NCBI RefSeq assembly: GCF_001194135.2
Contig: NC_068992.1
Coordinates: forward strand, 7,029,900 to 7,093,899
DNA length: 64,000 bases
Reading direction: 5' to 3'
Source: Octopus bimaculoides
Lineage: Eukaryota
Part shown: in pieces, positions 1-64,000 of the stretch
How the letters are laid out: each line of letters begins with the position of its first letter
How positions within the stretch are numbered: position 1 is the first letter of the stretch
The notes under the pieces: model-generated
What the model saw: only the letters and a program-made list of their open reading frames with translations
Told to the model about the DNA's origin: nothing
Databases searched by the model: none
Program-made: the position numbers and the translations under genes

Positions 1-33
<33 letters not shown>
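1..33. repeat. (AT)n microsatellite
   Basis: Pure AT dinucleotide run at the window start. Confidence 0.95.
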
Positions 34-34
<1 letters not shown>

Positions 35-90
35 CCTTAAGGCAGTGCTCCAGTATGGCGACAGTCAAATGACTGAAACAAGTAAAAGAA
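34..90 (+). mobile_element. 3' tail of abundant tRNA-derived SINE (family A)
   Basis: ggcagtgctccagtatggcgacagtcaaatgactgaaacaagtaaaaga matches the 3' end of the full copy at 56715-57105. Confidence 0.8.
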
Positions 91-1339
91 TATGTATGTG
101 TGTGTGTGGTGTGTGTTTACATATATATAGTTTAATGTACACAGTATAAAGGTATAAGCTATGAATAGTTTCATACATTGAAGAAATCATGTAGACAGTT
201 TTTTAAATCATGTGTTGCCTTTAGAACTCTCAAAAAAGTGTGTCTGCTTAAATGTATATCTGTGTGTGTATAAGCATACACCTATATAATTGTATATATT
301 TACATACATGTGTTTATATTCTTAATTATACACTCTCACATATTATTGTTAGAGTTAAGTGACAAATAACAACAATGATTTATTGACGAAAGGACCCAAT
401 AATGATGGTAAACTGAAATTTATTATATATAAAAATTCTGAGTTGACTTCAGTTTTCACCTCTTGAGGCTTCTTCAAACCTTTTGAATAAGCCTTCTCTT
501 ATTTTCGCCTTTCATGCTCTACCTGTCTGTCTATCAGTTTGTATGCCTATATAACTGTGCGTTTTTGTATAAAATCACATATATATTCTGTCATCTTGCA
601 TGTGGAGATTTTAATCATGTCACTGGAGGATATGTGACTATCACTTCCATTTTATGAAAATATGTCCTCTGATATAATTCCCTTTAGCATATATGAAATT
701 GTAAATTTAGTTTTGTGTGTGTCTAAATCATTCTTTTACCGTTTCTTTCCTCTTCTGAAATATCACACACTAATGGCCTGGACCTTCAGAATCTCATATT
801 TCAAGCAATTTTCGCAATACATATTGTCAAAAATCAATTTCATGAAGAATTCTAGAGAATTCTAAGAATTAACAAATACATTGAATTCCATGTAATAACA
901 TTGGAGAAGAATTTAGGAATGTGTAATATGATTTTTATAGTAAAACTAAAATTTATAATGAGTGAGTGCCCTCGTGGTTTATTGTAATCCATCAAAAATA
1001 TTAGAAAAACTCATCTATGAAAATACTGAGTTTCAGTTCATATGCTCTTATTTTTAAAAAAAATGAAGAGATATTTTCAGCTGGGTTTCTTTTCCTTATA
1101 AGACTGCTTGGTCTGGGCAGACTCGAGGTTAAACTACAACAAAAAAACATCAACTACAGCAATTGTTTTGGGAGTACGTAATAGCAAATCTACATGTCTT
1201 TTGAATATAAAAATTTTGGATTGAGATTACTGGGAGTACTTTGTTATAGAACAGCAAGCATGGAGTAGAAGATTTGTAAACTGTTGCAAGTGGTGGGGTG
1301 TGACTCAAAGGAGAGATTTCATTTGTTTTGGTCCCTGCC

Positions 1340-1640
1340 TTGGGGAATCTTTGTTGAACAACTCAACCCCAGTACTTATGTTATTTTTTAAAGCCTGGTA
1401 TTTATTCTCTCAATCTCTTTCATTGAACCACTAAGTTACAGGGATGTCAACACACCAACACTGGTTGTCAAGTAGTCTTGGGGAACAGATACAAAGACAC
1501 ACGCTCATCAAATCAATTCATAAGGCTTTAGTCAGTCTGAAGTTATAGTAGAAGATATTTGCCCAATGTGCCACACAGTGAGACTGAAGCCAGAATCATG
1601 TATTTGGGAAGTAAACTTCATACCAAACAACCATACATGC
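1340..1640 (-). mobile_element. Decayed SINE family A copy
   Basis: Diverged reverse-complement match to 56715-57105 (ctaagttacagggatgtcaacacaccaaca, tatagtagaagatatttgcccaatgtgccacacagtgagactgaa). Confidence 0.75.
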
Positions 1641-2639
1641 ATAGTTTTGGAAAATAAATTACCAATGTGACACCCACTATGAAAAAAAGAATTTAAATCA
1701 GTGTTAGGATATTAATGCAGAGAGATTCTTAAAAATTTTAACTAGAAATAATTATCTGGCAAGGAAAAGGCAATACTTTTCAATTACTAATATCATTTTC
1801 ATTTTTTCAGCAAATATGTGAGAGAACACAGGACATGTTTTGAACTCAGGTCTTTTTATCAAAGTATAAACTTGACTGCATTTGTCAAAGTAGTGATGCA
1901 AAAATCACTAAATAATTGTACAATATTGTACACTAGTAGAAAATTTAATTATTCTGTCTGGCAAGTATCAGACACAGCTCCAAACATGCTTTAGTCTTAT
2001 TCAGAAAATAACTTAGTATTGACAAAATCTATTTTTGCTTGCTTTCTCTGCAATCATAATAAACATGTTAACACAGACTGAGCAACAGACTAGATGGAAC
2101 ATGCACAAAACTTCTCCAGCGAAGTGAAGGCGGTACAGAATGACAACCATCTATTATGTGGTTTTACATAAAAATGAATCATGGTATATCTGGTGCCTTA
2201 CATCTGAACTTTTCAGTTGCCATTAAACTTTTGTTTCTTCACTACTATGTCATGTGTCTCTTTGTTTAAGACTAACATTAGTTATTCAGCAAAATCCACA
2301 TGAATTTTCTGAAATACCAAAAAATTATTCTTGAGACAACATGTTTTCACTCTTTGTCTTCAAAAGATTATTTCTTCCTGGTAATGATATTTCAAAACTC
2401 TTGTGTGGTTTTACTAAAAAGTGAAAGACTTCCTGTTGTGTCTGTGCTTTGCAGTTTAATTCAGGCATTATGTCATTTGTCTCATTTTAGTAACAGACTT
2501 TAGTTTAGCATGATCTAGCACCTACCCACATCTACACATGCATATGTAATTCTACATATACATATATGTAAAGTAAAATACATTTCTTTCAATTTTGTGA
2601 TTGAATATTGTAACCATTTGATCAACTGAACTACCTATA

Positions 2640-2850
2640 GATTGTATTAATATATAAGTGGCTGAGTATTCCACATACACTTGTATTCTTAATGTAATAC
2701 TCAGAATTAGCATCATACAGAATTAGATCAGAAAGAGTACCTGCACCTCTAAATCCATGCAATGGACTTGTAGGCACATCGTGAGTGTGTGCCCAATCCA
2801 TCCAATGGGTTTCAGCACAGTTCCCTATATCCAACTTTATTCACAAAGCG
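2640..2850 (-). mobile_element. Decayed SINE family B fragment
   Basis: Reverse complement resembles the 3' half of 8063-8430 (gtctgtggagtgctcagccacttg...); the ORF track gives similar peptides (CGILSHL vs CGVLSHL). Confidence 0.55.
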
Positions 2851-3645
2851 AGAGTCAAATCTTGACAATGTTTTTTCAAGAAATAGATCGAATTCAGGGC
2901 CATATAATTTCAAAGCAAACTTCTCAACCACTTGCTCATGACTAACTCCACATGTTCACATATACAAATGCATGCTAATACTGTATTTGTTCTGTTATCC
3001 AGCCCTATTCATTCACAACATTTTAGGTTAAAACAAAGATTATTGAGTGCATTTAATGGAGTTCAGTCTGATACAAGTGTTCAAACCAGGTTTTCTCTTC
3101 TTCCCACCAGAAATAAAAACTCACACAGTTACACACGCACACATACTCATATATCTATGTATAAATAGATGTACATAAATATATATAAACTGAAAATATA
3201 AGCTATTTTCGGAGCATTGTTTTGAAGTAGAAATGTAGATGTAAGGATGCTTTAACAATGCAAAGATATATTTTTTCCAATATTTTAAATTTTCACCTTA
3301 AACACTCTTTTACAAAAGAGCATTATTTTAAACAACTTTTCCTGTCTGGGCCCCAAAGGGTAAATGAAATTTTCGTCTTTTTTCTAGTCTAACAGCATTG
3401 GTGTTGATGGTATTTTATGGCATGAATCCAACTATTAGTTAACTGATCAAAGTTCAAAATTTATTTTTTCATTTTCCAAAGAGGCTGGAAATTGAATAAA
3501 AATAGCTGATAGATAGTGTCCAGAAACTGGCTTTGTGTGAATTAGTAAGCTGAAGTAGACAGGGTATTTCAGAACATTGTTTTTTTAATAGAAAAATAGG
3601 AATAAGAAAACCTTACCAGTGCAAAGAATTTATGTGTGTAATATA

Positions 3646-3760
3646 TCATCGTCATCATCATCATCATCATCATCATCGTTTAATGTCTACTTTCTATGCT
3701 GGCATGGGTTGGACGGTTTGACTGAGGACTGGCAAGCCAGGAGGCTGCACTGGCAGGGGA
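3646..3760 (-). mobile_element. RTE-clade LINE 3' end with (GAT)n tail
   Basis: (CAT)n followed by cgtttaatgtctactttctatgctggcatgggttggacg; the same motif occurs at 6874, 39428 and, on +, at 41954. Confidence 0.75.
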
Positions 3761-3983
3761 TAGAGAGGAAGTGAGAAATAGAGGGGTGTAGAAAAGAAGA
3801 AACACAGAGGGGGGGAATAGGGAAAGAGAGAGGTACTATGAAGGAAAGAGAGAGGGTGATATAAGGAAAGAGAGAGGGTGATATGAGGAAAGAAAGGGAA
3901 AGTGTGGGGTGTTAGAGAGACAGAGGGAGGTTGAATGAACATGTTGTGACATCTTTCTTGATGCATGTGTTGCTTAGCCCCCC

Positions 3984-4034
3984 NNNNNNNNNNNNNNNNN
4001 NNNNNNNNNNNNNNNNNNNNNNNNNNNNNNNNNN
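3984..4034. other. Assembly gap (N run)
   Basis: Run of N. Confidence 1.
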
Positions 4035-5047
4035 CTCCCACATCAGCCATGACTGAGCAGTTTTTGATTAAAGGGATTGCAGCTCTGACTACACCATTTT
4101 AATTCCAGCACAGTTTATCACAGAGTAAGATTATCCAATGTGTCCCTTTGATTTAAAGATAATAATGTGCAGTTTGAGATCGATTTAGTTGCCATTTTTA
4201 ATAATTTGACCAAGTGCAGATAGACTTCAATATACTTTAGACTATATTATCCAATGTTTTCTTACTTTTTTGAAACATTTCAATTGATGGATATTTGGCT
4301 GCTGTTTTTAGCAAGTTGAGAAACCACATAACAGCTTCCTCTTCAGTTCATTTCTTTAATTTGAGAAAGTTTCCAAAGACAGCTTAATTTCAAACCATTA
4401 TCTATTTTGTATTCTGTAAGTATTACAATCATTCAGTATTTCTGTACAACATATTCCCATGTTACTTCTAAACTATTTCTCTTTATTTTTTCCAATCAAT
4501 TATACACGCTAATATATTTTGTGCTTTTTTAAAATTGGCTTCTAAGATGTTCTCAAAACATTGCAAACCATACAGAAATCTGAATGTCATAAGAATGTGT
4601 TTTCTAATGAAACAAATAAATTTTTGCTTTTATGTTTTCATTTGAAGAGTTAAATTATATGGACTAACAAAAATAATATAGAAAAAAAAAGGCCAGAGTG
4701 GGCTGTTCAAAATATTAAATCACCAACTGTTGAGGTATACATAAATGTGTTTGAATTGAAATGATATGCAGTGATTCTGGCCAGTTTGATGTACCAGCAT
4801 CTCATTATACACAATCTATTGTTTTTGGTGAAACACAAGGAACAACCATACTTGTACAACTTTGTAATAAAAGTTAGTATTGAGAGCTAGTGACAATTTC
4901 TTGTTTTCAAATTATTCTTCTCAGATATGCTAATAACAGTCAGCCAACTGAATCCTTGAAAATTTCTTCTCACTTTCATCCCAGCTAGATGCAAAGTAGT
5001 TTTTAAATTGGTTTGTGAGAAATTCTTGAAGTATTGGGATGTATGAA

Positions 5048-5401
5048 ATTGAACAGAAATTTGAACGCCATGACAATGCGCTTTTTAATAAAACAAAAGT
5101 GTTGTTATATTTTCTTTCTTCATCATATTTCGATCTTTAGACACCTTTATCAAATAATACAGTGGAACAAAAAAATCTGACAGTCGACGGGTAGAAATCT
5201 CAATACATCACATTCAGTTTGAATACATTCAACTCTACCTTGACAGCCAGCAGTTTTAATCTTTTAGTGTTCTATATTTTTTTGCTTTCCACAGAGTTAT
5301 ATGAAAAAGGTTTCTAAGATTGAAATATTATAAGTGAATAGAAAAAACAATAAAAGTTTGTTTTATTAAAAATCGTGAAGACATTCAAATTTCTGTTCAA
5401 T
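5048..5401. mobile_element. Fold-back (palindromic) MITE-like element
   Basis: Perfect 18-bp terminal inverted repeat attgaacagaaatttgaa (5048-5065) / ttcaaatttctgttcaat (5384-5401). Imperfect complementarity continues inward almost to the centre (tttttaataaaacaaa, atatttcgatctttagacacc, gtggaacaaaaaaat). Confidence 0.75.
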
Positions 5402-6409
5402 ATTGTATGCCATTTTCTAGAAAAAAATCTACTTTTGTTTGTTATGTTTTTGTGATGACCATCAAATCGAATATCTATCCATCTATCTCTCTATCTCTCT
5501 GTCTGTTTGTCTTCTGCCTGCACAAATATAGATAAGTCTATCTACCAACAGATAGAAAGAAATTTTTTTATTTGTTTATGTTTCCATTTACCTCCATATC
5601 CCTGTCTATATCTCTTTATTCCTTTCTTTCCTTATCTCTCTCTCTCTTTCTCTTCTTATTTACTCACCTGTCTATCCATTTATGTATACCAGTACCAAGA
5701 CCCCACCCATTCCTATCTCTTATTCTTAACTCAATAATATGCTGTCTCATGATATACCATTGACAAGAGATTACAGCAATGAACTTACACAACATAAATA
5801 GATCATAGGATCAAACCTTCCCAAATACATTCAATTGTAATCTTTCTAATTCATTAGTTTTCTCCCAGATATAATTGATATTTCTTTATATATTCTGTTC
5901 CTGTAAGTGCAATACTCTGATACTTTGTAGTATTAATATCCACATCTGGATTTTCTACTTATTATTATTAAAAAAGTTTTAATCAAGGCTTAACAAACTT
6001 GTGTACATTTAATGACTTATGTAAATAGAAAAATGTTTAGAAAAAGTAAAGGTATTCACACATACTCACCTCACCCCAGTTCTCTTTCTTTCCTCTCTCA
6101 TTCTTCTATTCACCATGTCAGTAATACTGTCATGAATGGACAGAAACAATATAAAGAAGACTATTTTGAACTGCTGAGGACAAGGCAATATCTCTAGTGC
6201 TGATGCTTCTCTAAAATGCACCCATTACACTCTATCAAGTGGATTGTATTAATTAGGGGCATTCAGTGATAGAAACTACACCAAAAATGATTCTGTGACC
6301 CATCCAGGAAGGCAGTAACTCCAATTAACCATTTCAGACAGTGATTACCCATCTAGCCCATGGCAGCATGGAAAGAAGTTATAAAATGGTTCTTCTTCCA
6401 CCTCATGAT

Positions 6410-6647
6410 CATTATCATCATTTCTATCATTCACTCTTCCATGCTTGCATGGGTTGGACATAATTTACTGAGTCTGATGATTCTATGGTTGGATGCCTTT
6501 CCTGTCAGCAACTCTCACCTGTTTAGAAATAAGGTAATATTTCCCAACAACCAGACATCTTTTCCCAAAAGGCTGAAAATGAATGACACCAGTTGCATGA
6601 TAGTGACATTCACTTAAAACAATTACATGATGTCAAGGCATGAAAAC

Positions 6648-6650
<3 letters not shown>
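6410..6650 (-). mobile_element. SINE/LINE fragment with RTE-type 3' tail
   Basis: ccatgcttgcatgggttggac and ggatgcctttcctgtcagcaac motifs are shared with the other RTE tails. Confidence 0.55.
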
Positions 6651-6697
<47 letters not shown>

Positions 6698-6873
6698 ATA
6701 CACTTGCATACATATGCATGCATATACACTCATATATACATATATGATGAGCTTCTTTCAGTTTCTATCTACCAAATCCACTCATGAAGTTTTGATCAAC
6801 CTGGGGCTATTGTAGAAGATACTAACCCAAGGTGCGAGACTGAACCTGAAACAATGTGATTGATTACAATATA

Positions 6874-6935
6874 TCATCATCATCATCATCATCATCATCA
6901 TCGTTTAACGTCCGCTTTCCATGCTAGCATGGGTT
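6874..6935 (-). mobile_element. Short RTE LINE 3' tail
   Basis: (CAT)n + cgtttaacgtccgctttccatgctagcatgggtt, identical to the tail at 39428. Confidence 0.8.
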
Positions 6936-7342
6936 ATTTATACAAATATAAACACACACATACACACACTTTACAAAAGTAATATATTTAAAGTGTCTTT
7001 ATGGTGGATGTGTATGTTTCATTAGCTACATGAGGGAATTTTTTTAGTCCTAACACATGATCTCAGATCAATCATTTGCCAGACTAAGGGAACTCCAGAA
7101 ATATACATACATAAATACAAATATGAGCTGGTGACTTCATAACACGATTGAGAAATCTCTGAAAAAGTGACTTAAAAATTCAATATGGGGACATATTTGA
7201 ATATTTCGTGGAATTGTTTTTCTAGATAAGAATGAGTACTAAAAAAAAAGAAAAGAAAAGAAAAAAAGTAACTATTGGTTTGGAAATGAAAAACAATTAG
7301 ATGCCAAGAAAATGCCTGTCTGCCGTGAAATTATGAATTATG

Positions 7343-7589
7343 NNNNNNNNNNNNNNNNNNNNNNNNNNNNNNNNNNNNNNNNNNNNNNNNNNNNNNNNNN
7401 NNNNNNNNNNNNNNNNNNNNNNNNNNNNNNNNNNNNNNNNNNNNNNNNNNNNNNNNNNNNNNNNNNNNNNNNNNNNNNNNNNNNNNNNNNNNNNNNNNNN
7501 NNNNNNNNNNNNNNNNNNNNNNNNNNNNNNNNNNNNNNNNNNNNNNNNNNNNNNNNNNNNNNNNNNNNNNNNNNNNNNNNNNNNNNNNN
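7343..7589. other. Assembly gap (N run)
   Basis: Run of N adjacent to an AT/AC microsatellite. Confidence 1.
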
Positions 7590-8062
7590 ATATATATACA
7601 CACACACACACACACTTATACACTATGTGTATGAGTGTATATGCAATTGTGTGTGCGTGTGCATATGTATTTAAATATAAATGATTTATTCAAAGATGAG
7701 TTGGGTCACTACTGGAATTTTCTATTTCCACTATAGTGAGTAAATCACCCCCCCCCCACACACACACACATTATCTATTGCTAAGTATTGATCAGAAGAA
7801 GTACTCAATACAGATGTAGTGTGCAATAGTTTATTTAGGCGTGCTGAGTGACTTGTTACTCTTGAATTACCAAAGCATGTGTCCAGTTTCACAGTGACCA
7901 ACACCTGACCTAATGCTGACTTTATCTGAGGAACCAGCTATACACATGCATGAACACATATATATATATACACACACATATGTGTATATATAGTTATCAC
8001 ACTTTAAATTTATCTATTTGTTTATGCATTTAATAATTTTTCGGTAAATATGCTAGATAAGT

Positions 8063-8430
8063 GGAGGCGCAATGGCCCAGTGGTTAGGGCAGTGGACTCG
8101 CAGTTTCAATTTCCAGACCGGGCGTTGTGAGTGTTTATTGAGTGAAAAACACCTAAAGCTCCACGAGGCTCCGGCAGGCGATGGTGGCGAACCCTGCTGT
8201 ATTCTTCCACCACAACTTTCTCTCACTCTTACTTCCTGTTTCTGTTGTGCCTGTAATTCAAAGGGTCAGCCTTGTCACACTGTGTCACGCTGATATCCCC
8301 GAGAACTACGTTAAGGGTACACATGTCTGTGGAGTGCTCAGCCACTTGCACGTTAATTTCACGAGCAGGCTGTTCCATTGATCGGATCAACTGGAACCCT
8401 CGACGTCGTAAGCGACAGAGTGCCAACAAC
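8063..8430 (+). mobile_element. Full-length young tRNA-derived SINE (family B) with 13-bp TSD
   Basis: tRNA-like head with A-box (tggcccagtgg), CpG-rich body and short (AAC) tail. Exact TSD atgctagataagt at 8050-8062 and 8431-8443. Confidence 0.9.
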
Positions 8431-10834
8431 ATGCTAGATAAGTAAATATACTATACATCTTTTGTTAGAAGATATGACTTATCATTGAATTAACAAGCAC
8501 CAAGTGATTCACTTTTTATGGATCATTAAGTCATATACAAGGTAAAGCCAAGAAAACTAATGTTGATGTGTGTTGACAAAATGGAATGTATTATTTTGTC
8601 GTGAGAAATTAATTTGACAAAAATATTCATTGTTTTGATTGAGCATTAATTTACTGTAGTCTTTAATTGATGTTAGTTAAGAATTATTAACCAATATGAG
8701 ATAAGCAGTTGGGTGGTTTGGCAAAATCCATTTTAAACATTAGAGAAATATCAAAACAATCATTTGCCACATTTAGTTTTGGCCATTTATGTTCTGAGTT
8801 AAAATTGTAAAATAACTACCAGTCCAGGATCAGGGCTGATATCATAGACTGACTCCAAGTTCAATAGGCTTAATCACCCGTAGATAGATACCTGTCATCA
8901 CCATAATTCACTTTATTTGCATAAATAAAATCGGAAGACAGAAAATCTTTGTAGATATTATCAAATACTGAGGAACAATTGATTCATTAAGATGATAAAG
9001 AAAATTTTTTTACATTATTTTTTTTTATTTTGGTTTTGGTGTCTCTGCTTTTGTTGTTTAGACCACAGGTTAGCTCTAATCAAGTAGATTTATGGCACAT
9101 ATGTAGTCAGTTGAATGACTATGTAATCAATAGATCCATTGTTCTAGATACACCACAAATTTGTCTAGAGGAGGAAGGACCATGCTGTGCATTCTAACAA
9201 CACAAAAATAGCTGCATTATCAATAATAATCTCATTAGCCCCAACAACCTTTGTGTTACTGAGAAACAACCTATGTTGCACTTCAACCAAGTCCTATTTG
9301 CCTGCTTCCACTCTGGTTGGGGGTTGCTGCCATCCAGTTTTCATTTTCATTTTTTTTTCTTTTCTTCTAAAATAAAGAACTCCAGACTATATTTTCTTTA
9401 TCATTCTCTGTTATAGTCATTAAGTATGGCTTGAAAAAGATTTCGATGCTGTTTCTAGCAAGTAGAGTAGTCTTGTAGTGACTCCTTCATTGGTTTATGT
9501 TCCCTGGTTGAATTTAGCATGTTAACGTTGATAATATTAACTCTAGATTAAATTACCAACTTGTTTGGTATCTTCGGTGATAATTTCTGGTTGGCAGGAA
9601 GTTAGATTTAGTCCATGTTCAATAACTGTCTTCTCAGGATTCAGCGTTGGTTACACATTATCACCACCACCACCACCACTACAAAATTTGGATTTCCAAA
9701 ATTCGTAATTATTTTGATAATATGAGATATTAGTATTATCATCATTATTGCATTATTTTTTTTTTTTGTTTGTTTTGTCTCAGATCATTACAGGAGACAA
9801 TAATTTTCTATTAAGACTTGTTCTTAATGTACATCGTCCATGATTGTAGGTTGACAGTTATGGAGCTGAAATAAATGTACAGCCACCATTGTTACATTTT
9901 GGTATTTTCTTATTTTGTGCAGTTTGGTTTAAATATGTTGGTGATTTTTGCTGTAGTTTAGCCTAGGTCTCTATGGATTAAGTAAGCCTATGTTCAAAGT
10001 ATTTCAAGCATGGCTATCCTATCCTATTTTCAGATAATATATATTTCAGGACAATATTATTCTGTATGTTTTACCTATTTTTTAAGATGTTGAAACACTT
10101 AAGAAGTTTAAGGAGATTTAGGTCACTATTTTCAGCAGGTCAGCTTCCATGAGGAGACTTCCTTATTGACTATGTAGGTGTGAGAAGAGTTAGGATGGTA
10201 GAAGAGCTGGATGTGATAATGCAGGGAGCATTGTTTTGCATTTGCTTCATGTCAACCAGATTGAGCAGACTTGTGATCAAAAGTGTTCTAACCATCACCA
10301 TCATGTCTTTGTATATCTAGCATTACAATGTAAAAATATATTTTCCTTCAAATATAAGATGCTAAGAGTGAATTGTATGAGATCTAGATATTATTTCTAG
10401 CAGATCAAACAACCACATAAAACAACTCCTTTGTTGACCAATGATGATGATAATGATAATAATGGTGTTGGTGATGAGGCTGATATCCTGACAGTCAAAA
10501 AGAACATGTCACATTGAACAAATTATTCTGAAAATATTAATAATTGAATAGTTAATTGTGGAAACCTCTGATTGGTCAAAGACTTAAATGTGTAGCAACT
10601 TTTTGTCACTGACAGAATGGATTCTGTGTAGAGGCTCTCTCATTGGCTGAAAATTACAAATTGCACATTTTCATATCTTTTGACCTGCATACGCTAGAAA
10701 TAGTAGCCAAATTTTCCTGAAATCAATACTTTGGCATCATATAAAAAGAAAGTACACGTTATATAGTGTAGTCCAGGACAGTCCCAGCTGCAATGCTTTT
10801 GTACATCTGTTCAATGAAAGTTACCAGAGGCTAA

Positions 10835-11260
10835 ACAAAAGCAATTGTATATAGCATAGAATTAAGAGTTAAAGACATTGATGAAGTTAAAATGGATAAT
10901 ATCCACCTGAGAGCTGCCATCTTCAAGAAATTCAATGAGTTGGCCCCAGCAGCAGTAGTTAGGAATAAATCCAAAGTGTAAAAGTTGAATGTTATGAGAG
11001 TTCCAGAGTAACTCTCTGAAACAGGACTCCATAAATTTGGTGTTACTGCTAGCAAGACTGACTGGACAGTAATTGACATGTGATGTGCAGACATCCATTT
11101 TGAAAGGGGGAATAGCACTGGCAATTTTCCACAGTTCTGGGATAACACAGTGATTTTGGCAGAATTTGTAAAAGTAGTGAAAGCTGGTATGGTAGAAAAA
11201 GCCCGCTGCATTTATAATTTGTGCAAGCTGCTGCAGTATTCACGAAGTATAGATTTTTTG
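10835..11260 (+). pseudogene. Decayed coding-like segment, possibly non-LTR retrotransposon ORF1 (RRM-like)
   Basis: One + frame reads ~140 protein-like codons with 3 internal stops (ELRVKDIDEVKMDNIHLRAAIFKKF...KLNVMRVPE*LSETGLHKFG...KARCIYNLCK). Family assignment is by eye only. Confidence 0.3.
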
Positions 11261-11917
11261 TTAGTCTGGAGTAATAAAAATTTTATAAAAAAAAAATAAA
11301 TAAACAACTACAACACTAAAATATTACAAAAATGTATTTTGAGGTATTTATGTAATTCCAGCTTTGAAAGCTAAACTTTACTGTTTATCATAGGAAGAGA
11401 TTAACAAGACTGGTTTTTTCTATAATTCTTTGTAATTGGAGATTTTGGGAAAAAAGACTAATTTCTGAAAATAAATACGTAAATACATTTAAAGAGTCTG
11501 TATCTTAATCCTAAGAATTTATCATTATTCAAGCCTAGATAACAGAGTAGGCAATAGGAATGACAAAGAGAAACAAGAAGAATACTGGTAAATAGGTAAA
11601 TCTTGAGACGTTAGATATATGCAAATTGCCAAGTGTGTACAACATATGAGTCTCGAAAATATCAAGGAATTAAGTTACCAAGAGAGGATTGAAGCAGAAT
11701 ATGTTGTTTTGTGAGTGTGTTGAATAAATGTCAGGGTTGATGATATTAAAAGTTATTTAGAAAACAGATAGTTCCTATAAGACTGTGGCTAAGGTATCAA
11801 AAATATTACAGTTAACCATTTCCAAAAGACTCTTCAGAACTGATACTAACTAGATTATGAAGAAGGTGGCATTAAATTAAAACAAAAGCCATCATAACTT
11901 TAAATCAGGAATTGGAG

Positions 11918-11939
11918 AGGGTTAGGGTTAGGGTTAGGG
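11918..11939 (+). repeat. Interstitial telomeric repeat AGGG(TTAGGG)3
   Basis: Exact agggttagggttagggttaggg. Confidence 0.9.
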
Positions 11940-12167
11940 TAGGTAAGTGAATTCACAAAATTTTGAACGGTAAATGGGAGTTAGGTATGGAGGGAAGGGA
12001 TTAAAAAGGGCAAATTGTGTGCAGGAAGGTAGGAGAACACATGAGGGAGAATGGAGGGGAAGTAGAGAAACAGTGGTGGTGGTGGTGGTGGTAGTGGTGA
12101 GCATAGGTAGGATGTGGGAGAGTGAGGGAGTCATGGACATGGGTTTTACTATCCTGGAAGGGTCTTC

Positions 12168-12300
12168 TCAAGCACCGCATATTGCCAGTTGTCTCAGTCC
12201 ATTGTCATCTCTGTGAGGCTCAACATCTCTGGAGATCAATTTTTCCACTTCATCCCATGTTTTTCTAGGTCTTCCTCTTCTACGAACATATTGACACATA
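12168..12300 (-). mobile_element. RTE LINE ORF2 C-terminal fragment
   Basis: Minus strand reads as a decayed GRPRKTWDEV...MLSLTEMTMD..NWQYAVLEKT, the typical end of RTE ORF2. Confidence 0.6.
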
Positions 12301-14794
12301 TTTTCTTGGTGACAAGTCCACATTGCATGAATTTTCTTTTGTTCAATAGCTAGTAGTTTATCTAAGAAAAAAAAATGATCATTATAAGCAAAGAATATAG
12401 TTTAAAAAGTTAACTTTTCTAGTGTGTGTGTGTCTCTCTATCTGTGTGCATGTGTGTGAACATATGCACTTATTTATGTATACATACTGTGTAGCTCTGT
12501 GTTCCTAACACAGCACTCAACACAAATTACTTGTGTTAAATTCATCCTTTTTCCTCTTCCATACCTAATACACACATACACACATAAGAGGTGGTCAATT
12601 GGCAAAGTCATTTAAATGTTGGACAGAATGCTTTGTGGTATTTATTTTTGCTTCCTACAAATGAGTTCAAATAGCACTAAGGTGGTCTTTGCCTTTCATC
12701 CTTTCAGGGTCAACAAAATACCAGTAAAGTATTGAAGCTGATTCTGCATTTTTCTTTCTATTTTTTTTTTTTTTTTCAGTTATGTTCAGATCTGGGGAAT
12801 GCTAGGCTTATGCTGTGTTCAGATTGTCCAAAACATGTCACCTATCATGGCATCGCTCCTGTGACTCCATCAGGAGCCATATATGTGTATATGCATGCAT
12901 TTTATTCTTGTAATCATCATACCAAACTCTACATCAAGATATACACATGGTTACATGGTACCATAAATACTCAATGAAAAATCATGAATAGCAGAGAAAG
13001 AACAGAATAAGGATAGAAATTGCCACTTTATACACAATTTTACATTTCATTTCTAATTGCCAATTTCCAGATATTTATTTTCTTTAAATTTCCAGTTGAA
13101 GAAAATGGCTATTCAGGTAGAAATGTTGCATTATAAGAAAACTAAAGTCTTCATCTTTAGCATGGAAATGGGATTGAATGATTAATGAGCATGATACTGA
13201 AAGACAAACTAGGAACTCATTATTCGAAACATAATTCCATTTCAGGCAAAAAAAAAGAAAAGGAAAAATGAACCTGATGAAGAATAGCTTGGATGTATCT
13301 TATTACATTGCTAATATATTTTCTTGATATTATGGCATTCAATGGAATTACTTTCCAACTAATTGGAAAATCAATTTCATTTCCACAAGAAAGATTTGAT
13401 AAACCTAGATGATCTGATTGGTATTAGCTCAAGGAAATGTAGCATTTCTGATTTCTAGCTTTTAGAAATTATTGCTCAGAGCTGAAGAGTAAATCCTTGC
13501 AAAAAAATCATTCATTTTGGTCTAATTCAAAAATATATAAAAGAACCATCAGATGTATTACAAGTATTACCATGAATTCATTATTGCCTAAGTTTTGTTC
13601 CTTAATATTGGTTTCAAATTTTGGCACAAAGCTAGAGGGTGGGGGGTATCAACTACATCAACCCCAGTGTTTAGCTGGTACCAATCTTTATCAACCTAAA
13701 ATGATGAAGGGCAAAGTCACCCTCAGAAAAATTTGAACACAGTGCATAAATACAGACAAACCCAAAACATATTGTTGAGAAGCAAACTTTTTAACCACAT
13801 GGCCATACATGTTCTGAGTTACAATTTAAAATCATTCTCAATTCATTTCTATTCTTCAGCCTCCTGGTGTTAATGGAGTATTATTATTAATTAATACATT
13901 GTAGTTGATTCAGTTATTTATAAACGTTGTCGAAAAATTATCTAATTATTAATTATACTTCATGTTTTATAATATCTGATATATGTCCCTTATAATGTTT
14001 ATTCTAAATTTCAATCTAAACCTGTTCTGATCCCTCGAAAGTTCAATCTTTCTAATAATACACATATTTATCTAAGAGCCATTCAAAATATTTTTTTAAA
14101 ACATGGTTAACAGTCAATTTTAAACAAAGAACTTTTCTTTTTTTTTTCCGATTCAGGAAATACAGCCTATAATTATAGCTTGTTCTTATCATTTTCATCT
14201 GCAGTCTCTCCAAACATTATACACTGATGTGAGCTGAATACTTTGTATAATCAGTAATTATTATTATGAACACAAACGACATATGTTGTTTTGAAATTCG
14301 TGGTTTCGTATTTTATTTATATTTTGCTTTTGTGTTTCAAAAAATAAGTTCCTCATATTTTGACTAATCAATAAAATGTCCAATATGTGAGTTGTTAGCT
14401 GTCAAAAATTAGAATAGATAAATGGCTGAATGTACTCTTGTAATGAGAGAAAATGACAGTATTTTTCTAAATGTCCTTCTTCAATTAAAAAGAAAGCCAT
14501 CATAATGTTTTAACTCTTTCCTGACCATATTCCTAATGAAATACACCATTCAAGTGTTTCAATTAATTCTAAAAACAATCAAGAATTTAGGAGGATTTGT
14601 TTAGTAAAGTAACTAACTTTGTCATTATTAAATTAGTATTTGATACATAACATAATAAAAGCTCCAGAAAGAAAATTAGTATGGAAAGTTTTGATTAAAC
14701 CATAATCACTTTAAAACCAAAAGCTTTCTATTGTAGTCAGAGTTCTTTCTTATATGAGCTAATATTTAGTCGTATCATAGCAGGTTATCCAAAT

Positions 14795-14965
14795 ACAGGC
14801 ATGGCCTTGTGATTGAAAGGTTTGTTTCTTGACCACATGGTCTCAGGTTCGATCTCACTGAAACCTTAGGCATGTATCTTCTGCTATAGCCCAAGACTGA
14901 CAAAGGCTTTGTGAGTGAATATGCTGGACAGAAACTGAAAAGAAACCTATCATGTGTGTGTGTGT
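14795..14965 (+). mobile_element. SINE family A 5' part
   Basis: Head ggcatggccttgtg...ggttcgatctcactg...ccttaggcatgtatcttctgctatagcc...aaactgaaaagaaacc, followed by (TG)n. Confidence 0.7.
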
Positions 14966-15332
14966 GGCATACTGTGTGTTCTTGAGCAACACACTTTGTC
15001 TCATGTTCCTCTGGCAATCACTTCAACACTTGACGCATAGTATACTGTGCACCTATCCAAGCCATGTTGATTTGATGGAGAGAGTGAGCTAATGTACAAC
15101 ACATACATTTGATCACTATAAACAAATCGTCTGTGTGGGTCGTTTGGCAAAAGCTGAACACTGATACATTCTCTTTGATGGAGAGTCCATCATATCTTGT
15201 CAATAATGTCAGATATGCTTACATTATATCCTATCTAAACCATTAAATATACTTATGGTTTGTCTTATATTAAGTTTTGCTTTGGTTCTGGTAAACGTAT
15301 ATCTGTAGCCTCATACAGACAAACACATGCAT

Positions 15333-15340
15333 ATCTATCA

Positions 15341-15434
<94 letters not shown>

Positions 15435-15498
15435 ATATCTATCTATCTATCTCTCTCTCTCTATATATATATATATACACACACACATATGAATGCAT

Positions 15499-15551
<53 letters not shown>

Positions 15552-15565
15552 CACGCACGCACACA
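15333..15565. repeat. Compound microsatellite (ATCT)n-(CT)n-(AT)n-(AC)n
   Basis: Direct inspection. Confidence 0.95.
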
Positions 15566-17486
15566 TAAATACATACTTATTTCTTTATCAATTGTGCTGC
15601 CAATACATATTGTATCTTGTCTGTAGCACAAGATATATACCTATTTTCTATATTGAATGTAACCTTAGATATACTTTTTGTAACACTATGGCTTCTGTTA
15701 TTTTCTTCTAGCTTTATCTGTGATTTTCTTTTTCACGTTTTAGAGAACTTTTGTTCTGTATTGGAGACTTTACTATATGTTTAGGAAGTGTAAATATGTT
15801 ACAGCACTCTCATGAACTCTTTCATTATATTATAACTAGAATTTTATTTATTTATTTCTGTTGTTAATGTTGTCTGATTTATCTCTACTTTGTTTAACAG
15901 TATTTTATTATATTTTTGCTTGAATTCATATATTGTCTACCAATTTATTAATGCATTCATTCATTATCAATAAGATATTTTTCTATCTGTGTAATGTCCT
16001 TAGTATTTAGTGCAGTGTCAGAGAATTTTAGTTGTATGAAGATTTGGCAGAATTAGTAAAGTAAGTAGACATCACATATTGATCCAGACATGGACCTTGT
16101 GCTACACAGGTATTTACAACCACAATGGTTGATTTTGTTTTTGAACCTGAGGTCAACCCTGATATACCCAAGCATTTGGTCAAAGGTGTTCTAGGCAGTA
16201 ACCTTCCCATCTTCTATTTAGATGTATTATATCTAAGACTACATCTTTTTTTATTTTGAAGATGATTGGGTGTGATTTGAAGCAGATTTTGGCAGCTCAA
16301 GGATCACATACCTGTTCCATATATTGGTGAACCTGATAATAATAATAATAATGATGACATCATTTTTATTTGTTGTTTAATCCCCAATTTTCCAGTCATG
16401 CTACACCTTATTTATTTCTCTTTAAAGTCTGGTATTTTTAACAGTGAAGGAGCCCTGTGAAGGTGCATGACTCACTGGGCTCACAATCATGATATAGTGA
16501 GTTCAATTCCTGGACTGAGCAATTTTCATGCTGGCATGGGTTGGAAAGGTCACTAAAGGTTTGAGTCAGCAGATATTTGGGGATACTGCTCAACTAAAGA
16601 AACTGGAGGACCATATGTTTTATTCTCAGCTTGGTATCAATGGTTGTATGCTTTTCTTAATACCAACTACCTTACGAAGTATACTGGGGTTTTTTTTTTC
16701 TATTCTTTTCTGGCATCAGCCTTAGTGTCATGTCCTTAACTAAAGATTACAAGCTCTTCTCTAAATACAGAATCTAGTATACATAATGAAGAATCTAATT
16801 TTGTGTTAGACCCAAACTGGTGTCCAGTTTAACTTGACCATTAAGTACATTTAGCAACATCCACTCTAACACAAGAATTCAGACCCAGTTTTTTTAATAT
16901 GAGGATGACACATCATTACACACTGCAGCAGCCCATAAGTCGAGTTTGTTGATAAATAAAAATGATACTGAGCTTATGATAATAATAAAGAGCTTGATCT
17001 CTCTGATTCTTCTCCCTGTTGAGTTTCAGAAACTCCTGAAAAAAAGGAGTATAAATAAGTGCAGCCCTTCCTCCTCTAAGTAAGCAATGGTGAAAACAAA
17101 GGAAAGTTGTAAAGCAAAAAGAAAATATTTCAGTAACCAAGATTTTATGGAAGATTTTTGCACCAATGCACACACACACACACACACATATATAGGTGTG
17201 TGGGAAAACACACGCATGCACACTGAATCTTACAAACATGTACGCAAATATATACACTAACATTGATGATGATGATGGTTTAAGATTGAAGGACAATAAA
17301 AACAGCCTTCCAGAGAATTAAATCCTACAAGTCTCATGTGCCAAGTAAACATGATTATAGTTAATCCTATGTTTGAAGGTGAATGACTATATATGTATAA
17401 TATATATTTGTGTGTGTGAGTATAAACATATATATATAATGTATACTTAGATGTGTACCTATGTATATATATAATGTATGTTTATA

Positions 17487-17533
<47 letters not shown>

Positions 17534-17598
17534 CATACATACATGCATAATGTACACTTATTATATATATGTATAATGTACTCACATTTTATACACGT

Positions 17599-17644
<46 letters not shown>

Positions 17645-18104
17645 AACAATTTCATTCCGCTGCCTTTTTATTTGTTAACACAAATATGCCACAGATTGTC
17701 CCCTCATAAGATAAAGCAGGAATGTCATGATTGGGGAAAAAAGTGCAGTTACTTTAAGAGGCTTTATGCTTTATTAATTTACATGTCAAAACACAGCCTG
17801 ATAACAAATTGTATTCACTTGAATTCAAATAGAATTAGGAAGGAATTACACAGCTTGGTGGGATGTGTACATCTCCTTAGTGGCAAGTCATTCATTCAGT
17901 AGAAATATTTCTTAATAGTATATAGACACACTCACACTTTGCAATATATACACGCACACTTATATATACACACACATATAAATATATACTCACACAGACA
18001 CTGATGTATATATGTTTTTATATGTACATGTTTATATATATAATATATATGTACACAAAGTTATTTATTAATATATATATGTATATATATATATATATTT
18101 CTTT

Positions 18105-18274
18105 TATTCTCTTACATGTTTCAGTCATTAGACTGTGGCCATGCTGGAGCACCACCTTTAGTCAAATATATCAACCCCAGGACTTATCCTTTGTAAGCCT
18201 AGTACTTACTCAGTCTCTTTTACTAAACTGCTAAGTTACAAGGACGTAAACACACCAACATTGGTTGTGAAGTG

Positions 18275-18280
<6 letters not shown>
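18105..18280 (-). mobile_element. SINE family A 3' part
   Basis: tttcagtcattagactgtggccatgctggagcaccacctttagtc...ctaagttacaaggacgtaaacacaccaacattggttgt. Confidence 0.8.
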
Positions 18281-18319
<39 letters not shown>

Positions 18320-18902
18320 ATATTATCATTATCAATATTTCACATCCATTTCACATGCTGAGGCCACACCAGGTACCATAGTTTGTTTTGGCTTGGTTAC
18401 TTCTGCTGGAAGCCTTTCCTAATGCCAAACACTCCACAGAGTGCTTTCTGTGTAGCACCAATACCCACACCAATGTTTTTTATGTGGCACTTTGGTTTTA
18501 GGATCTCAATTCTGTTGTAGTGGCCAGGTCTTCTCTAGTAAAGCAATGCACCACACACACACAGAGGCACACATACACACTACCGCTAAATGCATCATCA
18601 TGATGGTGATGATGAATATATATACACACACACAAAGATATATAAAGTAATACCTCGCTTGACAAGGACCCACTTTACAAGGCTCCTGCTTTACATGTTT
18701 TATTTTATAATAAATATATAAAGTTTAAACATCCATTTTGTGTGTATGTAGCAACACTGGATCTGACACATCTGCACAGCAATGGAGTAAAATGACAGCA
18801 TAAAATGTTATTGCTACTATGGGAAATTATTGCTTTGCTTCACGAGTTTTTGCTTTATAAGCGATCTTTGGGAACAAATTAACTCATATATTGAGGCATT
18901 AC

Positions 18903-20241
<1,339 letters not shown>

Positions 20242-20275
20242 TGTATATATCTGTGTATGTCTATATATTTGTGTT

Positions 20276-20308
<33 letters not shown>

Positions 20309-20332
20309 CTGCGTGTACGTATATGTATGTAT

Positions 20333-20366
<34 letters not shown>

Positions 20367-21040
20367 GTGTTCATATATTGCTGTCTCATAGTGTCAGCCG
20401 AAATTCTGTCAGTCTCGGAATAAAATGTTGAATTTTTTAACATAATATTTGTTTGATTGTTTTTATGTGTCTAGATTTCAAGTTTAACTCACGTTATTTA
20501 TTTAGTAACTTGTAATTTGTGTCAAGTTATTGCATTTCAATGCCAAGCAAAGATTACATTTTTTTTTGGCAACCCCACCATAAACTTCTCAAGCTTTAAA
20601 ATGGACTATTTTCTTGCTATATTTGTTTTAGGCATTCTCATTTAATTATTAAACCTATACAGTCTATCTAAAAATCAGAGAATCAACTAAGTACTTCCTT
20701 CTGCCAAGTATTGTTGCAAAAGTATAAATTTACAGGTCTGTGAAAACTCATAACATTTTAGTATATAAAAGTTCAAATGGAAAAATAGAAAAAATTTATT
20801 TAAAATTTTTTTTTTTCCTTGTTGTCCATGGATACAATCTTTCATCTTCAGTTTCTGAAATAAAAACAGGAAATGAAAACATTACTATTCAGTTAGTGCA
20901 TGCAGTTTTGTTTTCTCTGCTATAAAATATGAACATCCAACATAATCATAAAACCTTACTAAAATAAAACCTTTATATTTATTGTATAGAAACCTTCAAA
21001 TTTAATTTTGGCTTCTTCTTCACTGTATATAATTTTTTGA

Positions 21041-21124
<84 letters not shown>

Positions 21125-21354
21125 ATGTATATATGTTTGGAACTTGATTTTTCATAACATTAAGACTAGAAATAATTTATGGTGGCCATCTGATAAATCA
21201 ATACCACTTTGATGGAAGATAAACTGGCATAGACGGTTTATTTATTCTACTCTTTAAATAACTTTTTATAATAAAATATATGAAAAAGTTATTCACAGAA
21301 GATTAAGTGGTCTTAATTTGTCTTGGCTTCTTCTCTGGTACATGTTTTCTTTTT

Positions 21355-21715
21355 NNNNNNNNNNNNNNNNNNNNNNNNNNNNNNNNNNNNNNNNNNNNNN
21401 NNNNNNNNNNNNNNNNNNNNNNNNNNNNNNNNNNNNNNNNNNNNNNNNNNNNNNNNNNNNNNNNNNNNNNNNNNNNNNNNNNNNNNNNNNNNNNNNNNNN
21501 NNNNNNNNNNNNNNNNNNNNNNNNNNNNNNNNNNNNNNNNNNNNNNNNNNNNNNNNNNNNNNNNNNNNNNNNNNNNNNNNNNNNNNNNNNNNNNNNNNNN
21601 NNNNNNNNNNNNNNNNNNNNNNNNNNNNNNNNNNNNNNNNNNNNNNNNNNNNNNNNNNNNNNNNNNNNNNNNNNNNNNNNNNNNNNNNNNNNNNNNNNNN
21701 NNNNNNNNNNNNNNN
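21355..21715. other. Assembly gap (N run)
   Basis: Run of N next to (CT)n. Confidence 1.
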
Positions 21716-21716
21716 C

Positions 21717-21753
<37 letters not shown>

Positions 21754-22227
21754 TGCATCCCCCTCTCCCTTACTCTCTCTCAGAGTTTTGCTGATATACT
21801 TAAGCTTGTGGTTTTTTTTACTTCAACATGCAAACTCTTAATTATTGTCAATCCAACAATTGGTAGTTTGCAGGGTCTTAGATAGAACTCAGTTTCTCCA
21901 TTTCCTGAATATAAACTATAATGTAAGCAAAAAATACTACTACATTGATCATTAATTTGATTTTCTGATAATCTAAACAGAATAATTTCTGTGAACCCAA
22001 TTTTACTCAGAAAGCTTGGTCACTCTGGAGCTATGTACAATGAAATTGAATCTAGAATCATATGACTGTGAAATAAACTTCTTTCCCTCGTGGCCATATT
22101 TATATCTTAGTTTTCCTGTTTTTACGTTTTCCCATGTAAAGTTGTTCACTTATGCTTTTGCTTAGAAATATTATGGCTTTGCAAACGCATAACTAAAACA
22201 CTTGAACTTTCATTTAAAGCATTTTTG

Positions 22228-22365
22228 TGGCAAGCTGGCAGAAACGTTAGCATGCCGGGCAAAATGCTTTGTGGTATTTCGTCTGTCTTTATGTTCTGAG
22301 TTCAAATTCCACCAAGGTCAGCTTTGCCTTTTATCCTTTCAGGGTCAATAAATTAAGTATCAGTT
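22228..22365 (+). mobile_element. tRNA-derived SINE (family C), 5' part
   Basis: ggcaagctggcagaaacgttagcatgccgggcaaaatgc...ttctgagttcaaattccaccaaggtcagctttgccttttatcctttcagggtc. Decayed copies near 12590, 22460, 32520, 34610, 34745 and (minus) 13640. Confidence 0.7.
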
Positions 22366-24612
22366 CCCTCCATTCAGGCAAGATATATTCTTAATGTTTG
22401 ATCCACTGCACTACATATTCATTTGTATTGTAATGTAAGTGGGTTTCCAGTTCTTTAGATTCTGAGTTCAAACTCTGGCATGGTCAACTTTGCTTTTCAT
22501 CCTTTTGGGGTTGATAAAATAAGTGCCAGTTGAATAAGTCGGTGTAATCAACTTACCAAAATTTGAAACCATTATAATCTAAGTGGTTGATTTCCATACA
22601 CACACACACACACACACACACATTTAATTTAATCCTAAGGTAGAATTTGGGTGACAAGTGAGTGACAAGTGACTGCTCTTTACTATAACAGATCTATTCT
22701 ATTTAATGCACGTTTTCAGTTTTTGTGTATTCAGTTTCACCCACTTAACTCAGAGTAACCAGTGAGCACAATGCACTTATTAAAGGTGTCCTGCAATGCA
22801 ATCAAACCCAGGATCTTGTGATTGTTAAACAAACTTCTTTACCATTAGTCCTTGATTTCATTCATAAGTAGCCTAGTATTCTACCGCACACACATAGAAG
22901 ATCTGAAGACAGTATATATTACCGGCTGATACATTTCATTCCAAATTTAATACTCATTTTACGTGACTGCAAGATGCTAACTAACTTTATAATATAATCC
23001 AAGTGATACAAACTAACCTAGACAATGACTTTTAGAATGTGTAAAGGTAGAATTATCGAGATTACATTTGAAGTAATAAGAGCTGGATAACTATATTGTG
23101 AATATAGTAAATTAGAATAGCTGATATTGCCAAATTTTATATGTTATTAGTTATTTTTGTTCAGCTTCAAAACAGCCCTAATCAACCAACCTACGATCAA
23201 AGATTAACTTTCACTTTCTCAATTATCTTTTGTCAAGATGTAAAGTATCTGCGTTTATATTATCCAGTGTTTTCTTCTTTCTTATTTAAATTGTAAAATG
23301 TAATCTCGGGAAGATTTGGCTGGCATGCCTTGCAAGTTGAGTAACCGCATAGTCTTCCATGTTGGCCCATTAAATTTGATTATATCTATTATACTGGAAT
23401 GGTGCTAAGACATGTTTAAATAGAATAGCAATCAATAACAGTCAAAAACATATTTCTTTGATTATTCTTTAATTCTTCAAAGGCTATCAATTGCTGTTGA
23501 ATGTATATATAACAAGTAAGATATATCACTTGAAACAATCTAAAAATAAATTTAAGGAAATGATAGCTAAGAAGCTTTTACAACTTCATAAATTCTTTTC
23601 TATTATATGATTGATTGCTATTAACCATAACAGATTGGTATTTTGTTTTAATATATCAAAATTAAGAATATGAAGTGTCAACATTTATATGGCATGCTAG
23701 CAGAGTATTCAATTGTTCTAGTAAAAGATTTATGTCTCATATTTATAATAATTACTGTTAGAAAATAAATGGCTGACAGTCTGTTGTAAATCTTATGTTC
23801 TTAGCGTATGATTTGTTGAAACAGAATAAATACTTTGTTGTCATATATGGCTACACTGCCATAAAAGGTCAACAACTGTTTCACTGGTGGTTGTCATTAG
23901 CTTAGCAGCAAACATGAAGAAAGTATTTCTATTTTATTTATTCTTTTATCCATGGTTTGAAAGTATTTTTCAATTTTGCTTCTTTAGTTCGTTTTTTTGT
24001 TTTTTTTAAAGTTTTTGTCCAGTTATTTAATCAAGATAAAGTTTAATCATGCTATAAAGTTGACATAATTCTAGAGTTATAATAATTCCATCTCAAAATA
24101 TATCCTTGGATTTTTTTTATATATTCATTTTAATGCAATAGATGTATGGAAATATTTTATAGCTCTGTGTCTCTAACATTCCTCACCTTAAAGTTTTCTA
24201 TAATATAATATAACATTCAAGAAATATCTTTTTCTTATTTAACTCTTCTGGAATCTCCTGTTAATGAAATAACTCAACAGTAAAGATGGCTTAAACTTCA
24301 CCTTTCCTATTCAAAATTCCAATATGTGACAAAGAAAGCTGACTGCTTTTTTTCAGTGTGTATATAGTGGTGGAGATGGGGATCATGAGATAGATGGAAT
24401 CAGAAAGCTTAAATGTAATAATATGTAGAGTGAATCAATAACAATATATGAATTAAACTAAGATTAATATATACAAAATTCTTAGGAAAGTATTCCGTTT
24501 TCACTTGTTGAAATTGAAGTTTTGTTTCAATTTTTCTTTCATTCTTTTTCAACTTTATCTTGTTTTCTAACTTAACTTACATTCTTCTTAGTTTGGTAAT
24601 TTTTAAACTATT

Positions 24613-24673
<61 letters not shown>

Positions 24674-24808
24674 NNNNNNNNNNNNNNNNNNNNNNNNNNN
24701 NNNNNNNNNNNNNNNNNNNNNNNNNNNNNNNNNNNNNNNNNNNNNNNNNNNNNNNNNNNNNNNNNNNNNNNNNNNNNNNNNNNNNNNNNNNNNNNNNNNN
24801 NNNNNNNN
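24674..24808. other. Assembly gap (N run) after (CT)n tract
   Basis: Run of N. Confidence 1.
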
Positions 24809-25819
24809 TAGGATACTTTAAATGTTTCTGTGAGAACATTCAATGTGAAAAAAAGAAAGAAAAAAATACAAATTTCCCTCTCACTTTATGGTAGTCAATG
24901 AAGATTCAAGAAATAATATGTTAACATTTTATTTTGTTTTTAAAATATTAGTGTTGTTTAAAATAAAGATTTCATTATCGGTTCAAGATTTGTCTGTCAA
25001 AAATTTAAAACACTTTTCAGTGAAAACATATATACATATATTACTACTCCTTTTATTTTTGATGATGGCTTCAAAGAAGGTTCTGAGAACCAAATTTGGT
25101 TTTGAGTTCCTACTAAAATTGCTATTGTTGTTGGTTAATCTTAGTTTGGTTCTAATTGAGCTGACCTATTACCAAAGAGGATTCGCCCTTTTCTTCACAA
25201 GCTTTTTTTGTTATTACAAATTGTATATATAGGAATATATTACCTAATATGTCATTTGCTTTTTGAAACAAATAGGATGTTAGTTTGACTGAAATTTTAC
25301 TACTATTTCTATCCGGCTGAGATTTAGCTGCTATTTCTAGTAAATTGTGTGGTTATGTGCAGAGAGAAACTCGCTTGATAGCTTGAGCTATGATTGGTGG
25401 TTTCAGTTAGTATGATTGCTATTTGGTTCATAAGGCACCAAACTTTTAGTTTGTGCATATCTGAGACGTATGTGCTGGGTCTCATTGCCAAACAAGGCTC
25501 TCTAATTCTTGCTTGAGGCTTACTAGAAATAACAAATACATCTCCCTCAAATTATTCCACGTTGTTCTAAAAAGACACAACAGATTGGACAACATAACCA
25601 TACTTATTAAAAGTTGGTCAAATCTGTAACCCCTTTGATTATAGTTTGTTTAATTAGGTTAACTTGAAGCTAAACAACACTGACAGTAAATATCTTTATT
25701 CCAAAACTTAACTAAATAAACTTTAGTTAGATTTTAAAACACAGACGTAAATGCACTGAAGTGGCCTTACTGCAAAAACCAAAATCCTTTTTTAAGGTAA
25801 TTGTCATTGTAATGTTACT

Positions 25820-26140
25820 TGACAGGGTGCTTAGGGTGGAGGTCAAGGTGTCTCTTCAGGTTGTGCCACTAATTCTTCACTTTGAGAGATCACAGATCCA
25901 GTGCTGCAGACATCTGATTAGAATGTTGCAGGAAAGGATTGCAAAACAGTCTTTAAGCCAAGCCAAACTGCAGAGGACCTGGGGGTAGATGAAGAGCAAG
26001 ATGGTTGGATAATATCCACAGACACAAAAGGGTCATCCATGGAAATCCAACTGGAAAGTGTAATTATGCATGCTTCTGATGGGACCCAATGGAGGAGGAG
26101 CTTAAGCTATCCACATGACTTTCCTAGGAATAGTGAATAA
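25820..26140 (+). mobile_element. Old RTE LINE ORF2 3' fragment
   Basis: CCRHLIRMLQERIAKQSL...RTWG*MKSKMVG resembles the RTE GHVxRMxxERxAK...RGRP..RWxD C-terminus. Confidence 0.45.
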
Positions 26141-26503
26141 TAAAAGTCTAACAATCAACATAAACATTGATTATTACATTTTAATGTTCATTGTATAAGA
26201 TATGTTGGAACTAAATTATACTGGTTCTGATTTTTATTCTGTAAAGAACATATCATTTGATTAATTCTCTATGAAATCATGAAGAAATCAGTGAAAGTTG
26301 GTCGCTGAAAGAATTTAACCAATTCTCTAAGTAAGTCTTCAAATCAAAGCTATATCCAGCTGATATCAGTTTTGCCAGGATTTTAATAGCTGAAGAAGTT
26401 TCTATGGCTTCAATTCATTAATGTTTTTTTTTTACTATATATTTCCATCTACCAACAATTGGATTATCTTATTCCATACACTTTGTCTTTTTCCAATTTT
26501 GTT

Positions 26504-26615
<112 letters not shown>

Positions 26616-27521
26616 CTATAATCTATAAATTATGATTATTGTTAATCCTCAATACATTCTTTCATCTCTGCTATAGGTACGTTTACCAATAGGTATGTTT
26701 AATACTAGAGCATCTCTGATGACCTGCAATCAGAAGCATTCCAGGCTTGACCATCCTGTCTTTTTTGTTTTTTTCAGACATATTGTACCTTGAACCAAAT
26801 TATGCATTAAGATACAATTTGAGGCAAATTTACTTGCTATTTCTAAGAAGTTGAGTTACAACAACAATACTTTTTTTGTAGTTAACTATAATACTCCTGG
26901 AATTGTAAAATACTACACTAAATTGACCATACTCAATTTAAGAGCCACAACATCAACCAGTTTCAATATTTTCATCTTAATCTTAGTTTCTGGGGGAATA
27001 ATCAACAAAAGTTTGCATCAATATGTTCATGGAAGCTTCTACAACGTTGTGCTTCTTATTGTAGAATCTGTTGAAGAACTGCCGGAATAAATGTATAACT
27101 CAAAAGATAGTTTTCTTCTAAATATAAACTGTGAAGGTGAACATTGTCTGAACTGCTAGAATACAAAAAGAAAGTAGGAACTCAGTACTGTGTAGTCAAT
27201 AAAAACTATGGGTATAATTACTATGGCTTAATTAGTTTAATCATATCATATTTTAATGAATGTTTGACTGTTAGAAGTTGAGACATAGAAGACTTAGAAA
27301 ATAGATTGTTTTGTATGTAGATAATATAAGATCAAATACACATACCCATGAAAGAGAAACATTTTTTGTTGTGTTATTTATCCCAAGTCAGACATAAATG
27401 TGAAATCTGTAAAGAGAAGCATTCTGGTTGTGACCATCTCAATTTTTGTTTTACTGATAATATCTAATGGCTCTTTTCTTTTATGAGATGATAAAGTGTG
27501 TTTTTTTTTTTTGATGATATG

Positions 27522-27690
27522 GCTGTGGGCATGGGTATGTGGTTAAGAAATTTGCATTGCAACCACATGGTTCTGGGTTCAATCCCACTGCACAAAATCT
27601 ACTACCATAGTCTCAAATTGGCAAATGCCTTGTGAGTGGAACTGGATAGATCAAAACTGTACAGAAATCCATAGTGCATGTGTGTGTGTG
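27522..27690 (+). mobile_element. SINE family A 5' part
   Basis: tggctgtgggcatgggtatgtggttaagaaatttgcattgcaaccacatggttctgggttcaatcccactgca (A/B boxes) ... aatgccttgtgagtggaactgg. Confidence 0.75.
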
Positions 27691-27700
27691 TGTATGTATA

Positions 27701-27743
<43 letters not shown>

Positions 27744-27753
27744 NNNNNNNNNN
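27744..27753. other. Assembly gap (10 N) within (CT)n
   Basis: Run of N. Confidence 1.
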
Positions 27754-27789
27754 CTCTCTCTCTCTCATACACACACACAGAATTGGCTG

Positions 27790-28150
27790 CACAACCACCT
27801 AAAAAAAATTACATTTCAAATCCAATGGAAGCTTATTTTTCCAGAGCATTCGTAATTTATTTAAAGCTGCCCAAGTTTTGCCAATTCGGTTATGAACATT
27901 ACTTGTGGACAGATCTTCCTTTGCAATTTTATTTCTGAGATATGTGAATTTGTTAACATTTTTCAAGGATTTTCTAGATATGGGACTAATGGTGCCACTC
28001 TGGCAGTACATATATTCTGTCTTGTCTGAGTTGACATAAATCATACTGTTGTATATTAGGAATGAAGTTGATCATTTGTGATTAGTAACTTCAAGTAAAA
28101 TACCAAAAGTATTTTCAGAAATCAATGGCTTTTACTTGACTTAATAGAAC
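27790..28150 (-). mobile_element. Old RTE LINE ORF2 fragment (downstream of RT)
   Basis: YVNSDKTEYM...VNKFTYLRNKI...RIGKTWAALNKLRMLWK...LKCNFF matches the RTE INxxKTEYM / KFxYLGS / RIGKAWAAFxKL pattern. Confidence 0.75.
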
Positions 28151-30291
28151 TTATTTATGACATTTAGATTGATATCAAGAGCTGTTTAAATATTTCATAA
28201 TCTTTTTATTGACTGTCTTGTAGATTTTTTGTTTGTTTTTTAAATCAAACCCTTTGATTTGTGGTTACAAACTGTCTAGGAGTCATATGGTCTTTTGATG
28301 GCTATGCTATGTTCTTAGGTTCCATTTGGGAAAAATACAACATTTGAGGATCACAGAAATTTTAAGGAGATGAAGTATACGTATACTATCACTTATAATG
28401 TAACTCCCATATTTCATTTTTTGTGTTATTTTGAACAGCATAAATATTGAACATTACATTAGCTGTATGTTATTGTATTTCCCACTTTTTGTTGAATCTG
28501 GTTTTATAGCCAGGTATTGAAAACTTTGCTAGCCCACATCAGTTTGCATAGACTCACCCTGTACAAAACGTCCCACATAAGATTATTTTTTATTTCTATG
28601 TATTTTTCAATTTCTAAGTTCTTTTTGTGTGTGTGTGTATGTGTGTGTGTTTTTGTTCTTGTTTTTTTTTTTTTCGTAAATATAGAGTACATATTATTAA
28701 TGTTAATATTTGGCAGAACTGATAGCTTATTCTCCTAGAGCACATTTATGTCTTTATATGATTTTGCTTGCTAATACACAATTTTGTCTGCATAGAAATG
28801 GTTGTTTTTGTAAGCTATTAGAAGCACTTCCTTTTTATATGATACAGCTGCAATTAATAACCATTGCAAATATTAAAATGCTTTCTCTTTCAGCTAATAG
28901 CATCTATAAAATGGGTACAGAAGGAAATTAGGTTCAGAAAGGGGACCATGAATGAAAACAAGAAAGAAATGATGAAAATCATTGCTCTAGACAGGCAATA
29001 AAATTTAAAAGCAACAAATAACGAAAGAACAATGACACTTTTTTTTTTTTTTTTATCTTTTAAGACCATTAGGTTGGATAATTTTTTTGTTATCCAACCT
29101 AAATCTATGATATGCAAATGGAAAGAAGGTATTTTAAATTTTAAGTAATATTCTGAATCTTTGAAAAGAAAAAATTATTTGGGATATCTGAAATACTTTG
29201 AAATTTCACTGTAAAACCATTGGAAGAATATTTCATATTTTTGGATCCTACTTGTTCGAGGTTGACCTGTGGCTAAACAACAACAACAATCTACATACTA
29301 AACCAAATGTAAAGATGGGCCATTCAGAGCTAGGTGACTTGGTCATAAACGAAGCACATTGCCAGTGACCGCTATTAGTCAATCTGAGGCTATGACAGAA
29401 GGCTGTGTGGTTGAGAAGCAATCTTCCATAGCAAAGCAACAAGTCTGCAGTCATGTGATTTATATAATGATACTGATGGCATTCCTTGAAATCTTAATAG
29501 AATTAACAATTGTTAGTTACTTGAAATTATCATGATCCTAAATTTCAAGTATATGTGGTGAAAATTGTTTCTTGGTATAAAATGTGCTTTTAAAGTTGTA
29601 AACCATGAAATTACGATTATTATACAGACTATTAACATTGTTTTTAGAGTGTATATTTACAGTTTTTATATTTGCTCTACATTTTGATCAGTTTAACCTC
29701 TGATAATTGTCAAGTGTTATTTTTAGTTCCAAGTTTGTATTCTGAGTTCATTGAGATATAAAAATCTCCAGGAATAACACATCCAATGATGATAGGAGAT
29801 CAAGCCAATCAAAATAGAGTGTATGTATAAATGTTGTAAAGATTAGGTTAATAGTCCAGAAAAATTTAATCTTATTAACATCAACTAATCCCAAGCATTT
29901 AGACATTTAGTAAGCCATTACGATAAAATTTAATGCTACACATTTTACATAGTTTCTAAAATATTCCATACATTATTCTATAATCCTTCATAATCTCATT
30001 ATTTTACTGAATTTCAGAATATTGAATATGACTTTATTTTTATATTCTATATTAAATATCTAGAAAAGCTCTTTTCCATTTTATTGAAAGTATAAATTTC
30101 ATTCAGAAATAGCCAGATTTTTGTAGGGAGTTTTTTACTCATTATTTCAAGGACTAGCTAAATCCCAGTTACCTTCATCTTCTTTGATTTATATTTTTCT
30201 TGTAGCTTCTTTTATTGTGTGAGCTAAATTGATCCAGGTATGATTTGAACAAAGGACTACAAGTTCAGGGATTATGTGAATCAATTTTATA

Positions 30292-30470
30292 TACCGTAAA
30301 TCCTCGAGTATAGTCCGCCCTTGAGTATAATTAGCAGGGGATTTTTAGGGGGCTGTACCTCTGAAAAACCTAAACCTTGTGTATAATACGCACTCCTTCT
30401 CTAAATTGAGTCAAGGAGGTCTATATAACGTCCTTGGTTTGTAAACATATGCGGTAACGTCCTTTATTAT
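30292..30470. mobile_element. Solo end of a pogo/Tigger-type (Tc1/mariner superfamily) DNA transposon
   Basis: TA + ccgtaaatcctcgagtatagtccgcccttgagtataa, a typical pogo-like terminus with repeated gagtata subterminal motif. No partner TIR found. Confidence 0.55.
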
Positions 30471-30557
30471 TATTGTATATATAACATAATGCAAACGTGT
30501 ACATATATATATATACACACATATATATATATATATATATGTATATGCATATATATG

Positions 30558-30606
<49 letters not shown>

Positions 30607-30637
30607 GTACATGTATATGTATGTGAAAGTCTATATA

Positions 30638-30669
<32 letters not shown>

Positions 30670-31821
30670 GTGTCACAATTGCCTGACAAACGGGAACATG
30701 AAACTCTGAGTAGTAGATTTTTGTGATGTCTTTGCAGCTTTAATAAAAAAAGCATATTACTCTACCTCCAGTATTCAAGTACAATTTTTTTACCACCTTG
30801 CTCTCTCAGATGTCTAGGATTACATAAAACTGTCATTCTTGTTTTCAAGACAGAAAAGTGTGATTTAGCTGTTATTTCTAACAGGCTAAGCAAGCATGCG
30901 GATTCTTCCTTAGTACAGTAGTAGTTGCAGTTGGTGCTAAGCTTAAGGTAAATTTTGATCTCACAGACTTTATATCAGAAATATTCCAGCCATTATGATC
31001 CTGTTTTTTTTTGTTTTTTTTTGGAGGGGTGTGTCTTTTGTTCTTTTTTGCAGGCAAGTGTATTTAAAGTTATATTATCCAGTGTGTCCTTCATTTTTCT
31101 TGTGATGGTAGGGAGACTTTGCTTGTTATTTCATGTACGTAGAATGACCACAGATAAACTTCCATATTAGCTTTAGTTGGATCAGTTACTAATATGCCTG
31201 GAGTTTTAGTATTAACACAATAAAAATATATTGTTGAAATAAATATATTAATTAGAAACATCTTAACATGTACAATTGAAATTTTGAATTAATTATTTTC
31301 ATATTTTGTTGTTGTTGTTGTTTTTAATAATGATAATATCATAGAAATAATACATCTTTCATACAATTTCAAAATGTCTGTTAGCAATTGTGAAGAATTG
31401 TTTTGAAACAATTGTGGGAGAATTGAATGGTGTATTACTTTTTATAATCCTTTAATATTTCCAGCAAAATTTCTAGTTTTTCTTTATTGAATGCTTGTTC
31501 AAATAATCAACGTACAAAAGAAAAAAAAAGTGAAAGCAAAATTTGAAACATTTGAGAATTATTCTGAACTTGCGAAAGGAAATTTTAATAAAGACCAAGG
31601 GGGAAAAAAATACATTTACAAAAATACATATCAAAATACATTTTACATCTTTCAAAAATTTCTTTTGATTTCACCATATCACTTATGTATATATATTTAT
31701 ATATTTTTAGTTGTAATAGAAAACAAGGCTTCATTTATTGAGTACGGTATTGTTTAAATGGTTTGAGACAAAAGCAAAACTGTTATAAGCCTTCCATTTG
31801 AATTCTCATTTGTCTATTGTC

Positions 31822-31960
31822 TGAAACATTAGGAAACTCTATTATAAACAACCATTGATGGTTGTTTATAATGCTATATGGAACATTATAAAACTACATT
31901 ATAAACACTCATTGATGATTGATTGTTTATAATGAGGTTTGAAACATGAGAAAAACACAT
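31822..31960. repeat. Tandem ~60-bp units, each containing a hairpin
   Basis: Perfect 15-bp inverted repeat 31841-31872, second copy 31897-31934, truncated third unit. Confidence 0.75.
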
Positions 31961-34090
31961 TATATAAAAAAAAATAGAAATCATTATATAAGTGTCAATT
32001 TATTTGCTATTATTAAAAAAATATATATTTCCTAAAGATTTTATCCATCACTTGTTAATGCAACATTTCCAGAATTTCTATTGCTGATGGCTTTAGAAAT
32101 GTTTAACACTGACTTTTCCATAAAATTGTCTTTATTATCCAGTTTTCATTTTATGGCCATTTTAATAGTACTCGTTGGGGTTGGATAAGTTTGTAAAGTT
32201 AGAAATTGGTTTATATAACCATATATAAGTAACCAACAAACCTTGTCTATAATATATATGGACCTGGTTAGAAAGTGAGTCAGGTATTTTATTTTCATAT
32301 ATCATTTCAACTGAGACAAGTTGAGTAAAATGATTTCAAATGACTTGCCATTGTCAAATTAATATAGGATTACACATAACACAAATAGAATTCAGAGATG
32401 CTAACAGTTCAGTTGACATAACCAATGGATGGTGAATGCAGGAAAAACATTCAACCACACACTTTTATGTCTGACTGATCCCAAACATTTAAGAAAATGT
32501 TAGCAAATTGTGATACTTGTTCTAGCTCTGCATTGTGGGTTCAAATCCAACTAAGGTCAACTTTTGCTTTCATCCTTCAATGGCCAATAAAATAAAATAT
32601 CAGAATTACAAGAAAACTCACCAACAAGCAATGTGTTATTTATGCTATATGCCTTAACTTCCTGAGTAATTAGATGTCAAGAATGTGTTTGTCTGTAGCC
32701 AACAAAATTTGTCTTGTATATATACCAAAAGAAAAAGGCAATGGTAAACATTTTTCTATCCTCTTTTCCTACAAAGATGTTATAGTATGCATATAACATT
32801 TCTCAAGGAAAATGTTTGTCAACTTGAGGATGCAAGGAAGAAAGGATGGCTTCATGTTCAAAATACCAAATAGCTATCTTTTGGCCTCAAATTTCAATTA
32901 ACAATTTAAATGAAACCAAATGCTTTCTTTGAATGTAAATCAAATAAAGTGATAGTCTGACTGAATATTATAGGAACAGGCTGAACTGGATGCTACAATT
33001 TCAGTGCAGGCATAGGAATGTGTCAACTTCAGCATTTGATCCTCAGAAGAGGAGAGGTTAGTAAAAAAAAAGGTTAACTTGCTATCTTCAATTTGATTTT
33101 CATGGTTATCTTCACCTATGATGACAAAATATTGGGTAATGACTAAAAGAATGTGACTTTAAATACAAGCAGTCAAAGTAAGGTTTCTCTGAGAGATCTC
33201 TGAAGTAACATTACTCAACAAAGTGCATAGCTTGAAAATCAAGAGTCTCTCCAGGTCAAGCTGCTATTTCAGTTAAGGGCTATAGTAGAAGACACTTGTC
33301 CAAGATAGTATGCAGTGGGACTGAACTCAAAACCCAATGGTTGTAAAGTGAGCTTCTTGACTTACACAGCTATGTCTGATAATTTTCTTTGTTTTTCTTT
33401 TTTTGCACTGTTTTTTATTAGTTTTTGGGTTTTTTTTTTTCTTTTACAACTAGATCAGCTCTGATTGCTCAGAGCTATGATAAAAGGTATTCCAACAATG
33501 GCTACCCCTGCATCTTCAGATATAAGTTAATATCAGATTATCAACCATATTTTTCTTATTAGATTTAAACAAGGCATGAATGCACATGCACACATGTGCT
33601 CATACACCCCCCCCCCCACACACACACATATAGATATGCAGTCCTCAATTTGCATCTATTTTTCAAATCTTGCATTGACTGGACACATAGTCTCTCCCAC
33701 ATAGTGTCCTGTCACTTGTTGCATTCAGGGCCCATGGACTCACTACCATCAAGCATCACATTTTGTTCACAAACATTACACAGTCTACACTTCTTTGCTC
33801 ACAGAGAGTGAATCATCTTGTTTTCAGCCTTTCCTACCCATTTTTTTTATCCAGTTGCTTTGCCATCCAAACTCACATAAATTCACTTCAAACTGATCAG
33901 CAATATTTTATGGAAGTTATGTATTAGTAAAAAGAAGGCATCAAGAAATCATTTTTTTTAAATCCTGTCATATTTTTAAGGAATAAATCCTAGATATTTT
34001 AGTACTTCTTATATTACCATCTCCCTGTTTCTGTCAGACAGTATTCTTTGTTTAAACTACAAAATTTTGCAAATGCCACAAGGTATTAAA

Positions 34091-34207
34091 TTTATTATTT
34101 TTCCTTCTTTTTCAGGTAAGTTTTCTCCATACTTCAAAACGTATATGGGTCCCGCTGAGAATGTAATACATACTACTACAATAACTTCACAAATATGAAA
34201 AGTAAGT
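34091..34207 (+). promoter_or_regulatory. Candidate recursive splice site (AG|GTAAGT) with 86-nt cryptic exon 34116-34201
   Basis: tttattatttttccttctttttcag|gtaagt at 34115/34116, 31-nt AG-free zone upstream, second GTAAGT at 34202. Confidence 0.55.
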
Positions 34208-34304
34208 CCAAGATAAAAAAAAAATTCTCTCATAAAAATTATCGTTTTGATTTGTGTTTTTTTTTTTTTTTGCTTTTTTTCATTATTTAAAAAATTTCTT
34301 ACCA

Positions 34305-34545
34305 GAGTGTTGAATCAGAGTGTAAACAAACCCACATTGGTTGTCAAGCGATGGTGAGGAGACAAAAGACACATACACACACACATACATGACAGGCTTC
34401 TTTCAGTTTCCATCTACCAAATTCATTCACAAGGCTTTGGTCAACCCAGTGCTATAGAAGACATTTGCCCAAAATACCAAACTGTGGTACTGAACCAAGA
34501 AACATGTAGCTGGGAAGCAAACTTCTTACCACACAGCCACACTTA
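34305..34545 (-). mobile_element. SINE family A copy
   Basis: ttggttgtcaagcgatggtg...ggcttctttcagtttccatctaccaaattcattcacaaggctttggtcaaccc...cttaccacacagccac. Confidence 0.85.
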
Positions 34546-37354
34546 TATATTATTTGCATATATGCATGCTTGTGTATGCACATGTGTATGCATGTGCATG
34601 AGTGTGTAAGGTAGAGAAGTTATTAGAGTGCTGGAAAAAATACTTTGTAGTATGTTTCGTCTCTTTGTACATTGAGTTCAAATCTCACCAAAGTCAACTT
34701 AATCTTTCATCCTTTTGGGGTGAGTAAAAAAGAACCATTCCAGTATGGTGGATTAGCAGAATTGTTAGAGCATTAGACAGAATGTCTTGCCATAGCTGTT
34801 CAGGCGCTGTACTTTCTGAGTTCAAATCCCAACCTGTTACTGAAAAGCAACAACATTTCTGCCACTAGCTGTGAGACATAGTATATGCAGCTTGAAAAAC
34901 CCCTGAAAACAGATTCTTTGATCAGTATAGAAGATCGACTACCACCACCACCACATAGTCATGTATATGTATACACCTATGTGTGATAGTGTGTGTGTAT
35001 TCACAAAAGATGATTTGCTTCATCTAGACTTCAACTTTCTTGTTTGCATGTATTCATTCAGGCTATAAAAAGATGACTGGATTGGTCAGGATTTAGATTA
35101 TGGTCACTGAACTTCTTTTCATTGATCAACTTCGATCAGCTGACAGTGATGAGAATGCTGGAGTGCCATGCATGATTTGAAAATATTATCTGACAAAAGT
35201 TGACCAAATAAGAAAGGTGGTGACAGAGTTCCAAACCTCAAACTATTCTATTCATCTCTTTGTTGCATGAACAAACACAGAATTGAGAAATTCAAAGTAA
35301 CAATGGCTTGAATCATCAGCTTTGAATAAATTAATAGAATCTACCATAGATATTTGAGTACTTTTCTCCCTGTTTGCACTCCCAGACAAGTATGTATATG
35401 TGTATGTCCACATGCACATATGTGTATAACAGTATGTTGTAGCAAGACACATAATGAAACTAACAATGCAAATCTTAATTCTCTAATCAAAGCATTTATT
35501 CACTGAGAGTGCTCTACAGCTAATTAAAAAATTAGTTTGGTCTATAATCACTGTCAATGCAAGATAAATGAATGGATAAAATTAATCTAAAAGTGTACTT
35601 ATGTGAAGATATATTTATATTTATCTTACGGTAATATTCTGTATCTAAATGTTTCTGGCATACAAGTTGAAATAGTATATACTGTAAACATGTAAATCAA
35701 GCATACAAACATCATCACTATCTTTCTAAAACCTGTGGTGTTTCACATAGTGTATGAATCAACCTACATTTTGGCTATAAATTTGGGTCTGAAAAATTCA
35801 ACTTGTATATTAAAAAATATAGTATTTATCCAGTGTAAAAGAGATAGGCTCCCCGGAGGCCTTGCTATGGACAGCAATTGGCCATTCAAAGTAGAATATA
35901 CTTGGATCAAAATGTTTAAGGGGAACAAAGTGAATGTAATCATATATACTCCCAAAAAATATATACCCACAAAAGAATATATACCTCCAAAAGAATATAT
36001 ACCCCCAATAGCTATATCGAGGTTGACCTGTGGCTAAACAACAACAACAATCTACATACTAAATCAAATGTAAAGATGGGCCATTCAGAGCTAGGTAACT
36101 TGGTCATAAACGAAGCACATTGCCAGTGACAGCAAGACAAACAAATTTCAAATTCTTTAACCATTTGTCTGGTACCCTATTAATTCACAGACAGCTATTT
36201 CTTCTTTAGTTTCTTTCTCTCACTCTTTCACTTTCTCTCTTTTTTTTTTCTTGCTTTTCCTAAAATATATAGCAAAGCCTGAATTATATTTCCCAAGTGA
36301 CGCTAATATAAACTTCACTTTAACAGATGAAATAGACTGTTTAGAAAATCTGAAATTTTATATTTTTACACTTCATCTGTTCATGGCCTGACTTGATCTA
36401 TCATTTGATCAATCATTTATAAATCACATATACAATGGAAACTTTAAAGCAAAAATAGAATAAAAGTATTTTATCTGTAATAGCAATATCATTTTTATTC
36501 ATATCTTTGTGTTGAGGCAGAATAATGAAACGAGATTTAGATAGATGTAACTCTTTCTTTTGTTCAATTGACAGTTGTTTAAACTGGTGGGGTCACTAGT
36601 AAAAAACGTGTTCATAGACAAAGCACGAAATATGTATATATATATATGTGTGTGTATATGTATATATGTATATACATATGTGTGTGTGTGTGTGTGTATA
36701 AAACGTGTGTATATATACACACATACATGTATATGTATGTATTCTCTTATATTATCATTTTACTAATTTCAAGAACTGGACTGAAGCTATGCAGGGACAC
36801 TATTATAAAGGGGTTTATTTGATTATATCAGCCTCAGTAATTTGACTAGTATATAATTCAGTCACCTTGTATGCTACAACAGCAAAGTTAACCTAGGTAT
36901 AAAAAAATGTAACTAATGCAAAACTAAATAAAAGGTATTTTTTGTTTAATAATCAGGTTCTGACATATATCACCAACACACACACACATATGCACACCTA
37001 CATGCACACACATGCATGTGCACATTCACACACACAAATAATGCATACTAACATGTACAACGGGATCTGCTATGATAGAAAACATTTGCTCCAAGTTGAT
37101 GGTGAAGCAAACTTCTTGACCTCATAACCATGCTTGCAGGTATATGAATCTAATAAACACATGCAGTCGTTTGGTTCCTCCAACCTCATACAAATAGGCT
37201 GCTAGTAGTGGTTTCTGTGGTGAGTAAGTCTTTTTATGAGGTGCCAGTCTTAAGCCCAACCTTCCTCTTTCTTTACCCTGGCTCAGAACAGGTTACAGCT
37301 AATACACACATACATTGATTCATATGTATATATATATCTATATATGTGTGTGTT

Positions 37355-37515
37355 ATGTGCAGACATGGCTCATGGATATGAAGCTCAATTTGTAGTCACA
37401 TGATTTTGGGTTCTATTCCACTGCATGTCACTCTGTATGTTTTCCACTATAGCCTTAAACTGACCTATTCCTTGTTAGTGGAATTGGCAGATGGAAACAG
37501 TATGAAAGCCCATCT
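37355..37515 (+). mobile_element. SINE family A 5' part (decayed)
   Basis: cacatgattttgggttctattccactgc...ccactatagcc...ttagtggaattggcagatggaaac. Confidence 0.65.
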
Positions 37516-37523
37516 CACGTGCA

Positions 37524-38216
37524 CTAAGCAATTAGAGCAAGGTCATTAGCATAGAGAAGCTCCCAGGGGCATCCTGTCTTGAATTCCTCTGTTATTGCCT
37601 GGAGGACTATGATGAATAAGAGGGGGCTGAGGACTGATCCTTGGTGGACCCCTACCCCTACCAGGAATTCTTCACTATACTCGTTGCCAACCCTCACCTT
37701 ACTAACAGCATCCCTGTACATGACTTGTACAGCTTTTACCAACCACTCATCTATCCCTAGTTTCTTCATTGACCACCAGATAAGGGATTGGGGGACCCTG
37801 TCAAAGGCTTTCCCCATGTCAACGAAAGCCAGGTACAGACGTTTATCTTTGGCTAGGTATTTTTCTTGCAGCTGTCTTACCAGAAAAATAGCATCAGTGG
37901 TGCTTTCCCCTGGCACAAACCCAAACTGCATCTCATCTAAACTGACTCTTTCCCTAATTAGTTGGGCTATGACCCTCTCCATGACTTCCATTACCTGATC
38001 CAACAACTTGATACCTCTGTAATTATTTGTATCTAAAGCGTCACCTTTACCTTTGTAACAGTTGACTATGGTGCTGCTACTTTAGTCATTGGGTATGACT
38101 CCTTCATGTATCACCTGATACAGGTGACTAGACTATAGTTGATACCGCCAGATATTTTAAGCATCTCTGCGGTGATTCCTGATGGGCCTGGGGCTCTCCC
38201 TGTCTTCATATCCTTA
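37524..38216 (-). pseudogene. RTE-clade LINE reverse transcriptase fragment
   Basis: KTGRAPGPSGITAEMLK, YKGKGDALDTNNYRGIKLL, QFGFVPGESTTDAIF, AFVDMGKAFDRVP, GVHQGSVLSPLLF, LLYANDLALIA (YADD motif mutated to YAND, then stop). Confidence 0.95.
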
Positions 38217-39176
38217 GGTACTGTCAATTCGGATAACAAATATATATACACACACATAAACACATGCAAGGTGTGTGTATTGTTTGTTCGTCAGGTAGCT
38301 GCGTTTGTTTTAGATGTAAGAGAATATATTCTCAATGCCCTTGAATACAGCATGGCTGTATGATTGAAAAATTCACTTCCCAACCACATAATTTCTGATT
38401 CACTCCTATTGCACAGCAACTTGGGCAAGTGAAATCTGTTACAGATTCAGGCTGACCAAGCTTTGTGAGCGAATATGTTAGACGGAAACAGGAAGAAGAC
38501 CGTAGTGTGTGTGTGTGTGTGTGTGCATGCGTGCGTGCGTGCGAGTGTGTGTGCATGCGTGTGTATCTCTGTTTTTATATCTGAAAATGCTTGCACAAAA
38601 GTTCGGCAGACATTGATGTCTGTTTCTCCTGTCAAGAAATCATCTAGGCACTTTGTGATTTTGATGCCATGTGGAATAAGTGATCCTGTCAGATGGACTG
38701 TGATAGCAATTCAAAGGTCCAGCCTTGTCACTCTGTTGTCATGTAGATTACATTAAGGTTACATGATTCTATAGAATACTCAGTCAATATGCATGCCATT
38801 TCATCGAGTATATAATTCATCTGATTGAACCTCTGGACACTCATACATCAATCTTGCTGAGAGAGTCCACTTTATGTGTGTGTATGGACCCACACACACA
38901 CACGCATACATACGTGTGTGTGCATGTGTATGTGTGTGTGTGTGTGTGTATACGTACACACAAACAGAGTTATTAGTGAGGGATTATCAATTCAGGCAAA
39001 ATACTTCATAAGCTCTGTTAGTACACCAGGATAACAATATTGTTTAGATTAGTAAAGAACTCTGTGTATTTTTATGACAGGGTCTGAGGTTATAGTTCAT
39101 CACCATTCTGTTGTTTTCCAGTTATACTGTTTTTTTAAACTCAGAGTTACATACATGTATGTATCGGTGTGAGTGT

Positions 39177-39209
<33 letters not shown>

Positions 39210-39427
39210 CACAAACATATTCATTATTGGTGACAAAAGCAGTGTTAATTCAAAATAAGTTTCTGTTTATCATACTTAATGCAAGTATTATGTTCAAGGC
39301 CTTGAAACCTCGAGAAAGCATCTCATATAGATGTATGCTTTTTAGCTCTAGACATTTATATGAGATACTTTCTCATGACAAATGCCCCAGCTTCAAAGAT
39401 CTCAACAGCATTAAATATGATATACAG

Positions 39428-39832
39428 CATCATCATCATCATCATCATCATCGTTTAACGTCCGCTTTCCATGCTAGCATGGGTTGGACGATTTGACTGA
39501 GGACTGGTGAAACCGGATGGCAACACCAGGCTCCAGTCCGATTTGGCAGAGTTTCTACAGCTGGATGCCCTTCCTAACGCCAACCACTCAGAGAGTGTAG
39601 TGGGTGCTTTTACGTGTCACCCGCACGAAAACGGCCACGCTCGAAATGGTGTCTTTTATGTGCCACCCGCACAAGCCAGTCCAGGGGCACTGGCAACGAT
39701 CTCGCTCGAAAATCCTACAGGAGCCAGTCAGGCGGTACTGGCAACGGCCACGCTCAAAATGGTGCATCTCATGTGCCACCCGCACAAGAACCAGTCCAGG
39801 GGCACTGGCAACGATCTTACAGCATGCCGTTT
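39428..39832 (-). mobile_element. Young RTE LINE 3' UTR with (GAT)n tail
   Basis: CpG-rich. Contains the conserved ggttggcgttaggaagggcatccagctgtagaaa motif (minus strand) and an internal ~74-bp duplication (39630-39702 / 39743-39817). Confidence 0.85.
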
Positions 39833-39879
<47 letters not shown>

Positions 39880-40380
39880 GAGAGAGATACATACATGTGT
39901 GTGTATGTACATGTAACACTAAATTTTCTTGTTTTAATCTTATGCTTATCTTTTTAACTATCTTGCTTATAATATTACATTTGGCAATCTCAAAGGAAGT
40001 TTTGTTGCCTTTTTTTTTTCCTCTAGTATTTAACAGTTGAAATGTTTCTAGTTTATTTTTTAGTATTTCCCAGTTATTAGGATTTGCAACTCCAAAATAG
40101 ATCAAAGAATCTCTTTCCTGAAATATGTACTTTTGTTTGTTGAAATCAATTAATATTTTTCCTTAGGTTATTTACGAATGCAAAATATATGCAGGAAATG
40201 CATACACACATACTTACTTATGTGTGTATGATAATTTTCAGAGTCCTTAGAACATTAGATAAACAACATTGTGCTATTTATTCTAATTGCCTACCTACCC
40301 AAGTTCAAATCTCACTGATGTTCACTTTGTCTTTCATGCTTTCAAGGTTAATAAAATGTCCTAATATAGTGCTAGTACAC

Positions 40381-40472
<92 letters not shown>

Positions 40473-41389
40473 AGAAAAAAAACATCCCAGTTTTACTCAT
40501 TTAAATATCTGATCCAAAAGTAATGTAGTGATAACATGAATAATATAAGTATTTTCTAATATATTTTTCTTAGCTGTTAGATGTTTCAGTCACATCATTG
40601 AGTATGCATGAATGTCTTATAACCTACTGATTCTATATGGAAACTCTTTGTTTATTTAGTCTCTGTAATACTAGTCTGTTCTGTGGAGCTGATCCATTTG
40701 CAAGAGAAATTAATGATCAGCAGTTTAACTCGGCACTACAGCACATATAAGCATAATTCAGATATATAGTGCTCACACTATATATGAGTGTTATGAGAGT
40801 CATTGATGAATGGTGTGATCTCTTGGTGCCATTCAACCAAGTCTCCCTTAAATCACATCCAATTACCTTATTACAAAAATAAAATAAAACTTACTGAATG
40901 TCATGTCTCAAAAATGAAGGGGAGATGGTCATAGTTAGAATACCTTTTTTTTTTCATAGCTCAGGTCAGCGTTACTCAACTTAATTGGTTGGCAGGTGCT
41001 AATTAACAGTAACAACAATTGAGCAAAATTATATTGTTTACTGTTTGCTGATAAAATTTAACAAATTCTAAATCTATACAAAAATAAGAATACTAAATAA
41101 GAATTATTTTTACCAAAAACAAGCAGAAAAGGTTTTGTTTTCCATTTTTTTTTTCTTTTATGTAAAATAATACTTCTGTAATTTAAAACTGATTTATGGT
41201 TTATAAATATTTTTCTCCGACTTTGTGGAATCTTTCTTTGATTATTTTCATTAAATCTTAATCTGATGACATATCATATTTTCATCTCCTATGTACTCTG
41301 CATCGCATCAATTATTACACGAATATATTATTGCACTACAGTATCCTATCAAAGAATGGGCTGCTTTATATAACAGCCCTGCTTTTATA

Positions 41390-41448
<59 letters not shown>

Positions 41449-41953
41449 ACTCCCCCTCCCTCTCCCCCTCTCTGTTCTTGTGTGTATTTGTGTAATCTAA
41501 ATGAAATTCAATATTTACTATTCATGTTCAATATTTTATGGTCAAAATTATATAGTTTAGAAGGAGAGTGTGTAGAAGACTTTGGTAAGTTAATTTGCCA
41601 CGAGGAGTGAATTTTGGTCACTTGCCAGGTTTCTGAGAGACAGTATATATAGAAGTGTCATCACGTTGGTCACAAAATTGCTAATGAAGAAGAGAATAAA
41701 ATAAAAGTGGGATGTGGTGGGGATTAGGGAAAAGGCCAGTGAGAAATTACGTGTACGAGGTAACTGAGGTGTGAAGCTGGAAAGAGTGCAGGATGAGTAC
41801 AGAGGATGTGGTATATATTTACTACATTCAAATATAGATTTTATATTCTCTGTACCATAGATTGTATTATAGATGCATGTATATTTTTGAGTATCTTACT
41901 CCACTATAAGACCTGATAAAGTTATTGTTCCATAAAAAAACATTCTATATTTT

Positions 41954-42012
41954 CCAACCCATGCTAGCATGGAAAGCGTACGTTAAACGATGATGATGAT
42001 GATGATGATGTT
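41954..42012 (+). mobile_element. Short RTE LINE 3' tail
   Basis: ccaacccatgctagcatggaaagcgtacgttaaacgatgatgatgatg. Confidence 0.8.
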
Positions 42013-42739
42013 GACTTTACTTCTATCAATGGCTTGAATCTCACTTTTTTTTATCTATCGAGGAAGATTTTTTTTTTTTTTTATTTCAGTGCCTGGTATT
42101 TAACTGCTGAAATGTTTCTAGATAGTCCTATTATTGGAGTCAATTAATATTTTCTCTTAAATTTGCTAGCAATCATGACAAGAATGTCATAAAACCCTGA
42201 TGCATGATGTAATAACTGGCTGGGTAGGATTCTCCCAGGTTATTAAATGTATCTTTTTGGCCAATAAAGAAATGCAATTAACTGTAAATCTCCAAATAGA
42301 CACAAAATTGTTTCAGGATTTGCACAAAATTTTGCCCCCATTGTTATTAGCTTAACTCATTGGACTGTGACTATTACAGGGCATTCCTTCAAGGGTTTTA
42401 GTCAACCATTACAAATCACATCAACCCTAGGACTTATTCCTGCCAGATACTTATTTTAATAACTTTGAACAGTCGTCTTCTACTATAACCCTGAGCCAAC
42501 CCAGTATATTACAGTTATGTTGAAAAAGGTGATACAGGAAAGTGCAGCATTGACAACAAAACATTTGTGGAGTCAATGATGGGCTGATTTGACTAAGCAA
42601 CAGGCTATACGTCTATTTGGAGTATTCCAGGCCCTAACCTGTCATGGAAAATTGGGGGGGGGGGGATTAGGTGATTTTTGAACGCATTGTGAAGCTGTCA
42701 TTTGTTATATACCCTCCTTTGTGGCAGTCAGCACTGCGT

Positions 42740-43250
42740 CTAACACAGCCAATCATCTGAAGTTTTGATACCTCCTTCGGGTTTGGAGGAACTGTGATTG
42801 TTCATTTGTGTTTAACAGGGAACCAATGAGGTGACAGATTTGCCCTTGAACTTTGAAGTTGGCATAAATCATCCATGTTCGACTATCTCCTTAGATGCAC
42901 CAAACGATGTCATTTGAAATGCAGAGTTGTATTGTCTGATATTGTTCAGAAAATCCTTTGACTGGATGGAAGTGCCTTCCAGAAGATCCATAAGAGGTTG
43001 AGGAGGAGCTGGTAGTGCTGGCAATCGTACCTGACCACCTGAGCAGCACATGCCATTAGTTTCATTTGAAAATTTTAAAGTCTTGCAGAAACGACAATTT
43101 GTGTTTAGTACACCAATTTGGACAAAAGTATTCATTTTTATAAGAATGGGATGGATCATATCTGAAATTAACTGCAGCAGTTGTGAAGAATGAATTTGTA
43201 CATAGTCTGTTTCTGAGAGCTGTTCTATTGGACCTCTGTCTAATCATTAA
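42740..43250 (-). pseudogene. Helitron Rep/helicase N-terminal fragment
   Basis: CKTLKFSNETNGMCCSGGQVRLPALPAPPQPLMDLL...FLNNIRQYNSAFQMTSFGA, then (after a frameshift) MPTFKVQGQICHLIGSLL...QFLQ. These are hallmark Helitron RepHel motifs. Confidence 0.9.
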
Positions 43251-44834
43251 AACATTGATTTAATGATCCAGAATTAAGTGCTGCAGCAAGTACTCTGCAT
43301 ATGTTTGGGCAAGATATAACCATCATCAATCTCATGAGTTTGCAAAACCACTGAGTGATGCTGCTCTTCATCTGGTGACTCATTTTAATTTTTTTTAAAT
43401 ATTAATTTAGAGTATAAAATGGACAATGAGAGTTTTTGGGTTGTTGCTGTTTAGCTCCAACTCATCTCTGGAAAAGCACACTTATGATCAGAGGTATTTT
43501 AGTTGTAACCATTTGTCATTTTTGATGCATTGTGTATCCAGAATTACATCATTCAATATGTCCTTCCCCACCTTCATTTCTTTTGTTTTCCTTTCTCTAA
43601 GATAGAGGAAAATTAATCAAGGAAACTCTGGCTACCATTTCAAACTGGTAGAATAATTGCAGAGAAGCTCACTCATTGGCTTGGTTTAGTAAGTAATTAA
43701 AAAAAGTTTGAGAGTTTGTGTGTTGGAATGAGTGACTTTGGCTTGAAGCTGGGTAACTTCACAAGGAACTAGTTGAAAATCTGATTGCATCATGGCAGCA
43801 ACAAACTTCATAAGTGATGTCTTTTCTCTTTTATTAAAGACATTTTTAGATTCAATTCTATGTGTCTTTTTTATAATTTTTTTTAAACTGTTGCTGCTGA
43901 AATTGGTACATATTTTAAGCTATAGTTATTTTATCTTTACAAACATCCCTTTCATTTTTAAATTGCAAATTTTCTTTTTTATATTTAAATAGAAAATGTT
44001 TTCTTTTGAAATCAAGTTCCTGATTTCATTCATTTGAAGATTCTCATTCTATACTATAGTTTTTATCATTAAAAGAGAAGCAAGTTATATTTCTTTTGCT
44101 CAATTCTTTGAAGTCTCATTCTATAGACATTCATGGAGCAAATATTTTATTAGTTTTATTTCATTGTCAAAATAACAAGCATGATAAAATATACTATATT
44201 TAATTTTCTACTTAATTTTATCTTTTTTCAAAATGAATTTTTGAATGTTTATTTGCTTTTAAATAAGATAGTATTAACAGATGTTTTTAAATATGTTTGC
44301 TTGTAATTATTTTATCTACATATAAAGAGAAGTTACTAATTTAAAATCAGGTAAGATAATTGACATTAAGCTGCCACTCCATAGACCAGATGGCCATGAG
44401 TTCAAACCCTACAAAAGCTATTTGTAATTTACTTCTTGATAAAGTACATATTGATTAGAGATGTCTTTGAATCACTGAAATCAATCTAGAAAAGCTTGCT
44501 AAGTTGGAGACCTTTGTAGGAGATTTGCATTTCATGAGTTAATGGTGATCTAGCCTTAATGATGCAACTGAGTTTGCTACAGTTAGAGACTACAGGTAAA
44601 TGTAGACTGGCCAATGTTGACCACAGCATAAGTGCTGTGGACTTAATTTATTATGGAGACTGAAAAAGATAGATGCTTTGGCACCTTCAGTAAATCTGAG
44701 AACAAGTCTCACTCATACTTCATTTTTTGGTGGCTGAGTATTTGACATTTTATGAGAAAGAGAGGTAAAGGTAACACCTAATAAAGGAGTACCATATTCA
44801 CCTGAATCTATATATATATATATATATATATACA

Positions 44835-45000
44835 CACAAGGGGCTTCTTTCAGTTTCTGTCTACCATATCCACTCACAAGGCTTTGGTTGACCTGAGGCT
44901 ATAGTAGAAGACACTTGGCCAATGTACCACACAGTGGGACTGAACCCAGAACCATGTGGTTGGGAAGCAAGCTTTTTACCATACAGCCACGCCTGCACCT
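44835..45000 (-). mobile_element. SINE family A 5' part
   Basis: gggcttctttcagtttctgtctacc...gtgggactgaacccagaaccatgtggttgggaagcaagc...cagccacgcctgcacc. Confidence 0.85.
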
Positions 45001-45926
45001 ATATATATATATGTATATGAGGTTTGATCAATAAGTATCCAGACTGTTGCCGTAGTAACAAAGCTAAAACACACGGTAAAGCCACTTGGCAAAGATTGAC
45101 CTTAAACTCTGCTGTGCAGAAATGAGCTAGAATGTTAAAAGTTAGTGCACATGCACAGCAAGGTTCAACGTCAAACTGTGCCAAATAGTTTTACTTTGCA
45201 TGCTTTAGCTTCGTTACTATGGCAACAGTCCGGATACTTATTGATCAGACCACACACATACACACACCCTCATATACATATATATACATACATATATATA
45301 TATATATATTGCTTAATGACAAGCAGTTGTTTGTCTAAAAGAACAGATGTTTTTACACACCCTTAATTACTTTTCCATATAAACTTCCTTCAAATAAAGC
45401 AACACTAGTTTCAAAGGGACGGTGGGGGACAAACACAAAGTCTCACATACATATATGCATATGTGTATGTATATGTATTTGAGAGGCTTCTTACTGTTTC
45501 TGTTTATCAAGCCCACTCACAAGGTTTTGGTCAACCTAAGATTATAGTAGAAGACACTTTACCCAAGGTACCATACAGAAACATAGGCAAGTGTAATGAA
45601 GTTTGGTTTGCAAAGACATGGTTCCAGATACAATTCCACTGCACAACATTTCTAGCCAATGGTTAACACGGCTTTGTTAGTGAAACTTTGCAAGCAGATA
45701 TAAGTATTGTGGCATATTGGAAGGGTTACATCTGTTGAGTGGGTAGCCTTACTCTGGTACCACTGTAACACTATAACTCTTAGTTTTCTTTGATGCTGAC
45801 ATTCTGTTGCCATCATTTATATAAGTCTGAAGATAATTTCCTTTTTCCAATCTGGGAGTTGGTGTAAAGAAATGTTATCAAAGCTGTTCTCCTTCTGCTG
45901 ACTAAGACATAAAACATAACGAAACA

Positions 45927-45959
<33 letters not shown>

Positions 45960-46769
45960 ACTTTGTCAATAATATATAATTGATATTTTACAGTAAAAAT
46001 ATGAAACCTTTGCTATTAAGCATTTGCAAACATGTACAGAATAATTTTCTCTGATGCATATACAAAAAGATAAAAAAATTTCAAAAAAAGCATCTGAATA
46101 GGCTATGACTTGCTTTATTTGTAAACAATAACATCATTAGTTATAGGTCTCCAACAAACCAATTACTGGTTGACTGTATTTCCAATAGAATGAGTAACAA
46201 AGGAGTGTATATGCAATTAAGATGGATCAGATAGCACAAAGTATTTTTGTTCAATGCACCAGTTTGCAGGCAATTATCTTGCTGATGCATGCATCTTTGG
46301 CACACACACAAGAATACATGTACATACACACATATATATATATATAATGTATGCACATACACAAACACATAGCAGTCTTCCACACAGTTTCCATCATCTA
46401 AAGTTCAGCTACAAGACATCAGTCAGCTTACAGTTAAAATAGAAGATACTTACCCAAGGAGCCATGTTGTAAGCTCAAGCCCAGACCCCACATAGTCGCA
46501 AAGGGAGACCCACTGTAACTATCTCTCTACACACATACAACAGGAAAAAGATAAACATCCCACTTACCAATTAGTGACAAGAGAAAATTGACTGTTTTGT
46601 AACTCAAGAAAGGAATCTGAACATGCTCCTTTTTATCTGCTAACTAATAGCAGCCAAATCTCACAAAAGCCAGCCTTCCATGTCTGATTTAGGGCTAAAT
46701 TCTTAATATTGAAGTGACAAAGAATGAAAGAGTGAGCCTCTATTTGGTCAGTTGGTCTGTATTCGTCTT

Positions 46770-47115
46770 TTTCTCTTTTTTTATCCTTTATGTGTTTCAG
46801 TAATTAAACTGCAGCCATGCTGGGGCACCACTATGAGGAATTTCAGTTGAACAAATCAACTCCTATACTTATTATCTTTTTAAGTCTGGCACTTACTCTA
46901 TCAGTCTCTTTTGCTGAACTGCTATGTTACAGAGATGTAAACATACCAACACCAATTGTCAAGCAGTGGTGGACACACACACACACACACACAAGGCTTT
47001 GACCAGCTTAGGGCTATAGTAGAAGATACTTGTCCAAGATGCCATGCCCTAATACTGAACCTGGCACTATGTGGTTGGGAAGTAAGCTTCTTACCACACA
47101 ACCATGTCTGTGCCT
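46770..47115 (-). mobile_element. Near full-length SINE family A copy
   Basis: Both tail (tttcagtaattaaactgcagccatgctggggcacc) and head (ctatgtggttgggaagtaagcttcttaccacac) are present. Confidence 0.8.
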
Positions 47116-49076
47116 GCTAGATATAATAGTCAAATTTCCTTCACATCATACCTTAGCATCTTAAAAAGGTAACAATGGGTTTGTGTAATCAGGGTCTATG
47201 GCTTTGTGTAATCAGGGATTATTTGAGATTAAACAATAACTGTTGTAATAATAATGATGGAGTCCAAATTCTAAAGTGTGGCTAAACTTCTGGTTATTCT
47301 TAGTGCAGATATAAAAGTATTGGATAATTAATACATACTTGATTTCTACTTAATTTGAATTTGATGTTGATATTATTTTCTCAGATTTGTACGATTCACT
47401 TCTGTTGATATTTTCATCTTGCGTATATTTGTTTGATTATTTTAAATTTTATTGCTACTTTGTTTTTCAAATTATTTTTCTTTTATTAAATATCTCTTTT
47501 TGTTTATCTGATTTTTAACTGTTAATTTATTTTTAAATGAACTATATTTATAATAGCTTTGATAATGTAAAAAAAAAACAAAAGGAAAAAAAATTGAGCC
47601 TATCATAACCAAAATGATAATCAGTTTGAAATCAATGTAACAGTGTATTTATGCATTCATTGCAAATAAACATTTTAGCCATTCCAGGCCAATTGATTCT
47701 GCTTTTCATGTGATTAGTTAGAATCAATATTCAATTATGTAAGCACCTATCTTAGAAAGTTTTAACATCTGGCTGTTATGTCATATGTTAGCAGTCTTTT
47801 AGAATTCCATGATTTATGAAATGATATTTTATGAAATGTCTAGTAATTGAAAGGCAAGCATTGATTCATTGTAAAAACGTTGAAACCACTCATTATCTCT
47901 TGCTGCAATATTAGAAAATAGCTATTTTCATTTGTTTCTTCTTTTCCCTCATAATAATATTGGGGTTAGATTATATTATAATGCAAGCAATGTTTTCAAC
48001 ATTGATGATGCTTTTGAGAAAAAAAATATAAATAATAAAAATAAAGTTTAGAAAAGTAGAAATAATTTGAATGGTTTTTCTTTGAAATAAAACAAATCAT
48101 TTGAATTTGATTTTGCCTCAATATCTTCATAACAATTTATATTCTCATCTTATTTTGTTTTATTTCTATTTTCTCTCCTGCCTTGCTTTTAGCTTATAGC
48201 TATTGTTATTTTTTCTGAAGAAGAAAAAAAAAATAGAAAAGTCACTTACTAACATTGAATCTTTCACCTACTTGGAGAAGTGTAAGCATTATTTCCATAC
48301 CTGATTATTTGGCCAAATTGCATAATTATAATATGCTTCTTATTTCATTGATACCATAAAGATGATTGTACTTATGATTCAGATTGGAAATCTTTAAGTT
48401 CTTTGTACAGTTCTCTGTCTGAAAACATCCAAATCTTTAGATGTTGTTAGATTAGAGTTACAGACACTGAAGCTACAAAACAGTTTTCTTTTTGATATTA
48501 TTCAGCATTGTTATCTTGCTTTTGAAAATTATAGTGAAAGATCAGTTACTGCTGTTGTTGTTTGACCCTAGGGCAGTCCTAGTCATACAGAACTTTGAAC
48601 AAAGGCATTCTTTTCTAGGATATGATCTGAGAGAGAGATGTGGCTGTTCTTACAGCAGATATAATGACTCTTTAGAGGCACTGTCATTAGCATTTAGTGA
48701 AAGCTATGTTGCTTTTCTTGCCAACAGCAAAACATTTAACTGAAGCTTCTAGAAAGTTTGCCTGGTTTTAGAAAGATACTACTCATCTCTCATCTGAACT
48801 GAAACATTCCTGTTTAACCATTCTAACATATCAGATATGCATAAGCCTTTCTCTCTCTCTCTCTCTCTTCATTCTATGTTGGTTTGAGAGAACCTTTAGG
48901 TTTGATTTTGGTTTACACATTTGGTGGCAGTCTCTGTTCATATTTAACTCTGACATCTGCAATATAAAGTTAACAGGTAACGTCTACACACTACAAGACA
49001 GTCACAAACAACCGAAAACCACAAAGTTAAACATTTCAAAGAGAAGAAAAAATAAAAACTTTTACCTTATTTTTAA

Positions 49077-49149
49077 CGGTTAGACGTATAGGTTTCTGAT
49101 TTTTTAGGAAATAAAGTAATTTACTAGGCAAATCGTCTTCAGTAACCAG
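49077..49149 (-). ncRNA. Minimal type I hammerhead ribozyme motif (second copy, opposite strand)
   Basis: Reverse complement reads ctggtta CTGAAGA cgattt...aaatca GAAAC ctatac GTC taaccg; stem I GGUUA/UAACC is a full 5 bp. Confidence 0.7.
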
Positions 49150-49460
49150 CCGTCAAGGTTGTTTGTGACTGTCTTCTAGCGTGTAGAAGTTACCTGTTAC
49201 AGGTAATTTCTCTTATACTTTATATTGAATATGTTGTCTAGTATAACTTTATATAGTTTTGCTACCCTTTATATATATATATATATATATATACTCAAGT
49301 ATTTAATATTAACATTTCAAGGTTCATTTCGGCATTTTTTCATTTTCTGCCGACGGAAACTGCGTCTACGCAGTGTGCTATGGGAAAATTAGAATGTATA
49401 TTTGGGAAGACATGTGCTTATGGCCTCTTGTCTTGTAAATATACGTTAATTCTTTGACGG

Positions 49461-49533
49461 CTGGTTACTGAAGACGATTTGCCTAGTAAATTACTTTATT
49501 TCCTAAAAAATCAGAAACCTATACGTCTAACAG
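49461..49533 (+). ncRNA. Minimal type I hammerhead ribozyme motif
   Basis: ggtta-CTGAAGA-c gattt...aaatc a-GAAAC-ctatac-GTC-taacag: intact core, GUC cleavage triplet (cut after 49527), stem I GUUA/UAAC, stem II GAUUU/AAAUC, 2-bp stem III with near-palindromic loop. A C.A mismatch sits at the base of stem II. Confidence 0.7.
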
Positions 49534-51529
49534 TTAAAAATAAGGTAAAAGTTTTTATTTTTTCTTCTCTTTGAAATGTTTAACGTTGTGGTTTTCAGTT
49601 GTTTGTGACTGTCTTCTAGTGTGTAGAAGTTACCTGTTAGAGATAATCTCTCTTATACTTTATATTGAATATGTTGTCTACTGATTTTTTACATGCTAGG
49701 CCACTGGTAGTATAACTTTATATAGTTTTGCTACCCTTTATGTATATATATATATAACTCTGACATCTGTGTAACTCTGGGTTGTCACTCACCTTACTGG
49801 CAGCAGTAACAAAATCTACCTAAAATTCCAACCTACCATCTTTAGAAAGGGAAGGATACACTGGATAATGTATTCCTAGATATTCCCAAAACACAGGAAG
49901 GTCCTGGTTGGAACACTTTGGGTCATAGTTTAGCTCAGTCAAGGCTTTCCTGTAGTTACACAACAACTGTGTCCTTTTGTCTTAAAGCATAATTACAAGG
50001 CTTCACAATTTCTAATTACTTTTCATTGTAATCTTCTGTACATGACATGAATAAAACTGCATTCTAAAATGTGGAATTCATATTTTTGAGTTGGTACAGC
50101 TACTATTTCTAATAAACTGAGTGACTTTGTTGAGGCTTCCTTATCGACCTGAGTACCACTCATGTATCTAAAACAGTGGAAGTGTCACTCATATAAATGT
50201 TCTCTGTTGCATTCAAAACACACACCAACACACTGCAATCACTAGTTTGCTGAATACATCATGTATCTCTTCTATTACTGCAAATGACATTTGTGAACAG
50301 CTGCAATTATGGTTTCAAGTTTTTATTGGGCCAATTAGTGGTTTGCTGTAATAACATTAGGGGAGGTGTCAAGAGAGCATTTCTATGCAACTTTGAACAA
50401 ATGTCACAGAACTTTTGTTGGAAAATGCCTGTCTATCAATTTTTCTCATTGAATTTTACATCTGTCACCAGTATACATCAGCAAAAGATGTGAGTGTGTG
50501 TGTGTGCACATCATCATTTTGCTTCCCCAAAACATGAGACAAAGTGCCAATGTTAGAAATCTATATTATGTCATCAAATGCAAGTATTGTGAAACTTCAT
50601 AAAGACACCATATCTTAGAAATCCATCCCAGTCAGGTGATTTTCCCAGCCCAATTGTTCTTTTCTCTTCTATGCCAGACATTCTGATTGAGCATTGAATG
50701 TTTGGTCTGGGATTTAGTCAGATAAGAAGAGGAAAATTAAGAGTTGGGATTACTACTTTAGAAAGAATATTTAGAAGTGTGCATGCAAGACGGTTTGAAA
50801 TGTATAAATGTATGTTTTTACATGAAGGTAACAATAAATATCAGAAGATAATTTTTTTGTAAATAAACGTAATTCATTCCTTGATCGCACATGAAGTAGT
50901 GGGCACAAAAACGAACCCATAGTTAGTTGTCTTAGAAATACAACTTCTGTTCCAACATTAAATTTAGGTCACAATATTTAAAGTATTAATAAATGGATAA
51001 AGCAAAAATAATTTAGTCCATCATTTGAAAAGAATGGCAATTGTTGTATAGTATAATTGGTAACAATGTCATCTAGCAAACAACAGGCATATGGTTCAAG
51101 TCTTGTGTTACTTATTCTGTCCAAGATTGCTGCTTAAAACGTCAAATATAATCACTAGATTATGTCAACAGATTAAATGAGCTATCTATCACTTATTTAG
51201 TATTTTTCTTTTTTAAGTCAAATTACTTCTTGTAAAATATCTTATTTTCTTCACAACCATCCCTTCCAACTTTATCTTGTCTTTCAGTTCCTTTTTGACA
51301 GAAATGTTCTGGAAGACAACTAAAGCTAAGAATATTATATTCTGGATTGTTGATTTAATTTTAACATCTCAGTGTTTGTTTGTCTGCAACTGACAGTCTT
51401 TCATTTGTAAGGTTTTTTGTTTTGTTCCTTTTTTTGTCTTATTCATGTATAAAAATTGTATGTGTGTGATTGAGTATATATGTATATATGTACGCATATA
51501 TGTGTATGTGTATGTATATCATATGAATG

Positions 51530-51594
<65 letters not shown>

Positions 51595-53654
51595 TTATGT
51601 ATGCATGTGCATAAATGTATATAGATGTAGATGTGTATGTGTGAGTGAGTATAATATACTTTCAATTGAGAATCCATTATAAATTGTAATACTGTAATGT
51701 AATAACACAATAAATTGTAATTTTGTAATGTAATAACTTTCAAAAGGTAACTGTCTATCAATCTATCTATCTGGCTTACTAGCTATATGTTTGTCCTTCT
51801 GTCTGTCTTTCAATTGATCAATCAATTTCTTTTTTCTTTGGCATTTTCTTAATGTTGACATTAAAGGAGAAACTATTTCATTTTGTTCTGTTTTTAGAGA
51901 GATTCTATTTTATGAATTAATCAGAGTCTTAGAGTGGAAGATTCTGTACTTATTTTCATATAAATATAATGCTTTGAGATCAAGCTGTGTGTACCATACA
52001 TCACATCTAACTCAGCCTGATGGAGACGGCAACTAAATCTCCTTCATGTGACACACAAACATCTTTAAAAGAAAAAGGTCACATGAAAAAAACTAGTTGT
52101 AAATAAAGTTCAGGACGATCATGGTTGGAAAGCATTTCATCGTAGTTCTACATTCTTTTGTTCTTTTTTTTTTTTTTTTGATAGATTCTGTTTTGTGAAT
52201 TAATCACAGAGTCCTAAATTGAAGTATTTCTTATATATATTTTGTGTGTAAATATGAAGCCTTACATATCAAGCTGTGAGTAGCACAGATAGCTTGCTCA
52301 AACAGCAAACACATCTCCCTCAACTCACATACAACATTACCAAATAGAAAAAAAAAAGCCCAGATTGAACTAATTAATTCCAGATAAATTAAACAAAACA
52401 AAGTATGGTAATGGCTAGAAAGCATTTCAGATTTTGTTAAATTTCTTCAAACCACTTTTAAGTCTCACAAATTGTCTCCGGAATATTTAATAAGAAATAT
52501 AGTTCTGATGACTGATGACTTAGTTTGTGCAACTAATATTAAATGTACTTTCTCTTTCCTTATATTAAACTTGTAAACAAAGTTTGATGTTTAAACTTTG
52601 CTTACAATTTTTGTGGGACATTATTTTGATAAAAGATTACATCCTTGGCGATTGACTTTGATTTAGATATTATTGAAAATACTCAACAAGTAAAAAAAAC
52701 ACTTGGGCCTGTCACAAATGAGGAAATAAATGGTGGCACAGTGTTTGCCCTTTTTGTTTTTTTGGAATTTATGAAAGGTAGTCTAAGGAAGTTTTGGCTG
52801 CTATTTCTTGCAAATCAAGAAATCATATAAACGTTTGCATGTGCTAAGCAATCCATGGCAATGGTGATCAGCACAAACAATATGCTATAAATGGAGGTTT
52901 TTGATTGGCTAAAATTACATAAATTTAAAAGCTTGTAAATCCTTTATTATTAATTTCTAGAATAAATGAATATGATTTTCATCATCAGCAAAAACTACAA
53001 CAGAACTACATTCTTTGAAAATAATCTGTTGAAAATTTGAAAAGTTGTTGGAAGAAATTTAACTGAATCCAGCATTTTATGTCTGTATTTTTAAAGACCG
53101 TCAATGACTTTGTTTATCATGAGTTTGTATATTAAATTTCTCTTTAAGAAGAAAATATCTGGTAATTTGGGTTTTATTAATGCATTTAATAAATGTAGAA
53201 TAAAATAGTTATTCTTACAGTTAGACATTATCTGTGTGTAGGTTCACATCAAATTACTTAATAGTTAGAGAAGAGATATTTGTTTCTAATATAAGCAAAA
53301 ACCCTGAAATTTGAGGGAAGGGGTTAATCGATCCTTTGATCTCTATGCTTGACTGACACTTTATTTTGTCAACCTTGGAGGAATGAAGAGATGAAAGGCA
53401 AAGATAACTTCAGCAGTATTTGAGTTCAGAGTGTAAAAAGTCAGAAGAAATATCACAAGGCAACAGGGATTGATGCTGACTTGATACTTTTGCAATGTTT
53501 TTGGCTTTTATTGAATTATCTATCATTAGCTGTATGAATCTACATCTGTTGTTTCCTGTACTGTTATTGTCATTAACTTTGAGAAGACAAGTTACAGATG
53601 TTCAGGCCTTGACCATCCTGAATATATTTTTTTCAGGTAGAGAGGATCTATCTG

Positions 53655-54005
53655 ATGTGTCTTTTCTTTTGTTGTTGTTGTTGTTTGACCCCAAGGTCCA
53701 AGTAAAACCTATGATCAAAACCATTACAACTATGTCCATCTTGTTTTTCATTTTTTTTTTGTGGTGGATAAGGGGGGGGGCAGTTAGACATAGTGTATCT
53801 CAGACTACATTATGCAATGTGTATTTTTTCTTTTGTTGTTCCAGGATTTTTATTTATTCATTTATTCATTTTTATTATTCATTTATTTATTTTATAGGCA
53901 TAGTGTATCAAGGATAATATTTTTCAAAGTGTTCTTTTACTTTAGAAGATGGTATGATGTGATTTAAAGGAAATTTGGCTGCTGTTTCTTGCTGCTCAAG
54001 CAACT
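53655..54005. mobile_element. Representative of a very abundant old SINE-like family (family D) with (GTT/AAC)n end
   Basis: Recurrent motifs gttgttgttg..ccccaggtca, tatgatcaaa, cattatccaatgtgtcc and gatttggctgctatttctagca. Decayed copies also near 4230, 9940, 10250, 23180, 25310, 26690, 30800, 43440, 48560, 49790, 56450, 59500, 60480 and 63560. Confidence 0.6.
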
Positions 54006-54518
54006 GCATAGAGACTTCAATGAAATGTTATCATTTTTAGGTGAATTCAAATGAAAAAAGTTTTAGCTCGCATCCAAATTATGCTTTTAAACTTGACTGC
54101 TTTGTAAAAAAAAAAATTTTAATATAAAAAATTAACTTCATGCTCTGCTGATAATGCTTTCCTTAACAATGATTAATGTAAATGTGTATATGCCTCTATG
54201 TCTGTTACACTTGAATGAAATCTCTTGCAAACACAACTGAAAGTACTAAAAGTTGTTATATCAGAAATTACTCAGCTATAGCAGGAAGTTTATAAGAATA
54301 GCAGCTGTTGGCATGACCATAGTTTCAATTCCATTGTACAGCACATTGGGAAAGTGGTTTCTTTTGTAGACTCTGATTGAGTCAACATGGAGTCAAAAAC
54401 TCTACCCTCCCTTTCCTTCAGTGATTTTCCCAGGATTCCTCTCCATCCTTGTCTATCACTCCTTTCCTTCATAATTTCTGTCCATACTCATCCTTTATAA
54501 TGTTGGTAAGCTCTAGAC

Positions 54519-54843
54519 CAGGGGTTCTCAACCATCTTTTATCTATGGACCCCCTTTGATTACTATTTTATTCTGGTGAACCCCCTTAGCCATTCAGTGT
54601 TTTAAAACTAGTTTTATAGAAACTTATTTTGAAATTCCTATTTTGATTTTCACTTGTGTAAGTTGAACTGTGTAAAATGTTAGAGAAAGGAACCAAGTTG
54701 TTTCTTTTAACACATACCAATACATACATCTAAAGCAACATTTTTTCTGGGCCCTTAAAGATCCACTATAGTGGGTCTTCACTTCACTGTTTTGTAGCGT
54801 GGATCCCCAAAAATTTCATATGGAGCCCAGTTGAGAACCATTG
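54519..54843. mobile_element. hAT (Charlie-like) MITE, 325 bp, with 8-bp TSD
   Basis: TIRs caggggttctcaac / gttgagaaccattg (12/14). TSD ctctagac (54511-54518) / ctctacac (54844-54851) fits the NTCTAGAN hAT-Charlie target preference. Confidence 0.85.
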
Positions 54844-56204
54844 CTCTACACCCTCCCTCTCATGCAATCTATCACCTTTCAGTTCTATCCCACCTTTTGG
54901 TCAATAACCTCTGTCACTAATCTTTTCCATCTCCCATCTTCCCATGTCACACTCCCCTCATCCTCTCTTCTAACTTACGATCCTTCATCCTACAATCAGC
55001 ATCCACTCTCTCTTCTGTCTCTCACTTATAGGAGCAACTTTAGGCCCTTAGCTCTGCAAGTTATGAAGTGATCTTCATTAGCACTGGTGCCACAGAAAAA
55101 GCACCCAGTCCACTCTGTAAAATTGTCAGTGTTGAAGTCATCCAGCCATAGTAACCATTCCAAAGTAGAGATTAAAAGATGATGATGATGATGATGGTGG
55201 TGGTGCTCTCTCACTTTGTGTCATACTGGTTATGCCTGGAAATAATATTAAGAATACAAATACTTGTGGTATACTCAGCTACTTACATTACTATAATACA
55301 AGAAGTAGGTAGTTCAGTTGATCAACTAACTGAAATACTCATCGTCAAAAGAAATCAACAGAGAATGATCCATTTAGCTTATTACATTTACTGGAAAATT
55401 TATTGTAGTTTTTAACATGAATTGTCAATTAAATGAATTTGAATTCCTTTATAACAAACCAACATTAGAATTATGTTAGTCATTCACTAATATTATTTTC
55501 TTTATCTATAAATAATTATTTCTGGTTAGCTTTTTAATGGTCCCTGCATTAAATATATTATCACTTAACTTGATTATTGTTTTACTTGCGGAGGCTACCT
55601 TTGAGTTATTCATTTTCGAAACAAAAGCTGAAAGCCTTGTTGAAATTATACTATATTCAAAGTCCAAAGAACAGTGTTGCAAGAAATGAGAAGCAATGTA
55701 TATCATCTTTATTTTACTGTTTTCTGGGTTGCTTTCATTAATTGCAATAAAATGTTATTACTTTTATGACAATTCAAATGAAAAAGTTTTTAGCTATCAT
55801 TCATAATTTCTATTTAAACATGACTGTTTTGTGAAAAAATAACAAGAATAAACAAAAACGTAAGTTCATGCTCTACTGATAATACTTTCCATGACAATGG
55901 TTAATGTAAGTGAGTTTTATACCAAACTCTCTTGCAGCTGAATGGTGGTTTCATAAAAAGTAATTGAAATTATCACGTTCCCCCACAGTGGTTTAAGAAA
56001 AGTATGATATGCTTTATAGTAGAATAGTGAAAAACCTAGTAGCTTTTGTTTGCTTGAAAAATCTTTTGAATAGTATTACCAGACTGAATGAGTGTTTTAA
56101 TTTTAGGAATTTTATGATAATGCTTTTCTTCCCTCTTAATATTTAATCAGAAAGGGAGGGGCAGTACCAATGACCTTTAGCAGGTCTTCCAGACTAGAGA
56201 GATC

Positions 56205-56350
56205 AATATGGTTTTATGTTCTGCTTGAACTTTTGCAGACTGCTGCTTGTAGAAAAAAAAATGTGAGCAGTTCTGGGAAGGAATGTTAAAACATCATCTT
56301 TAATGTGAATTTTAACAGGAGGAGTGAGATGGGGCCAAGAGACAGTAGGG
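56205..56350 (-). mobile_element. Possible CR1/Jockey-type LINE 3' ORF2 relic
   Basis: Minus frame contains FLPRTA...LQKFKQNI, similar to LINE C-terminal FxPRTxxLWNxLP...LQxFKxxI. Short and decayed. Confidence 0.3.
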
Positions 56351-56714
56351 ATAATGATAGGAGGAGAAGTGGGTACACTAGGCAGTCGAAGCAGGCAGCG
56401 GTTACCGTTTGATCAATCAGAGGGCATTGTAGTCATATTTAATTTTGTCGTTGTTGCTTAACCCCAGGTCAGGCATAATCCACGAGCACTGTGATCAAAG
56501 ATCTAACACAGTAACCAGTTTATATTTCTTTTTCAGACATGGTCTATGTAGGATCACATTATCTAATATGTTCATTTAAAGACAACAGAGCATAAATTGA
56601 GAGACTTAGCTGCTGTTTCTTGCAGATTGAGTTTCTATGTATGTGCTCCCTCGCTCACTCATCTCATCATAGTAGATGTGTCAGACAGATAAAAAAAAGA
56701 AAAGGAAACAACTA

Positions 56715-57105
56715 GGTGTAGGAGTGGCTGTATGGTAAGTAGCTTGCTTACCAACCACATGGTTCCGGGTTCAGTCCCACTGCGTGGCACCTTGGGCAAC
56801 TATTTTCCACTATAGCCTCAGGCCGACCAAAGCCTTGTGAGTGGATTTGGTAGACAGAAACTGAAAGAAGCCCGATGTATATATATATATATATATANNN
56901 NNNNNNNCCCCCCCCACCATCGCTTGACAACCAATGCTGGTGTGTTTACGTCCCCATAACTTAGCGGTTCAGCAAAAAGAGACCGATAGAATAAGTACCA
57001 GGCTTTTAAAAAATAAGTCCTGGGGTCGATTTGCTCGACTAAAGGCGGTGCTCCAGCATGGCTGCAGTCAAACGACTGAAACAAATAAAAGAGCAAAAGA
57101 GAGTA
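56715..57105 (+). mobile_element. Full-length young tRNA-derived SINE (family A)
   Basis: A-box tggctgtatggt, B-box ggttcagtccc, CORE-like ccttgggcaa segment, internal (AT)n, and tail ggcggtgctccagcatggctgcagtcaaacgactgaaac + A-rich repeat. Interrupted by a 10-N gap at 56898-56907. Confidence 0.9.
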
Positions 57106-58321
57106 AAAAAAGTAACGAGCTGAGAAAGTGGTTGTATTGTGCTGGTAAAGCAGTCTGTGTTAATTAGTCATTTGCAATGGACATTTTTTAGGATTGCTAG
57201 TCCAAAGGGCTTGAATATGGTAACAGCACTGTCCCGGACATGTGAGTAGTGCTCTCATACAGCTTGCACTTCAGTGATCAGATCTAAAATTATTTTCCTG
57301 GCTCTCGATAATAAGCTCAAGTTGTTATTTTGTGGCATTGTTTTAGATATATGATAATATAGTCTCTGATACGCACCAATGAAACAGTTGTGTAATTATG
57401 AATTGGTAGAGACAAGAAAGCATCTGCCTAAATACCTAGCAATATTTACTCTATCATACCCTTAGATTACAAGTTCAAATCTTACAAAGCAAACCTTGTA
57501 TTTCATTCCGGTAGGCATATACTGAGATTTAATCAATCATTTATGTCCCTTATAAATATGTAATCTTGTTTGAATGCAATAAATCATTATTTAAAGCTGT
57601 TGAACATTTTATTTTACCTTGGCTAAGATTAAAGTTAAATTTATTTTTTTTATGTCTTGTGTCATTTACGTTTCTAAGGGAAAAATGATCATAATAATTG
57701 TTTATCAATAATTTTTATAAATTTCAGTTTGCAATAAATCTTTATAGAAATACAATATTGTCCTTTCACCATTCATCAAAAATGCTTTGTAGATGAAATC
57801 TATGTAGGAATTTAAAACTTTATATTTCCTATATTTTTGTTCTTGCTTGCTTCTATTATTCATATATTTCAACTGTTACATCAAGTGAAATATTTTATCT
57901 ATAATCTATTTATAATATTCATTATTATTATTTTCTTAATATCTTTCTGCTAAGAGCAGCAGCACATCAAATGTCATCAAAATGTAGATGAAAAAAAAAA
58001 AAAGAAAATTTATAAAATAATGGAAAGAAAAGAACAATTATCTTATCAACTTCAGTATTATAACAATTGAAAGAAAAAAAATCATTTTAAATCCAATTAT
58101 CAATTTTTCTCATGCGTAGTATTGTCATGAAACATTATAATTATTAGTTGTTGTACCTTATTAAAAATAAAATGTCAGTAACTTTAAAGTGTTGATTTTG
58201 AAATTATCAATGCAAAAAAATTGTTTTACAAATACTATATCTCTCGTCTGTTATCTTTCATCTATATCTCTTCTGCTCATTTCTCTAAAGCTCCTCCTGT
58301 TATTCTCTCCCTCTCTCTCTC

Positions 58322-58370
<49 letters not shown>

Positions 58371-59114
58371 TATACACACACATCCATCACACTCTCTTCT
58401 ATCTCCCTATTGCTTTCATCCTGGTCTTCTGTTACTCTTTCTCCCATCACCCACTTTATTATTCTTTCAACCACCCTCTCATTCCTATCACCCTGGCTCT
58501 CGGCTATCACTCTCTTTTTCTCTTTCTTTCACCATTCTGCCTATGTAAAGGGAAATAGCAATACATGACTACTAGTAATGAAATGGAAATTATCTCCCTT
58601 GATGCAAACTAGTCATGTGGGGGGGAAAAAAAGAAATGAACAAAAGCAGACAATGCAGAAATAGGAGATTCTCTTTGCTCCTAGCAGAGAAGGACAGCCT
58701 CTTTGGTGTAGGTTGAGTGACTGGAAATAGTGTAAAGCAGAGAGAGGATTGTTTAGTCTTACCAAGGACAAGACAACATCTATAGTGCTGGTGGCACAAT
58801 AGAATACATTCAGTACATTGCATAAAGGGATTAATAATAATAGTAAGGGTGTCCAGCCATAGAAATCATGCCAAAAATGGAAGATATGAGCAAAACATGA
58901 TCTCTGACTTGTCTAAGAAGGCAGGAACTCTGAATATGAAATGAATCAACCTTTGATGGCCCATCCGACTCATGCTAGCATAGAAAAGCTGACATGAAAT
59001 AAAGATGATGAGCTAGTGATGGTGGTGGTGGTGGTGGTGGTGGTGGTGCCAGCAATAGTGGTGGCAACAGCATATTTCCTTAGATGTTATTCTATCACAA
59101 AATAAGTAGTGATA

Positions 59115-59325
59115 ACAAAAGGCTTCATTCCTTGTGAGCTTATGCATGTCTTCAGCAGTCATGGCCCATGTTTCACTGCCATGTAGCATGGCTATTTGTA
59201 TACATGCGTCATACAGTCTACCTTTTACTCTGAGTGAGAGGCCCTTTGTCACCAGCAGAAATAAGAGCTCTCTGAACTTTGCCCAGGCTTCAAGAAAAAA
59301 TTGGGGAAGAAGCAAAGAATCCTGG
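59115..59325 (-). mobile_element. RTE LINE ORF2 fragment (post-RT region)
   Basis: WAKFRELLFLLVTKGLSLRVKGRLYDACIQIAMLHGSETWAMTAEDMHKLTRNEA (conserved GSETW motif). Confidence 0.85.
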
Positions 59326-60084
59326 TAAACACTTAGCTCTGCATTTCATTCTTACAAATTTCTCAGCCAGTCTTTGACCACCCAAATATATGATGTGTGC
59401 AACACTCTGATATATTCATCTAAGCTTAATTTTCTCAAATTATAGACTGAAGGGATCCTATGAAAGGTCTTTTTCAGATCAGCTAAAGTAAAGCAATTTG
59501 TTCTTAACTATGCACTTTTGTTGCAGCTATTTCTCTAGAAATATGTTAGCTGCTACTGCTATCGCCATTGGTGGCAGCAAGTTCTACATCAACACCAACT
59601 GAACAAGTCTATGATCAAAGGCAATCAGTATGACCACTTTGTTCTTTTGAACATTCCACAATTAGGACTACTTTATCCTGTGTCCTTCCTCCTTCCTGGG
59701 AAGCATTTGACTGCTATTTCTAGCAGGTGTAACAACCATGTAGAGACTTCCTAATTGGTTTGTGAAGTTGTTTCTCATTCTGGTTGATGTTAGATGCACT
59801 ATTTAAAAATCTATAATGTAATGCTTTTTTTCTCTTTTACTTGACAAGCCTAATGGAAGATGACTAAATTAGATCCACTCCTATAGGCATCATCTTTTTA
59901 TAACAATTTTGATTGGCTGATAATGTTGGAATTATCACTCTTGCTTAGGTTTTAGATTTTAAAATTCCTAATAGGGAGATTTTCTCTATTTATTGCATGG
60001 ATAATCTCACATATATATGACTACACACATACACACATGCATGTATAACACTCTCATATGTGTATAACCACACATACACATACA

Positions 60085-60123
<39 letters not shown>

Positions 60124-61261
60124 CCATGTATAACTCCCAATATGTAAAACCATACTCACATGTATGTATAACCACACACACATTCAGGCAGAACAAGTCA
60201 CACACATAAACGTATAGACATAAACACACAATGTAGAATCACACAGACACACACATGCATAGCCGCACCATACCACACCAATACAATATACATGTTCATG
60301 ATAGCTTTATACACACAAGTGTATGCATACACAGACTGGATTTCCTCATATAAATGTTGAACTACGCATGTATACTCACACATTCGTATAGCAATGCACA
60401 CATGTATGGCACATAAATAACTCCACACATAAAGAGCTAATGAAGGAGCTGTTCTGCAGTCATACTTCCTCCTAGGAATACCAACCAAATTCCTTCAAAT
60501 CTCCTCCTACCACATCTTAAAAAGGAAAGAGCCATTGGCTAATGTTTTCTTAGATCTACAAAAGGAGAGATTGGTTGTGGATGGAATGCCTTTGATCACA
60601 AGGGGCTAAAACAGCAATGCTAGCAACAACCACGCATATACATATGTATAACCACAGACTCAAGTAACTATACATACATATAAAACCATATATATGTATA
60701 TCACAATACACACACACATACACAACACCACACCTTCATATATAACCATGCAGTGATGCATAACCATGTACCCCATATAACTATGAATACAAAATACATA
60801 CATTTATGCATACATTTATATGTCATATCAACTTTATATTTCCTGCTGTATGAATTAATTATTGAATTTTATGCATTTATATCTATTTTGAAATGTTAAA
60901 CGTATATGAGGTGTTTAACTTATTCATTTTTGAAGCATTTTTCATTCTGTTAATGAGAACTGAAGTATTTTAGTTGGCTATATTTGAATAACATCAGAGA
61001 AAACTGAAAATAGGCCAAATTGAAATAGCATCAAAAATCAGCTTCATTCTATATTGTCTTTGAATTTGAGTCCTATGTTCTTCATAATGTCATGTCTAAA
61101 ACAAATAAATATTACTTTCTCATATATTGATTTATTTGTCACAAGAGACAAAACTGAATTATACTTAGTTTCTGTATAACACACACATACATTTATAACA
61201 TACTAAGATACACGTTCACATGTAATATATTTGTAATACATACATACATGCATATATATAT

Positions 61262-61307
<46 letters not shown>

Positions 61308-61884
61308 CATAGCAACATCATAGACAAGCATTCACATATAGAAAACAGCATACACACTTTTACGCATGTACAAACACACCCTCATGCACACACGTAGACA
61401 AGCATTCACAATATACATGTTCATGATAGCTTCATACACACACGTGTATGCATACACAGACTGGATTTCCTCATACAAACACATAAACAGGAAATATGGA
61501 CACTTCCAGTCATTTCAGCATGCAGTGACCATCTATATTTTTTTTTTCTCTGATGCGATGCACATATTTTGAGAATAAGCCAATGAAGGACCCTCTTTGT
61601 GATTGTTTGAGGTACTAGAAATATCAGGCAAATCTCTTTTTCAAATCCTTTTCTACATTGAATACACTGTTGGGTAGACCATTCCTAAAACAAGAGAGAT
61701 TTGTTCATAGTTGAGAAAATAGATAAATAAATAAATAAACCTTTGAACATCTATTTGGTCAACCAGAAAAAAAAAAATGACATTAATATATATATTATGA
61801 GAATAAATGATGATAAAAAATGACTATAGATTGGTCAAATATAAAGATACAACCAAATATATATTATATAAATATATTTATGTG

Positions 61885-62290
61885 CAAACATGGCTGCATG
61901 GTTGAGAAATTTCCTTCCTAATCACATGGTTTTGGGTTCAGTACCTGTGTGTGGAACTTTGGGCAAGTGCCTTCTACTATAACTCTGGACTGAACATAGC
62001 TTTAAGAGGAATTTGGTTTATAGAAACTGGAAGAAGCCTGTTGTGTATAAGTGTGTTTTAGTGTCTCCTCTTCTTGCCATTGCATAATGGTTGTACATGG
62101 GCATCACTACCATACAAACAGTGTCTTTTGTGTCCAGTTTTCTGTGGAATCATGTTTAGTTACAGGGAAATACTGCCTTGAGGGTTGGCAACAGGAAAGG
62201 CATCCTGCCATAGAAAATCAACCTCCACAAATTCCATTCAAACTTTGCAAGTATAGGAATGTGGAAATTAAAAGGATGAGGATGATGATG
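61885..62290 (+). mobile_element. SINE family A head followed by RTE-type tail
   Basis: tggctgcatggttgag...cacatggttttgggttcagtacc...ttgggcaagtgccttctactata; later ggcaacaggaaaggcatcctgccatagaaaa and (GAT)n. Confidence 0.65.
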
Positions 62291-64000
62291 ATTCAGTTAT
62301 TGTAGACATAAAACATTAACTGGAAAAAGATATAATTACAAGGTGAAAAGAAAAAAAAAATGAAAATCTATGACATATCAAAAAATAGCGTAAAATGAAT
62401 TTCCAAATATATATTTGTAGACATTTGTAATAAAAAATTACTTTTTTAAAAAAAATATCTTCCTTTTAAATGTTGCAGCTCATGAAATATTGTCTATTAT
62501 TGGAAATTATCAACATTATAATTATTCATTTTTTTCCCCTCGCATCTAATATTCATTACCATTTTGCATTATACTCTTGATAGAATATTTATTTTTCATT
62601 TTAGTCGGTCCTTTTAAAAAAAAAAAATTCTTGTCTTTTAGTTTTTTTTTTTTTTTGTAAAGAAACAACTGTTATCTGGATTTATAGCTTGAACAAGAAT
62701 TTGGAAGCATCTTAGGTTATTCATTTAGATCAATAACTACAGGTTTTTTTCTTTTTTAATACTTTTTTGTATTTTTCTTTACCATCAGAATAAAACCTGA
62801 CCAATCAAAAACGTATGAGAGTCCTTTGTTAATGAAACAATGTAGAGCTAATATTGTTGAAGTGGTCATTAAATGTTGTTTCTTTCTTCTGCTGATAACA
62901 CATTAACCAAAAATGAATTCAGAAAATATGAATGTCAGTGAGACAAATTTTCTTTGTGAACCAAATAAAAACTTTTTCTTTTTTTGCTTTAAATATCATT
63001 TTAACATGTTATATTTTTCTGTTTTATTCAAATTACACTTCAAACTTTTAAATTTCACATTCAATATTTTATTCATTTGAAATTGGTTTGGAATCCTTTC
63101 AGGAAGGAATGCTTCATAATGCACTTTATTAAGGAAAAAACAAAAATTGCATTTTTTTACATTTTACATTTGGCAACAAATAATTTATGGTCTGTTGAGA
63201 CAATTGACACCACACACTTGCAATGTCATTTTCATAATCTTGGGTAAAATATTAATTCATTTGATAATAATGCATATGAAAAGAATAAATATAGTGTTCT
63301 GTGTAAAGATTCTCTTCTCTCTAGAAAAATAGAAAATAAAAAAAAAACACAGCATTAATAAAAGTTCTATGTAATTGTCAAAAAGCAGAGTTATAGTTAT
63401 TGGCACCAATAGGAAGTGTTGCTTTGGAACAGTCAAGGCCAAATTATTATTATAAATACATTCAGTTCAAATATAATTTGCAGTATCTTCCTTGGGTGTT
63501 CACTGGAAGATGGGAAAATATAAAATATATGAGAAAATGGAAGATATACTTTATATGAGAATTGTTTAACAACAGATCAGCAATGATCAAGCAGAGGTTT
63601 AAACAAAAGCATTCTAGCTGTTACCATTCCATCTTTTTTGAGAATAGTTTATCAAAAAATATATTATCTATTGAGCATTTGAAATTGGAAAATATATCTT
63701 AGGTATAGTTGTTTAACCACAGATTGACAATGATCAAACAGAGGTTTAATCTGACGCATTCTTGCTCTCACCATTCCAACTTTTTTTAGAATAGTGTATC
63801 AAAGATATTTTATCTAATGTGCATCTTTTTATTTTAAAATGTTGGGAGATTTAGCTACTATTTTGAGTAATTCAAGTAACTATATAAAGTCTCTCCAAAA
63901 CTAGGTATTTTTGAACAGCATAGCTGGAACTCTGATCAAACAATTTTATGACCACACATCCCAGCTCCAAGCATACTATCATTTTAGGGTTATCTAGGAC

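What the first reader, a model, noticed from the sequence alone, without database searches (positions are those of the whole stretch)
34091..34207. Textbook recursive (ratchet) splice site with downstream cryptic RS-exon
Seen: in non-repetitive DNA, a 22-nt T/C-rich tract ends in CAG and is immediately followed by a perfect GTAAGT donor, with a 31-nt AG-exclusion zone upstream. A second perfect GTAAGT lies 86 nt later, and the intervening segment has stops in all three frames. Established: AG|GTAAGT zero-length exons with an adjacent cryptic exon define recursive splicing of very long introns in Drosophila and vertebrate neural genes. Inference: the window lies in a >60-kb + strand intron that is removed stepwise; I know of no description of this in molluscs. 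Alternative: an ordinary 5' exon ending ATGAAAA|gt that supplies a start codon.
Basis: partly seen in the sequence, partly recalled or inferred. Interest (0 to 1): 0.7.

Follow-up and report, generated by a model that had tools for sequence, protein, structure and literature searches.

The report
Candidate recursive splice site, unproven
The sequence really contains a near-perfect "ratchet point" (an intron-end signal fused to an intron-start signal, with a second intron-start 86 bases later) of the kind used to remove very long introns in steps, but nothing available here shows that this DNA is transcribed, on which strand, or that the site is conserved, so it remains a good candidate rather than a discovery.

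Summary
TTTATTATTTTTCCTTCTTTTTCAG|GTAAGT lies at 34091-34121 (+), with 20/22 pyrimidines, TT at -5/-6 and a 31-nt AG-free zone. A second GTAAGT lies 86 nt downstream, and the 86-nt segment has stops in all three frames.

The 8-mer core AGGTAAGT occurs at chance frequency (2 found, 2.3 expected). The full motif is rare: about 0.0003-0.004 expected per 64-kb window, and about 0.0003 or less with the second donor. Scaled to an assumed genome of about 2.5 Gb, that still allows tens to over a hundred chance copies.

All sequence-testable features of fly and vertebrate recursive sites are met. The defining functional features could not be tested:
- sense-strand location in a long intron
- conservation
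- junction reads, saw-tooth coverage or lariats

No coding exon, host gene, orthologous sequence or organism identification could be obtained. Strand hints favouring + are weak.

My estimates are about 0.4 for a real recursive site, about 0.36 for a chance motif and about 0.17 for an ordinary non-coding or poison exon. If real, it is a new member of a known kind in an unreported phylum. Interest is modest.

The parts
34083..34113 (+). AG-exclusion zone (31 nt without AG) upstream of the acceptor
   Evidence: the last AG before the acceptor is at 34081-34082.
34091..34095 (+). Only YTNAY branch-point-like motif (TTTAT, A at 34094), 21 nt upstream of the acceptor G
   Evidence: Such motifs are common in AT-rich DNA, so this shows compatibility and is not evidence of use.
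34091..34112 (+). Polypyrimidine tract, 20/22 T or C, with TT at -5/-6
   Evidence: Only 8 of 3406 + strand AGs have a tract this pyrimidine-rich upstream.
34113..34115 (+). CAG acceptor (3' splice site) of the putative ratchet point
34116..34121 (+). GTAAGT donor immediately after the acceptor AG (ratchet-point 5' splice site). In the genomic context CAG|GTAAGT it is a 9/9 match to the U1 snRNA 5' end.
34116..34201 (+). Putative cryptic RS-exon: 86 nt, GC 0.33, stops in all three frames, length not a multiple of 3
34202..34207 (+). Second GTAAGT donor (AAA|GTAAGTCC), the putative RS-exon 5' splice site
   Evidence: Predicted U1 pairing is -5.6 kcal/mol, against -10.6 to -12.1 for the ratchet donor once it is joined to an exon ending in AG.

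Best explanation
I read this as a candidate intronic recursive splice site (ratchet point) on the + strand with a cryptic 86-nt RS-exon. The mechanism below is inferred from the fly and vertebrate models; none of it is shown here.

1. If the + strand is transcribed as part of a long intron, the acceptor (branch point near 34094, pyrimidine tract, CAG at 34113-34115) and the downstream donor at 34202 together define the 86-nt segment as an exon.
2. The upstream exon is spliced to 34116. This recreates a 5' splice site, (exon)|GTAAGT.
3. That recreated donor pairs better with U1 than the AAA|GTAAGT donor does, so it is used for the next step.
4. The 86-nt segment, which carries stop codons and would shift the frame, is removed together with the rest of the intron and leaves no trace in the mRNA.
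For: - All motif elements are present and near-optimal.
- TT at -5/-6 is present here and in 99.5% of fly ratchet points (bioRxiv 10.1101/006163).
- A downstream donor at exon-like distance, with exon content that is out of frame and full of stops, matches the description of cryptic RS-exons in PMC8605326.
- With a typical ...AG exon end, the recreated donor pairs with U1 at -10.6 to -12.1 kcal/mol, against -5.6 for the RS-exon donor. This fits the donor-competition model.
- The full motif is expected only about 0.0003-0.004 times per window, and 0.0003 or less with the second GTAAGT. It is the only such site among 164 AGGT on the + strand.
- No coding exon was detected within 34 kb upstream or 30 kb downstream. 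That is compatible with a very long intron.
- Weak strand hints favour +: T exceeds A by 3.8%, there are 72 poly-pyrimidine runs on + against 40 on -, and both Pfam-matched transposon relics are antisense.
- Ratchet-point motifs are enriched 4-20-fold on the sense strand of long introns in sea urchin, bee, beetle, mosquito and fly (PMC2773006). Use outside flies and vertebrates is therefore plausible.
Against: - There is no evidence of transcription, strand, host gene or conservation.
- The core 8-mer occurs at chance frequency.
- Assuming a genome of about 2.5 Gb, the chance rates scale to tens to about 150 copies of the strict motif.
- In large repeat-rich vertebrate genomes most such motifs show no sense-strand enrichment (ratio 1.0-1.5, PMC2773006). 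This window has a similarly large-genome character.
- The two donors have identical intronic hexamers, so the superiority of the ratchet donor depends on an unknown upstream exon.
- A 64-kb stretch without an exon fits intergenic DNA equally well.
- The G/C skew is slightly negative on +, opposite to what is seen on the sense strand in mammals (the comparison rests on general knowledge).
Confidence: 0.4

Rival explanations
1. Chance motif with no function. A T-rich tract, an AG and two GTAAGT hexamers happen to lie together in AT-rich, pyrimidine-tract-rich DNA that is intergenic, antisense or simply not used by the spliceosome.
For: - AGGTAAGT and GTAAGT occur at or below shuffled expectation.
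- The + strand is rich in pyrimidine runs (72 runs of at least 12 nt), which raises the local chance of a tract before any AG.
- The per-window rates, scaled to an assumed genome of about 2.5 Gb, give tens to about 150 chance sites.
- Background ratchet-motif density is 0.07-0.12 per 100 kb in every animal examined (PMC2773006).
- The features were chosen after looking at the sequence.
- No exon, RNA family or homologue ties the region to a gene.
Against: - The per-window expectation is low: 0.0003-0.004, and 0.0003 or less with the second donor.
- Every extra feature asked of a real site is also present: TT at -5/-6, the AG-free zone, a branch-point-like motif, and an exon-like spacing to a second donor.
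Confidence: 0.36
2. An ordinary exon that happens to carry the motif. One reading is that 34116-34201 is a real cassette, poison, 5'UTR or lncRNA exon that begins with GTAAGT. The other is that CAG|GTAAGT at 34115/34116 is simply the perfect donor of an upstream exon such as 34038-34115.
For: - 34116-34201 has a strong acceptor, a strong donor and a typical exon length.
- The splice-site scan also returns 34038-34115 as an acceptor-to-donor interval with an open frame.
- The genomic CAG|GTAAGT is a 9/9 match to U1.
- Exons with a donor at their 5' end that are normally included are reported as numerous in mammals (PMC6224609 abstract; PMC8605326).
Against: - 34116-34201 cannot be internal coding sequence, because it has stops in all frames.
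- Both intervals have intron-like GC (0.33 and 0.24).
- No protein homologue was found for ORFs around the site.
- No other exon was detectable in the window for it to join.
Confidence: 0.17
3. The motif belongs to an old or low-copy transposable element whose consensus carries these signals. It would then be inherited sequence, neither selected for nor used in splicing.
For: - The 675-bp unique segment is sandwiched between interspersed-repeat copies.
- Only 15% of the window is detectable as repeat by self-comparison, so older repeats would be missed.
Against: - The window holds no second copy.
- There are no terminal inverted or direct repeats of note around the segment.
- No protein or Rfam similarity was found.
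Confidence: 0.05
4. One reading: a short first exon ending ATGAAAA|GT that supplies a start codon.
For: An ATG lies at 34195, 7 nt before the donor.
Against: - Three ATGs occur in this 86-nt AT-rich segment, as expected by chance.
- No promoter evidence is available.
- This reading leaves the perfect acceptor-plus-donor junction 80 nt upstream unexplained.
Confidence: 0.02

Closest known systems
Drosophila intronic ratchet points ('zero-nucleotide exon' recursive splicing; Hatton 1998, Burnette 2005, Duff 2015, Joseph 2018, Pai 2018)
   Same: - A long pyrimidine tract, then CAG|GTAAGT.
- TT at -5/-6.
- A short downstream cryptic exon that ends in a second donor and is out of frame.
- No exon nearby.
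   Different: - Fly sites are defined by junction reads, saw-tooth coverage, lariats and strong conservation. None of these is available here.
- Fly cryptic RS-exons are about 50 nt (PMC8605326); here the segment is 86 nt.
- Here the second donor has the same perfect intronic hexamer as the ratchet donor.
Vertebrate recursive sites with RS-exons in long neural genes (Sibley 2015; Blazquez 2018)
   Same: - The RS-exon is defined by a downstream 5' splice site.
- Inclusion would introduce premature stop codons.
- The setting is a large, repeat-rich genome.
   Different: - Vertebrate sites were found from brain total RNA-seq in genes of known identity.
- In vertebrates the motif alone has little predictive value: the sense/antisense ratio is 1.0-1.5 (PMC2773006).
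Poison or cryptic exons (pseudoexons) in long introns
   Same: A short non-coding segment flanked by strong splice sites inside presumably intronic DNA.
   Different: A pseudoexon does not need a donor at its very first base. That juxtaposition is what sets this site apart.

Membership tests
Recursive splice site (ratchet point) | [quoted passage not shown] | tested here: met
   CAG|GTAAGT at 34113-34121.
Recursive splice site (ratchet point) | Prominent polypyrimidine tract with TT at -5/-6 (99.5% of fly ratchet points) | tested here: met
   20/22 pyrimidines; -6..-1 is TTTCAG. Criterion taken from bioRxiv 10.1101/006163.
Recursive splice site (ratchet point) | A downstream 5' splice site delimiting a short cryptic RS-exon that is out of frame or carries stop codons | tested here: met
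   GTAAGT at 34202; 86 nt; stops in all three frames; 86 mod 3 = 2. Criterion taken from PMC8605326.
Recursive splice site (ratchet point) | The recreated ratchet donor is stronger than the RS-exon donor | tested here: inconclusive
   The intronic hexamers are identical. With an exon ending in AG the ratchet donor pairs with U1 at -10.6 to -12.1 kcal/mol, against -5.6 for the RS-exon donor. With a poor exon end it reaches only -5.4. The upstream exon is unknown.
Recursive splice site (ratchet point) | Lies on the sense strand inside a very long intron | tested here: inconclusive
   No coding exon was detected anywhere in the 64 kb. The host gene and strand are unknown. Only weak composition and transposon-orientation hints favour +.
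Recursive splice site (ratchet point) | The motif is more conserved than the flanking intron in related species | not testable with these tools
   Attempts to retrieve related DNA failed. No animal genome collection is on hand.
Recursive splice site (ratchet point) | Junction reads from the upstream exon to the site, saw-tooth nascent RNA coverage, and lariats ending at the site | not testable with these tools
   No RNA-seq data are available.
Ordinary internal coding exon | An open reading frame through the exon, with protein homology | tested here: not met
   Stops in all three frames. No homologue was found for ORFs around the site.

The most novel reading that the evidence does not exclude
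The site is a working ratchet point in a mollusc. Recursive splicing of long introns would then occur in Lophotrochozoa as well as in Ecdysozoa and Deuterostomia, which argues that it is ancestral to bilaterians and that it helps process the very long genes of a large invertebrate genome.
Probability: 0.4. Interest if true: 0.45.

Novelty: new member of a known kind. Interest (0 to 1): 0.3.

Why it matters
If real, this would be the first recursive splice site reported in a mollusc. No paper in the held library links recursive splicing with molluscs, octopus or cephalopods. It would extend a mechanism documented experimentally in flies and vertebrates to a third major animal lineage.

A specialist would not be greatly surprised. 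The motif is already known to be enriched in long introns of sea urchin and several insects (PMC2773006). One unvalidated motif match adds little by itself. The useful consequence is a cheap, well-defined test: a genome-wide sense-versus-antisense motif count, plus a junction-read search in public RNA-seq data.

Tried and rejected
1. Exact look-up of the two ORFs nearest to or overlapping the site in public assemblies: not on record.
2. Protein-database search with 525 aa of concatenated ORFs from 32.9-36.0 kb, hoping to pull in contigs from related species: no hit.
3. Protein search with the transposon-like ORFs, to identify the organism or an annotated gene in the window. It returned only reverse-transcriptase relatives, mostly unnamed; the named ones are cnidarian, amphioxus and a contaminated bacterial bin. 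Best identity was 80%, and none is encoded by the window.
4. Protein search with 3778 aa from 69 non-repeat ORFs (GC at least 0.378, at least 38 aa), to find any coding exon and so the host gene and strand: no hit.
5. Splice-site-flanked open-frame scan for exons: 16 weak candidates, none convincing.
6. Two exact-pattern scans of metagenome contigs, one for the junction and one for the RS-exon interior: no match.
7. Rfam at gathering threshold on the whole window and at E of 1 or less around the site, plus a tRNA scan. This found only microsatellite-type mir-297/mir-3149 matches and a weak snoRNA match, all far below threshold.
8. Pfam did not confirm several ORFs that I read by eye as reverse-transcriptase tails or a Helitron N-terminus. 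Transposon orientation as a strand indicator therefore rests on two Pfam matches: RVT_1 above its cutoff, and a Tc3-type HTH below its curated cutoff.
9. The second relaxed motif hit, at 38216, is AG|GTACTG inside an antisense reverse-transcriptase relic. I rejected it.
10. The GC-rich block at 8.06-8.44 kb, considered as a possible exon or promoter, is a SINE-like insertion with target-site duplication.

Full report
**What is in the sequence.** On the + strand, 34091-34112 reads TTTATTATTTTTCCTTCTTTTT, which is 20 of 22 pyrimidines. It is followed by CAG (34113-34115) and then directly by GTAAGT (34116-34121). Positions -6 to -1 are TTTCAG. The nearest upstream AG is at 34081-34082, which leaves a 31-nt AG-free zone. 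A second GTAAGT lies at 34202-34207, 86 nt after the first, in the context AAA|GTAAGTCC. The 86-nt segment between them has GC 0.33, stops in all three frames and a length that is not a multiple of three. One branch-point-like YTNAY motif (TTTAT, A at 34094) lies 21 nt from the acceptor. The only caveats are that the tract contains two A, and that 'non-repetitive' can be checked only inside the window. There, 33640-34315 is single-copy, while interspersed-repeat copies occupy 33270-33378 and 34322-34561.

**Is it more than chance?** The 8-mer AGGTAAGT is not unusual: 2 matches against 2.29 expected from shuffles, the other being at 11941 next to a short TTAGGG run. GTAAGT is, if anything, slightly under-represented, at 28 against 36. 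The rarity comes from the combination.
- Only 12 of 7253 AG dinucleotides in the window have at least 20/22 pyrimidines upstream. That gives about 0.004 full motifs per window.
- First- and third-order Markov simulations give 0.0003-0.0013 per window, and 0.0003 or less when a GTAAGT is also required 30-200 nt downstream.
- It is the only site of its kind among 164 AGGT on each strand.

For one window this is unlikely by chance. The features were defined after seeing them, however. The genome size is my assumption; no tool established it. Scaled to about 2.5 Gb, the same rates give tens to about 150 chance ratchet motifs and a handful with the second donor. Published background densities, at a looser threshold, are 0.07-0.12 per 100 kb in all animals examined (PMC2773006).

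**Context.** I could not find a gene.
- A six-frame survey, a scan for open frames flanked by splice sites, and a protein-database search with 69 non-repeat ORFs (3778 aa) produced no coding exon on either strand.
- ORFs around the site have no homologues and are not on record in public assemblies.
- Rfam and tRNA scans found nothing relevant.
- The window consists of AT-rich DNA (about 33% GC) with microsatellites, interspersed-repeat copies, six assembly gaps and transposon relics.
- Two relics have a Pfam match, both on the - strand: a reverse transcriptase at 37.5-38.1 kb and a Tc1/mariner-type HTH at 19.7-20.15 kb. The HTH match is below its curated cutoff.
- Other reverse-transcriptase-like or Helitron-like ORFs that I read by eye were not confirmed by Pfam.
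- The + strand has 3.8% more T than A and 72 poly-pyrimidine runs against 40 on the - strand, but a slightly negative G/C skew.

These are weak hints that + could be the sense strand of a transcription unit, and no more than that. A 64-kb stretch without exons fits a very long intron and an intergenic desert equally well. No tool confirmed the organism. The reverse-transcriptase relatives are mostly unnamed, and the named ones come from diverse marine animals, at 80% identity at best.

[quoted passage not shown] TT at -5/-6 occurs in 196 of 197 of them, and the junction is strongly conserved (bioRxiv 10.1101/006163). They are followed by a short cryptic RS-exon of about 50 nt. [quoted passage not shown] It is recognised first and then removed because the recreated ratchet donor outcompetes the RS-exon donor (PMC8605326). 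The vertebrate model is the same, with inclusion of the RS-exon introducing premature stop codons (PMC5126111).

The present site meets every sequence criterion. On donor competition, the two donors share the same intronic hexamer. The RS-exon donor has A at -1 and pairs with the U1 5' end at -5.6 kcal/mol. The ratchet donor would reach -10.6 to -12.1 kcal/mol once joined to an exon ending in AG, but only -5.4 with a poor exon end. This criterion therefore depends on the unknown upstream exon.

The defining functional criteria could not be tested with the tools available:
- a sense-strand location in a long intron
- conservation of the motif
- junction reads, saw-tooth coverage and lariats

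**Weighing the explanations.** The answer depends mostly on how common real recursive sites are in this genome, and that is unknown.
- Suppose the genome behaves like the invertebrates analysed by Shepard et al., with 4-20-fold sense-strand enrichment (sea urchin 8-fold). A motif this strong in an exon-free 64-kb stretch is then more likely real than not.
- Suppose it behaves like large vertebrate genomes, with a ratio of 1.0-1.5. Chance copies then rival real ones.

Allowing also for post-hoc selection, my estimates are:

| Explanation | Probability |
|---|---|
| Working recursive site | about 0.40 |
| Non-functional chance motif | about 0.36 |
| Ordinary non-coding or poison exon (34116-34201), or the perfect donor of an upstream exon such as 34038-34115 | about 0.17 |
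| Signals inherited from an unrecognised transposon | about 0.05 |

**Novelty and interest.** No paper in the held library links recursive splicing to molluscs, octopus or cephalopods. The single co-occurrence is in a reference list. If real, the site would be a new member of a known kind in a phylum where it has not been reported. Given the known motif enrichment in other invertebrates, this would be a modest surprise, and a single unvalidated motif cannot carry the claim.

Noticed in passing
window 8063-8430 (flanks 8050-8062 and 8431-8443): A 368-bp GC-rich (about 0.5) SINE-like insertion with a tRNA-like head (GGAGGCGCAATGGCCCAGTGGTTAGGG...). It is flanked by a perfect 13-bp target-site duplication, ATGCTAGATAAGT, and is single-copy in the window, so it looks like a recent insertion. 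ARAGORN does not call it as a tRNA.
   Followed up: partly
window 11922-11948: A short interstitial telomere-type repeat, (TTAGGG)3, followed directly by TAGGTAAGT. This is the only other AGGTAAGT in the window. It has no pyrimidine tract (6/22 Y).
   Followed up: partly
window 37527-38081 (-) and 19736-20152 (-): Two transposon relics on the - strand: a reverse-transcriptase ORF (Pfam RVT_1, E = 3e-20) and a Tc1/mariner-type HTH (E = 2e-4, below the curated cutoff). The named relatives of the reverse transcriptase are from diverse marine invertebrates (Hydractinia, Branchiostoma) and one is labelled as a bacterial MAG protein, probably host contamination.
   Followed up: partly
whole window, + strand: Strand asymmetry: T exceeds A by 3.8%, poly-pyrimidine runs of at least 12 nt number 72 on + against 40 on -, and T runs of at least 12 are 31 against 3. 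The G/C skew is slightly negative. This could reflect transcription on + or just microsatellite content; I did not resolve which.
   Followed up: no
window 3984-4034, 7343-7589, 21355-21715, 24674-24808, 27744-27753, 56898-56907: Six runs of N (10-361 nt), which are assembly gaps, several of them next to microsatellites. None is near the finding.
   Followed up: no
window 34322-34561 and at least 10 other places (e.g. 44842-45018, 56724-56949, 61891-62066): Copies of one interspersed repeat of about 200 nt with a (CA)n-rich end, at 70-79% identity, in both orientations with no clear bias (5-6 same, 5 opposite). One copy starts 115 nt after the second donor.
   Followed up: partly
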